64,000 nucleotides of DNA, from assembly GCA_035221665.1 (NCBI GenBank), contig CM069134.1, positions 43,710,001 to 43,774,000 of the forward strand. Reading direction: 5' to 3'. Shown here piece by piece: positions 1 to 64,000 of the stretch. Position numbers and translations under genes: made by a program. Below the pieces are notes generated by a model that did not search any database, was not told the DNA's origin, and was given only the letters and a program-made list of their open reading frames with translations. The DNA is from Okamejei kenojei (taxonomy: Eukaryota). Position 1 is the stretch's first letter; each line of letters starts with the position of its first letter.

Positions 1-974
1 AACACACTCCATTCACATCACAGTGCCCTTGCCAAACACTGAATTATTAACAGAAAAGATTGAAAATTCTTAGTTGGTCATGCAGCATTTATGAAGGGAG
101 TCAAAGAAGTTTTGTTTCAGGTCAATGACCTTGCATCAGATCATATCCATTACTCTTGCCTCAGTTAACCATGCAATCGATTCAAACAGGCAAAGAGAAA
201 GAGATAACTTCTTTTTTTGGGAAGCTTTCACAAGTTTCACAAGAAACTTCTCCTTTGCTCTCCAAACCAATCAGTCCCAGCTATCTAACAAATGACTCAA
301 TGATTGAGAGTATATAAATTGTGCTATACTCTTAGTGAAATGACTGCCATGAATTGATACCTACAATGTTGTTTAACTGGTATTTAATTTAGCTCTTTAG
401 CTAAAGACATTATGCATGTCCATGAATCTATGGCCTCAATACAACTTTAAAGAACAATTTTACTGAGTTTACTGAGTTTAAGTTCAAAATCTTCAAGTAT
501 TCAAACATATTCACAATGAGGCTGACATTTTTCCAAATTAATTGTTACGAACACAATTAGTTTTCATCCCTAAGTGACTCTGGAGTAATTAAATTCTAAC
601 ATCTACTTCTACACTTTTCTAGAGCATCAACATCTTCAGTCAGTTCCTTGGGCCAAAACTAGACTCCAATTATTTAAACGATTATGTATCAAATGCTCGT
701 ATATCCATCATTAATTTTTTTTGGCCTTATTGATGGTTTATTCCTCTGTCAGGAGATTAGATTTTGTGGATGTTGGTGGACGTGGATGTGGACATTGGGA
801 CTCAAGGCGTACAATAACACGCTCAATGAACCAGCTGGCAATTTTCAGTCCATCCTTTGCTGGTGTGTTGAAGGCCTTTCCCTATAGCCATGGAGCTAAA
901 TCAATTATTTAAACACCTCTAATGATTTATTACTGTGGCCCCACATCTCTGTCAGTTGTATAGTTGTCTCTGAA

Positions 975-1250
975 AAAGGATACAAAGGCTGGAGTAAACT
1001 CAGTGGGTCAAGCAGCATCTCTGAAGAACATTGATAGGTGACGTCTTGGGTCAGGACCCTTCTTCAGACTATTCTTGACTGTTCTTGGTGTCTTCAATTC
1101 AGTTACATTCAATTCATGACAGTTGTGATAACTGCTTCAAATCAGAATACATTCTATGTAGGTCTGATGTGGGGGGTCTTGACCAGAAACATCAACCATT
1201 CCTTCCCTCCGGAGATGCTGCCTGAGTAACCCAACATTTTATGTCTACAT
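975..1250. repeat. Inverted pair of Penelope-derived terminal units (hammerhead-core family), degenerate
   Basis: 975-1070 reads gctggagtaaactcag...ggtgacgtcttgggtcaggacccttcttcagact. 1164-1250 is the opposite orientation (ctgatg...gaccagaaacatc...gagatgctgcctgagtaac). Same family as 63055-63303. Confidence 0.7.
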
Positions 1251-1425
1251 TCCATTGGTTTGGTGTAAATTCCTGAACTCTGCATATGCTTTCAGATGAT
1301 TAAAGAATAATCCTAATAAAACAATGATCCAAAGATCTTTGCACAAATTACCCCCACATTCCTACAAAGAGAGAGCTCCTCTCTTCGTGATGTTATCTTT
1401 TGGATATTCACCTGCTGTCAAATGG

Positions 1426-1730
1426 ACATAGAAACATAGAAAATAGGCCCCTTCGAGCCAGCACCACCATTCAATATGATCATGGCTGATCAACCAAAAT
1501 AAGTTCCCAGTTCATGCTTTATCCGCAAATCCCTTGATTCCTTTAACCCTAAGAACTAAATCCAACTCTCTCCTAAAAACATCCAATAAATTGGCCCCCG
1601 CTGCCTACTGCGGCAGAGAATTCCACAGATTCAAAACTCTCTGGGTGAAACCGTTTTTCCTCATCTCAGTCCTATATTGCCTATCCCTTATTCTTAAACT
1701 GTGACCCCTGGTTCTGGACTCCCCCAACAT
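1426..1730 (-). mobile_element. CR1-clade LINE (HER1-like) 3' fragment
   Basis: catagaaacatagaaaatagg tail. ORF 1605-1829 gives LGESRTRGHSLRIR...FTQRVLNLWNSLPQ, the CR1 ORF2 C-terminus. Confidence 0.9.
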
Positions 1731-1789
1731 AATGTCCAACTGGACATTAACTTCCCACAACATTATTTCAAATAATAACATGGAAGTTA

Positions 1790-1985
1790 TACGTAGTATG
1801 CTGGTGAAAATATATTCCTCAATCAACATTACAAAAAATTATTTTATAGTTAATGCAGAACTACTGGGGCTGGCTGCCACATGTTCTACGTTGTTGCAAC
1901 AAATGTACACTCTGTATTTAATTGGATCTGGGCACTCGGATGATCTGAAAGGGATATGACGGGCACCACATAAATCCAGGTCTAT
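1790..1985 (+). mobile_element. Possible old Deu-domain/L2-tailed SINE remnant (SacSINE1-like)
   Basis: ggctgccacatgttctac...ttaattgg...acataaatccaggtc resembles the DeuSINE core and an L2-type tail from memory. Highly diverged. Confidence 0.3.
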
Positions 1986-2344
1986 CATTCTGCTGTTATT
2001 TATCGTGATGACTACCACTGTCCCAGAACATTGCCTTATTGTCTTCCACCAATCATCCCCAAGATCAAATATAATGTTTCCTATGAGATTGGAATCAGTT
2101 TCTCTTCAGCTACTGTAGTTTCTGCAAGTTTCGAAGATTAAAACAGCTACCAGTTAATGACAAAAGGATGTAATCACCCAGGATGATAAAAACGTCAGCT
2201 TTAGAGATGAACTAAGCACCAATTAGTCAAATGCCAAACATAGCTGATGACACATATGCTACATATAACATGTTCCTCCTCATTGGTGAAGAAAGGGTTG
2301 AAATGGGTTAAAAGCAATGAGAACATAGAAATGGGGGGATTTTA

Positions 2345-2500
2345 TACAAAAGGACACAAAGTGCTAGAGTAACTCAACAGCATGCCTGGAGAATATAAGT
2401 CGGTGATGTTTCGGGTCAAGACCCTTCTTCAGTCTGAGTTACTCCAGCACTTTGTGTCCTTTTGTGGATTAACCAGCATCCATAGTTCTTTGTTTCTACA
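2345..2500. repeat. Penelope-derived terminal unit, inverted arrangement
   Basis: gacacaaagtgctagagtaactc...gtttcgggtcaagacccttcttcag followed by ctgagttactccagcactttgtgtc in the opposite orientation. Confidence 0.75.
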
Positions 2501-2511
2501 TGATGTCTGGA

Positions 2512-3270
2512 TTGTGATTGACTTCAGGAAGCGAAGCAGTACACACACCCATAGGTTGATGGTGCCAAGTAGAGATGGTCGAAAGCTTCATGTTCCTTGG
2601 AATAAATATTACCAGCAATTTGTCCTGGACCAGCCGCATTGAAGTAATGGCACAGAAAGTGCACCAATATCTCTACTTTGTTAGAAGGCTTAAGAGGTTT
2701 GGCATGTCCCCAACAATCCTCATGAATTTCTACAGATGTGCCATAGAAAGCATTTGATTGAGATGCATCATAGCATGGTTTAGGAACAGCTCCATCCAAG
2801 ATCGCAAGAAATTGCAGGGAGTTGTGGACGCTGTCCAGACCATCATGCAAACCAACCTCCCTTCCACTGACTCTATCTACACTTCACGCTGCCTCGGCAA
2901 GGCCACCAGCATAATCAAGGACAGGCCACACCCCAGCCACTCCTCCGTCTCCTCTCTCCCATCACGCGAAAGGTACAAAACTTTGAAAACGCATAGCTCA
3001 GGACAAGTTTCATCCCCGCTGTCAGGCAACTGACGCATTCTCTCACCAGCTAGAGTGCGGTCCTGACCTCCCATCTAACTTATTGAAGACCTTTGAATTA
3101 TCTTCAATTATCTTGCATTATAAGTCATATCCTTTATCCTGCATCTGTACACTGAGGACAGCTTGATTGTAATCATGTATAATCTTTTCTTTGACTGGAT
3201 AGCACGCAATAAAAAGTTATACACTGTACATCGGTCTACATAACAATAAAAAAATGAAACCAATAAATTC
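2512..3270 (+). mobile_element. Rex1/Babar-type LINE 3' fragment (pseudogenised RT C-terminus)
   Basis: ORFs 2575-3033 give VESFMFLGINITSNLSW...LYFVRRLKRFGMS...FYRCAIESI and CIIAWF...RKKLQGVV, similar to the copy at 10329-12672. Confidence 0.85.
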
Positions 3271-5192
3271 ACTATTGCTGAACTAAAAATATTCATGCAA
3301 AGAACCCCAAATATTTGGTGGCATTGCATGATCAAAGACCAGATCAAAAGAGTCTCAAACCCCTCAACAAACATGTGTAATTAGGTTGTGATAGTATTTG
3401 CTAGAATTTAGAGCTACTGCAGTGAAGGTTAATATCAAATTTAATTGCTTCATTGGAGATAATTGAAAGTTAAATTTAAGAAATTGTTTATGCTTCCAGA
3501 ACTAATTATTAAAAGTTTCATTTTTGCTCTCTCCAATTGATTTGTACCGTTTCATTTATTGATATAAAATATAAAGCACAGTAGATGGGAGGTTAACTAC
3601 TGCCCCATAGGAAAATAATCCTTTGGATGTAAAATTCAGCCAGTTACAACTGTAACAGCTTCCTAGTTGTAGTTAAAGGATCGCTAAGAGACTTAAACTT
3701 AAATTACATAAATTCTAGCAGGAACACTAAATTCTAGAGTGGAAGAATGCCTCATCCAAACATTTAGCTCCACATTCACTGTTTAGTTTTGCGATTCACT
3801 TATACAAAGCAAAGTGAACTGTAGAAGTTGAGACGTGTTATTACGCCGTCAATATGTTGCAAACAGCCAAGCAAAACTAATCTCACAATTAAAAATGTTA
3901 ATAAAGTTACTTTTTACAGGATTTATAAGTAGCTTTGGTAATCTGCCTGGAATTAAAACTGCAAATTTTCCTGACTGAAAACTGGAACTGGATGTCAATG
4001 TTCAAATGGTTATTGCGTAGTTTAAACATTTTAGCATCATTATGGGGTAGCTGATTTAAAGACAATTCATTCCATCTCTTTAGACACTGGTCTATAATGA
4101 CCTTATGTTTCTTCTTCAGGTTAAACTTGTCACTTACAGTCAAACAAGACAAACCAACAATGCATCTTAGGAAACAGAAGATACCATCCTTCACTGACTT
4201 CCTGCAGAGACAGAAGCTGGTGTCCCTATCCATCATCTGTCCTTCCTGACCCCTGCTACCCAGTGAAACCAGGATCAGCAGAAATGTCACAATAGGAGTT
4301 GGATTGCTTTATTGAGAGAATGACCCTATTCTATTGCACCACAATCAGCTTTAACAGAGGAATCTGTGTAAAAGCATTGAGTACTTGATTCCTTCTCTTT
4401 AAATTTATCGATTTGGGTTTTTTTTTGTGCAAAAAAAAACCTGCAATGCACTGCACTGATTAAATTTCCTTTATTCACAGATTATTACTGCAGCACTAAA
4501 TTAATCCAACGTTCCAGATTTACTCCTGAACTTCAATTGAATTTGCATTTCATTCAATCACTTACCAGAGCAGAAGGGCAACTGTGAAGCACACATGCAC
4601 TCTTGACAGACACTGCTTTCAGCTTCTAGTTTTCAGCTGCCAGGCCACTTGATGTCCTGCCCTAACAAGCTTATCTGCAGAGCTAGGCCTTGATGATTCA
4701 GTCCCTCTAGTTCAGAGAAAAATATTTGCTCAACTTCTTATCACTAACTAACCCCTGCAACGGCTGGAGTCTAAAGGATCACCATTGAACATAAAGGCAG
4801 ATAGTAACAATTCAACAAACAAGAACTGCCTCGGAAAAAGTACTGGGCAGTACTAATAGCACAGAGAGTTGGTGTGAGGAAGTAGAAACAAATCTGCTGT
4901 CATAATTGATCTGGCAGAGGTTCCCAATATCGCAAAGTTTTTTAAAAAGTGAACGATGAATGAGAAAATATCAAGTCTCTGCAGTGATAAGAACCAGGGA
5001 TCACTCTTGTTTGCAGAAAATAACATTGCCACTTTATTAGCTGGCAATCCATGCAAGGCCTTTAAGAGGAAGAACAAAGAATCACCAGCCATGTCATTCA
5101 CGGCATGTCAAAGAATGTAGTTATGGTAACTTTTTATGCAAATTCTTTGTCTTTGTGCAGTGGATTTCTGTTTCTCTTTTCGACTGAAGATT

Positions 5193-5555
5193 AGACACGA
5201 AGCGCTGGAGTAACTCAGCGGGCCAGGCAGCATCTCTGGAGAAAAGGAAAAGGTGACATTTCAGATCCAGACCCTTCTTCAGACTGAGAGCCAGAGGAGA
5301 GGGAAACTGGAGGTATGAGGAGGTGCAAAGAACAATAGAATCAAAGGTATGAAAAGAACAAAATCAAGGCCAGCAAGGATGATCAAAGAAAGGTGGAGCC
5401 CACAATGGTCCACTGTTGGCTGCGGCAGAGGTGATAACTAAGGGACACAAACAATGAGACTATGCTGGATGGCAGTGAGACTAGTAGGATGACAAGGGTG
5501 GGGGGGGAGAGAAGGAATGCAAGGGTAATTTAAAATTAGCAAAATCAATATTCAC
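5193..5555 (-). mobile_element. Penelope-like element 3' end (ORF end plus terminal repeat with hammerhead core)
   Basis: The minus strand at about 5555-5526 encodes NIDFANFK, the typical PLE ORF end (GMNIDFSNF). A pyrimidine-rich UTR follows, then cagtctgaagaagggtctggatctgaaatgtcacc. Confidence 0.75.
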
Positions 5556-5692
5556 TTCTCTGCTTTCAACTTTTCTCTTTCTTGATTTATTTCTTTTTTC
5601 TCTCTATCGGTTTGGTGGTAGGAGATTGATCGTATGGCATTCTCCAGTACAGAGAGGAGCCACCACCAACTGTGGGCAACACGTGCCGTTTA

Positions 5693-7316
5693 CAGTGCCC
5701 TCCATAATGTTTTGGACAAGGACCCATCATTTATTTATTTGCCTCAATTTGAGATTTGTAATATTAAAAAAATCACATATGGTTAAAATGCACATTGTCA
5801 GTTTTCATAAAGGCCATTTTTATACATTTTGGTTTCACCATGTAGAAGTTATAGCAGTGTTTATACATAGTCCCCCCATTTCAGGGTGCCATAATGTCTG
5901 GTGCACAGCAATGTCATGTAAATGAAAGTAGTCATGTTTAGTATTTTGTTGCATATCATTTGCATGCAATGACTGCTTGAAGTCTGCGATTCATGGACAT
6001 CACCAGTTGCTGGGTGTCTTCTCTGATGATGCTCTGCCAGGCCTGTATTGCAGCCATCTTTAGCTTTTGCTTGTTTTGGGGGCTAGTCCCCTTCAGTTTT
6101 CTCTTCAGCATATAAAAGGCATGCTCAATTGGGTTCAGATCGTGTGATTGACTTGGCCACTCAAGAATTGACCATTTTCCAGCTTTGAAAAAACTCCTTT
6201 GTTGCTTTAGCAGTATGTTAGGGATCATTGCCTTGCTGTAGAATGAACTGCCAGCCAATGAGTTTTGAGGTATTTGTTTATACTTGAGCAAATAGGATGT
6301 GTCTATACAATTTAGAATTCATTTTGCTACCACCTTCAGCAGTTGAATCATCAATGAAGAAAAGTGAGCCAGTACCTTCAGCAGCCATAAATGCCCAGGC
6401 CATAACACCCCCACCACTGTGTTTCACTGATGAGGTGGGATGCTTTGGATCTTGAGCAGTTCTTTCTCTCCTTCATACTTTGCTCTTGCCATCACTCTGA
6501 TATAAGTTAATCCTCATCTCATATGTCCACAAGACCTTTTTCCAGAACTGTGGTTGCTCTTTTAAGTACTTCTTGGCAAACTGTAACTTGGCCATCCTAT
6601 TTTTTCCAGCTAACCAGTGGTTTGCATCTTGCAGTGTAGCCTCTGTATTTCTGTTCATGAAGTCTTCTGCAGACAGTGGTCATTGACAAATCCACACTGG
6701 ACTCCTGAAGAGTGTTTCTGTCAGAGAGGTTGGGAATTTTTCTTTATTATAGAGAGAATTCTTCTGTCTTCAGCTGTGGAGGTCTTCCTTGGCCTGCCAG
6801 TCCCTTTGCGATTAGTAAGCTCACCAGTGCTCTCTTTCTTCTGATGATGTTCCAAACAGTTGATTTTGGTAAGCCTAAGGTTTGGCTGATGTCTCGAACA
6901 GTTTTATTCTTGTTTCTCAGTCTCATAATGGCTTTCATTGGCACAACTTTGGTCCTCATGTTGATAAACAAAAATAAAAATGTCCAAAGGTGATGGAAAG
7001 ACTGGTGGAAAGACAAGGTGCTGAGACTTCTCTTATACCTGCATTAACGAGGCAATTAAACACACCTGAGCAATTACAAACACCTGTGAAGCCATGTGTC
7101 CCAAACATTATGGCGCCCTGAAATGGGGGGACTATATATAAAACAGCTGCAATTTCTACATGGTGAAACAAAAATGTATTAAAAATATCCTTTAATAAAA
7201 TCTGACAATGTGCTCTTTAACATGTGATTTTTTTCTATTACAAATTTCAAATTGTGTAGTACAGAGGCAAATGAATAAATGATGGGTCTTTGTCCCAAAC
7301 ATTATGGTGGGCACTG
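5693..7316 (-). mobile_element. Full-length Tc1/mariner DNA transposon (IR/DR type), defective
   Basis: TA at 5691-5692 and 7317-7318. Termini cagtgccctccataatg / cattatggtgggcactg. About 200-bp inverted repeats, each with an inner copy of the terminal motif. Transposase remnants inside. Confidence 0.95.
5938..6959 (-). pseudogene. Tc1 DD34E transposase pseudogene
   Basis: HTH region RDISQTLGLPKSTVWNII. FWKKVLWTYE has the first catalytic D changed to Y. Also WPSQSHDLNPIEH and a C-terminal ACK*YATKY*. Several frameshifts and stops. Confidence 0.92.
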
Positions 7317-7714
7317 TATGTATTTTCTTCCCTATACACATCCAGTGTGATGTTGACGAAACCTTCACCCGGCCACCATACATTAGTTCTTCTGCAAACC
7401 CCTGTTCTTATCACTACTACTTCAATCTTCCCTCCTTTGAGTAACACACTCAGCTTCTGTCCTCTCCCATTTTCGACTCATCTCTCTACTGCCATTAATT
7501 ATTGCAGTCTCGACCGTGCATGCAATCTCTCTCATACAGCTTCATCCAAAGTTCGATGCCAAGTAACCTACATCCTCTTATCCTCAACTGGATTTTCTGT
7601 TTCCCTCTAAAAACCTTTTATATTTGTATGCCTCTCCCTCCAACGCAAACAGATATTGGAATCTCCTAATAAATTATGTGATTTTTAAATTTAGTAAATA
7701 TGCAATAGTTAATC

Positions 7715-7810
7715 ATATGGGGTTAGGAGGGAGAGATAGATCAGCCATGATTGAACAGCAGAGTAGAGTCGATGAGTTGAATGGCCTAATTCTACTGTTC
7801 CTTATAGCCT
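7715..7810 (+). mobile_element. CR1/HER1 LINE 3' tail fragment
   Basis: gggttaggagggagagatagatcagccatgattgaa...gaatggcctaattctac matches the tail at 41140-41225. Confidence 0.75.
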
Positions 7811-9149
7811 TATGAAGTGGAAAATTACAGAGGAGAGAGAAAGAGAAAAGAGCGTTAATAGGTAGAGCAGTGAAAGAAAAATTGGGGGGGGGGGGGGGGG
7901 GGAAACGGGTGGTGCAGGGAGGAAGGAACATAGGTGGGAGAAGAGGAAATGGCAAGAGAAGGGAGAGAGAGGCTGACCCTCAAGAAAATGGCGAAAGGGC
8001 AAAGGTAAAGTAAGAGAGAGGAGGAAGATAAAGGCCGATAAGGGAATGGGTACTGAAAAGACCGCTAGAAAATGGCGAGGGAAAGAAATGTACAAAAATG
8101 ATCTGAGCAGGGCTATCTTAAATATGTGTTGCTGTGGGAAGAGCTTTGGTAAATCCTAATTTCTGATCTACTATTCAAAGGTAGTGGTGAGGGATTGAGG
8201 GGGTGAGATTTATAACAGTGATGGTGCCTATGCTGTTGCAAATATATCCTTCGTTAAGAGTTCAAAGCAACACATGGTGAATAAGTATTAAGTAAACAAC
8301 AACTCATATCTGTTGGAGACACATCCAAGATTAATGTGGGAAATGGACATATCCCACAGACTGTAATGGCTCCCTTTTTTAAGACCGGGGCAAACATTCC
8401 CTACATCAGATTAAAGAGAGGTTTACTTTACATCGACAGCATGTTTTCCTGCCAAGATTCTATTACTACGATGTTTTCAAAATGTTACTATAACCTCAGA
8501 GAGCTGCACTGAGTCATGGGTTCGGCAGATGTAAGAATGCATTTCTAATTCAATTGAATCATTATTTTTCCTTCTAAGGTCCTGTACTTACAGGGGCAGT
8601 GAATGACGTTGGCATTATGCCACCTGGAATTGAAATGGCAGACTTGTTTTTAAAAGTTAAAAAAAAGGCCTATTGAATATACACAGCACAAAAGGTTGGC
8701 TGTTTATTAAACTCTATCTGGAGAGTCTGTCACAGACCAGTACTCCCTGTGCTGGAGCAGGGTGCCCATTACTGACATTGAGTTTCACCAGCCAGCGTAG
8801 CCATGAGCATGTTGAAAAAGAACAAAAGGTTATACTGAGTGCGATGGGAAAGTGTTCATCAAAACACACTTTGTTCTACTTTAATTAGAAATGGCAGCAA
8901 GGAAGCTGAATGTTAGCCAAAATGTTTCGTCAAGCATGTCCGTATGTGGCAATTCAACTGTTTGCTCTGGCTCCAAAATACAGTGCATCTTCAGAATACT
9001 ATACAATGTCCTACTTACACCTTGCAAACTTTGAGTAGGAGATACACGTTTCTACTCTTTTATGTTTAACGCAAGTTAACTCCAGTACATGATTATTTCA
9101 ATTTCTCTTAGAATGCAGAATAGAATCAGAAATGGATCTGTTTTCACTG

Positions 9150-9415
9150 TCGGAACAGTGGTGCAGCGGTAGAATTGATGCCTTACTGCACCAGTGACCC
9201 GGGTTCAGTCCTGACTATGGGTGCTATCTGTATGGAATTTGTACGTTTTCCCTGTGACCACGTGGGTTTCCAACGGGTATTCTGGTTTCCTCCCAGACCC
9301 GAAGATGTACAGCCTTGTACGTTAATTGGCCAAGTGTATAATTGGCCAAATTGGCCGTAGTGTGTAGGGTAGTGTTAGTGTAGGAGGATCTGCACTGAAT
9401 CTCTAAACTAAATTA
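9150..9415 (+). mobile_element. HE1-type tRNA-derived V-SINE
   Basis: Pol III A box tggtgcagcggtag, B-box-like ccgggttcagtcc, central tgtatggaatttgtacgttttccc, tail ctctaaactaaa. Confidence 0.85.
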
Positions 9416-9715
9416 AACACCTGTGCACATTGAAAAACAAAATACCGTATTGCAAATGAAGAATTCTGGAAAAAAAAAAATCAGAAAAAATATTGGAAAC
9501 TTTCGGAAGTCCAAGCTCTGAAGAAGCTCCACTGACCTGAAATATAAACTCTGTATGTATATGCAGGGAAATGGAAAGCTCAGAGATAATAGTGGTGGCC
9601 TCCAGCCATATCAAAATGGCTCTTACTTCAGGTCCACTCAGGGTAAGGAGTAATATCGCAATCCTTTCTGGATGCTAGACAACTATCCAGCCCACTGATT
9701 AATACACAGGTCTTA

Positions 9716-10234
9716 AGGGGCTGTCTCACTGCGGCGACCTAATTGGCGAGTTTAGGAGAGTTTGAAAAAATGTCATGTTGAAGACCTCCTTAACTATGTA
9801 AAAGACCTCCTTCGACTATGTTGAAGACAAGCTTCGACTAGCTTCGGGAAAATTGGACACCGAATAGTGGAGAGTGAAGACGACCTCCTTCAATCTCATT
9901 CGACCTCCCTTCAACTATGTTGAAGACTATCTACAACTACCTTCGACTACCTTCAACTACCCTCGATTACCTATGAATAACATGCCGACCTACTACGACA
10001 TACTTCGACTAAACCTACAAGTAAAAAAAGTATTGATTTTTTCCATGGTGACCTTTTTTTACTCGCGGGCATTTTTCAAAAATTTTGAGGACTCGAGTAT
10101 GCGGGGACTACTCTTGAGCATGAAGGAAAGTTACAAAGACCTCCTGGGACCTCGTGTCGACCATGCTGCGAGTATGAGTCGAGGGCAAACTTGTCAGAAC
10201 TCGCGGATTAGGTCGCCGCAGTGGTGCAGCCCCT
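9716..10234. mobile_element. PIF/Harbinger-type non-autonomous element (MITE)
   Basis: TIRs aggggctgtctcactgcggcgacctaat / attaggtcgccgcagtggtgcagcccct. TTA duplicated at 9713-9715 and 10235-10237. Internal cttcgacta-like short repeats and no transposase. Confidence 0.85.
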
Positions 10235-10328
10235 TTATGGTCATAATGAAAAGGAAGCCCACTATTTTACTGACATATAGCTCAGAGGTGTTCTGTCCAT
10301 CACAAAGGAACCATACACCACTACCCTG

Positions 10329-12672
10329 AATGTCACGGATTGGAATGTGTTCAGGGAAGCAACCACAAACCTCGATGAGTATACAGACACTGTCTCATCA
10401 TATGTCAGCTTTTGTGAGGACAGTTGCATTCCAACTAGGACCCGGGCCTGGTTCAACAATGACAAGCCCTGGTTTACTGCAGAACTCAGTCAGTTCCGAC
10501 AGTCTAAAGACGAAGCAGATCTCTTCAGGCAGGCAAAAGTACAAGATGAGAAGAGGAATCAGAGCTGCCAAGGAAAGGTAGTCTGAGAAGTTGAGAAGTT
10601 GAGGAGCAAGTTCTCAGCTAGTGACCCTTGGAAGGGCTTGCATGAAATCAAGAGGAAAAGCTCCTGCTCTTTGGACAATTGTCAGCTGACCAACAACCTG
10701 AATGAGTTCTACTGCAGGTTTGACAAGCAGAAACGTAACCCTGGTACCCCCTTCCCCCTCCCCAACCAACACAGCCAGACCCCAGTCTGCAAAGTCAGGA
10801 CCCTTCTACACCCACTCCTCTCCATTCACCACTTCACACCTACTTAAAGCAAGACTCCAGTCTGGAAAGACTGGACCCTTTCCCACCCCAACCAACACTT
10901 CACACCCACTCACAGCCTGACCCCAGTCTGCAAAGACTGGACCTTTCTACACCCTCTCCTCCTCAATCACCACTTCACACCTACTTAAAGCAAGACTCCA
11001 GTCTGAAAAGACTGGACCCTTTCCCACCCACCCCTCTCCAATCACCACTTCACACCCAATTACACATCCCCTCCGTGCTGCATAACATCATTTCTCCATC
11101 ATCAACAATAAAAATAAAGGAGGTGGAGAGGTTGTTCAGAAGACAGAAAAGCCGGAAATCTCCAGAACCCAACAATGATTCCCCCTCTACTCTCAAGCTC
11201 TGTGCCGAACTGGCACTGGTCTACACAGACATTTTCAACCAGTCCTTGCAAACCTGTACAGTCCCTGCCTGCTTCAAAGTCTCCACTATTGTCCCTGCAC
11301 CCAAAAAGGCAAAGATTACTGGTCTTAATGACTACAGGCCTGTCGCACTGACCTCTAGCATCATGAAGACCCTTGAATGGCTTGTGCTGGTCAAGCTGAA
11401 AAATATCACGAACCCCCAGCCGGACCCTCTGCAGTTTGCATATCGGGCCAATAGATCTGTGGATGATGCAGTCAACCTGGGCCTGCACGTCATCCTCCAG
11501 CACCTAGACCGCCAGGGGACCTATGCGAGGATTTTGTTTGTTGATTTTAGCTCTGCATTCAACACCATTGTGCCAGAGCTACTACACTCCAAACATTCCG
11601 AGTTGACTGTGCCTTAACCCCTCTGTCGGTGGATCACCAGCTTCCTGACAGACAGGAAGCAGCATGTGAGGTGGGGAAAGCACATCTCGGACCCGCAAAC
11701 CCTCAGCATAGGAGCACCGCAAGACTGCGTACTCTCCCCTCTCCTTTACTCTCTCTACACCAATGACTGCACCTCCACTGACTCCTCTGTCAAGCTTCTC
11801 TAGTTTGCAGACGACACAACCCTGATTGGACTGATCCAGGATGTGGAAGAATCTGCCTACAGACAGGAAGTGACATAGCTGGTGGCCTGGTGCCATCGCA
11901 GCAACCTGGAGCTCAATGCTCTTAAGACAGCAGAATTGATAATAGACTTTAGGAGAGCTCCCCCTCCCCTCACCCCACTCACTATCAACAACACCACAGT
12001 CACATCTGTGCAGTCTTTTAAGTTCCTGGGAACCATCATCTCCAAGGACCTTAAATGGGGGGTACCATTGATACCACAGTCAAAAAGGCACAACGGAGGA
12101 TGTACTTCCTGCGGCAGCTGAGGAAGCACAATTTGCCACGGGCAATGATGGTCCAATTCTACACGGCCATCGTAGAATCTGTCTTCACCTTCTCCATCGT
12201 GGTTTGGTTTGGCTCAGCCAACAAGCACGACATCCAGAGGCTGCAGCGAATCGTCCGATCAGCTGAGAAGGTTATTGGCTGCAACATTCCCTCCATTGAT
12301 GAACTGTACACGGCAAGGGCCAGGAAGCGAGCGGGTAATATCATCTCTGACCCCTTTCACCCTGGCCACAAACTCTTTGAATCACTTCCCGCTGGAAGGC
12401 GACTCCAGACTGTCAAAGCTGCCACAGCCAGACATAAAAACAGCTTTTTTTCCACGAGTAGTAGCTCTTTTCAATAACCAAAAATCTGTAGCCTCCTTTT
12501 GCTCTGGTATTTTATTTAATTCACATGTTTAATCAATAATGTTTTATTATTAACGTTTAATGTTTTGTGTCATTCCTAACTGTCACTCAATGTCGTTGTC
12601 ACTTGCGGGCAGAGCACCAATCCAAATTCCTTGTGTGTGAATACTTGGCCAATAAACTTATTCATTCATTCA
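10329..12672 (+). mobile_element. Rex1/Babar LINE, 5'-truncated, RT pseudogene
   Basis: DWNVFREA...NNDKPWF, NDYRPVALTS, DPLQFAYRANRSVDDA, ARILFVDFSSAFNTI, FADDT (tttgcagacgacaca), FKFLG, KKAQRRMYFLRQLRK. Ends with aataaa and a (ttca)n tail. Confidence 0.93.
10775..11060 (+). repeat. Tandem repeat block inside the Rex1 element
   Basis: gaccccagtctgcaaag / gactccagtctg(g/a)aaagactggaccct...cacttcacacc recurs four times. Confidence 0.8.
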
Positions 12673-13049
12673 AAGCAGCTGTCCAATTCACAATGTTTGT
12701 CTAATTAATGAGTATCATTTTAAAAAAGTATCATAGGCAAGGTGATATTAAGACAAAATATGTTTAGAGGTAAACGTGGGCAAAGGGAACCAGCGAAGAT
12801 GGCCAACGTTGTCCGCATGCATGAATTACACCAAAGACTCTTTGAGTGCTGAAGACTCCATAATAATTTAAGGAAACAGACTTAAAATATTAGTTAAGGC
12901 TTAAAACGGAAAACATTAACATGACTAATAAAGACAAATGTAATGAAGGCAATAAAATGCTTCTGGATGTTTTATAACATTATGATAAATATTTACATCC
13001 AACGTTTTTTAATCTGTCGAAAGAATGATATATAATCAAAGATATAATT

Positions 13050-13790
13050 GCACACAACACAAATTGCGCCCATTGGTCCACCATGACCACTATGATCATT
13101 TAAGCCCAATAACACTAACCCCTTTACCCGCACTAGGACAACATACCCCTTTGTCTTGCCTACTTGTCTTCCTGTCAAAATGCCTCCTAAACGTAGCAAA
13201 TATATCCAATTCCACGACCTCCTCTAGTAGCCGGTTACACTGTACATAAACATTTACCCCTCAGATCCTCTTTAAAAATCCTTTCTCTCACATTAAATAT
13301 ATGCCATCATCCTCTTGATGTCCTGTAACGCAAACAAGGTCCTGTCTATTTACCCAATCTGTATCTCTTGTAATTTTTATATTTCTATCAGTTAACCTTC
13401 AGCCTTCTTCACTCTAAAGAAAACAATGCCAGTCTATACAATCTCTCTCCATAAGTGTATAATCCTCCAAAGAATGATCCTAGGGATGAGCGTTTGACTG
13501 CACTGGGCCTGTACTCACTGGAGTTTGGAAGAATGAGGGGTCTCATTGAAACGTACTGAATAGTGAAAGGCTTGGATAGAGTGGATGGATAGAGGATGTT
13601 TCCACTAGTGGAAGAGTATGGGGCTAGAGGTCATAGTCTCAGTATTAAAAGATGTTCCTTTAGGAAGAAGATGAGAAGGAATTTCTTTAGTCAAGAGGGT
13701 GATGAATTTGTGGAATGGGGTTATGAGGGAGAGATAGAACAGCCAAGATTGAATTGTGGAGTAGAAGGACAGAATGACATTTAACCTCAT
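13050..13790. mobile_element. Two CR1 3' fragments (about 13050-13470 minus, about 13470-13790 plus)
   Basis: Plus ORF MFPLVEEYGARGHSLSIKRCSFRKKMRRNFFSQ. The upstream segment is a degenerate reverse-strand CR1 tail. Confidence 0.7.
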
Positions 13791-13834
13791 CTCGCTTCCA
13801 AAGTCAAGTCTATTTATGTTTTGAGCAGCCTGTT

Positions 13835-13835
<1 letters not shown>

Positions 13836-13872
<37 letters not shown>

Positions 13873-14200
13873 TGAGCCGGAGAGAAATAAGACAGAGAGA
13901 GACAGAAGGACAGAGACAAAAAGAAGACAGAGAGACAGGAAGAACATAGACAGAGAGAGAGTGAGAAAGAACAGTGGGAATGAGTGAGAAAGTACATCGA
14001 CAGAGAGACAGAACGAAAGACAGAATAGAGAGAGAGGGAGAGAGAGTCAGAAAGAGAGAGTCAGAGAGAGATGGACACATACAGAAAGAGAGGGAGAGTC
14101 AGAAAGAGACAAAGAGAGAGCGAGTCAGAAAGAGACCAAGACTACGAATGACAGAGAGAGACAGACCGAGAGAGACAGAAAAAAAAATGAGAGAGACATT
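13836..14200. repeat. (GA)n microsatellite and GA-rich low-complexity tract
   Basis: Perfect (ga)n followed by degenerate gagaca/gagaga repeats. Confidence 0.95.
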
Positions 14201-14879
14201 GGCTGAAAGCCCAGTGCAAAAGATGTTCTTCATGGCTCATGGAGAAAGTACAAAATAACATATTATTCAAAATCAATTAAATATAAAGCAACAAAATCAT
14301 ATTTAAGGCAAAGGCAGGCTGACCTGAAAGAATGATGCAGGAAAAGAACAGGTGACAGTTCTAAAGACCTGACACAATGACTGAAAAATTTTCAGGATGG
14401 TCTTTAGCCAAATTCCTACATGAAAAAAAAAAATCCCACTGGAAGCAATCGTGCGGGACTATACTCAAACAAAGCAACCAACTTGTGGGCCACCATCAAA
14501 TGAGTAGCACAAACTTCATGGTTTTGTGTAATTAAGATATACTGAAGTACTTTTCATCGAAAAGTGTCATACTTACAAAACAATCAAAACATTTTAAATT
14601 ATATGCAATTAGAACATAAAAAATGGAATCCAATATAATCATAGTCAGAGTTATAGAGTCATACAGCAAGGAAACAGGCCCATCGGCACAACTTGCCCAT
14701 TTACACTAGTCCCACCTGCCCATATCATTCTAAACCTTTCTTAGCCATGTACCTGTCCAAATGTTTTTTAAATGTTGTGATGTGGTGTTAAAACACACCT
14801 CAATATAATCAGTTGTGTAAAGAAAATAAGTAGTCTAAACTCAGCTCAGCTATCGTACCCTGGAACACAATTAGGCATT

Positions 14880-16160
14880 TTGATAAAAGCATTGGTATTA
14901 GTATTGATTTAATATTACCATATGTACAGTGGAAAACTTTGTTTTGCATGCCATTCAGGGCAAATCATACCTACATAAGTAGATCCGGGTAGTGCAAAAG
15001 AGAAAAAGGAACGGAGTGCAGAACAGTGTGACATTTACAGAGAAAGTGCCGATTAAAAATAAAGTGCAGCAGTACTAAGGAGGTCGATTGGGGGATCTGC
15101 AATAAATCCTTAGCATATAATAGGTGTGCTCAAAGTTTGATAACATCTGGGAAGAAGCTGTTCCTGAATCCAATTGCTTCATGTTTCTGTATCCTACTAC
15201 AACTACAGGTGTACCTATCCTAATATCTACCTCATTGGAGACCCTCAAACTATCTCTGATCAGGTTTTACTGCCGTTTTCTGGCACTAAACATTCGCATT
15301 ATTCCCTTTATCATGTATCTGTGACTGGCACGATTGTAATCATGCATTGTCTTTCCGCTGACTGGTTAGCATGCAACAAAGGCTTTTCACTGTACCTCGG
15401 TACATGTGGCAATAAACTAAACTATCTTCTGCCCGATGGGAGAGGGGAGATGAGAGAATGAGAAGGGTATGAGTGGTCTGTGATTATGTTGGCTGCAGTG
15501 CGAGTAGAGCTATTTGATGGAATTGATGGGTGCGGGGGTAAGAGGCTGTTTTGTTTCAGAGACTGCGGTGCGATCATAATTCTCTGTAACTCTTGCACTC
15601 TTGGGCAGAGCACTTTGTCATACCAACCTATTGGGATAGGATGCTTTCTCAGGAGCATCTGCAGAAATTGATAAGAGTTGCTGGACACAACAACAGGGTG
15701 GTGGGTGTATGGAACAAGCTGCCGGAGGAGGTAATAGAGGCTGGGACTATCCCAAAGTTTAAGAAACAGTTAGACAGGTACATGGATAGGACTGGTAGGG
15801 TGGGATGTGGACCAAGCGCAGGCAGGTGGGACTAGTGTAGCTGGGACATGTTGGCCGGTGTGGGCAAGTTCGGCTGAAGGGCATGTTTCTACAGTTTATC
15901 ACTCCTTGACTCTATGACATGCTGAATATCCTTAACCTTCTTAAGAAGTAGAGACATTGGCGTACTTTCTTGGCTCTAACGCAATGTAAATGGATACGGC
16001 CAAATTGTTAGTGATATTTCCACCCAGGAACTTGAGGCTCTCAACCTATTGATACAGACCTGGGCCTGTACTCTACCCCACTTCTTGAAGTCAATGACCA
16101 ACTCATTAATTCTGCTGACATTGAGGGGGGTGTTATGGCTTTAATACCATGCTACTAAGC
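14880..16160. mobile_element. Nested LINE debris: degenerate Rex1-type LINE (minus) interrupted by a Rex1-type tail (about 15225-15422, plus) and a CR1 tail (about 15694-15917, plus)
   Basis: gaagaagctgttcctgaatc...cttctgcccgatgggagagg flanks an insert ending in caataaactaaact. ORF 15593-15835 gives RVVGVWNKLPEEVIEAGTIPKFKKQLDRYM (CR1). Confidence 0.65.
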
Positions 16161-16904
16161 CTGACACTCTGTTTAGTAGTTCAAATTCCAATCAAAAATA
16201 TGGAAAAAGCAGTGAACAGCAACATTTCTAGATATTTCTGTCGAAAGAAATGCAGATATTGCGAGAGCTGGAGAGCAGCAGAAATAAATCAGAAATTATC
16301 TTAAAACTGTGCAGTCATTTGCTAGATTACTCTGGTTTGTGAGACCAATGGAGATATTTTATATAAATGCCATTAGACTGACACACTTGGCACAATTTAA
16401 AAGAGTTTTTCATTATTTTTGTGCCAACATTTATTGTCCAAAAGAAAGAAAACAATGGCTTATTTTAAGCTTATTGGACTGGGACATTTTGAGAAAAAAA
16501 GGGGGCATATCAATTGTAATATTTCTGCACCCACCAACCCACTGTAAAATGTAACTCACGCATCAATAACCACTTTCAGTATCAAACTTCATGGATGGCA
16601 ATTAATCAGGTGTAAGTAAACATACCCATATCTTCTAATCCATTCAATCTAATCCAAAACAGTGTTCAATGTTTGAACAAAAAACGCTGTGATTTTATCC
16701 ACGTTGCCTTTGTGATAATGTTGAGTGGGAGGGAGTAGCTTCACAAACTATTGCAAAACAATTAGATTTACTCAAAGTGTTGATTCTCAAAAGCGTTATA
16801 CACATTCAAGGTATCCTTGTGATATTTTTTGACTGCTTAAGTACAAAAATATTCATGTTGAATTTCTATGAGTCATGGATGAACCGCAGTCCTCCATTCC
16901 CAAT

Positions 16905-18135
16905 TTCAATAGACAATAGGTGCAGGAGTAGGTCATTCGGCCCTTCGAGCCAGCACCGCCATTTAATGTGATCATGGCTGATCATCCCCAATCAGTACCC
17001 TGTTCCTGCCTTCTCCCCATATCCCCTGAGTCCGCTATTTTTAAGAGCCCTATCCAGCTCTCTCTTGAAAGCATCCAGAGAACCTGCCTCCACCGCCCTC
17101 TGAGGCAGAGAATTCCATAAACTCACCACTCTCTGTGAGAAAAAGTGTTTCCTCGTCTACATTCTAAATGGCTTACTCCTTATTCTTAAACAGTGGCACC
17201 TGGTTCTGGACTCCCCCAACATCAGGGAACATGTTTCCTGCCTCTAGCGTGTCCAAGCCGTTAACAATCTTGTATGTTTCAATGAGATTCCCTCTCATCC
17301 TTCTAAACTCCAGAGTGTACAAGCCCAGCTGCTCTATTCTCTCAGCATATAACAGTCCCGCCATCCCGGGAATTATCCTTGTAAACCTACGCTGCACTCC
17401 CTTAATAGCAAGAATGTCCTTCCTCAAATTAGGGGACCAAAACTGCACACAATACTCCAGGTGTGGTCTCACTAGGGCCCTATACAACTGCAGAAGGACC
17501 TCTTTGCTTCTATATTCGATTCCTCTTGTTATAAAGGCCAACATGCTATTCGCTTTCTTCACTGCCTGCTGTACCTGCATGCTTACTTTCATAGACTGAT
17601 GTCCAAGGACCCCCAGATCCCGTTGTACTTCCTGTTTTCCCAACGATACCATTTAGATAGTAATCTGCCTTCCTGTAGCATAACCTCACAATTATCCGCA
17701 TTAAACTTCATCTGCCATGCATCTGCCCACTCCCCCAACCTGTCCAAGTCACCCTGCAATCTCATAGCATCCTCCTCACAGTTCACACTGCCACCCAGCT
17801 TTGTGTCATCTGCAAATTTGCTAATGTTGCTTTGAATCCCTTCATCCAAATCATTGATGTATATTGTAAATGGCTGCGGTCCCAGCACCAAGCCTTGCAG
17901 TACCCCACTAGTCACTGCCTGCCATTCTGAAAGGGAACCCTTAATCCCTACTCTTTGTTTCCTGTCTGCCAACCACTTCTTTATCCATGTCAGCACTCTG
18001 CCCCTAATACCATGTGCCCTAATTTTGCCCACTAATCTCCTGTGTGGGACCTTATCAAATGCTTTCTGAAAGTCCAGGTACACTACATCCACTGGCACTC
18101 CCTTGTCCATTTTCCTAGTTACATCTTCCAGAAGA
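16905..18135 (-). mobile_element. CR1/HER1 LINE 3' part with RT remnant
   Basis: VDVVYLDFQKAFDKVPH, VTSGVLQG, ISKFADDTKL, LYRALVRPHLEYCVQFWSP. Tail caatagacaataggtgcagg. Confidence 0.95.
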
Positions 18136-18327
18136 TTTCTGAAAAATACCAAAAAAGTTCTGATGATAAAACTGATAAAAATAATATTTGAAATATCAAT
18201 TTGAAATAAAATTACCATGAAATTTGTGCACGAATATCCATAAACAACAAGCATCAGCTGATTTAGTCTTTTGGGCAACTGAGAAGAGTCGGCATGTTCA
18301 CGAGTATTCTTTCATATTTAAGAGTCA

Positions 18328-19394
18328 CTAGACCAAGTGCAGACCCGTTGCGTCTGTTCCCCCAACGTGTGTGGGGGAACCACCCCTACACACACACTAA
18401 CTACCCCCTCGCACACACGCTAACTACCCACCTTGATATTATATTAATATTATTCATTTGCTCCTTTTACCCCATAACCACCGTATCTACTGACGCATAG
18501 CCCCCAACTCACAGGCATGTCTAGGGGGGGGGGGGGGGGGGGTAAGAGAGTGTGGGCAGAGATAGAAGGGGCAGAGACAGAGAGGGGCAGAGACAGAGAG
18601 AGGGGCAAGAGACAGAAGGAGAGGGGGTGGAGGGGAGGAGGAGAGGGAGGGTGGGAAGGTGGGTTTGCAGCGGGAAGGAGGAGCGTGACTTCACTCGCTG
18701 CGCCGGTGGCACGTTTCCCAGAGGGAGTAATGCCGCGTGCGCTACCATCGCGGGAGAGGCGGAGAGGATTCAAAAGCAAGCTGGTGGCCTCCAGTGACCA
18801 GCTGTGACCTGCTGTGTTCTCCGGATGTGCAGAACGCTCATTCTTTCTGCGCGTTTTGAAGAACGGGGGGGGGGGGGGGGTGAGTGGGGGGGGCAGTGGC
18901 GGGGGGAGTGGGGGGGGGGGGGGGTAACGAACCTCGTGGAAAAATGCGCATTGACAGCAGCTGCATTAATCCAGAGCGGGGGGCGGGGCCACGAACGAGC
19001 TGGGCCACGAGCAAAGGCATTGTGAGGTCAGCAGCTGGGCAAGGGTTATATTTTTTAAAATTTTCAGTTTGGTGATAAATTTTAATAAATATCTCGGGAA
19101 ATAATTGACCAAATTTATAGAGTGGATTTTTGAAATCATAAGGACAATTTCTGCCAGAAGATGTAAAAATGTCACTGTTATTGTAACGCCAGCAGCTGGG
19201 CAGCGGTCAGATTTTAAAAAAGGGTCAGATTGGTCAACAGTTTTAATTAAAATGTCAGCAAAATAATGTACCAAATGTACAGAGGATCACAAGGAAAATC
19301 TGTACTGAAATATGTAAAAAATTCCCGGTTTCAGCATCGTTTCAATGGCAAAATGACACACACACACACACACACAGTTTTAAAAGTATATAGA
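18328..19394 (-). mobile_element. Non-autonomous Helitron
   Basis: The minus strand starts A|TCTATATAC followed by (TG)n. It ends with a subterminal hairpin cagacgc-aac-gggtctg, then cacttggtCTAG|T. No TSD. The flanks rejoin to a CR1 tail (agagtca+ttgagtcatacagc). Confidence 0.85.
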
Positions 19395-20310
19395 TTGAGT
19401 CATACAGCAAGGAAGCAGCCCAACATGTCCATGCGAACCATGATACCCCATCCATGCTGGTCACACCTATCAGTGCATTACCCATATCCCTGTAAACCTT
19501 TCCTTTCCATGTACCTGTTCAAATATGTTATGTTGTTGTAGTACCTCAACTACCTCCTCAGGCTGCTCATTCTAACCTATCAAAGCACTTCATCACAATG
19601 GACATGAGAGCCACTGATCAGTAGTCAGAGGCATGTCTCCTTGCTCCTTCAAAGTACCGGAATTACCGATTTCCCCTTAAAGCCATAGTAATAAGAAGTT
19701 GAAGTTGCCTTATTCACAAGGTTGAAGAATCAAGAACTTGAGGAAATTGGTTTAATGTGTGTGTGGAAAGCTTTAATAGGCGGGGCGACTTTTCACAATG
19801 CGTGGTTCATATATGGAACGAGCTGCCAAAATTAAGTGGTTGCGACAGATAACAATATTTAAAAGACATTTGGACAGGTACATGGCTTGGAAAGGTTTAG
19901 AGAAGCATGGGTCTAATGCGGGCAAAAGGATCTAGCCTGGCTGGGCATCTTGGTTGGCGTGGATGAGTGTGACTGTGGGGCCTGTTTCTATGCTGTGTGA
20001 CTATGTCCACAAAAACCCCAGTCAGTTGATCCGTGCAGGTTTTAAGAACAAGCCCAAATACACTCTCATGAAGGATTATCTGGTTCCAGCCTCAGCGTCT
20101 GAGATCACTGAGTCATAGAGTCATAGTTATACAATGTGGAAACAGGCCCTTTGGCCCAACTTGCACATATGTCCCTGCTACACTAGTCCCACTTGCCAGT
20201 GCTGGGTCCATATCCCTCCAAACCTGTCCTATCCATGTACCTGTCTAATGGTTTCTTAAACTTTGGGATAGTCCCAGCCTCAACTACCTCCTCTGGCAGC
20301 TTGTTTCATT
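19395..20310. mobile_element. Cluster of short CR1 3' fragments in both orientations
   Basis: gagtcatacagc... (minus, 19395-19570), tggaacgagctgcc...ttggacaggtacatgg (plus, about 19720-20005), gagtcatagagtcatag...ggaaacaggcc (minus, about 20105-20310). Confidence 0.7.
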
Positions 20311-20901
20311 ATTGATTGAGTCATTAGGGAATGTGGGGACTCATGAAGGTACATCATTGTTCTCCCTTAAGAAGTAAACATAAAAAGCATAGAGCTCATT
20401 TTTATCACTTGCACTACTCAACCAACTTGTAGGAAGTGATGGTGTCCAAGCCCTACCATAGTTGCCGATCGTCTGTCTGAGTTTCCAGTTTGGAAAATAT
20501 CTCTTCACATTTTTGATAGCCTTCCAGATGTCATACTTGAACTTCTTGTGTGCTGATCTGGTCTGCAGTAGATCATGGACTTACTGGTTCATCCAAGATA
20601 TCTGGTTAGGGAACACTCAAGATGGTCTTGGTGGTTGCACACTCCTCCAGACATATTGTATCCTCATGAAGTCAATAACAACTGCAGTACATTGGTTTCC
20701 CCAGAGTGCTCAGGTTTCCTCCCACATTCTAAAAATGTGTGGGTTGGTAGTTTAACAAAGCACAGTAAATTGCTCCTGGAGTCTGGATTAGTTTTCAGAA
20801 AATATCAGCTGGGGAATGGGTTTGATCCATGTCCTGGCACAGCCTCAATTATCTAAATAACCTTCTATATCATATAGAAGTGTGGAAACTCAACACATTG
20901 T

Positions 20902-21917
20902 AGCCATGTTACAAAACTTACCTTCAGCGGCGCTGCAGTTCTGCCACTAGCCTTGTGCGTGACTTTGGCGCCTTTTGGGGGGGGGGGTGTGTTTCTAGAT
21001 TAATTTATGGGTATTAAACATTGAATTCCTTCCATCTGGCATATAAATTCATGATAGTGAGATTTAAAAATCATGTTATATTGTGACTTCTTGTGTGAAT
21101 GGGATTAGTTTGTTATTTTGATACTTAGGCTATTAAAAAAAAATCCTTTTCTTAAGAAATTGAATCTACAGGACATTCTTAATGGGAAAGTAGTGGGCAG
21201 AAAGGCATGTCGTGCGTGGTTTGAAGAGCAAAAACGTGTAGTTTACAATGCCAAAATTGAAAAGTTGAGGAAAAACAAGGTGTACAGAGTTGCTTATTGG
21301 TTACAATCTGAGGAGTATGATGATGCTACTGATTATGATATGCCAATGTACCAGCCAGCAACTGATCTTCTCCATAAAGACTTGGTCTATTGCTAGAAGT
21401 TGTAATTTATTTACCTATCTGTTACGGACTTACAGCATATAATATAATACTATTAAAGTTCTGATCTTGAGAATATCACATTTTTGAATTTTCAAGGCAA
21501 TCTGGATGTTTATTACTATTTCCGTCACAACGGTCAATTTTGTAATTAACTACAATTAGGTAATTAACTAATTATATGCTTTAATTTCAGGTCATCCAAG
21601 TAAGATGTTCTATATTTGTTTCAGAATGCTTCAATCTATAATAACTGAAAATGTCATTCAGTTCTCTTAATTTTTAAGAAAGGTATGGGCTTTTGACTGT
21701 CCTCAATCACAGCTTTTGTGTTAAGTCAATGGAAAAGCATTAGGGAAAAAGATGCTAATTTCCGAGTATCAAAATGGCCATAACTTTTTTAATACTGAAG
21801 ATATGAAAGTGAATTAGGTGTCAAATTAAACTTATTTTTATGCTTTATCCGATGGGATAAATTGCAGATTTTTAAGCAGACTTGATTTTTAAAATCTCAA
21901 AATGTTGTAACATTGCT
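20902..21917 (+). mobile_element. Internally deleted DNA transposon with 9-bp TSD and short imperfect TIRs
   Basis: acacattgt duplicated at 20893-20901 and 21918-21926. Ends agccatgttacaa / ttgtaacattgct. Carries ORF remnant 21118-21396. Confidence 0.8.
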
Positions 21918-23205
21918 ACACATTGTTCCCCATGCTCCTTTTAAACTTGCCAGGGCTGTTTCCATTCCTCTCAAGATCAGTGGGTTTAGAGAAAATCGAT
22001 GACATTACTATGTTATGAAAAGGAAAATAAGTGTGTTGTGGTAACACGAGTAATAGACAATCTCCCAGAAAATCTGTGAGTGTATCACTAAGATCCTCTA
22101 GTTCTTGATTCTTTAACCCTGTTGATTATTGGAGTTTTACTATATGCCCCGACTCAAGATGAACAATGTGTCTGAAGCAGTATATTGCAAACTTCCTGGT
22201 TCATCCAAGGTTACTGGTTAGGATGCACTGGGATGTGCTTGATGGGAATATGCTACTCCACACATTTCCTAAAGAAGTCGCTAACAACTGCAGTGTATTC
22301 TTTCAGGTTTCAATTTTACAGACAGGTATCCCCAGGTGAAATTATATTGAAAACTATGTCTAATAGAAGCAGTTCTACTTTTTAACGTCATCTATTCTCT
22401 AAAACACATATTATTATTTTTTTCTGAAAACATGCCATTAACAATATAACGACTGTATTCAAAGAAGGTTTAAAGTTGTGAACATGGCTTGTTTTCATGC
22501 TGCAGATGCTCCCATTTGTTGGGACAAGTTTTTGCAGGGTGGCAATATAAAAGCTCTTCTACAATAGACTCAGCAAACACCAAGCATGAGATAATCCAAT
22601 GGCACTACCAAACACAACAGTGCAACACTATTTTTCCAACACTTCTGTAAAGAACTATTTCAATTAAGCACCACCAATTTTACTTTCAACCCATCCGCTA
22701 TAAAATAGGGTGAAACTGGGTAATGCCTCCAGCGCCTTCGGGTAGGCTGCAGGAGGCACCCCCGGGACACAAAGATGGTCGGGAGAGGAGAGGGAGATCA
22801 GTTCGTGGGAACTGCTCCAGTACATCAAGCGGGCAGGCCGGCCGGCCAGACTTTGAATAATGGAGCCTGAAAATGACGGAGTCTGCATGTGTAATATATG
22901 CAAAATTAATATTACTGTGCAGTTGCATATGTGACAAATAAAGCACTATTGAACTATTCAAAATATGAATGTAAAAAAACGGAAATATTACCCATATAAA
23001 AACACAAGTAATTACCTTGGTAATTGTAAGACTGATGTAACAACCCTAGATTGAACACCCATTTGTCCCTCAAAGCAGTGGCTAATCTCAGCTGAAGCTC
23101 AATGTAGGCCAACCATTTCATCATCTGAAAAACAGACTATTTGATGTGCTAAGATAACTAATTGTTATCAATTTATGTATCATAGTTTGGACTTCCTTGT
23201 GACAA

Positions 23206-23755
23206 TCATAGAAACATAGAACATAGAAAAATAGGTGCAGGAGTAGGCCATTCGGCCCTTCGAGCCTGCACCGCCATTCAATATGATCATGGCTGATCAT
23301 CCAACTCAGTATCCCGTACCTGCCTTCTCTCCATACCCCCTGATCCCTTTAGCCACAAGAGCCACATCCAACTCCCTCTTGAATATAGCCAATGAACTGG
23401 CCTCAACGACCTTCTGTGGCAGAGAATTCCAGAGACTCACCACTCTCTGTGTAAAGAATGTTTTCCTCATCTCAGTCCTAAAGGAATTCCCTCTTATCCT
23501 TAGACTGTGACCCCTTGTTCTGGACTCCCCCAACATCGGGAACAATCTTCCTGCATCTAGCTTGTCCAACCCCTTAAGAATTTTGTAAGTTTCTATAAGA
23601 TCCCCCCTCAATCTTCTAAATTCCAGTGAGTACAAGCCGAGTCTATCCAGTCTTTCTTCATATAAAAGTCCCAACATCCCAGGAATCAGTCTGGTGAACC
23701 TTCTCTGAACCCCCTCTATAGCAAGAATGTCTTTCCTCAGATTTGGAGACCAAAA
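23206..23755 (-). mobile_element. CR1/HER1 LINE 3' fragment
   Basis: catagaaacatagaacatagaaaaataggtgcagg tail. WSPNLRKDILAIEGVQRRFTRLIPG...FKRELDVAL in an open frame. Confidence 0.95.
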
Positions 23756-23759
23756 CCAA

Positions 23760-25190
23760 AACTGCCAACAAGCAGTCATTTCTGTTCCTTGTGCAACTTT
23801 TCCTTCTACTTGGGTGTTCCTTGGATCAAGGGTGATTTGCTCCCACTCCAGTTTTGACGAGGCAGGGGATGTCTGATTGATAGGTAGAGGTTGGTAGTTT
23901 GTGAGGTTCCGCACTCTTTCTGCTGTGTGCTCTCAACACATCCCAAATACTCCTTCTCCACTTTGGGAGGTCAAGCATTCCAGAGTCAAGCAGGACGTTG
24001 AAGTTGTTCAAGAAGGCTTCATGCATATCCTTGAATCTTTTCCTTCTTGGTAATGTGTTCACAACAGAGTTTGGAAAAGCATCAGTTTTGGTCATCTGAT
24101 TTCAGAAATGTGCACAGCCTTTCCTATAGAGCAGGTTCACTGCAACTAAGCCATGATTGTTGGGGATGTCACCGTCTGAATGTAAACAGTGATATTAGCC
24201 AACTTATGCTTACAGTGAATTTGGAAGGTTATGCAGAAACTATGTTGTAATATTTTTCATGTAGCGATAGATGGTTTCTGTCAGAAATTTATGGAAGGAT
24301 GTTGATCGCTGCTACCTGTTGGACTATTGTGCCATTCTTAGATCTTGATCTTCAAATAACCTTTTCCTTTGTCAACCCAACGTTGTGCTGATGCATTGAA
24401 ATCTGGTAATGAATATCATCGTTGATATGCATCTTCACTGTCTGGTACCTCCTGAGATTCGGGAAGTGTTTTGGAACATTTTCCAGACTCCAGTGTGAAT
24501 CTTAATTGTTGGTGGCCCGTGTGTTACTGTGGATAGTTTAGTTTAGTTCAGCGAAACAGGCCCTTCGGCCTAACGATTCCACGCCGACCAGCGATCCTAC
24601 ACACACCAGGGACATTTTACAATTTTACAAGGCCAATTAGCCTACAAACCTGTACGTCTTTGGAGTGTGGGAGAAAACCGGAGCTCCCAGAGAAAACCCA
24701 CGCAGGTCACGAGGAGAATGTACTCCATACCGACAGGATCGAATGTAGGATTGAATCCTGGTCTCTGGCGCTGTAAGGCAGCAATCCTACCTTGCCATGC
24801 GATACAGAAAAAAATGACAGCCTTTGTCATGCAGATGTCGTGTGCAAATTCCATCATCTCATTTATATCTCTGTGAATAAGGTGCAATGGCTTGGAGCCA
24901 AGTCTCTCAGCATACAAGACCAGTGCAGTCTGCACACCTGCACTGCAACTAATGAGGTTGTGGCATTGTAGTCACCACAGGTTGAACATTGTCAAGTTCT
25001 AAATCGTATCTCCACTCCCGCGAGGCTTGGAGTCAAGATGCAATGGTGCAAGAGTAAGCGACAGGGAATGATGCAACCTTGTTTGACACTGATCTTTTGG
25101 ATTATTGTTCGCATGCTGTCATAAAGCAAATTTAAACCAATGACAAATGTCTGAGGAGAGCCAAAATTGAGGAGGGCATTTGGCCATTTC
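23760..25190 (-). mobile_element. Degenerate RTE-clade LINE
   Basis: Minus-strand peptides ISVKQGCII (cf. RTE GVKQGCVL) and PRRKRFKD...WRRSIW (RTE C-terminus). Interrupted by a SINE. Confidence 0.55.
24535..24800 (-). mobile_element. HE1-type SINE
   Basis: agtttagtttag tail. cctacaaacctgtacgtctttggagtgtgggagaaaaccggag...ggtctctggcgctgtaaggcagcaa. Confidence 0.85.
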
Positions 25191-25853
25191 AATTTCTTTT
25201 TTTACCCAGACACAGCAGCAATTTTACCCAGACACAGTTTGATGTGGAGTTAATATTCTCGTCAAGGGCAGAAACGCAGTGGAGGAGGTATTCCCCCCAC
25301 CTCCCCCCCCCCCCCCCGCTCCCCACCACTGGTTGTTCATAATCTCTCTGGCCCTTATCCATTCACCTCCATTTGTACACATTCGGGAATGGGGCCTTGG
25401 AATATTTTGCCAGCCCATGAGTGTCGTGACTGTCAGCACCATCTCTGCCCACCATTTGTTCATTAGATCACAGCTAGACTTCGGCCTTCAAGAAGCTGTG
25501 CACTGTTTCTTCTCCCTCGAGCAACAGTGGTTTCCAGGAATGCCTAACATTTGTTGTTAATTATCTTCTCGATCTTTTGGTTATTCTCAAAACATCAGCC
25601 CTAGTTGTTTTTGGTAGAACATCGAGTTCAAGCAGATGGCTTTGTCCTGGATGGTGTTCAGATTCTTGAGCGATGTTGGAGCTGCATTCATCCAAGCATG
25701 TTGGGCAAATTCCATCATAACCCTGATTTGTTTCTCATGGAAGGACAAGAGCTTAGGGCGGCCAAAATGAAAGCTACCCACGACAGGAAACCCTGCCCCT
25801 GAACTGCTCCAAGGCTGGTGCAGTGAAGCTTCTGGTCAACAATGGCCCAACAG

Positions 25854-26375
25854 TTTGGAAAAATGCATCCACCCCAACGCTTAAAATGTGGATCATATGC
25901 ATGTCTGAGACGCTACATCTTAAAGATATAAGACTCGTCTTAGCAGGAAAATCAGAGCAATTTTTAAAGATGTGGTCTCCTTTCATTGATTCACTACAAG
26001 TATAGTATGGTGCAACACAACTCTGGAATTAAACAGACTCATGAACAGGGTGATGGGAGTGGTGAGAAATGCAGCAGGTAGATCAACACGTAATGGTCCC
26101 TTTTTAATTTTTCTTCATTATTTTTGGTTTTTGTCTTCTTATTCTTCTATAAGCTTTTATTCGTTCACTCCTGGACTGCACTATCTGGTAGCCTAGGGGT
26201 TTACACATCACTATTTATTTCACTTTCTCATTTTTCTCGCTCTTTCTCTCTTCCACTTCTTTCTTGTTAAATTAAAAATAGAAGACATACATTTTCATAC
26301 AAGACGTCATATGTCGCGTTTATCCTACTGTATACTGCTTCTAATAAAACTACAAATATATATATATTTTTTTTA
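25854..26375 (+). mobile_element. L1/Tx1-clade LINE 3' fragment with 16-bp TSD
   Basis: aacaatggcccaacag duplicated at 25838-25853 and 26376-26391. WKNASTPTLKMW...FLKMWSPF is an L1-type ORF2 end. T-rich UTR and aataaa follow. Confidence 0.85.
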
Positions 26376-26391
26376 AACAATGGCCCAACAG

Positions 26392-26700
26392 GGGCAGCAC
26401 AGAGGCCAGCGGTAGAGTTGCTGCCTTCCAGCGCCAGAGACGCAGGTTCAATCCTGACTCCGGATGCTGTCTGTATGGAGTTTGTAGGTTTTCCCTATAA
26501 CCTGCGTAGGTTTTCTCTTTGAGTCCTTCGGTTTCCTCCCACACTCCAGGCGTACAGGTTTGTAGGTTAATTAGGGTGTTGTAAATGTCTAATTGTCTCT
26601 AGTGTGTGAAGGATAGTGTTAATGTGCGGGGATCGCTGGTCGGCGTAGACCCGGTGGCCCTAAAGGCCCGCTTCCACGCTGTATCTCTAAACTAAACAAA
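26392..26700 (+). mobile_element. HE1-type SINE
   Basis: cagcggtagagttgctgcc...ggttcaatcctgac...gtatctctaaactaaac. Confidence 0.9.
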
Positions 26701-26857
26701 AAAAAGTAGATGTTGCTCGGTCCATCATGGGTACTGACCTCCACACCAATCACGTGATCTACAGGAGGTGCTCCTCTGCAAGAGGCATCTAATATCATCA
26801 AAGGCCCACCTCACCTAGACCATGCTCTCATCTCAGTTACCATTGGGAAGAAGCACC

Positions 26858-27800
26858 TCATGTAGATCCTGTTTCAAAAACAATTATAACCAGGCACTTT
26901 TGAAGCACAAATGTTACTTGCCAGTTACTAACAAATGCCCGAATGTTGTCCATGGCTTGCTGGATGCATACATGGACTGCTTCATTTTCTGAGAAGCTGC
27001 AGACAGAACTGAATAACATGCAAAAATCAAGCAAATTAGCCCACTCCTGGCCTGGTGATGGAAGGAAAGTCATTGATGAAGGAGCTGAAATTGATTGAGT
27101 CTGGGACACTGTCCTGAGAAATTCCTGCACTGGTCATAAGTTCATAAGTGATAGGAGTAGAATTGGGCCATTCAGCACATCAAGTCTATTGCGCCATTCA
27201 ATCGTGGCTGATCTATCTCCTACTCCCAACCCCATTATCCTGCCTTATCCCCCATAACCTCTGACACCCATGGTCTTCAGAGATGTTCTGGGCCTGTGGA
27301 TGATTGACTTCCAACAACCACAGCAATCTTCCTTTATACCAGGCATTATCCAACCATTGTGTAGGAAGGAACTGCGGATGCTGGTTTAAACCAAAGAAAG
27401 ACAAAATGCTGGGGATCACTGTAGATCATCGTTGTTACCCTTTCCCTGATTCTACATTACAGTCTATAACTCGTTTCCCTTTCCCCAAACCTAAAAAGTC
27501 ACCCATTCATTCTGTCCAGAGATGCTGCCTGTCCCGCTGAGTTACTCCAGCATTTTGTGTATTTTATCCAACCATTGATGTGTCTTTCTCTTGATCCAAT
27601 TGACTGCACTTTTACCAGGACTCCTCAATGCCACACTCAGTCAAATGCTACCTCAATCAAATTACTCTCACCTCAGATTACTACCCAAATTACTCTCACC
27701 TCCGTAATTCAACACTTTGTTCCTTGTTTGGACCAAGGCTGTGATGTGGTCTGGAACCAAGTGGTCTGTGAAGATTCATTCCTCCTCTTTTTACACTTTC
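26858..27800 (-). mobile_element. Old CR1-like LINE RT remnant with nested CR1 tail and Penelope unit
   Basis: ORF 26858-27130 gives QQAMDNIRAFVSNWQVTFVLQKC (RT thumb motif). Nested pieces at about 27135-27270 and 27360-27570. Confidence 0.55.
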
Positions 27801-28019
27801 ACTAAAGATTCAGAAACCCTTGGATGAATGATTCTTGTTTCCCTTGTAGAAGGTTTGTTTTCTACAGACAATTTAAGTGTAAGATTACAGTCAAAGTCTT
27901 TCAAGTTTATGCACAGATATTGCTGGAAACTTACAGTCTGTAACAGGGCCTGGGCTTTGGACACAGCGCTTTGGACACTCCTGCCCGCCCCTTACCAACC
28001 AAAAGCACACTGATTATTA

Positions 28020-28322
28020 ATTTAGTTTAGTTTAGAGATACAGTGCGGACACAGGCCCTTTGGCCCACGAAAGCCACACCGACCAGCGATCCCCGCACAT
28101 TAACACTATCCTACACACACGAGGGACAATTTAGAACTCATACCAAGCCAATTAAACTACAAATCTGTACGTGGGAGTGTGGGAGGAGAACAAAGATCTC
28201 GGAGAAAACCCACGCAGGTCACTGGGAGAATGTACAAACTCCAGTACAGCACCCACAGTCAGGATCAAACCTGGGTCACCGACGCTGTAATACAGCAAAC
28301 CTACCGCTGCACCACCATGCCG
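28020..28322 (-). mobile_element. HE1-type SINE
   Basis: tttagtttagtttagagatacag...ctaccgctgcaccaccatgccg (reverse A box). Confidence 0.9.
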
Positions 28323-28756
28323 TATTGAGCAAAGGCTTCCTTAGAGCGTAGAGCGAAGGTTTCCAGAATTATCTGAAACTGAATAGGAATAATCCTTGGC
28401 TCATTGACATCCAGTGTCAACAAGCGCACCAGGCATCTAATCAATCATCAATAGAAGTGCACTTGAACACAACAGACATGATTGAGCACTCAGATTACAG
28501 ACTCTGCTATAAGCCTGGTTCTAAATTTCAATCAATAGTCATGTAGTATAAGAACCAATTCATCAGAACAAATACCTTACCTTGTAAATCAAAAATAACC
28601 GCATACTCCTTCACAAGAAAAATAAATATCAGTTTACACCTAAATACTGTGGCCCCAGCTCCTAACTGAATATCCTGTCTCACTTCCCAACTTCTGCTTT
28701 CTCAGTTATATAATGAAAATCTCTTCTATGGAATATCGAAGCAGGATTGGTTAGAC

Positions 28757-29068
28757 TAGAGTTTAGAGACACCGCATGGAAACAGTCCTTTGGCCCATCT
28801 AGCCCATGCCAGCCGTTGATCCACCATTCATACTAGTTCCATCTTATCCCACTTTCTCATCCACAACCTACCCCCACAGGGCAATTTACAGAGGCATTTT
28901 CCAATTAAACTACAAACCCGCACATCTTTGGGATGTGGGAGGAAACTGGAGTGCCCAGAAGAACCCGCGCGGTCACAGGGAGAACATGCAAATTCCACAC
29001 AGACAGCAGCCGAGGTCTGGATCAAACCCGTGTCTCTGGTGTTGTGAGTTCTACCAGCTGCACCACCC
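28757..29068 (-). mobile_element. HE1-related SINE variant
   Basis: gtttagagacaccgcatggaaacag...gggatgtgggaggaaactggag...ctaccagctgcaccacc. Confidence 0.8.
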
Positions 29069-29859
29069 AATCATGTACAACAATGCAATAACTTTAGATT
29101 AGTTTAATTTTAATTTTAAATTGTCACATATGCTGAGGTACAGTTAAAAACCTACTCTGGATATTATCCAGTTAAATCATACCATACACAAGTTCAATCA
29201 TATACAAGTAAAAGAGTTAAATGATTGTAAGTAGATCCCCTTCTGGGACAGCATCCATAGAGTCACCATGTTCCAGCACCAGTTTATAACATTAAAGTTT
29301 CAAGTCTGAAAAATCTGATCTGGGCCTATGGAGATATACAATTTCTTACGTCCTCACTTTAAGGCGTGATGTCCTGTCGGCACTGGATTGACGGTGTAGG
29401 GATCAGCTTGGCCCAGTTTAACAGTGCTTGCTCCTTCCACATCACTCCATGCAGCTGCAGGGCTGCCAACTCTCACGCTTTGAGCGTGAGAATCACGCAT
29501 TTGGCCAAATTCTTGCGCTGATCACAAATCTTTCACACCCTGTTGTGAGAAATTCTGTGATCAACGGAAATTTCAAAACTCATATAAACTGCATGGGCCG
29601 CGTGTGTTGGAGAGTCGGGGCCGAGGGAGGGATGGAAACAGAAGCAGCGGCGGGGACAGATGCGGGTTGCCGGGGCTAATGAGTGTTTGCGGGGCTGGCG
29701 AGTGTTTGCGGGGCTGGCGAGTGTTTGCGGGGCTGGCGAGTCGCTCGCTGCAGTTCCGGCCATGGAGCAGCCTCAGTGCAAGGGTCCCGGGCAGTCGGAG
29801 GCGTCGGAAGCATTGTGCTGCTGCTGTGAGAGTCTCTGTGCCAAAGGGACAGAGACTCT

Positions 29860-30900
29860 CAAAGGGAGGGGAAGAGAGAGAGGTGAAGGAGACAGGGTGG
29901 AGAGAGATGGGGGGAGTGAGAAGAAAGAGAGGGGGGGGTAGAGAGTTAGGGGAAAGAGGGGGAGAGAGAGTTTGGGGAAAGAGAGGGGGAGAGAGAGTTA
30001 GGGGAGAGAGAGGGGAGAGAGAGAGGGAGAGGGAGAGGGGAAGAGGGGAGGGGGAGAGAGAGAGGAGAGAGGGGGCAAGAGAGAGAGGGGGGAGAGTGAG
30101 GGGGGAGAGTGAGGTGGGAGAGGGAGGGGAGGGAGAGGGAGAGGGGGAAAGAGAAGGGATGAGAGAGAGGGGAGGAGAGAGAGAGGGGTAGAGAGGAGAG
30201 AGAGGAGGGAGAGAGAAGTGTGAAGAGAGGGAAGGGGAGAGAGAAGAGTGAAGAGAGGGAAGGGGAGAGTGAGGGGGGGAGACAGGGGAGAGAGAGAGGG
30301 GGTTTGAGAGGAGAGAGGGAGAGAGATAGAGGGGGAGAAAGAGGAGAGAGAGGGTGGGAGAGAGAGGGAGAGAGAGAGGGGTAGAGAGGAGAGGGGGAGA
30401 GAAGAGAGGGGAGAGAAAGTGAAGAGAGGAAAGGGGAGAGAGAGGGGGGAGATAGGGAAGAGAGTGGGGTGAGAGGAGAGAGAGGGAGAGATAGAGGGGG
30501 AGAAAGAGGAGAGAGAGGGGAGAGAGGGGGGAGAGAGAGGGGAGAGAGGGAGGGAGAGAGAGAGGGGGGGGGAGGGGGGTGAGAGGAGAGAGAGCGGAAG
30601 AGAGGGGGAGTGAGGNNNNNNNNNNNNNNNNNNNNNNNNNNNNNNNNNNNNNNNNNNNNNNNNNNNNNNNNNNNNNNNNNNNNNNNNNNNNNNNNNNNNN
30701 NNNNNNNNNNNNNNNNNNNNNNNNNNNNNNNNNNNNNNNNNNNNNNNNNNNNNNNNNNNNNNNNNNNNNNNNNNNNNNNNNNNNNNNNNNNNNNNNNNNN
30801 NNNNNNNNNNNNNNNNNNNNNNNNNNNNNNNNNNNNNNNNNNNNNGAGGAGGGGGAGAGAGGGGGGGTAGAGAGAGAGGGGTAGAGAGAGAGAGGGGTAA
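29860..30900. repeat. Polypurine (GA-rich) tract containing an assembly gap
   Basis: Almost pure G/A on the plus strand. Confidence 0.95.
30616..30844. other. Assembly gap (N run)
   Basis: Run of n. Confidence 1.
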
Positions 30901-31389
30901 AAAGGCAGGGCTGCGAACTTTCATGCATTGAGCGTGAGAATCACGCATTTCGCCACATTCTCACGCTGATCACAAATTTCTCACGCTCTGTCGTGAGAAA
31001 TTCTGTGATCAACGAAAATTTCAAAATTCATATCAACTGCATGGGCCAGATTGGAAGCAGAAGCAGCAGCGGGGACAGATGCGGACAGGGAGCGGGGCTG
31101 GCGTTTGCCGAGCTGGCGAGTCGCTCACTGCAGCTCCAGCCATGGAGCAGCTTCAGTGCAAGAGTCCCAGGCCGTCGGAGGCGTCGGAAGCATTGCGCCA
31201 CTGCCGTGAGAGTCTCTGTGCCAAATTCGCCCTGGTGACCGGCATGGATCAGGCTGCGGCTCGGTGCATCCTGGAGGACAACCAGGCACTGGGTAGAAAG
31301 GGTGGAAGATAGTGGCCTTGAAACGGGAGTGGTTGGAGAAAGCATCCTGCTTGCCTGCTCGATTTTCACTTACTGAAACTGCAGGATAA

Positions 31390-31718
31390 ATGGTCCCGAT
31401 GTTGGGGGAGTTCAGAACCAGGGGTCACAGTTTAAGAATAAAGGGTAGGCCAGTTAGGACTGAGATGAGGACAAACTTTCTTCACGCAGAGAGTTGTGAA
31501 TCTGCGGAATTCTCTGCCACAGAAGGCAGTGCTGGCCAATTCACTAGATGTTTTCAAGAGAGTTACATTTAGTTCTTGGGGCTAACGAAATCAAGTGATG
31601 TGGGGAAATAACCAGGAGGTACTGATTTTAGATGAATAGCCATGATCATATTGAATGGCACTGTTGGCTCAAAGGGCCAAATGGCCTATTCCTGCACCTA
31701 TTTTCTATGTTTCTATGC
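31390..31718 (+). mobile_element. CR1/HER1 3' fragment inside the hAT-like element
   Basis: PMLGEFRTRGHSLRIKG; tail ttttctatgtttctatg. Confidence 0.9.
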
Positions 31719-33044
31719 TTGAGTACATGGCAATAAAACTTGATCACTTGATTTTGAAGCATTCATGCCTGGTGGAGGTATAATGTAGTCCTAGAGTGAC
31801 ACAGTGTGAAAACAGGCCCTTCGGCCCAACTTGCCAACATGTCCCAGCTACACTACCTACTTTTGGTCCATACCTCCAAACCTGTCCAATCCACGCATCA
31901 GTCTAACTGTTTCTTAAATGTTGGGATGGTCCCTGCCTCAACTACCTCCTCTGGCAGCTTGTTCCATACACCCACCACCCTTTGTGTGGAAAAAGTTACC
32001 CCTTAAAAAGTTACCTCTTAAAAATTCTTCATACAAAAAACATTGAAATCATACTTCTACAATGCACTAAAACATGATTTTAATACATCAAATTTCAAAA
32101 AATTCCAATCCTGGGAGGAGGGACACCCCCCTTCCACACCCTCTCCCCACACGGTTTCTCCACTCCCTCACCGGGTACCCCCAAGGCCAGTGATCAGTGA
32201 TCGCTCAGCCTCCCCACTTTCAAAAACACTCGCCGCTCCTGGTTCAGACGGAGAACACTGCCAGATGTGAGCGGGCAACTGAGGCCAGTTGTCCGTGATT
32301 TCTGGATCCCAATGCTCAGCGCTTCATGTTTCGGAGTTGGGCTAATGTTATTGATTTGTAATTAGTTGACAAAACCTTAATTTATTAATCCGGAATATCC
32401 AGGGGGATGGGGTAAGTGTAATATCAAAATGTCATGCAAGGTGTCAGGTTGTCTGTCACAACATACAGCCCCGATAACCGATTATTTTCTTCAGTTAAAT
32501 ATTGGGAAGGTAGCGCTATTGTCATTTGCCACTCAACTATTATGTTTGTTTATCTCACTGACTATATCTAAACCTCCCCCCCCCTCCCACACAATTCCTT
32601 TGACAGGTTGAATAGAAATGTCCCCAATCTCGTTGTTTTATTAATTGAACACGTAGATGAACATCCTCAAGAAGTGTAATCAGATGGAAACTGATTCAGA
32701 TGTGATATTTAAGAGCTTGCTCAAAGAAGGAGCATATTTTAAAGGAGTGACAGAATTACTTGCAGGGGAATGTGTGAGGAGATTATTATTTGCCTTTAGT
32801 TTTAGCTTGAACCAGGACATCTGAAGATTCAAAGTTTAATATAGTAATTGTGCTGATACTGACCCCAACCAAACACGTTATGAATATCATCCATTTCGGA
32901 GGTTTTACTTTTATGATGCCATTTAAACTTCACTTGGATTTCAATCACTTCAAAAGTAATTGGGAATGGGGAGCACTGGAACAAAAATTTGCCCTTGGTA
33001 CATATTAACTGTAATATAATAATGTATGCATATTCAAGAAAAAG

Positions 33045-33346
33045 GGGGTCACAGTCTAAGGATAAGGGGGGAATTCCTTTAGAACCGAGATATGGAAAAC
33101 ATTTTTCACACAGAGAGTGGTGAGTATCTGGAATTCTCTGCCACAGAAGGTAGTTGACGCCAGTTCAGTGGCTATATTTAAGAGGGAGTTAGATGTGGCC
33201 CTTGCGGCTAAAGGGATCAGGGGGTATGGAGAGAGGGCAGGTACAGGATACTGAGTTGGATGATCAGCCATGATCATATTGAATGGCGGTGCAGGTTCGA
33301 AGGGCCGAATAGCCTACTCCTACACCTATTTTCTATGTTTCTATGT
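33045..33346 (+). mobile_element. CR1/HER1 3' fragment
   Basis: gggtcacagtctaaggataagg...cctattttctatgtttctatg. Confidence 0.9.
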
Positions 33347-34877
33347 TGGTATGTGCAATCAAAACAATTTTTTTTTTTCATTTTGTGTCATGAATATCAC
33401 AGAAAATAATATGTACTCTCAAGATCACATTAAATAGAATATTATTGCTTAAATCTATAGTTATTGAACTTTGCATTTCGGAAAAGTCCCAGCTGAGAGG
33501 AAGACAGCAAAATACTGAAAATATTGGGGGTGAAAATGACGTCAGAACAATTTGTTAGGAAAATGAAAGAAATGGTAACAGAATGCTTATTCAGCTGAGT
33601 GAGTATAATTTTATGGATGAGAAATTGTGTTCAACCAATTTTTGACTTATTTGACAAAGTAACTAGCATGTTAGATAACAAGGAAGCCAATGGATGTAGC
33701 AAATTTTGTTACACATAATTTGGTCTGTCAAATGCCCCATAAAAGATTACCACATTAGATAAGCACCTGTGGACTTGAATGTAATAGGTTAAGTCCAGGG
33801 GGTCAGATATGCGGCTTTATGTGTGGGCCAGATATATTGTCAGTGCTGAGGGGCTAGGAGCAAGGCCAAGTGTGCATCCAGAGTCAAGGTCTGGAATAGT
33901 ACTAGGTGTGCAGTCAAAGCTGGGACCAGGGGAGTGTACAGCACTGGGAACCTAAGCAGGTAAGCAGCTATGATCAGGGAAGAATAGGGGGCCAGGTATA
34001 AGGCTGGACTCAGGGTCAGGAATGAGAGAAGGTATGCAACTGGAGTCAGGGTCAGGAGTAGTACCAGGTGTGCAGTGAGACCCACGTTGGTCAACATGGG
34101 CCACGTGTTTGATTATAATCTGATTTCCATACATGAATACACTAAGATCATTCATGTGCTGCACGTGTTGATCAGAGCCTGGGCTCTACTGTGCAATGTA
34201 TTTACGAATATAATTTAGTCTAACCTTATTCATAGCTAATCCAATTTAAAGCATATATATTCCTTTCAAGTGTCAGTTAAAAGACTCGCTACAGTATGCA
34301 CCATATTGCACAATTTCAAGCTGAAAAATGCGAAAGCTCCGTACCAATGGTAGGGGGGCCACCTTTCTCCCACACCCCCTCCCCCCGGTCGCTACACTCC
34401 CTCAGGCTTGGTCTCTCGTAATTTCTCACTCCCAGCTCTCACCCAATGTTGGCAGCCCTGCAGCTGCCCCAGGCCGTGCCCAATCCCCTCATTCACCTGG
34501 CTGCTTCCACCAACACCACAGCCCACGACCGTAGCAACCTCGCCATGCATCGCCTCCCGCTGCTGCCCCTCTGCTTCCTTGCGCCGTGGTCGCCATTTCC
34601 ACTTCCCGAACTGACTACAGAACTTTAGCGCACTTTCCAAGGGCTAGGTCGGTCATATGTTCACAGCCACAGACCACCCCCTGCACTTTCTACTGCCACC
34701 ATCTTGAGGTAATGTAGTAATGTAGTAACTTCCATATTCAACGCTCCGTACCAACCTTATTCTATGTTTAATATTTTCCAGCTTGTACCGGAGGGCAATT
34801 GACCCACAACGCAGATGCAGCTTGACAGGCTAAGTTCTTCCAGCATTTCCTTTCCTTTCCTACTTTGACGTCCAGCA

Positions 34878-35430
34878 CAGAAACATAGAAAATAGGTGCA
34901 GGAGGAGTTCATTCAGCCCATCGAGCCAGCACCACAATTCGTTGTGATCATGGCTGATCATCCACAATCAGTAACCGTGCCAAGAAGGGTCTCGGCCCGA
35001 AACGTCGCCTATCTCCTTCGCTCCTTAGATGCTGCTGCACCCGCTGAGTTTCTCCAGCTTTTTGTGTACCCTCGATTCTCCAGCATCTGCAGTTCCTTCT
35101 TTAAAACAGTAACCGTGCCTGCCTTCTCCCCATACCCCTTGACTCCACTAGCCCCTAGAGCTCTATCTTACTCTCTTTTAAATTCATCCAGTGAATTTGC
35201 CTCCGCTGTCTCCTGTGGCAGAGAATTCCACAAATTCACAACTCTCTGGGTGAAAACGTCTTTTCTCATCTCAGTTTTAAATGGCCTACCCTTTATTCTT
35301 AGACTGCGGCCCACTGGTTCTGGACTCCCCCAACATTGGGAACATTTTTCGACATTTTTCCTGCATCTAACTTGTCCAGTCCTTCTATAATTTTATATGT
35401 TTCTATAAGATTCCATTTCGTCCTTCTAAA
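34878..35430 (-). mobile_element. CR1/HER1 3' fragment interrupted by a Penelope-derived unit
   Basis: cagaaacatagaaaataggtgcagg tail; the sequence continues after the 34982-35106 insertion. Confidence 0.9.
34982..35106 (+). mobile_element. 125-bp Penelope-derived insertion with 13-bp TSD
   Basis: cagtaaccgtgcc at 34969-34981 and 35107-35119. The insert starts aagaagggtctcggcccgaaacgtc. Confidence 0.9.
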
Positions 35431-36509
35431 ATCTGCAGCTTTGTTGTAAATAGTGTGAATCGGGATCTACTATCTGGAATATTCAGTGACTACATTCGCA
35501 ATTTAATTAAAACTAATCAAGCATCAATTGTTCCACTGCAAACTCAACATAAATCCCACAGCAGATCATTCAGAATGGTTTAACAGGAAAAAGCAATTTC
35601 AAGCTCAATACCTGCTTCCCTTTGATGTGCAACAAAGAGAAAGAGAATGGAGACACAAAGAAGTATAGCAACCGTTTGCTAGGTAAAGTATTACACCTCA
35701 GAAACAATAAAGAGAGTCCACGAGCTCTTCCCTCAATAGTATTCCCATGTTCAATGTTTGAACCTTGAAGTTCCTTGCTTTTCTATTCAATTTCTTTGTC
35801 CAAATTTATACTCGTTCCCTCCAATATTCTTTAGGTCAGGCTCTGAAGGGCAGCTTTTCTGAGATGCGAAATTAGGTACCTTTATCACAAAGGGGGGGGG
35901 GGGGAGAGAGAGATGGTTTATAATATATGACCTATTATATTGTGTTTACAGGTCTGTTCTGTTGCTGTAAGAAAGAATTTCATTGCTCCATTATCGGTAC
36001 ATTAGACAATTAACGTTCATGACTCTCGAGTCCAGCCATCGTATAAGCACAGTCATCATAGAATACGATTGTTGTATCTTTGATTGAAACAAAATGCATA
36101 ATATTGAGCTGAGTGATACCAGCAACATTTCGAAAAGGGGCACACACGCATGATGATAGCTCTATGAATAGTTTCAGGTGTCTTTCAGAATGATTCATAA
36201 TTAACAGAATAGTTATTTATACCACAGCCGCTGCAAGCGTTAAAGTTACATGGCAATGTCATACTTTCATTTTAGAATAAAGGGGAAAGCAGGACTTTGT
36301 TCATTCCCAAAAAAATACAGGGCTTTGTTATTTGAGGTGCACAATACATCAATCAAATCGAAGTTGAACAATGTCAACAATAATATATTGTTAAGAGATA
36401 ATGCAGCCATCTTTTTGTTAATTCACAACAAATAATTGTCTGTTAAATCAAAGTTGCCAATTTCTATTATAAGCAAATAAGGCTTCATGAACACACAAAA
36501 AGAGTTGTG

Positions 36510-36735
36510 CAGGGAGGAACTGCAAATGTTGGTTTACACCGAAGATAAACACAAAATGCTGGAATAACTCAGCGGGTCAGGCAGCCTCTCTGGAGAAAAG
36601 GAATAAGTGACCTTTCAGGTAGAGACCCTTCTTCAGACTTCTTCTTGGCCATAAATGTCACCAAATCCTTTTCCCCAGAGATGTTGTCTGGCCCGCTGAG
36701 TTACTCCAGAATTTTGTGTCTATCTTCAGACTGAA
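36510..36735. repeat. Inverted dimer of Penelope-derived terminal unit
   Basis: ggaactgcaaatgttgg...gagacccttcttcagac, then the reverse copy tgtcacc...gagttactccagaattttgtgtc. Confidence 0.8.
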
Positions 36736-36758
36736 AATTATTGGAAAATTAAGTGCAG

Positions 36759-38799
36759 TGTGGCGTCAGCTGATAGACCACTTATGGTCGAACCCTCGTC
36801 AGTGGTTACGAGGGCTGTCACGTGAGGTCATGGGTTAAGGGAAGTTTCCTGCTTACTTAAGCATATATCACCTTGAGATCACTGGAGTCGACAGGTAGCT
36901 GAGCTCGAGACAACACCTTTGCTCAGCTATAGCAGTAATGACACTTATTTTATTGGACCAATCTTGCATGTAACACCTGAATAAAGCAACTGTTTATTCA
37001 CTATGTTTGGTGCCGCTACATTGGTGACCCCGACTATCCAAATTGGAATTTTGGATTTCTCCCGTCGCACGCAGCCTCGGGAGTCCTGATGTCTGCAGCC
37101 GACTGCCCAGCCCTGCAGAATGACGCTTCCGCCAACCCGGCCCTATCGTAAGGTATGCCGCAGGCCGCCCGGGTCAAGGGGTATGGTCCGGGCCTTGTGT
37201 GACGGCCGCCAAGCTCTCCCTCATGACCCGCTCAGAGCCAACCACTGGGGCTGAGAGACCGCGGCTGCAGTCGCTCCCCCACCAGCCGCTGCTCACCGGT
37301 GCTGAGAGGATGCGGCTGCTGTCGCTCCCATACCAGCCATCACTCCACCACCAGCTGCTGCAAGAACTGCTAGTGGAGCAGCCCCCAGCAACACCGCTGG
37401 CCACCTGATGGTCCTGGGAGCGGGTAGAGAGCGGGCCCGCCCATTACCCCGCCGGCTGCTGCTCATGGCCTAGCCACCCGATAGGGCGGGCCTACCTGGG
37501 GCGGCTGCCCGAAGGCGTCCTTCTGCTCCTCACCGTTGTGGACCCCGAAGATCCCTGGGCGCTGGCTGCCCATTCGGCCCAGCAGCGGGGTGGAGCCTCG
37601 GCCAGTCGAGAGTTGGCGGTCCTGTGATGGATTCCCCGCCAGCTTCCAGCCTACACTGAGGGCGCGGTCACCATCGCACAGCCGGTCCCTACTTGCAGCA
37701 GTGGGGCAAGGCCCGTCGATGTTGGCCGCCCTGCACTCATCTTGAATCGCCTTTGAAGGCCATCCGAGCCGGCCGCCAAGATGGACGCCGCGGCCTACTC
37801 ACCTGGACATGCCCTGACTGCAAAAATTGCCGCCGTGGCCAGGCGGAAGAGACGCTCGACCTTCCCTGAATGCCGTCAACAACGCCACCTTCAGGTTGGC
37901 TGCCGTCACTGCAGCCTGACCTCCATCCACAGCGCCACCTTCCGGCCGGATGCCATTGCTGCAGCCTGACCGCTGGCAACAGCGCCACATTCAGGTCAGA
38001 GGCCTTCACTGCAACCTTCATTCCAACTCCAGTATTCCAGCACAGCTTCCCATCCTGCACCATGGACACCAGACAATTTGAATTTTCCTACCACTTTGTA
38101 CTTGATTGCTCACTGTAGTTTGTTTTGTTTCTTTTCACTTTGTTTACACTGTATCACCATGCTGGGTTTAGCATCAGTCTATTTATTTATTTGTTTATTT
38201 ATTTATTTATTCTTCTTTGTTTGCATTGTTGCCGGCATCTCCCAGCTGTTGCTGGATGCCGTATTACCCAGGACACTATCCCCTGCTGGTCGAGGAGATG
38301 CGACTGTGTCTCATCCATCCGGCGGCTTTTGCATTGGTCTCCTCATACCCCTCGGCATACTGCCGAGATGGCCCACAGCTGGAGCGTCGACTGCGCCCGC
38401 AGGCCCCACCTTCCTGACCCATGGCCGGGGTGCCTCTGACCCACAGCAGGAGCTGCCCTCGACCATGCTTGCACAACTTCTTGTAGACGGTTGGCGCATT
38501 CTATTCCTTCCTCCGGTTCTGGGGCGGGGGGTCCTGTGGCATCAGCTGATAGACAGACCACTTATGGTCGAACCCTCGTCAGTGGTTACGAGGGCTAGAA
38601 CGTGACATCATGGGTTAAGGGGAGTGTCTTGCTACTTAAGCATATCTCACCTTGAGATCACCGGAGTCGACAGGTAGCTGAGCTCGAGGCAACACCCTCG
38701 CTCAGCTACAGCAGCAATGACAATTATGTTAGTGGACCAAACTTGCATGTAACACCTGAATAAAGCAACTGTTTATTCGCCACGTTTGGTGCCGCTACA
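36759..38799 (+). mobile_element. Non-autonomous LTR retroelement (Gypsy-like), complete with both LTRs
   Basis: LTRs 36759-37020 and 38535-38799 (TG...CA). TSD gcag at 36755-36758 and 38800-38803. PBS after the 5' LTR and purine tract ggggcgggggg before the 3' LTR. No gag/pol recognisable. Confidence 0.92.
37022..37034 (+). promoter_or_regulatory. Primer binding site complementary to tRNA-Trp
   Basis: tggtgaccccgac matches the first 13 nt of the tRNA-Trp PBS (TGGTGACCCCGACGTGAT). It lies 1 nt after the 5' LTR. Confidence 0.85.
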
Positions 38800-40249
38800 G
38801 CAGTAAAATGCGTTGGCATTATACCTTTTATGCTCTCAGGGCATCTCAAAATGCATTACAATGAATGAATGAATACCTTATTGTTGCATGTGACTTGTCA
38901 CAGTGAAATTCTTTGCTTGCATACCCACGGTATACAAATAGTCGACACATAAAGGGCGCTTAAAGTTAGACAGTATCCGCGACAGGTCCCCCTTTGTCCC
39001 GTTCCCCCCCCCCCACGGCGGTCCCCCCATGCCATGTCCTCCTCCACTGTCCATTGTTCTTCCCTCAACCTCATGGCAGTTCCCCCACACCCAGTCCTCC
39101 ATTGTTCCTTCCCCCGGCAGCGGCGTCCTCACTTCCATGTGGTCCATCCTTGTCCGTCCGTCGGCGCCATCATCGACAATTACTTATTTCCGAAGTGCAG
39201 TCACTATGTAACTATAACAAAGCTATATCTGAATAGTAACATAGATTAATGCTTTAAATTAAATTGATAACTCAAGCAAGAAATCAGACCTATGGATATT
39301 ACTGAGGCTCAAAACCAGGGTAGACATTTCTTGTCTCCCTTTTTCATTTAACTAGCAACAGCAAAAAAAACCTACATTACTGAGTCATCAGTGATATTGA
39401 AAGGATTCGCTCACAATTCAGAAATTGGCAGAAAATCAACCTATTAAATTAATCAGTCAAAATCCTACATGGGGAAAAATAGTATCATGAAAATTAAAAG
39501 TGGCTGAACTTGGCTCCAATTCAATTGTTAGCCTGATGGTATAATAAATTAACTCCCAACATTATACCTGATTTTGGGAACGCAGCATGCAAGGATGAGA
39601 ATTTAAATGTGCAGGTTTGAATCATATGCACATTCTATCAAACTAATGGTGAGGCACTTTAGAGCAACCAAATAAGCTGATGTTGCAGCAGGGTTCAAAT
39701 GACTATTTTGGTCACTGGGCCTTTGACTGAAGAACCAGCGCAATGAGCAAGCGTTGCACAATTTAGCATTCAAAAACGTGCTGCCTGAGATCAAGGCTGA
39801 CTTTGTTGTTTCAGTGGTCAGGAGGGCTGATGACCTTTGGCTCAAGTTATCGCATAATGTGGTCAGGGTTGGGATGGTGGATGAGGAAGGAAGTGTGACT
39901 GATCAGGGCTTGGGAGTCAAGGGTGCAAGGCTAATGATTGGGTGTGGACTATCAGGGAGGAATTTTAATGGGCATGTCTTAGAATATGTTTCACAAAGAT
40001 AAATGGGGGAGTGGGATTGATGCGATTTCTCTGGGAGCGCGCATGGACTTGAAGGGGCACACGATCTCCTTATATGTCATTATGAAATATGAAACCTTGA
40101 GTTTTCTGGGTTTTGCTGAATTTTAGATGCCATTAAGACATTTTTTAAATCAGCATAGTTTTGAGAAAACCTATTTAGCAGTGGCACTGAGATCGCTAAA
40201 ATCAGAAGTTATTGCTTTACGTGAATCTCGTTATTTGGAGACCAGTAGG

Positions 40250-40385
40250 GTGATCTGAAGAAGGGTCTTGAACCGAAACGTCACCCATTCCTTCTCTCCA
40301 GAGATGCTGCCTGTCCCGCTGAGTTACTCCAGCTTTTTGTGTCTATCTTTGGTTTAAACCAGCAACTACAGTTCCTTCCTACACA
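40250..40385 (+). repeat. Penelope-derived unit with hammerhead core
   Basis: tctgaagaagggtcttgaaccgaaacgtcacccattcc...cagttccttcctacac. Confidence 0.85.
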
Positions 40386-40789
40386 GTAGGAGGGTTGTGT
40401 CCAGTCCAATGCTTCTGGTCTCTGTTGCAGTTATTTGAGAAACCATGGAGGAAATATATACCTTTTTCAGCAGCACTTGACAGCTTTGTTTCAAGGTACA
40501 AAACCATTTTATTTATTTGCAATTCATTGTCATACCGCTGGATGCTTATATTTTCAGTGAGGTTCAATGACAGGTGAACTGTAACACTTGCAGTTCCACA
40601 CACTGTCTATCTTACAATCTCCTCACCCTTCTACACAGCCATTTAGTTGTCTCTTTTCTATGTGCCATCTATCCAATTCTCCCTTTGAACTTGCCATTAA
40701 TTTGCATTACCTCCCAACTCTATTCAGAAGCATTTGGGCTTCCCTATGATTGACAAAGAGAATGAGTGCTGACATTATGTTAAAAAAGG

Positions 40790-41230
40790 TTAAGATATGA
40801 TGAGCGTTTGACGGCACTGGGCCTGTACCTGCTGGAGTTTAGATGGTTGAGGGGGACCTCATTGAAACATACAGAATAGTGAAAGGCTTGGATAGAGTGG
40901 ATGTGGAGAAGACGTTTCTACTAGTGGGAGAGTCTAGGACTAGACATCATAGCCTCCGAACTAAAGGACGTTCTTTTAGGAAGGAGATGAGGAAGAATTT
41001 CTTTAATCAGAGGGTGGTGAATCGGTAGAATTCTTTTCCACAGAAGGCTGTGGAGGCCAGGTCAATGGATATATTTAAGGCTGAGATAGATAGATTCTTG
41101 ATTAATATGGGTGTCAGTGGCTATGGGGAGAAGGCAGGAGAATGGGGTTAGGAGGGAGAGATAGATCAGCCATGATTGAACGGCGGAGTAGACTCGATGG
41201 GCTGAATGGCTTAATTCTACTTATGATCGT
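40790..41230 (+). mobile_element. CR1 3' fragment
   Basis: GDLIETYRIVKGLDRVD...FFNQRVVN plus tail. Confidence 0.9.
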
Positions 41231-41469
41231 GTGATTAATAACCTAATAAAAAGCTAAGTAACTTGGAGCCTGTAGAGTTTCTGAAGCATACCTTTTGCAG
41301 TGCATTACAGTCTCATGATGCTTGATGATTAACAGTGCATTCAATCAAGATTGTAAATTTAATATGATATGCATGAGGAACGAGTGGGCATCAGATAAAC
41401 AGTTGAGTTCAGTGGATGGAAGCAAATCGAATGTGGCGTTGGCAGGTGCGGCCAAGAAAGCGATCGGGG

Positions 41470-41567
41470 AGGCGGTACGAATTGGGGGAGGTGGTGCGAT
41501 TCGGGGGTGGGGGTGTGAGTCGGGGTGGCGGTGCGATTCGGGGGTGGCGGTGTGAGTTGGGGGTGGC
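41470..41567. repeat. Short G-rich tandem repeat
   Basis: About five copies of ggtggcggtg(c/t)ga(t/g)t(c/t)ggg. Confidence 0.75.
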
Positions 41568-42039
41568 GCCAGCAGTCCAATCTAGAGGTGAGGTTCGGTA
41601 AGACCGTCCACTATAACCGAAATCCATTATAAGGAGGTCCCATGAAAAAGATGGTTTACCGCATGTAGAAGGGACTGGACGCGTGCAATCTCTTTAAAAG
41701 ATGCATGCTGCTGTGCAAATACAAATCATGTCACTCCAAAATAAAATGACTCAATCTCACAGAATTCTGCTCCAACTAGATAACAGTTAATGTCCAACTA
41801 ATCATGGTGAAGTACAAAGAAAACATGTTATAACCAAGAGACCATTTTCCAAACCACTCAGCTCGTTAATATGTGGAAACAGAACTTCTGCTTCGAATAG
41901 AATTATCAGACCAAAATATATTCCACAGTAATTTTTTTAATGTGAGTACTTCAAGTGAAGCTGTGCCTCTTGGATACACCATTGTACATTGTGAGCTGTT
42001 GTATGAATTGTAGGATGAACAATTTAATAAATCGGTACG

Positions 42040-42240
42040 TAGATACATAGAAAATAGGTGCAGGAGTAGGACATTCGGCCCCTCGAGCCAGCACCGCCAT
42101 TCAATGTGATCATGGCTGATATCCAAAATCAGTACCCTGTTCCTGCATTCTCCCCATATTCCTTGATTCCATTCGCCCTAAGAGCAATATCTAACTCTCT
42201 CCTGAAAACATCCAATGAATTCGCAACTCTCTGGGAGAAA
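42040..42240 (-). mobile_element. CR1/HER1 tail
   Basis: tagatacatagaaaataggtgcaggagtagg. Confidence 0.85.
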
Positions 42241-44209
42241 AGCTAACAGCTGATCTGGGTACCAAAGATAATTTTACTCCTTCTCACTCATGCAGTTGAT
42301 AGTGTTGCATAAATTCTGTCGCCAAATTTATTTGTAGCTTTACAATAAATATCTATAGACCCAAAGCCAGTAAAAACATATCAGTTTTCAGATGCATAAC
42401 AGTCCTGTGACCTTCAGAGAAATTAACCAGTGTCTCAATTCAAATCAAATGTCTGTACAAAGGAATGGTTAATTGTCCATCCAATGTTGTTTTAAGGTTG
42501 GGTTTTATCACTAAACAACCGAAGTTCACCCTTCCCAACATCTGCCCTTTGCCCTTATGTTGCAAAGGTGACCTAGTTCAAATCTAAGTCTCAAATCAAA
42601 GAAAGGAGGGTCAGGGAAATGTATTCAGAATTTAGATGCAAACATTGAAGAGATTGCTTAAGAAAATAAAAGCACCTTTCTGCAACCAGATAAGGAATTT
42701 AACTACAATGGCTCAATTAACCCCTTCATCCTCACATGAAAAAAGGTATCCAGAAATAATATGTCAATCTAATATGAAATTATTCAAATTCTAATTCAAA
42801 AAGCTACAGATTAAGGAAACAGTAAGCATTTCTCTGTAAAAATACAGACCAAAGTGTGGCTATTATTGATCTTCAGTAAAGGTAGTCTATTTTCAATGTA
42901 GATTTGGACTCTAGGTTTGCCTTATTTCAGAGGTTTACTCGCACAAAACGGCTACCACAGATTTCTCACAATTGAAAAGTTGGAATTTCATGTTGCTGCT
43001 GGGACATAAACATGCAGCCGACACCACATTAGTTGTCTTTTAAGGACACACACCAGTAGAAGCACCAGAAATGAGATGAGTATCATTGTATTCTGTACTC
43101 TGGTGTACATGCCAAAAAAAAAAAGAATCAGAGTGTGGGTTACCTTGACATCAAGTGCAGACCTGTGGAGTGCTGTAAGACAGAGAGACCAAGAGGTGCA
43201 ACAACACCGTTCCATGAAGATGGCAACAGATGTGGACTCAGTGGTGAAGGAGGCATTTGGCACCCTTGCCTTCATCCGTCAGGGTATTGACTACAGGATT
43301 TGGGACATCATGTTTATATAAATATTAGTTTATCTACAGTGTTGCCTATTGTGTAAATCGGGGAGTGGCTGTAACTACATTTCTTGCCTTCACCTCCACT
43401 CATATCCTGACAACGCATTTTCATACACTTGCTTTCGCTGCATCACTTCTCCATTCTGCTTTCCTCTCATTTCTTTCTTCTTTTCCTTGCCTCTGCTACT
43501 GATGGTCTATCAGCCTTTACGCTTTCTGCTCTGCAAGAGTCCCCTCCCTCTTCCTGTGTCTCTCGCTCCTTCTCCCTTTTTCTTGCCTCTGCTGATCTCT
43601 CTCCCCTTCGGTGATTCTTTTCCTTCCCTTTCTTCCTATCCATGCCTCTTCCTCTCCATGCCTCTGCTTAACCCTTCCTTCCCGGTTTCTTTCACTCACA
43701 GACTGGCCAACTTACATTCTGCCATGCTGATTGTCACACAGCCGACTCACCCCAAGTCCCCATAGCACACTCTGTTTCACCCCACCCCCGTACACACTGT
43801 AATTATTCCACACAATTATCCAAGGCACAGTTTCACATTGCATGCTGTTGCAGGTGAACGCTAATGGAAACCATAGCAGATCAGAAGGAGACTGACATAG
43901 TGAATAGATTAATGCATCTCGTAAAGCGTTGGACCTAATGGGTGGCATGGGAAGTGATACCCATCTCCAACCCTCTCACCAGCACCCCCTACTCCCGAGA
44001 GACATGCAAAGCTGAGCATGTCCAAAGTATCCAGGATTTGTGTTCCTTGCATCTTAGCATACTCTTACTGATTGAGGGGTCTCAATAAACGAGACTACGC
44101 TAAAATCTCTCTTATCTTGCAGGGAACTAATTAGATCCAGTTGGCTAATTTATATACACCCTCAATATAGGGAGTCTTCTGATATCACAGGAACACAGAA
44201 AAAAAAAGC

Positions 44210-44435
44210 AAAAGAGATGACAGATGCCAGAATCTGGAGCAAAATAACCCATCTGAAGAAGGGTCTTGATCGAAATGTCACCCATTCCTTCTCCCCAGAG
44301 ATGATTCCTGTCCCGTGAGTTACTCCAGCATTTTTATGTCTATCTATTGCTAGAGGAACTCAGCAGGTCAGGACAGCATCTGTGGAGATAAATGGACAGT
44401 TGATGTTTCAGGTCAACACCCTTCATCTGGACTGA
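44210..44435. repeat. Penelope-derived units, one nested in another in opposite orientation
   Basis: tctgaagaagggtcttgatcgaaatgtcaccc...ttactccagc lies inside cagatgccagaatc...gctagaggaactcagc...cccttcatctggactga. Confidence 0.7.
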
Positions 44436-46694
44436 TGTTTAGCAGGCCATTCTGTACTTCAGGCACTCTACTTAACATTCTGACTTGCCCAATGTTGTTA
44501 GACTTTCTAATAAACCAAACAAAATCCTGGAATTACGCAAAATAACTGGTAGCATCAGTGGAGGGAGCAACAGAGTTAAATTGAAGGTTAATGATCTTTC
44601 AGTAGAATAAGGATGTTAAAACCTCCCGTTCTCTCTTGAAGTGTATGATCTGTGCCCTAAATAAGTGAATAACACTTATCCCACAATTCTGTTCATCACT
44701 ACTCGGGGATAGTAGCACATTTCTCGGTCATATATCAATACATATACAACATGAACAAAATCCAACATAAATATATATAAAAACCACCTCTGGCAAGGTA
44801 CTCAGTTACGTTGAGCTATAAAGATAATTCAGCTTGCTTGAGACTACACGAGTCAAGGAATGTAGGGTTTCTGCAATATGAGTGTTCTTACCATAGCTGC
44901 AAAATAAATATCTAATCACAACTTTACAATATTTTTAACTTTGGATGTTTAAATGTGGTTTCAGCCTTCCTGAGTTATTAGCTTCTGTAATCCTTCGAGC
45001 ACATCCTTCGAGCACAAGTTACAAATGGTCCCCTCAAAGAAGTTCAGGTCAATATCAGGGGGAAAAAAAAGCTGCTAGCTACAACATTCTGCAAGAATTT
45101 TCACAGCAGATACTTGAGGTGTTTGATGCTAAAGATCAGCACAGGCTCTATAATTTAAATCCAATTTTAGTCCAACAGACGCCAATTTGAACCCGAACCA
45201 AACCTGGTGAATTATAGAAAATTTCTGAAACAGGACGTTGTCCCAAAAAGACTATATGGGTAAAGAAAGCTGCATCTGCCAAAAATGTTAAAGCTATATC
45301 ACGTTTTGATTCTGCAATCTAAACACAACATCATGGGACCGTTCAGCCACCCTGAACACTGAATTTACAAGTTTGATGATCAGGGACCATAACCAAATTC
45401 AAAGTCAGTTCCGTAGCTCAGCTCTGAATAAACAGCCGAGTATTAGTTAATTTATTTATACAGTCAGCCAACCGAATCTGAGCCAAGCATGTGGGCTCAT
45501 ATTTTGTTTTGATACCTGACCTGACCTAAACATGACACATATAGTTGGTTCCATTGGGCTCAAGTAAGCTAGTCGGGTTTTGCCTGGTTCAATGATTTAA
45601 TGTCTGCAGGTGAACATTGCTACAGAACCATTTAGCATGCATTAACATTTTCCTTGGACTCCTTCAGCGAGTGAGAGAGGGAGGCCAGAGCTGCAGTTTG
45701 CTCCTCTGTGGAGTAAGAACACTTCTTCATGGAACAAAAGGCAATACAGGCACTGTCTGCTGCAGAGGAACAGCACACCATTGCACTAGTGTGCCTGACT
45801 CCAGGAAGCAGTGTATATTTTGTTGCTCAAGAAGGAACTGCAGATGAAGGAAAATCGAAGGTAGACAAAATTGCTGGAGAAACTCAGCGGGTGCGGCAGC
45901 TAATTGTTTAAAAATTACGATGGTTTAGCATCCTTAACCATAGTTGTGCACCAGAGGTGCAACCAGGTTGGGGTTCAGAATAGCAGGAGTTAGGAAGGTG
46001 GGTAGATTTGTGGTTGGAGCCAAGATCCAAATTGCTTGCATTTTTCCTACTTGCTTTCAAACTCACCAGGTTCATTACATCACTGTATAAAAAGTTTTTT
46101 AAAACGTGAAATAAATGTATGTTTGGATTTTAATTGGAGTAACATCCAATAGTACAGAAAATCTGATGGAACGCACATCAAAGCCCCTTGGGTGCTGGAT
46201 TATCAGAGTTTTGCTGTGGTGGTGTTATGTTTGATCACAATCCCCAAGAAGCATCCGCTCACGTACCAAAATACAAAGGAGGAGATTAAATTAGAGGGAC
46301 ATGTTTCGTAAAGGGACACACTCACATCAATAGGCTGCAGTTGGGCCGGAGGAGAAGGGGAGTTACAGTCATAATGCATTGAAGTAGAGTCAAGTCACAA
46401 TGTTTACATAAGCAGTGTCCAGCATGTCACGATGGCTCCATGAGATGCAGAAATCCATTTCCACATTTTCCCAGAAGCTGGCAGAGTCAGGTGGACCTCA
46501 CTTGCACTTTGAAAGTAATTTACTTATCAGTTTTGGCAATGGCAATGCTAAGAAAACAAGGTGGCCTAACTGCTTCGATGAAGGCTGAGTCCATCCTCAG
46601 AGCTCCGCTAACAGATGTGCGTCTGGTGAACAAGTGATGGATTAGTTAGTACTTAATTTAATTTTTAAAAATCTCCATACAGTAAAGATAGTTT

Positions 46695-46877
46695 AATAAA
46701 GCAAAGTAAATCAGGACCTGATTCACAAAGTTAATTTCTCAGATTCTAACAATTAAATAATTTTACACATTTTTCAACCAAGAGAGGTTTGATAAAGCAA
46801 AGTAAATGCCTGGACCTGTTTCACAATGTTAATTTGTCAGATTCTAACAAAAAAAATATATACATATTTTTCAACCA
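46695..46877. repeat. About 95-bp direct tandem duplication
   Basis: ataaagcaaagtaaat...ggacctg...gttaattt...cagattctaacaa...ttttcaacca occurs twice. Confidence 0.8.
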
Positions 46878-48332
46878 TTCAACTAGTGAATAATATAAAA
46901 TGAAAAACCGCTTTTTTTTCCATTCCTAATCCCAGACTAATTTTATAGTAAATCTATTAACAAACATTAAAAAAATCATCTTTTTTGGTAAATGTCTACC
47001 TCCATTTCTGAGTACTAATGCCATTAAAACATAAACTTTTAGAAATTAGCTATAATAAAAATCCACATTGAAGGCAAAACATAAAGGAGAACACAGTGCT
47101 ATTTTTCTTGAATGAACTATTTTCATTTAAAAAAATACAATTGGTTGACAATAAAAAGTGCAATAGCCTAATTGCACGTCTTCTACAACTATAGGACAGA
47201 GAAGAATGGACAGATAAAGAAATTCAATGTCATTTGGACTTTGGAGTCTCAAACTGCAGATCTTAGAATAACCAGCTACCCCCACCCTCCCTACATCCCC
47301 TCCCCACCTTTGTTTCTCCCAGCAGGCCCAAAGGCTTTCAAACAAAACCTGAATGACAGCTATGGGCTATTCCAGCCTCATTGCTGATCATCCATGCCAA
47401 ACAGGATAGATCTCTCTTAAGTACACTTCCCAGGCATCTTTGCAATCAGGGCCCACCACACATTTCAAGGGGAGGTGGGGGGAGGGGAAATTATAAATAG
47501 AATAGCAGATGCAAACTTTACGCTAAACAATGTCACTAAATCGATAATGGATCTGATGATTATTGGAAGATGGGCCTTGCTAAATGACATGTATCCCATC
47601 TTTGATTTTTCATCGTTTCTATATTTACTGTAACATTGGTTGTACATAATGTCATCAAGGGCGGCATTATCTACAAACACCATCAAGTGTCCTACAGCAA
47701 CAAAGACCTGCTCACAGGAAATCAATCCCCTCGGGACAGATGGCCCGTGTTTCAAGTGGCATCTCCCTTCTTATTTGAAAAAAACTCAATCAGCATTTTC
47801 TGTTTCCTAGCAACATTCAAAGGAATTATTTGCATGACTAAAGCTTAAATAGATAGCAAGGACAGTGCCAGAGATTTCTGCAATATATGAGCCACAGTAG
47901 TACATTTAAGCTGGTCATTTAACAATGCAAAATGTATTTTTAACTGATCAGATCTAGTTAACAACTGCATTGAGATATAGTGTGTCAGTCGATTAATGAC
48001 CACTTTCTTACTCTGAAGATTTTCCCTATTCACCAATGAACACGAGGTGCAATTATTTTCTGCTTTTGTTAGTTGGTTTAGTTCCTGTTGTAAAATAAAC
48101 AGCTTGCTGAAAGATGATTCCTATTCAACAACTCTAAGCAATTATTGTTTGCTCTGTGATTCTCTCTATTCCCGTTCAAAGATATTCCAGTTAAATTATT
48201 GAACAAGATTTGAAATGAGTCATCAGATCTATACATTGAAGATATTTTCCCTAAATGGCTTAGCTGTGAGAAGAAAATAGCCCCAGTATGTCTGGATCCT
48301 GCAGTGATCCAAAATAAAGTGTACATATCTGT

Positions 48333-48447
48333 GTGCGTATATATATATATATATATACGTATATATATATATATATATAGTGTATACACACACACGAATG
48401 TATATACAAACACATAAACACACAGATATATATATATATAGAGATAG

Positions 48448-48498
<51 letters not shown>
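48333..48498. repeat. Compound (TA)n/(CA)n microsatellite
   Basis: Direct reading. A Penelope-derived unit follows at about 48499-48590. Confidence 0.95.
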
Positions 48499-48499
<1 letters not shown>

Positions 48500-49702
48500 C
48501 TGAAGGGTCTTGACATGAAACGTCACCCACTCCTTCTCTCCAGAGATGCTGCCAGACCCGCTGAGTTACTCCAGATGTGTCTACCTATGTGTGTGTATAC
48601 ACTAGTGTGAGTATATATATCATATATACACATATAGAAATGTACACATACATGTGGGTTTAATGTGTGTGTGGCAAAAGTGTATGGGTGGGGTGGTGTG
48701 CTTGGGAGGGGAAGGGGGGGGGGAGGCTGAAGGAGATGGTGGCCTTAAGGATTGTTGACAATCAATTTTGCCATTCTACCGCAGGGAAAATGAGACAGAA
48801 AGAGCATCAGCTCAGAAACTGAGCTGCGAATAGGAAGACCATCTGGATTGTTTAACCACTTTGTTTGCCCCCAAGAAAATAAATCAATAGTTTGGGAGAA
48901 CCTTCAATGAAAAGGGTCTCTGGATCAAACGTGTCACCTATCAGATTGTGTGTCTCTTTCTTCGAAGGCATCCTCAAAAATTTATAAATACCTGCATTGC
49001 CCCAGCTACTGCATAAACTGAACAAATCTTACATTCAAATCTTAATATTTGTAATAGTCACGTAAACTTCACTAAAGATTGCAAGTACTCTTCAGATTCG
49101 TCTCACTGAATATCATACTTTTGAGCTGCATTTATATTCTCAAAATATCCCACAATTCGCTCTGCTTTAAACTAGCAATTTGCATTATTTTGTGCTTCAG
49201 TGCATAACCTATTCTAAATATGCTTTCATTAATGTTAAATACTGACAAGATTCAGGAATGTTATTTCATAAATTGCCAAGCGAAATATATTGCCGGTTAA
49301 TTTATACCCAAGATCTACAATTTTATACAAGCGAAAGTGAGGAGATGGAGTGAAATTTAAACTATTGTGCCCATAAAATTAAAAATAATTTTCTAAAAAT
49401 GTATAGTTTTATCAATCTACGTCATATTTCTGCATTTCAGGATCATGTCTTAATTTTCAAAACATTCTCTGGTTCTCTCACTTTAACACTCATATTCCAA
49501 GATCACGACCTCAGATAATGTGAAGTTCATGGGCCATTCAAGAACAGAAGAGAGAACGGCATGTTTTGCTGTAGATCACAACAAAATGCAGCAGCTGTTT
49601 CAAAATGAGAAGAGATTTTGAAGTAAAACGAATAATGAAAAAGGTACACTTAATAAACGAGTATATTTCACGTGAGAGCATCCCAAACACTTGATTAGAA
49701 GT

Positions 49703-49924
49703 GTGTAGGAAAGAATTGCAGATGCTGCTTTAAATCGAAGGTAGACACAAAATGCTGGAGTAACTCAGCGGGTCAGGCAGCATCTCTGGAGAGAAGGAAT
49801 GGGTGACGTTTCGGGTCGAGGAGTTTCGGATCGAGAATGGGTAATGTTTCGGGTTGGGTCTGAAGAAGGGTATCGACCCGAAACGTCACCCATTCGACCA
49901 GAGATGTCTCGACCCGAAACGTTA
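49703..49924. repeat. Rearranged inverted Penelope-derived unit (continues at about 50762-50825 after the Rex1 insertion)
   Basis: gtgtaggaaagaattgcagatgc...gggtgacgtttcgggtcgag, then ggtctgaagaaggg...gaaacgtcaccc. Resumes cattccttctctccagaga...ttactccagc. Confidence 0.8.
49855..49892 (+). ncRNA. Putative minimal type I hammerhead ribozyme
   Basis: Stem I tgggt/accca. Core CUGAAGA plus one extra A. Stem II gggt-atcg-accc. GAAA. Loopless stem III with palindromic ACGU. GUC cleavage triplet ending at 49887. Confidence 0.65.
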
Positions 49925-50762
49925 CAGGATTCCTCCCCATCCTGGATCAGTCCATATCCTCCCCATCATGTGTCACAGCTGGCGTCCTGGTGCCTTCGTA
50001 ACAACCTGGAGCTCAATGCTCTAAAGACAGTGGAATTGATAGTAGACTCTCCTCCCCCCACTTACCATCAACAACACCACTGTAACATCTGTGGAGTCTT
50101 TTAAGTTCCTTGGAACCATCATCTCCAAGGACCTTAAATGGGAGGCCACCATCAACTCCACAGTCTAAAAAGTCCAACAGAGGATGTACTTCCTGCAGCA
50201 TCTGAGGAAACACTATCTGCCGCAGGCAATGATGGTCCAATTCTACACGGCCATCGTAAAGTCTGTCCTCACATTCTCCATCATGGTCTGGTTTGGCTCA
50301 GCCACAAAGCATGACATCCAGAGACTGCAGCGAATCGTTCGATCAGCTGAGAAGGTTGTTGGCTGCAACCTTCCCCCCCATTGACGAACTGTACACTGCA
50401 AGGGCCAGGAAGCGAGCGGATAAGATCATCTCTGACCCCTCTCACGCTGGCCATAAACTCAGAAGCACTTCTCTCTGAAAGGAGACTCCGGACTGTCACA
50501 GCCGCCACAGCCAGACATAAAAACAGCTTTTTTCCACGATCAGTAGCTCTACTCAATAACCAAAAGTCTGTAGCCTCCATTTGCTCTGGTATTTTATTTT
50601 CATTCACATGTTTAAACTATAATGTTTTATTCTTCATGTTTTAATGTTTTATGTTTTATTCTTAATTGTTTGATGTATGTTGTGTTGTTACTTGTGAGCA
50701 GAGCACCAAGGCAAATTCCTTGTATGTGTACATACTTGGCCAATAAATTTATTCATTAATTC
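49925..50762 (+). mobile_element. Rex1/Babar LINE 3' fragment with short 5' inversion
   Basis: Near-identical to 11870-12670 (NNLELNALKT, MYFLQHLRK...). Ends with aataaa and a ttca-type tail. Confidence 0.92.
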
Positions 50763-51171
50763 ATTCCTTCTCTCCAGAGATACCGCCTGACCTGCTGAAT
50801 TACTCCAGCATTTTGAGTCTACTTGTGGGTAGAAATTCAGTGGCATAGCAATATTTTTATCAGCAATTACATCTGAAGTGGAACACAAACGTAAACACTT
50901 TCAGATTAAGTCATGAGAATCTGGAATCGCAATCAATCAGACTTTCGGTTGCTGGGACATTGTCTCAGTTGGATGTGCATTGAATTATGTTATATCTCAT
51001 ACAAAAAGTGTATGAGATATAACATCAGAAAATGTTATATCTCATACACTTTCAGAAAAAAGGTTTACATTGTTCTGAAGCACACCTGCTCTTGGGCAGT
51101 CACAACCCAACCAGTTGCACTGTTTCTAAAGCATTTGAAGACCAAGTAATATTTTATTAAAAATGTAATAA

Positions 51172-51296
51172 AAAGGAACTGCAGATGGTGTTTAATACCA
51201 AAGACAGACACAAAATGCTGGAGTAACTCAGTTTGACAGGCAGCATCTCCGGAGAAAATGGATAGATGACTTTTTGGGTAGGGACACCCTCAGACT
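51172..51296 (-). repeat. Penelope-derived unit
   Basis: aaggaactgcagatgg...gacacaaaatgctggagtaactcag...cagact. Confidence 0.75.
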
Positions 51297-51551
51297 ATAT
51301 ATTTTATGTTTGAACCTCTCTGGAAGTGTGAATACGAACCATGCAGTTGGCCAGCAATTCATCTGAATATCCCATTCCATAGTTCTACCACAAATCCAGA
51401 CACGTACACCTTTGTGGAACTAATTTGATGTTTAATGAAAACAACAGCCATTTACTTATTCTTAATAGACCAGGGCCTATGTTCACACATTATTGTGCAG
51501 CATGCCATGGTCATTTTTAAACAACACTGGACCTCACATACTGAACAAGAG

Positions 51552-51798
51552 AAACAAGATACAAGAGAGTTTATTGTCATGTGTCCCAGATAGCACAACA
51601 GAATATAGAAGGCATGAATACAGAACAGATCAGTGTGTCCATATGCCATTATATAAATACATACACACATGAATAAATAAAACAGATAAAGTGCAAATAA
51701 ACAGATAATGGGCTATTAATAATGTTCAGAGTTTTGTTTGAGTTGAGTTTAATAGCCTGATGGCTGTGGGGAAGAAGCTGTTTCTGAACGTGGACGTT
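51552..51798 (-). mobile_element. Rex1-type LINE 3' tail
   Basis: caagagagtttattgtcatgtgtcccagatag...gatggctgtggggaagaagctgtttctgaac. Confidence 0.65.
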
Positions 51799-51813
51799 GG
51801 TAAGTAATATTCT

Positions 51814-54042
51814 TTTTTTTTTTGTAAGATATTTTTATTAGAAGTAATTACATATTAAGAAGAAATATAAAATCCAATTAAAGCAAAAGAAAATATTAAC
51901 GTCACATACATTCTTAATATTTTTAAAGTTAACAATCAATCTTATTTGTACTTCTATAATTTTCTTTTTTATTTTATAGCAGTAGGAAATAAAAAAGGGA
52001 AAAAGAAAAGAAAAAAAAGAGAGATAAACTGATTGAGTGGAATATTAATAGAATATTGACTGGCCTTGAGGGGGATACGACATATATTGCCTGAAGTAGA
52101 TTCATATTGCCCGAGTCGAAGACGAGGGCAATATGGATCTAGTGAGGGCAATATATGTCGTATCTCCCGAAAGAGGACAGTCAATATTGTTATTATTACC
52201 CATTATCAGACATCTAGAGGAAAATCTGAACATCTCATATGATATGAATGTATCTATACATTTTGCAATATGCATTGCAACATTGTAAATAAGGGTACTA
52301 AAACCATTGCAACATTGTAAATAAGGGTACTAAAACCATTGCAACATTGTAAATAAGGGTACTAAAACAATGTAACATTTATGTTTCATTTATGTAATTT
52401 ATGTAATTCATTTATGTGACAATGTGAAGGTCGAACTTTTAAAATCGCGAACCTCTTCTCGCAACCGGCTGCCATTTTGTTTGTTTTGAGAATAAATTTT
52501 AAATTTCGCACGCAGCGTCACGTTGCCGTCACGCAGCGTCACGTTGCCCAAGTCCCATCCCGGATGTGAGACCAGGGGAATATAAGACATTCCCCGCTGT
52601 TTAACAGGTAAAGTCCATAGGCGTTCGCTCCATCTGAGGTATGGTTTTACCAAATCATATTACTTCATTTTACTGCCAGCAGGGCTAACAGGGGAATATT
52701 TTCTTATATTCCCCTTTCTAGCCAACCCCTATGGAGTTTGCCTGTTTAAACAGCGGGGAATATAACCTTATATTCCCCTGGTCTCACATCCGGGAACGTG
52801 ACGCTGCGTTGACGCTGCGTGGGAAATTTAAAATTTATTCTCAAAAAAAAAAAAAATGCTGCCGTTTGCGAGAAAAGGTTCCCGTTTTAAAACTTCGACC
52901 CTTCACATTGTCACATAAATGAATTGACATAAATTACATAAATGAAACATAAATGTTACATTGTTTTAGTACCCTTATATACAATGTTGCAATGGTTTTA
53001 GTACCCTTCTTTACAATGTTGCAATGCATATTGCAAATGTATAGATACATTCATATCATATGAGGTTCAGATTTTCACCTCTAGATGTTGATAATGGGTA
53101 ATAATAACAATATTGACTGTCCTCTTTCGGGAGATACGACATATATTGCCTCACTAGATCCATATTGCCCTCGTCTTCGACTCGGGCAATATGAATCTAC
53201 TTCAGGCAATATATGTCGTATCCCCCTCAAGGCCAGTCAATTATTCTATTAATATTCCCCTGTTACCCCTGCTGGCAGTAAAAAGGAAGGGAATACAATT
53301 TCGTAAAAGCATACCTCAGATGGGTGATATGGGTAATAATAATAGAATATTGACTGGCCTTGAGGGGGATACGACATATATTGCCTGAAGTAGATTCATA
53401 TTGCCCGAGTCGAAGACGAGGGCAATATGGATCTAGTGAGGGCAATATATGTCGTATCCCCCGAAAGAGGACAGTCAATATTGTTATTATTACCCATATC
53501 AGACATCTAGAGGAAAATCTTCTGTCAAAAGTCGCGAACCTCTTCTCGCAGGAGGCTGCCATTTTGCTTGTTTTGTCGAGAACAAATTCTAAATTTCCCA
53601 CGCAGCGTCACATTGCCAAGTTCCCGGATGTGAGACCAGGGGAATATAAGACTATATTTACCGCTGTTTTAACACGTAAAGTCCATAGGCGTTCGCAAGA
53701 AAGGGGAATACAAGAAAATATTCCCCTGTTAACCCTGCTGGCACTCAAAACGAAGGGAATACAATTTTGTAAAAGCATAGCTCAGATGTGTGATATGGGT
53801 AATAATAAACAAGATATTCTTCAATGGAGATATATTTATGATCTATTGTCTATAATTCTTCATCCATTCATACATTCAGGCTTCCGTCATGGCTTCGAAC
53901 CGGACCATCTTGACCCTTTAAATATTCAATAAATGGAGACCATATTCCTCTGAACTGGTCCAGCCTGTCCATCAGGGCAAGCCTTAATCGTTCCAAGTGT
54001 AACGTCTCCGACATTTCTGTAATCCACATTTTAGTTGTGGGG
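51814..54042 (-). mobile_element. L1/Tx1-clade LINE 3' fragment with 15-bp TSD, split by a nested palindromic element
   Basis: ggtaagtaatattct at 51799-51813 and 54043-54057. Poly-T (poly-A tail) starts at 51813. PTTKMWITEMSETLHLERLRL...IWSPFIEYL is homologous to the peptide at 25854-26005. Confidence 0.85.
52046..53807. mobile_element. Multimer of a hairpin-bearing non-autonomous element (Crypton-like)
   Basis: Three copies of a unit that begins taatagaatattgactgg and contains a ~137-bp imperfect hairpin. The copies are forward (52046-52628), inverted (52630-53258) and forward (53340-53807). Bounded by taata, with no conventional TSD. Confidence 0.6.
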
Positions 54043-54168
54043 GGTAAGTAATATTCTAAAAGGCAATTGTTCAAGGCGATCACACAGGCTCCATAGTGCA
54101 AAAGGGAGTTTACAATAATTAAATTAACATAATTCTGCCAGCAGTGCAAAACTATCTTTTAATAGTTT

Positions 54169-54289
54169 AAGAAGGAACTGCAGATGCTGGAAAATCGAAG
54201 TCTGAAGAAGGGTTTCGACCCGAAACGTTGCCTATTTCCTTCGCTCCATAGATGCTGTCTCACCCGCTGAGTTTTTCCAGCATTTTTGT
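54169..54289 (+). mobile_element. Penelope-derived insertion with 17-bp TSD and inverted 5' piece
   Basis: ctatcttttaatagttt at 54152-54168 and 54290-54306. The insert is aagaaggaactgcagatgctgg (reverse orientation) joined to tctgaagaagggtttcgacccgaaacgttg. Confidence 0.88.
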
Positions 54290-55389
54290 CTATCTTTTAA
54301 TAGTTTTCTGTTAGAAGCTACCAGATCCGTTTCACTTTCATAAGTACTCTACCCGGCAAATGTCTTGTTAAAACATTTCACAGGAGCATATTGACTTAAA
54401 TCATTATGATTATTGTCAGCACTTAACAAGGAAAGAATAATCACTTTGGAAGTAGTTGTGGGAAAGTTCCTTTCAGTCCTACTATTCACGTTATTTTCTT
54501 CAGCTCCACACCAGGCAATTCAAAAGAAAGAGAATCCATACATTCATGAAGCCTCCATTGCAACATAATTGATCTGTGTGCACAACTCCAGTGATGCACG
54601 GACATTACTACTTTCATATCATTACAGTGAACCCCCAGCATCACCAGAACGTATGCAGAGAACTCCTGTTGTCTCCTCAAAACTAAATTCCACTCCAGGC
54701 ACAGTATGATGCACACCAAATGGTCTAGTGAATCCAACAATAGGTGAGCAGCTCTCCTGAATGAGACTTTGGTGGAAGAGAAACTATACAGCAGACGTCA
54801 AATGTCACCTTATTTCTGGCATTTTAGCAGACTGTTGTTGGCTGCGGAAGCTGTTTCATTGTGCGTAACATGAACTCTGCTGTCCTTTCTGTGAGATGCT
54901 TAGTCACGGAAGTCGAGTTTTTATTTCATTAAATTTCATTGATAAATACTGATAATTAGCTGGCTCTAAATAAACAAACCATCACCTAGCTCATCCACAT
55001 TTCGGAGCCAATGCAAGTTGCCATCACCGTTTGCTACTCAAGAGTACCATGTAGGTGCGTTTACAGAAGGTGATGACCAATGTATCCACTTTAAAGTATA
55101 TTAGAAATATATCCTACACGTTACTTCTTTCAAATGTGGCACAGAACACTGTATTGTGAAGATCAGTGAAAGAATCCACTAACTGTTGTGTTGCATTGAT
55201 TTTTCATTCTTTAACCCGTAAAGCTTAAACCTCTGAAAATGAACAGTAATGAGATGATAATGAGGAAGACTGTTCTACAGGGCATTTGTTTACCCCATAG
55301 TAAACTGCACTCTTATAATGTTTGAACATTTGTATTCTGATGAACATTTTATAAAGATTTTCAAAATGATAATTACCAATTTTGTTGAA

Positions 55390-55870
55390 GAGAGGCTGCA
55401 AAGAGTGGTGGACTCAGCCCAGACTATCCCAAACTCTTAAAGTATCTACATGAGGTGCTGCCTCAAGATGCGAATCATTGTACAAATGTATCATACAAAT
55501 CATCATACAAATGTAAACCATTTATCGTCAAGGTTCCCCACCATCTGAGCCATGCTCTCTTCCTGTTGCCGCTATTGGGCAAGAAGTCCGGAAGTCTTAA
55601 GTTGCACCAGGTTCAGGAACAGCTACTTTCCTATAGCCATCAAGCATTTGATCCAACCTGCACCATCCTAATCATACCTCACCAACCAAGCCCTACAGAC
55701 GACATCTTCAATGATTCAATGATACTTCCACAGACTTCTAAGCCATGGAGAGTCTTACAGTACCATGGACTAGTTTTTTGTTTGTGTTTTGCACTTATGT
55801 CTTGTTTTTGCACACTTTTCCTCATCACATTCTTCCAGAAAATATGAAGTTGTGTAAATTAATGAATAAT
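55390..55870 (+). mobile_element. Degenerate Rex1-type LINE 3' fragment
   Basis: aggctgcaaagagtggtggactcagccc...caccaggttcaggaacagctac. Confidence 0.6.
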
Positions 55871-57049
55871 TTAAGTTTTTTAGAGAACAAGGATTATACT
55901 TCAGCCACTCCAGATTACAATATATATTCCAAATACAATGTTATTCACAAAGTTCTGAACATTATTGACATTCTAGTCAACCATATTACTGTACCTCACC
56001 AGCTTTAAGTAGCTACTGCACTATCTCAACATCTTTCTGTCATCATATTTGGTTAAAATGAGTGCCCGATAACAAAAACTAAAGCCATCCTGTTTGGCTA
56101 ACACTTGCATCTAGATAGCATCCTCTCGATCAATCTCCCTGACTGCTTGATATTATTAAATTTCAACAATCCTTGTTATCTTGAAGTTAGGCATCTTTCA
56201 TGCATGTGGTTCCGTGCCAAGTCTTCCCACTCAAACATTAACCATGGTTGCATCTAAATGAGCCCACTCTGTTACCAAAGTTATTTATTGATGTTCCATT
56301 ATATTCAGGTTATAGATCTTTAGTGATTCAGAAAATTGAAACCAAAACCCTAAGTATATTAAATTTGGCCCAAATGTTTCTGGCTGTTTCATCAACAATC
56401 TTCCTTCTCTCATAAGGTCAAAAAGCGAGTTCTTTGCTAACGACAACTCAAAATATAATTGCAGTCACAACTCGCCAGAAAATGAAGCAATTTACATCTG
56501 CATACTGTAAAGCCCAGGGAAAATTCAGTGTTGTCTGAATAAGTGGCAAGCAACATATGCATCACAAAAAGAGCCGGACAATTACTATCTTTGAGAAGAG
56601 AGTCTGGCATTCAGTGGCATTCACAAACCAACAATCTCGGGTTCACATCTAAGCAGAATTTTAACTGGACAAGGTGTCTGAAGAAGTCTCGACCCAAAAC
56701 ATCACCCTTTCCTTCTCCCCGGAGATGATGCTTTTCTTGTTGGGTTACTCCAGCATTTTGTGCCTATCTAAGGTATATAAACCTTGTGGCTACAAGATTT
56801 AGTCAGAGGCAGACTAACTAACAGACTAACTAACAGGTAGAGTATCCCATGGTGAGAGACTTGCCTCGTGTCACCCCAAAACATTTTCCACATCTCTCAG
56901 TGCGTCAGGCACCATCTGCTGAGAGAATGGACGCAACAATTCAGACAAAGATTCGGCGTGGGTTAGGCGTGGGAGGTGGAGAAAGCTGGAAAAGAAAGGT
57001 GAGGGTGGGTCAATGTCTGCCAAATGATAGGTGGATACATGAGGAGGGA

Positions 57050-57300
57050 GAAGGGAGAGAGAGCCCATGGCTACATCTCGGACTTGAAGAAAGTAGGAGG
57101 AATGAAAAGAGAAGTCGTTGAGGATGAGGACAAGTTTTGTCAGGCTGAGGAAAGTGTTAGCTGAGGGGAACTAATTGGATCTCTGTTCAAGGATGAACCA
57201 GAGGGCAGTCGATACCTTCCTGGTGGGGAATGGAGGTGTAAAGGGACTGAACATCCATGTTGAAGTTGAAGCAATGGGAGCCTAGGAATTGAAAGTTATT
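57050..57300 (-). pseudogene. Penelope-like element reverse transcriptase remnant
   Basis: FNMDVQSLYTSIPHQEG is the characteristic PLE RT motif (DVxSLYTxIP). Confidence 0.75.
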
Positions 57301-57308
57301 GAAATGAT

Positions 57309-58519
57309 GAATCATAGAATCATAGAAAAGGTGCAGGAGTAGGCCATTCGGCCCTTCGAGCCTGCACCACCATTCAATATGATCATGGCTGATCATCCAA
57401 CTCAATATCCTGTACCTGCCTTCTCTCCGTACCCCTTGATCCCTTTAGCTACAAGGGCCACATCTAACTCCCTCTTAAGTATAGCCAATGAACTGGCCTC
57501 AACTACCTTCTGTGGCAGAGAATTCCACAGTGGCAGAGACTCACCACTCTCTGTGTGAAAAATGATCTTCTCATCTCGGTCCTAAAAGACCTCCCCCTTA
57601 TCCTTAAACTGTGACCCCTTGTTCTGGAGTTCCCCAGCATCGGGAACAATCTTCCTGCATCTAGGCTGTCCAACCCCTTAAGAATTTTGTAAGTCTCTAT
57701 AAAATCTCCCCTCAATCTCCTAAATTCAAGCGAGTACAAGCCAAGTCTATCCAGTCTTTCTTCATATGGAAGTCCTGCCATCCCAGGAATCAGTCTGGTG
57801 AACCTTCTCTGTACTCCCTCTATGGCAAGAATGTCTTTCCTCAGATTAGGAGACCAAAACTGTACGCAATACTCCAGGTGTGGCCTCACCAAAACCCTGT
57901 ACTACTGCAGTAGAACCTCCCTGCTCTTGTACTCAAATCCTTTTGCTATGAATGCCAACATACCATTCGCTTTCTTCACAGCCTGCTGCACCTGCATGCC
58001 TACTTTCAATGACTGGTGTACCATGACACCCAGGTCTCGTTGCATCTCCCCTTTTCCTAATCGGCCACCATTCAGATAATAGACTACCCTCCTGTTTTTG
58101 CCGCCAAAGTGGATAACCTCACATTTATCCACATTATACTGCATCTGCCATGCATTTGCCCACTCACCCAACCTATCCAAGTCACCTTGCAGCCTCCTAG
58201 CATCCTCCTCACAGCTAATACTGCCCCCCAGCTTCATGTCATCCACAAACTTGGAGATGTTGCATTCAATTCCCTCATCCAGATTATTAATATATATTGT
58301 AAATAGCTGGGGTCCCAGCACTGAGCCTTGCGGTACCCCACTAGTCACTGCCTGCCATTCTGAAAATGACCCGTTTACTCCTACTCTTTGCTTCCTGTCT
58401 GCCAGCCAGTTCCCTATCCACATCAATACTGAACCCCCAATATCGTGTGCTTTAAGTTTGTATGCTAATCTCTTATGTGGGACCTTGTCGAAAGCCTTCT
58501 GAAAGTCGAGATATAACAC
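57309..58519 (-). mobile_element. CR1/HER1 LINE 3' 1.2 kb, RT largely in frame
   Basis: ORFs 57902-58528 (YLDFQKAFDKVPH...GVPQGSVLGP...KFVDDMKL) and 57503-57892 (RPHLEYCVQFWSP). Tail gaatcatagaatcatagaaaagg. Confidence 0.95.
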
Positions 58520-58564
58520 ATATAGCACAAGAGCATGTGAGGTGGCTTATGGAACATAGATTAG

Positions 58565-59410
58565 TACAAAAGACAGGGACAATAAGCTAGCGTAACTCAA
58601 TGACTCAGGCAGTATCTCTGGACACATGGAGAGGTGACGTTTCAGGTCAAGACTCTTCTTCAGACTGCAGTTTGAGGAAAGGTCTCAACCTGAAACCTCA
58701 CCTATTCCTTGGGTTACTCCAGCTTGCTGTATCTATCTTCAATTTAAACCAGCATCTGCAGTTCCTTCATACACATAGAATAGTACAGCACAAGAACAGA
58801 CCCTTCGTCCTACAACGTCCGTGCTGATGCCAAGAATAAGCCTTTTCTGCATGCACATAATCCATATCCCTCCATTCCCTGCATATCCAAGTGCTTATCC
58901 AATAATCTATTAAATGCCACTATCGTATCTGCCTCAACCACCACACCTGGCTGTGTGTTCCAGGCACTCACCACCCTCTGTATAAAAAAACCTTGCATAT
59001 CTTCTTTTAACTTTGCACCTCGCACTTTACCCGCTTTGCCCTCTAATAATTTGTATAGTTCTATCAGGTCTTGCGGCAACCCTGGCCTTCCAGAGAAAAC
59101 AATCCAAATCTGTCCAATCTCTCCCTGAAACTATTATTCTGGTAAACATCCTCTGCCCCTCTCCAAAGCCACCACATCCTACCTGTGTTGGGGTAACCAG
59201 AACTGGGCGCAATACTCTAAATGCAATCTAACCAAAGTTAGCATTAGCAAAGTTTAAAGCTGCATCACGGCTTCTTGACTCATTTTCTCAATGCCCGACC
59301 AGTGAAACTAAGCATATCATATGCTGTCCTTACCACTTTATCTACTAGTGTTGCCACTTTCAGAGTGGTATGGATTTAGATCCCAAGATTCCTCTGTACA
59401 TCAATGTTGT
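58565..59410. mobile_element. Inverted Penelope-derived dimer (about 58565-58775) followed by a degenerate CR1 3' fragment (minus)
   Basis: ggtgacgtttcaggtcaagactcttcttcagact...ctgaaacctcacc. ORF 58810-59079 gives FFIQRVVSAWN...FNRLLDKHLDMQG. Confidence 0.75.
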
Positions 59411-59656
59411 TAAGGATCTTGCCAGTCGTTGCCTCAAAATGGCAGCCAGTATCATCAGAGACCCACACCACCCTGGCCCCACACTCATTTCATCCCTGTC
59501 ATCAGGAAGAAGGTACATGGGTCTGAAAACTGTAAGGTCCAGGTTCAGGAACAGCTTCTTCCATACAGCCATTAGGCTACGAAACACTACAACCTCCATT
59601 AAGCTCTGAACTACATGCACTCTCATTTTTTTAATTGTTGTTTGTTTTTTATAAGT

Positions 59657-59790
59657 NNNNNNNNNNNNNNNNNNNNNNNNNNNNNNNNNNNNNNNNNNNN
59701 NNNNNNNNNNNNNNNNNNNNNNNNNNNNNNNNNNNNNNNNNNNNNNNNNNNNNNNNNNNNNNNNNNNNNNNNNNNNNNNNNNNNNNNNNN
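59657..59790. other. Assembly gap (N run) inside a Rex1-type 3' fragment (about 59420-59905)
   Basis: Run of n. The flanking peptide is SGRRYMGLKTVRSRFRNSFF. Confidence 0.95.
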
Positions 59791-59902
59791 CATTATTATA
59801 TTGTTTACAGTGTATTATGCTTACATATTCTGTTGTTCGGCTGCAAGTAAGAATTTTGTCGTTCAATCTGGGACATATGACGATAAAACAATCTTGACTC
59901 TT

Positions 59903-60235
59903 GAATTCAATCTTCATACCGTTGTGTTGTAAACTACCCAAAAAGAATATGAGGTGCTGATCCTCCAGTTTAGGTGCGACCTCATTCTCGCAGTGGAGGA
60001 TGCCCAGGACAGATAGGTCAGTATGGGAATGGGAAGGGAATTAAACGGATTAGCAACCGGAAGATCTAGCAGGCCATGACCAAACGCAAGAGTATCTGAT
60101 GAAGGAAAGATTTGGATAAGAAAGGATATGTAAACCCTCATTGTGAATTTTCAGTTGGAGATAGAAACAGGCAGTGCCAGGTTGGGGAACTATAAGGTTG
60201 GAAGATGTGGAGAGGCAATTGTCCTATCTGGGACA
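59903..60235 (-). pseudogene. Penelope-like element C-terminal (GIY-YIG-side) remnant
   Basis: Frameshifted minus-strand peptide LPVANPFNS...GILHCENEVAPKLEDQHLIFFLGSLQHNGMKIEF resembles the PLE ORF end. Confidence 0.7.
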
Positions 60236-60834
60236 CATGACAATAAACTCTCTTGACTTGACTTGATAAATCATAGATATAATTGTTGATAGGTTTGGGA
60301 GATGGTGGTCTTTAGGGTCATGGTCAAGAGGTAGGTATGAGGAGCAGTCCAAGAGCTGGTGTCTGGCCTAAGCATGGCAGAGATTAGTCTACCAGGTGAC
60401 AAAGGCACCTCCCTTGACAGCATGTTTGATGACAACATTGGAATTGTTACTGAGTGGATAGAAGGCTGCGCCGTCAAAGGGAGTGAGATTGGAGTGGGGA
60501 AGGTGGCTGGAGAAGCTGAACCTTGAACATCTTCAGTGTACATTCCTTTCGAAAACCATCTGACTCCACAATATTGCTTATTCCCCAAGTATTCAAATGA
60601 AACTTTGGCTTTAATGCTCTTACTTTCTAGGCATTTGTCCAAAACCACTCTTTCTCCATTTCCTTGGCCCCACTATAAAGATTCCCAAGAACAAAAGAAG
60701 AAGCAGGAGAATACCAGATGGGCCTAGGATTGTGCTCTGCCATTAAAAAACATCATGCCCGTCTATTAGAATTTGCCTCTATTCTACTAGCCTAAATCAT
60801 TGAGTTGGAAAGGAGGAATACTTAACAATCCTTT

Positions 60835-61152
60835 GGGCAGCATGGTGGTGCAGTGGTAGAGTTGCTGCCTTACAGCATTTACAGCACTGGAGACCCGGGT
60901 TCAATCACAACTATGGGAGCTGTCTGTACGGAATTGTACGTTCTCCCCATCACCGCATGGGCTTTCGCCGAGATCTTCAGTTTCCTCCTACGCTCCAAAA
61001 ACGTACAGGTTTGTAGGTTAATTGGATTGGTATAAATGTAAATTATCCCTTGTGTGTGTAGGATTGTGTTAATGTGTGGGGATCAATGCTCAGTGCAGAC
61101 TCAGTGGGCCAATGGGCCTGTTTCCGCACTGAACCTCTAAACTAAACTAAAT
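60835..61152 (+). mobile_element. HE1-type SINE
   Basis: gggcagcatggtggtgcagtggtagagttgctgcc...cgggttcaatc...ctctaaactaaactaaa. Confidence 0.9.
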
Positions 61153-61234
61153 TAAGGCAGAGATCTGCAGTCATAGAGTTCCCAAAAGGGATGAAATGTA
61201 GCGTAGTGGAGTATATGTTTCAGTCTGTATCAAT

Positions 61235-62020
61235 TGTACTGTAGTGGAGATGGTCGAGGGTTTCAGTTTTCCAGATGTAAACATCATCAACAATTAATCC
61301 TGGTCCATTCACATTGTTGCATTGGACAAGAAAGCACACCGACGTCTCCACTACCTGAAAAGACGAAGACAATTCGACATTTCTCTAATGACTCTTTCCA
61401 ATTTCTACAGAGGAATTGTGATAATTACTCTACAATTTCTATAATTGTACAAATTAGTAGAATGCAATAGAATTTGCTTTATAATGGATGCAATAGATGC
61501 ATCTCTCTCTGGATGCATCACAGCTTGGAATGGCACCTGTTCTGTCCAAGACCATAAAAAATTGCAGTGTTGGAAACACAGACCAGACCATCATGCATTC
61601 CAGCCTCCCTCCCCACCATACCAAACCAATTCTATCTATATTTTTCACATCCACAGAAGCTAAGATAATCAACAACCACGCACACACCTCTCTCATTCTC
61701 TCCTCTCCCCTCTCCCGGCAGGCAAATGGTACAAAAGCTTGAAAGCACATAAGAGAACAGTTTCTTCCCTGCTATCATCAGGCTCTTGATTGGACATCAT
61801 CTGCTAGGCATGAATTCCCTGATCTTACAATCCACCTCGATGCAGGCTTGCACTTTTCTGTTATTTATACTTTCTCTGTAGCTGTAACAGTATATTCTGC
61901 ACACAGTTTATTTTCCCTTTTGCACAATCTCTTATACTTGTGCAAGGTACGATTTGCCAGGTTAGTTTGCAAAATAAGGGTTTTCCACTGTTTATGTGAC
62001 AATAATAAACTAATATCAAA
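61235..62020 (+). mobile_element. Degenerate Rex1-type LINE 3' fragment
   Basis: tggatgcatcacagcttggaatggcacctgttctgtccaagacc...aacagtttcttccctgc; tail gacaataataaact. Confidence 0.65.
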
Positions 62021-62289
62021 ATGAAACTACTGCGACAGAAGGGTCAAATATGTACAGAAATAAAACAGAAAATAGAGAGAAAAGAGTGAAAGTAAAAATG
62101 GTGGGCTCAGGTACAGCGAAATGAATAAAATGTGCGTGCAGAAACACACAAAGGAACAAAATGCTTCATCTCTTTCCATAACAACAGTCTGATATTGAAC
62201 TGACTGTCTGTAACCTTGGTGCTGTATCTGGCTCTCAGATGAGTTTCCGTCCGACCACGTCTCCATGCCAGCGCCGAGATGTGCGATTG

Positions 62290-62980
62290 ACTTCAACAAT
62301 ATTGCACAACTCCTGCCTCAGTTCCTTTGAAGTCTACATCAATGTCTTTATAAACTCCTAACCTGACCGTGTATTCAATGCAAACTAGCTGGCCTCCATC
62401 ATTCTATTCTCCATAAACTCTCCACACAAAATTCTGCTGCCAGTCCCTTACTGACACCAGAGTCTGAAGAAGGGTCTCGACCCGAAACGTCGCCTATCTC
62501 CTTCGCTCCTTAGATGCTGCTGCACCCGCTGAGTTTCTCCAGCCTTTTGTGTACCCTTACTGACACCAAATCCCATTAGCACATCACTGCTATCTTTGCT
62601 CCTCTATACTGGCAACAGTTTTGCGTTTTTAAACTTTCATGCTCACTTTCAATACCCTTCCTGTCCTCGCTAATTCAAATTTCTGTAATCTACTATAATC
62701 TTTTCCCTCACAGAAATATCTCAACTCCTCAAATTGTTCATTCAGTGGCCAATGCCCTAAGATTTGGAATTTCCATCCAAAACCCATCTACCACCCAATA
62801 TCTCATTGCTCTCCTAAGATATTCCTTAAGAACGACTTCAAATCATTGACTCTAATATCTTATTTTGTGCTATGACATGAATGTCTGTTTGTTAATGCTA
62901 CCATAAAGCAACAAATAATTGAAAACTTGAAATATTTTGTTGTGTTAATGGCACCAATTAGATGTAAATTGATGTTGCAC
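62290..62980 (+). mobile_element. Degenerate L2-clade LINE 3' end
   Basis: caaaattctgctgcc...catcactgctatctttgctcctctatactggc resembles L2 (QNSAAR...HITPVL..LHWL). Tail ends gatgtaaattgatgttg. Confidence 0.5.
62460..62553 (+). mobile_element. 94-bp Penelope-derived insertion with 15-bp TSD and complete hammerhead core
   Basis: cccttactgacacca at 62445-62459 and 62554-62568. Insert reads gagtctgaagaagggtctcgacccgaaacgtcgcc. Confidence 0.9.
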
Positions 62981-63054
62981 CTGATTTTGCATAGATCGTC
63001 AACCAGGGAATAAAATGTAAGGCAATTGGAGGATAAAACAACCAGACCAATGCA

Positions 63055-63303
63055 CCAAAGACAGACACAAAATGCTGGAGTAACTCAGCGGGACAAGCAG
63101 CATCTCTAGATAGAAGGAATGGGTGACGTTTCGGGTCGAGACCCTTCTCCAGACAGTCTGAAGAACTCAGTCTGAAGAAGGGTCTTGACCCGAAACGTCA
63201 CCCATTCCTTCTATCCAGAGATGCTGCCTGTCCTGCTGAGTTACTCCAGCATTTAGTGCCTATCTTCAGTGTAAACCAGCATCTGCAGTTCATCTCTACA
63301 CAG
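63055..63303. repeat. Inverted dimer of the Penelope-derived hammerhead unit
   Basis: About 90-bp arms: atgctggagtaactcagc...gggtgacgtttcgggtcgagacccttctccagac / gtctgaagaagggtcttgacccgaaacgtcaccc...gagttactccagcat. Confidence 0.88.
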
Positions 63304-64000
63304 ACTGATACATCAATCTCGGTGATGGGTAAGCATGGTGACTTATATTTTTATACACTTTAAGTAAATTTAAATACAACAAAATCTCTTACCAGTGTAA
63401 AAAGAAAATCATTAAGTTAATTTATGCTCATCCACCACCTTAGTATTTTATATTGGGTGATGCCTAACCTGCACCTCTGCCTAACCTCCCCCAGAGATAA
63501 CAACAGACATGCATCCAATTTGAGTTCTCATCCATATCAGCTTTCAAACACATCAAACAAATGTCATAATTGCCCTGAAATAATATATTCTTACCTCTAT
63601 GCACTATGGTGGCATTTTTCCCAGAAATCCTCTAATGCCTTTTTGAAGTACTTAAAGGAATCAGTCTCCCTGCGACTCTTCCACCTTATTCCATAAAGCA
63701 ATCATCTAAGGAAGAATACAATTTCTAAAGACCCCTGGATCCTCAATTGGTAACTTTGACCTGTAATTCTAAGAAATCCCATAATATCTAAAACACTAGT
63801 TTTGAATTATGCTCATACCCATATTAATCTTAAATTCCTGAATCACTTCCGTACCAAGTTTCTGACACTCCAGAAACCATAAATTCACTTTTTTTTCCCA
63901 GTACTCCATGAATGTTAATTAAACTTAGTTAAACAACATTTACAAGCTTACTCTATTCCATTTTAGACCAAACATATGTTGCACCAGATTCACATTTGTA

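Follow-up and report, generated by a model that had tools for sequence, protein, structure and literature searches.

Minimal hammerhead ribozymes have been described in the ends of Penelope-like elements (PLEs), fish Neptune elements included, where they occur as widespread single copies with low activity in vitro (PMC4209133). The inverted copies and tails of PLEs are likewise published (PMC8557442), and the same work marks endonuclease-bearing (EN+) PLEs of the Neptune and Nematis groups by a CX2-5CxxC linker between the reverse transcriptase (RT) and the endonuclease (EN). In vitro experiments on PAc, the Poseidon element of Anolis carolinensis, revealed internal priming at two sites and extension of both strands, with unprocessed RNA as the main substrate and cleavage only in the presence of protein (PMC11167929). 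Retrozymes, the other hammerhead carriers relevant here, consist of units of 170-400 nt in tandem, carry canonical hammerheads and form circular RNAs, and the axolotl genome holds 126,247 canonical hammerhead motifs (PMC7229834). Retrozymes have been connected with PLE ends in a 2026 preprint (bioRxiv 10.64898/2026.07.22.740005).

We analyzed a 64,000-nucleotide stretch of the Okamejei kenojei genome (the window), in which an earlier note had flagged a minimal hammerhead at 49855-49892. It is likely, in our judgment, that this motif is the minimal type I hammerhead of the pseudo-LTR of a Neptune-type PLE, and that the flagged copy is a stub of that element and likely inactive. Our literature search, with repeat databases outside it, returned no paper on hammerheads or on this PLE family in skates, rays or sharks, and the searched supplement of PMC4209133 contains no terms for these animals. 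In the 2026 preprint, one chondrichthyan genome was sampled, with minimal models inside tandem repeats; its supplements may bear on novelty.

The hammerhead motif and its surroundings

The flagged motif lies on the plus strand and comprises the core CUGAAGA (49860-49866), an extra A (49867), stem II (49868-49879), GAAA (49880-49883) and CGUC (49884-49887), which places the CUGANGA, GAAA and UH elements in type I order at 49860-49887. Positions are numbered from C3 of the core (window 49860) as 0. C17 falls at 49887, the coordinate named in the earlier note, and cleavage after this putative site would leave a 5' end at +28. The letters at 49855-49892 were also as first reported, and the excised 38 nt are predicted to fold into the 5-bp stem I and 4-bp stem II at -11.4 kcal/mol, an energy close to that of shuffled sequences (z -1.12; 26 of 200 shuffles as good). 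Helix III has no loop, and the ACGU at positions 15.1-16.1 is self-complementary, as had been noticed; across copies, the palindromic 15.2-16.2 pair is CG in the majority, with CpG decay. All eight positions listed earlier as further examples do carry the motif. The suggested check against the Rfam hammerhead models, in turn, gave no match at the gathering threshold and none at E<=10 in 49600-50100; weak matches to Rfam miRNA models arise because of the local hairpin.

The core, the additional nucleotide separating 9 from 10.1, the pairing of G10.1 with C11.1, the palindromic 15.2-16.2 and the missing loop 3 all correspond to the minimal hammerheads of PMC4209133. In this family, the extra A is present in 156 of 166 copies and the 10.1-11.1 pair is G-C or G-U in 70 of 80.

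Comparison with other repeats showed that the flagged locus is a head-to-head pair of pseudo-LTR pieces, with a long arm on the minus strand and a short arm on the plus strand (-2 to +91) that is split by a LINE. The long arm (49708..49820, minus) is an inverted copy of +12 to +122 that includes the tail and lacks the 5' half of the core. The short arm begins with a piece from -2 to +35 (49858..49895, plus; 97% to the natural copy L011) and ends with the remainder, +31 to +91, at 50762..50822 (plus). The interrupting LINE fragment (49928..50763, plus) is 5'-truncated and was recognized by its similarity to an RT-bearing LINE copy at 11870-12672, with 84% identity over 49970-50763; we take it to be Rex/Babar-like. 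Small duplications are found at the junctions of the pair, with a short inverted duplication of the hammerhead 3' half at 49835..49854 (minus) and a short direct duplication of +10 to +29 at 49906..49925 (plus). Inspection by eye revealed no clean target-site duplication (TSD) around the pair and no host exon among the open reading frames of 45500-54500.

Stem I owes its outer three pairs to TGG at 49855..49857 (plus), a junction filler in the place of the CCA of the native element, whose leader before the core is CCAGT. The resulting GGGT/ACC form of stem I occurs in only 605 copies genome-wide, the flagged copy included. Furthermore, 23 nt of the long arm are fully complementary to 49873-49895. 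The RNA of 49780-49930 is predicted to form one hairpin (-80.3 kcal/mol, z -8.66), within which the fold model assigns stems I and II of the flagged copy a probability of 0. Because its inverted neighbors are predicted to bury the motif, the flagged copy is doubtful as a cleaver. It is atypical and probably inert.

Other repeats are present in the window. An RT-bearing LINE with an ALKBH8_N match lies at 10739-12477 (plus), and LINE fragments, presumably CR1-like, occupy 17173-18311, 23306-23932 and 57503-58546 (minus). A coding-looking unit is repeated on both strands at 51969-53932 and contains 32-bp tandem repeats at 52273-52379 and 52952-53026. At L131:7648-8850 (plus), one of the other loci studied, a 401-aa open frame resembles by eye a retroviral envelope fragment.

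The parent Penelope-like element

A decayed C-terminus of a PLE GIY-YIG endonuclease at 59900..60040 (minus) served as the first probe for the parent element. At many loci, this C-terminus precedes the motif by approximately 110-220 nt on the same strand, and the similarity search also found longer RT-EN frames with the motif behind them. An N-terminal probe retrieved near-complete copies, 20 of which were examined. L134 and L138, which are 98.1% identical, consist of a hammerhead, an 1185-aa open reading frame (ORF) and a second hammerhead, with 3955 bp between the two hammerheads. The motif is carried in both pseudo-LTRs of L134, L136, L137, L138 and L150; this placement, and the prevalence of dispersed single copies, are shared with the elements of PMC4209133. 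The identification of the motif as a PLE-type minimal hammerhead is thereby borne out, a parent PLE having been found in which it flanks an RT/GIY-YIG frame.

The 1185-aa protein matches RVT_1 (E 5e-6) and GIY-YIG (E 0.004), both below the Pfam cut-offs, and has 13 long homologues, the best at 38-49% identity. A CNRKKCNTC linker (CxxxxCxxC) between RT and EN and the CCHH residues are visible in the translation P0015 (L134:2615-6172). A PDB sequence search with the RT-EN part gave no matches, and neither did Pfam with two short C-terminal fragments and the 47-aa piece from the window. As a separate observation, residues ~160-460 of P0015 form a long insert, rich in Pro and Ala, that separates the conserved N-terminus from the RT-proximal region; homologues of the protein are 800-1130 aa long. 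A splice-donor-like AAG/GTATGC at L134:2610-2618 overlaps the first ATG of the ORF.

A single ORF with RT, linker and, at its C-terminus, a GIY-YIG bearing CCHH is the organization of the Neptune/Nematis PLEs in PMC8557442, which also share the partial tandems, the inverted 5'-truncated copies and a 30-40 bp tail at one end. The upstream pseudo-LTR runs through a tail of ~33 nt into the 5' UTR and the downstream one stops before it; a tail on one pseudo-LTR only is the PLE tail signature. Together with pseudo-LTRs, inverted copies, the optional 30-40 bp tail and variable TSDs, the family displays the traits of EN+ PLEs. It differs from the PLEs of PMC8557442 in its long 1185-aa ORF with a Pro-rich insert and in its very short stubs with a fixed start, which vastly outnumber long copies. 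Poseidon elements, in contrast, have no linker finger, and the ORF of PAc starts inside the hammerhead (PMC11167929), whereas the ATG here lies 162 nt after C3. The parent thus appears to be a Neptune-type PLE, a clade assigned from motifs rather than from a tree and with marks that fit Neptune or Nematis.

Copy number, stem I and core conservation

A pattern of core plus stem II matched 13 times in the window at <=3 mismatches, four times exactly, and not once in 100 shuffles. The window holds 26 family pieces, some of them tail-only or split. Among these are a young solo stub from -3 to +93 with an intact core (62461..62557, plus; 99% to the intact element L134), which is bounded by a TSD of 17 nt with one mismatch; a second head-to-head pair at 63041..63302 (both strands), with cores at 63152 (minus) and 63172 (plus); and a solo stub of another subfamily at 54199..54291 (plus), which has an intact core, a GUU triplet and U.G as the first stem I pair. 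In a few solo stubs (window 54202, L170:6528, L161:9790), only an inverted 30-nt tail precedes the stub. Tandem arrays of a 54-bp unit that matches the pseudo-LTR tail and lacks the hammerhead were seen in L004, L006, L007, L009, L010 and L082.

Genome-wide, core plus stem II has 79,838 exact matches, and a 32-mer of the family 10,981; the reversed controls gave 0 in both cases. A 682-kb sample of the 2.76-Gb genome (the window, two flanks and 60 stretches of 10 kb taken at even intervals) contained 315 family pieces, which extrapolates to ~1.27 million per genome. The core is kept in 35 of these pieces, and core plus stem II in 20. The latter fraction extrapolates to 80,820 intact motifs, in agreement with the direct count. 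The earlier proposal of a very large, potentially self-cleaving population therefore holds with respect to the number of intact cores, but only a small part of the family (20/315) retains core and stem II. The ~80,000 intact copies compare with ~4,000 in coelacanth and ~9,000 in Xenopus (PMC4209133) and are close in scale to the axolotl count (PMC7229834).

The native stem I is short. It measures 2 bp in every one of 26 intact motifs that have the native leader, and 14 of the 20 intact copies in the sample agree, so the 5-bp stem described earlier is unsupported as a family feature, its outer three pairs being filler at the flagged locus. In an alignment of the flagged locus with the first 79 of 140 eligible copies (n=80), these outer positions are paired in 10, 21 and 37 copies and are specific to the flagged locus, and the inner two are paired in 72 and 68. 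With helix II at 4 bp and helix I at 2 bp, the motif is smaller than that of Schistosoma (7-8 and 4-5 bp), although helix I is also 2 bp in D. virilis (PMC4209133). A longer native stem was sought in a variant whose core is preceded by one additional C (100 copies), where stem I is 0-1 bp in 20 of 20 examined, and in the 400 nt upstream of L134, where the only partner for the stem I 3' strand is a split duplex at ~-264. Fold predictions, with models that ignore core tertiary energy and protein, indicate that the native RNA prefers folds other than the hammerhead.

The same 80 copies, all from one genome, were used to assess covariation of stems I and II. Neither pairing (69.9% vs 69.6% in shuffles) nor the covariation score (0.146 vs 0.143; 155 of 500 shuffles as high) rose above shuffles, and the check suggested earlier thus came out negative. 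Where subfamilies of this single genome differ in their stems, the change is one-sided only, from U-A to U-G or from G-C to G-U; the lack of compensatory changes sets the family apart from the minimal hammerheads of PMC4209133.

Core conservation gave a divided picture. Clustering of 415 copies on the tail alone yielded six subfamilies, whose majority sequences vary at 0 of 11 core positions and at 3 of 32 across the whole motif vs 18 of 56 in the tail (P 0.019), in a set that includes loci selected by exact motif. In 140 unbiased copies, core mismatches amount to 7.2-7.5% vs 10.0-11.7% in the tail, a gap that narrows under finer clustering; this comparison leaves out the ACCCATTCC group set, in which references with different indels are mixed. 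The anticipated excess conservation of the core is therefore seen in its lower mismatch rate, which could hint at constraint at the level of copies, but not in two other respects: invariant tail columns of the unbiased set equal the core in conservation (0.91-0.96), and the trend is reversed in 13 young copies (core 6/117, tail 11/595 mismatches). We read this as a core conserved while the lineage is active, inserted copies being under no clear constraint.

It is unlikely that the intact copies act as a very large ribozyme pool that cleaves host transcripts as ACGU-joined dimers. Such a pool would draw on 79,838 intact cores, on a core fixed across subfamilies and on tandem copies lying 185-570 nt apart, and the excised 38-mer is predicted both to fold as drawn and to cofold as a dimer. 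However, the native stem I is 2 bp, stems I and II have a predicted probability of ~0 in native and local contexts, the ACGU duplex is worth only -1.7 kcal/mol by prediction, and there is neither covariation nor a peak of 5' ends at the cleavage site. Related dimers cleave weakly in vitro (PMC4209133), but eight of nine Xenopus dimers remained uncleaved in the preprint (bioRxiv 10.64898/2026.07.22.740005). This analysis yielded no evidence that the ~80,000 intact cores cut host RNA. In sum, the PLE-type minimal hammerhead and its large population stand from the earlier description, and a 5-bp stem I as a family trait, covariation and a potential for self-cleavage in most copies do not.

Ends of the insertions

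Insertion boundaries, being set by local alignment, carry an uncertainty of a few bases. In the sample of 315 pieces, 124 have their 5' end at -10..-1. The ends concentrate at -6..-1 (106/315) rather than in the cleavage-site zone at +25..+31 (10/315), and the lack of a pile-up there speaks against self-cleavage of most copies. At the other end, 152 pieces finish at 78-100, 121 at >=110 and 42 elsewhere. Stubs thus mostly start 2-4 nt before the core and finish at ~+90 or +120-130. TSDs of at least 10 nt flank 20 of 82 solos (control 0.7%) and 11 of 56 head-to-head pairs (control 1.1%): the stubs are separate insertions with target-site duplications. Within the 56 pairs, a long and a short end are joined in 36 of the 44 that could be classified (permutation mean 22.2, P 6e-5). 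Some solo stubs, for instance those at window 62461, L048:4807 and L177:9288, have a few additional bases separating the TSD from the AGT start, which is what non-templated addition at run-off would produce.

Longer copies were traced through the 5' UTR of the young subfamily, which has 658 exact matches genome-wide. Among 30 of these UTR-bearing loci, the start falls at -5..+4 in 10, upstream of -10 in 10 and at +15 or later in 10; L254 starts at -3 and continues for more than 1.5 kb into the ORF. In seven of the 30 rows, the sequence restarts at -4..-1 after an internal stretch (L257 and L258 being one array). Native pseudo-LTR sequence upstream of -10, found in 10 of the 30 and in L134, L136, L137, L138 and L150, requires a template jump or a read-through RNA. 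The L257/L258 array (G000:C1:112453033-112453236) consists of three tandem 185-nt units, each starting at -4..-1; a jump at a microhomology within the beginning of the ORF appears to have produced it, and it is retrozyme-like in miniature.

Slightly less probable than a host-directed ribozyme pool is that the constant 5' boundary corresponds to a splice acceptor (pyrimidine tract, CAG/U) at helix I, by which an upstream exon would lengthen stem I. A pyrimidine tract and CTRAC/CAG do precede the motif in most subfamilies, yet the short copies share no upstream exon, and only a few bases separate their TSDs from the AGT start. The bases at -4..-2 of short copies resemble the exon-end consensus; AG at -3/-2 is nevertheless kept in 11 of the 13 solos nearest the young subfamily. 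Splicing has a precedent in Penelope of Drosophila virilis (PMC4209133), and PLE intron data are available in PMC2377424. In our data, however, a join of the L134 donor-like site to the acceptor-like site was found 0 times in 1.56 Mb, and there was no GT-AG among the 15 joints listed (79 others) from RNA-run contigs, some of which are probably DNA.

The family resembles non-LTR retrozymes in being short, non-coding, hammerhead-bearing and high-copy (PMC7229834; bioRxiv 10.64898/2026.07.22.740005). We consider it very improbable that the stubs make up a retrozyme or SINE family of non-autonomous kind, spreading via its own cleaved or circular RNA, since their units start before the core rather than at the cleavage site, the young ones are 98-99% identical to the intact PLE and no canonical helix I or III is present. 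This reading would account for the huge copy number, short size and TSDs and for the three-unit tandem with its 185-nt period, and the preprint derives retrozymes from PLE ends. Against the tandem organization of retrozymes, the copies here are mostly solo or head-to-head (56 pairs among 315 pieces); tandems make up 4 of 128 short copies, and head-to-tail arrays of 170-400 nt units are represented by the one rare 185-nt array. That the hammerhead likeness arose by chance in a high-copy repeat is hardly credible and is largely refuted by the PLE context: despite the absent Rfam match and covariation and a fold energy no better than shuffles, the ordered core, extra base, G10.1-C11.1 and palindromic 15.2-16.2 equal the published minimal hammerhead (PMC4209133), and the motif sits where one would look for it, in the pseudo-LTR of a PLE.

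A model for stub formation

The preferred reading remains that of stubs shed by a PLE. Because copies start just before the core and not at the cleavage site, their ends suggest that most stubs were copied from uncut RNA. We lean towards a course in which the element RNA would start at about -3 and the PLE protein would prime internally at two tail sites near the RNA 5' end, with copying passing through the uncleaved hammerhead and running off to leave a stub of 95-130 nt. Inverted pairs would arise when both target strands are primed, and tandem forms when copying jumps template at the RNA 5' end. Since stem III is missing and stem I has 2 bp, the hammerhead would cut only slowly, in dimeric form and aided by protein; it would be maintained in the active lineage and decay in inserted copies. 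The missing peak at +28 does not prove that cleavage is absent, since cleaved RNA might not be a template. The CCAGTCT at the proposed RNA start fits an initiator pattern, and loose ends of RNA-run contigs before L134:2449 repeat the genomic boundary (4 of 24 runs, two probably DNA).

This putative mechanism agrees with the in vitro experiments on the Anolis element (PMC11167929). The two families share a pair of 3' end classes ~30 nt apart, and in both the hammerhead would be uncut in the copied RNA, as judged here from copy ends. Head-to-head junctions have instead been ascribed, as a proposal, to self-priming on antisense RNA (PMC3846280).

A bolder extension, which we offer as doubtful, is that the mRNA starts three bases before the core, that the approximately one million stubs are strong-stop-like run-off cDNAs and that the hammerhead is a dose-dependent switch. 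If so, the stubs would record the building of PLE pseudo-LTRs by jumps at the RNA 5' end, and a protein-assisted dimer would cut off the capped first 31 nt and thereby limit the element's own expression.

The role of hammerheads in PLEs has been called unclear (PMC8557442). With minimal hammerheads, inverted copies and tails already described, the remaining interest of this family probably lies in the fossil evidence for uncleaved templates and for a start at -3. The genome offers apparently intact young elements alongside about a million insertion fossils with countable ends. These fossils predict a precise RNA start, which makes the role of the hammerhead testable in one vertebrate element.
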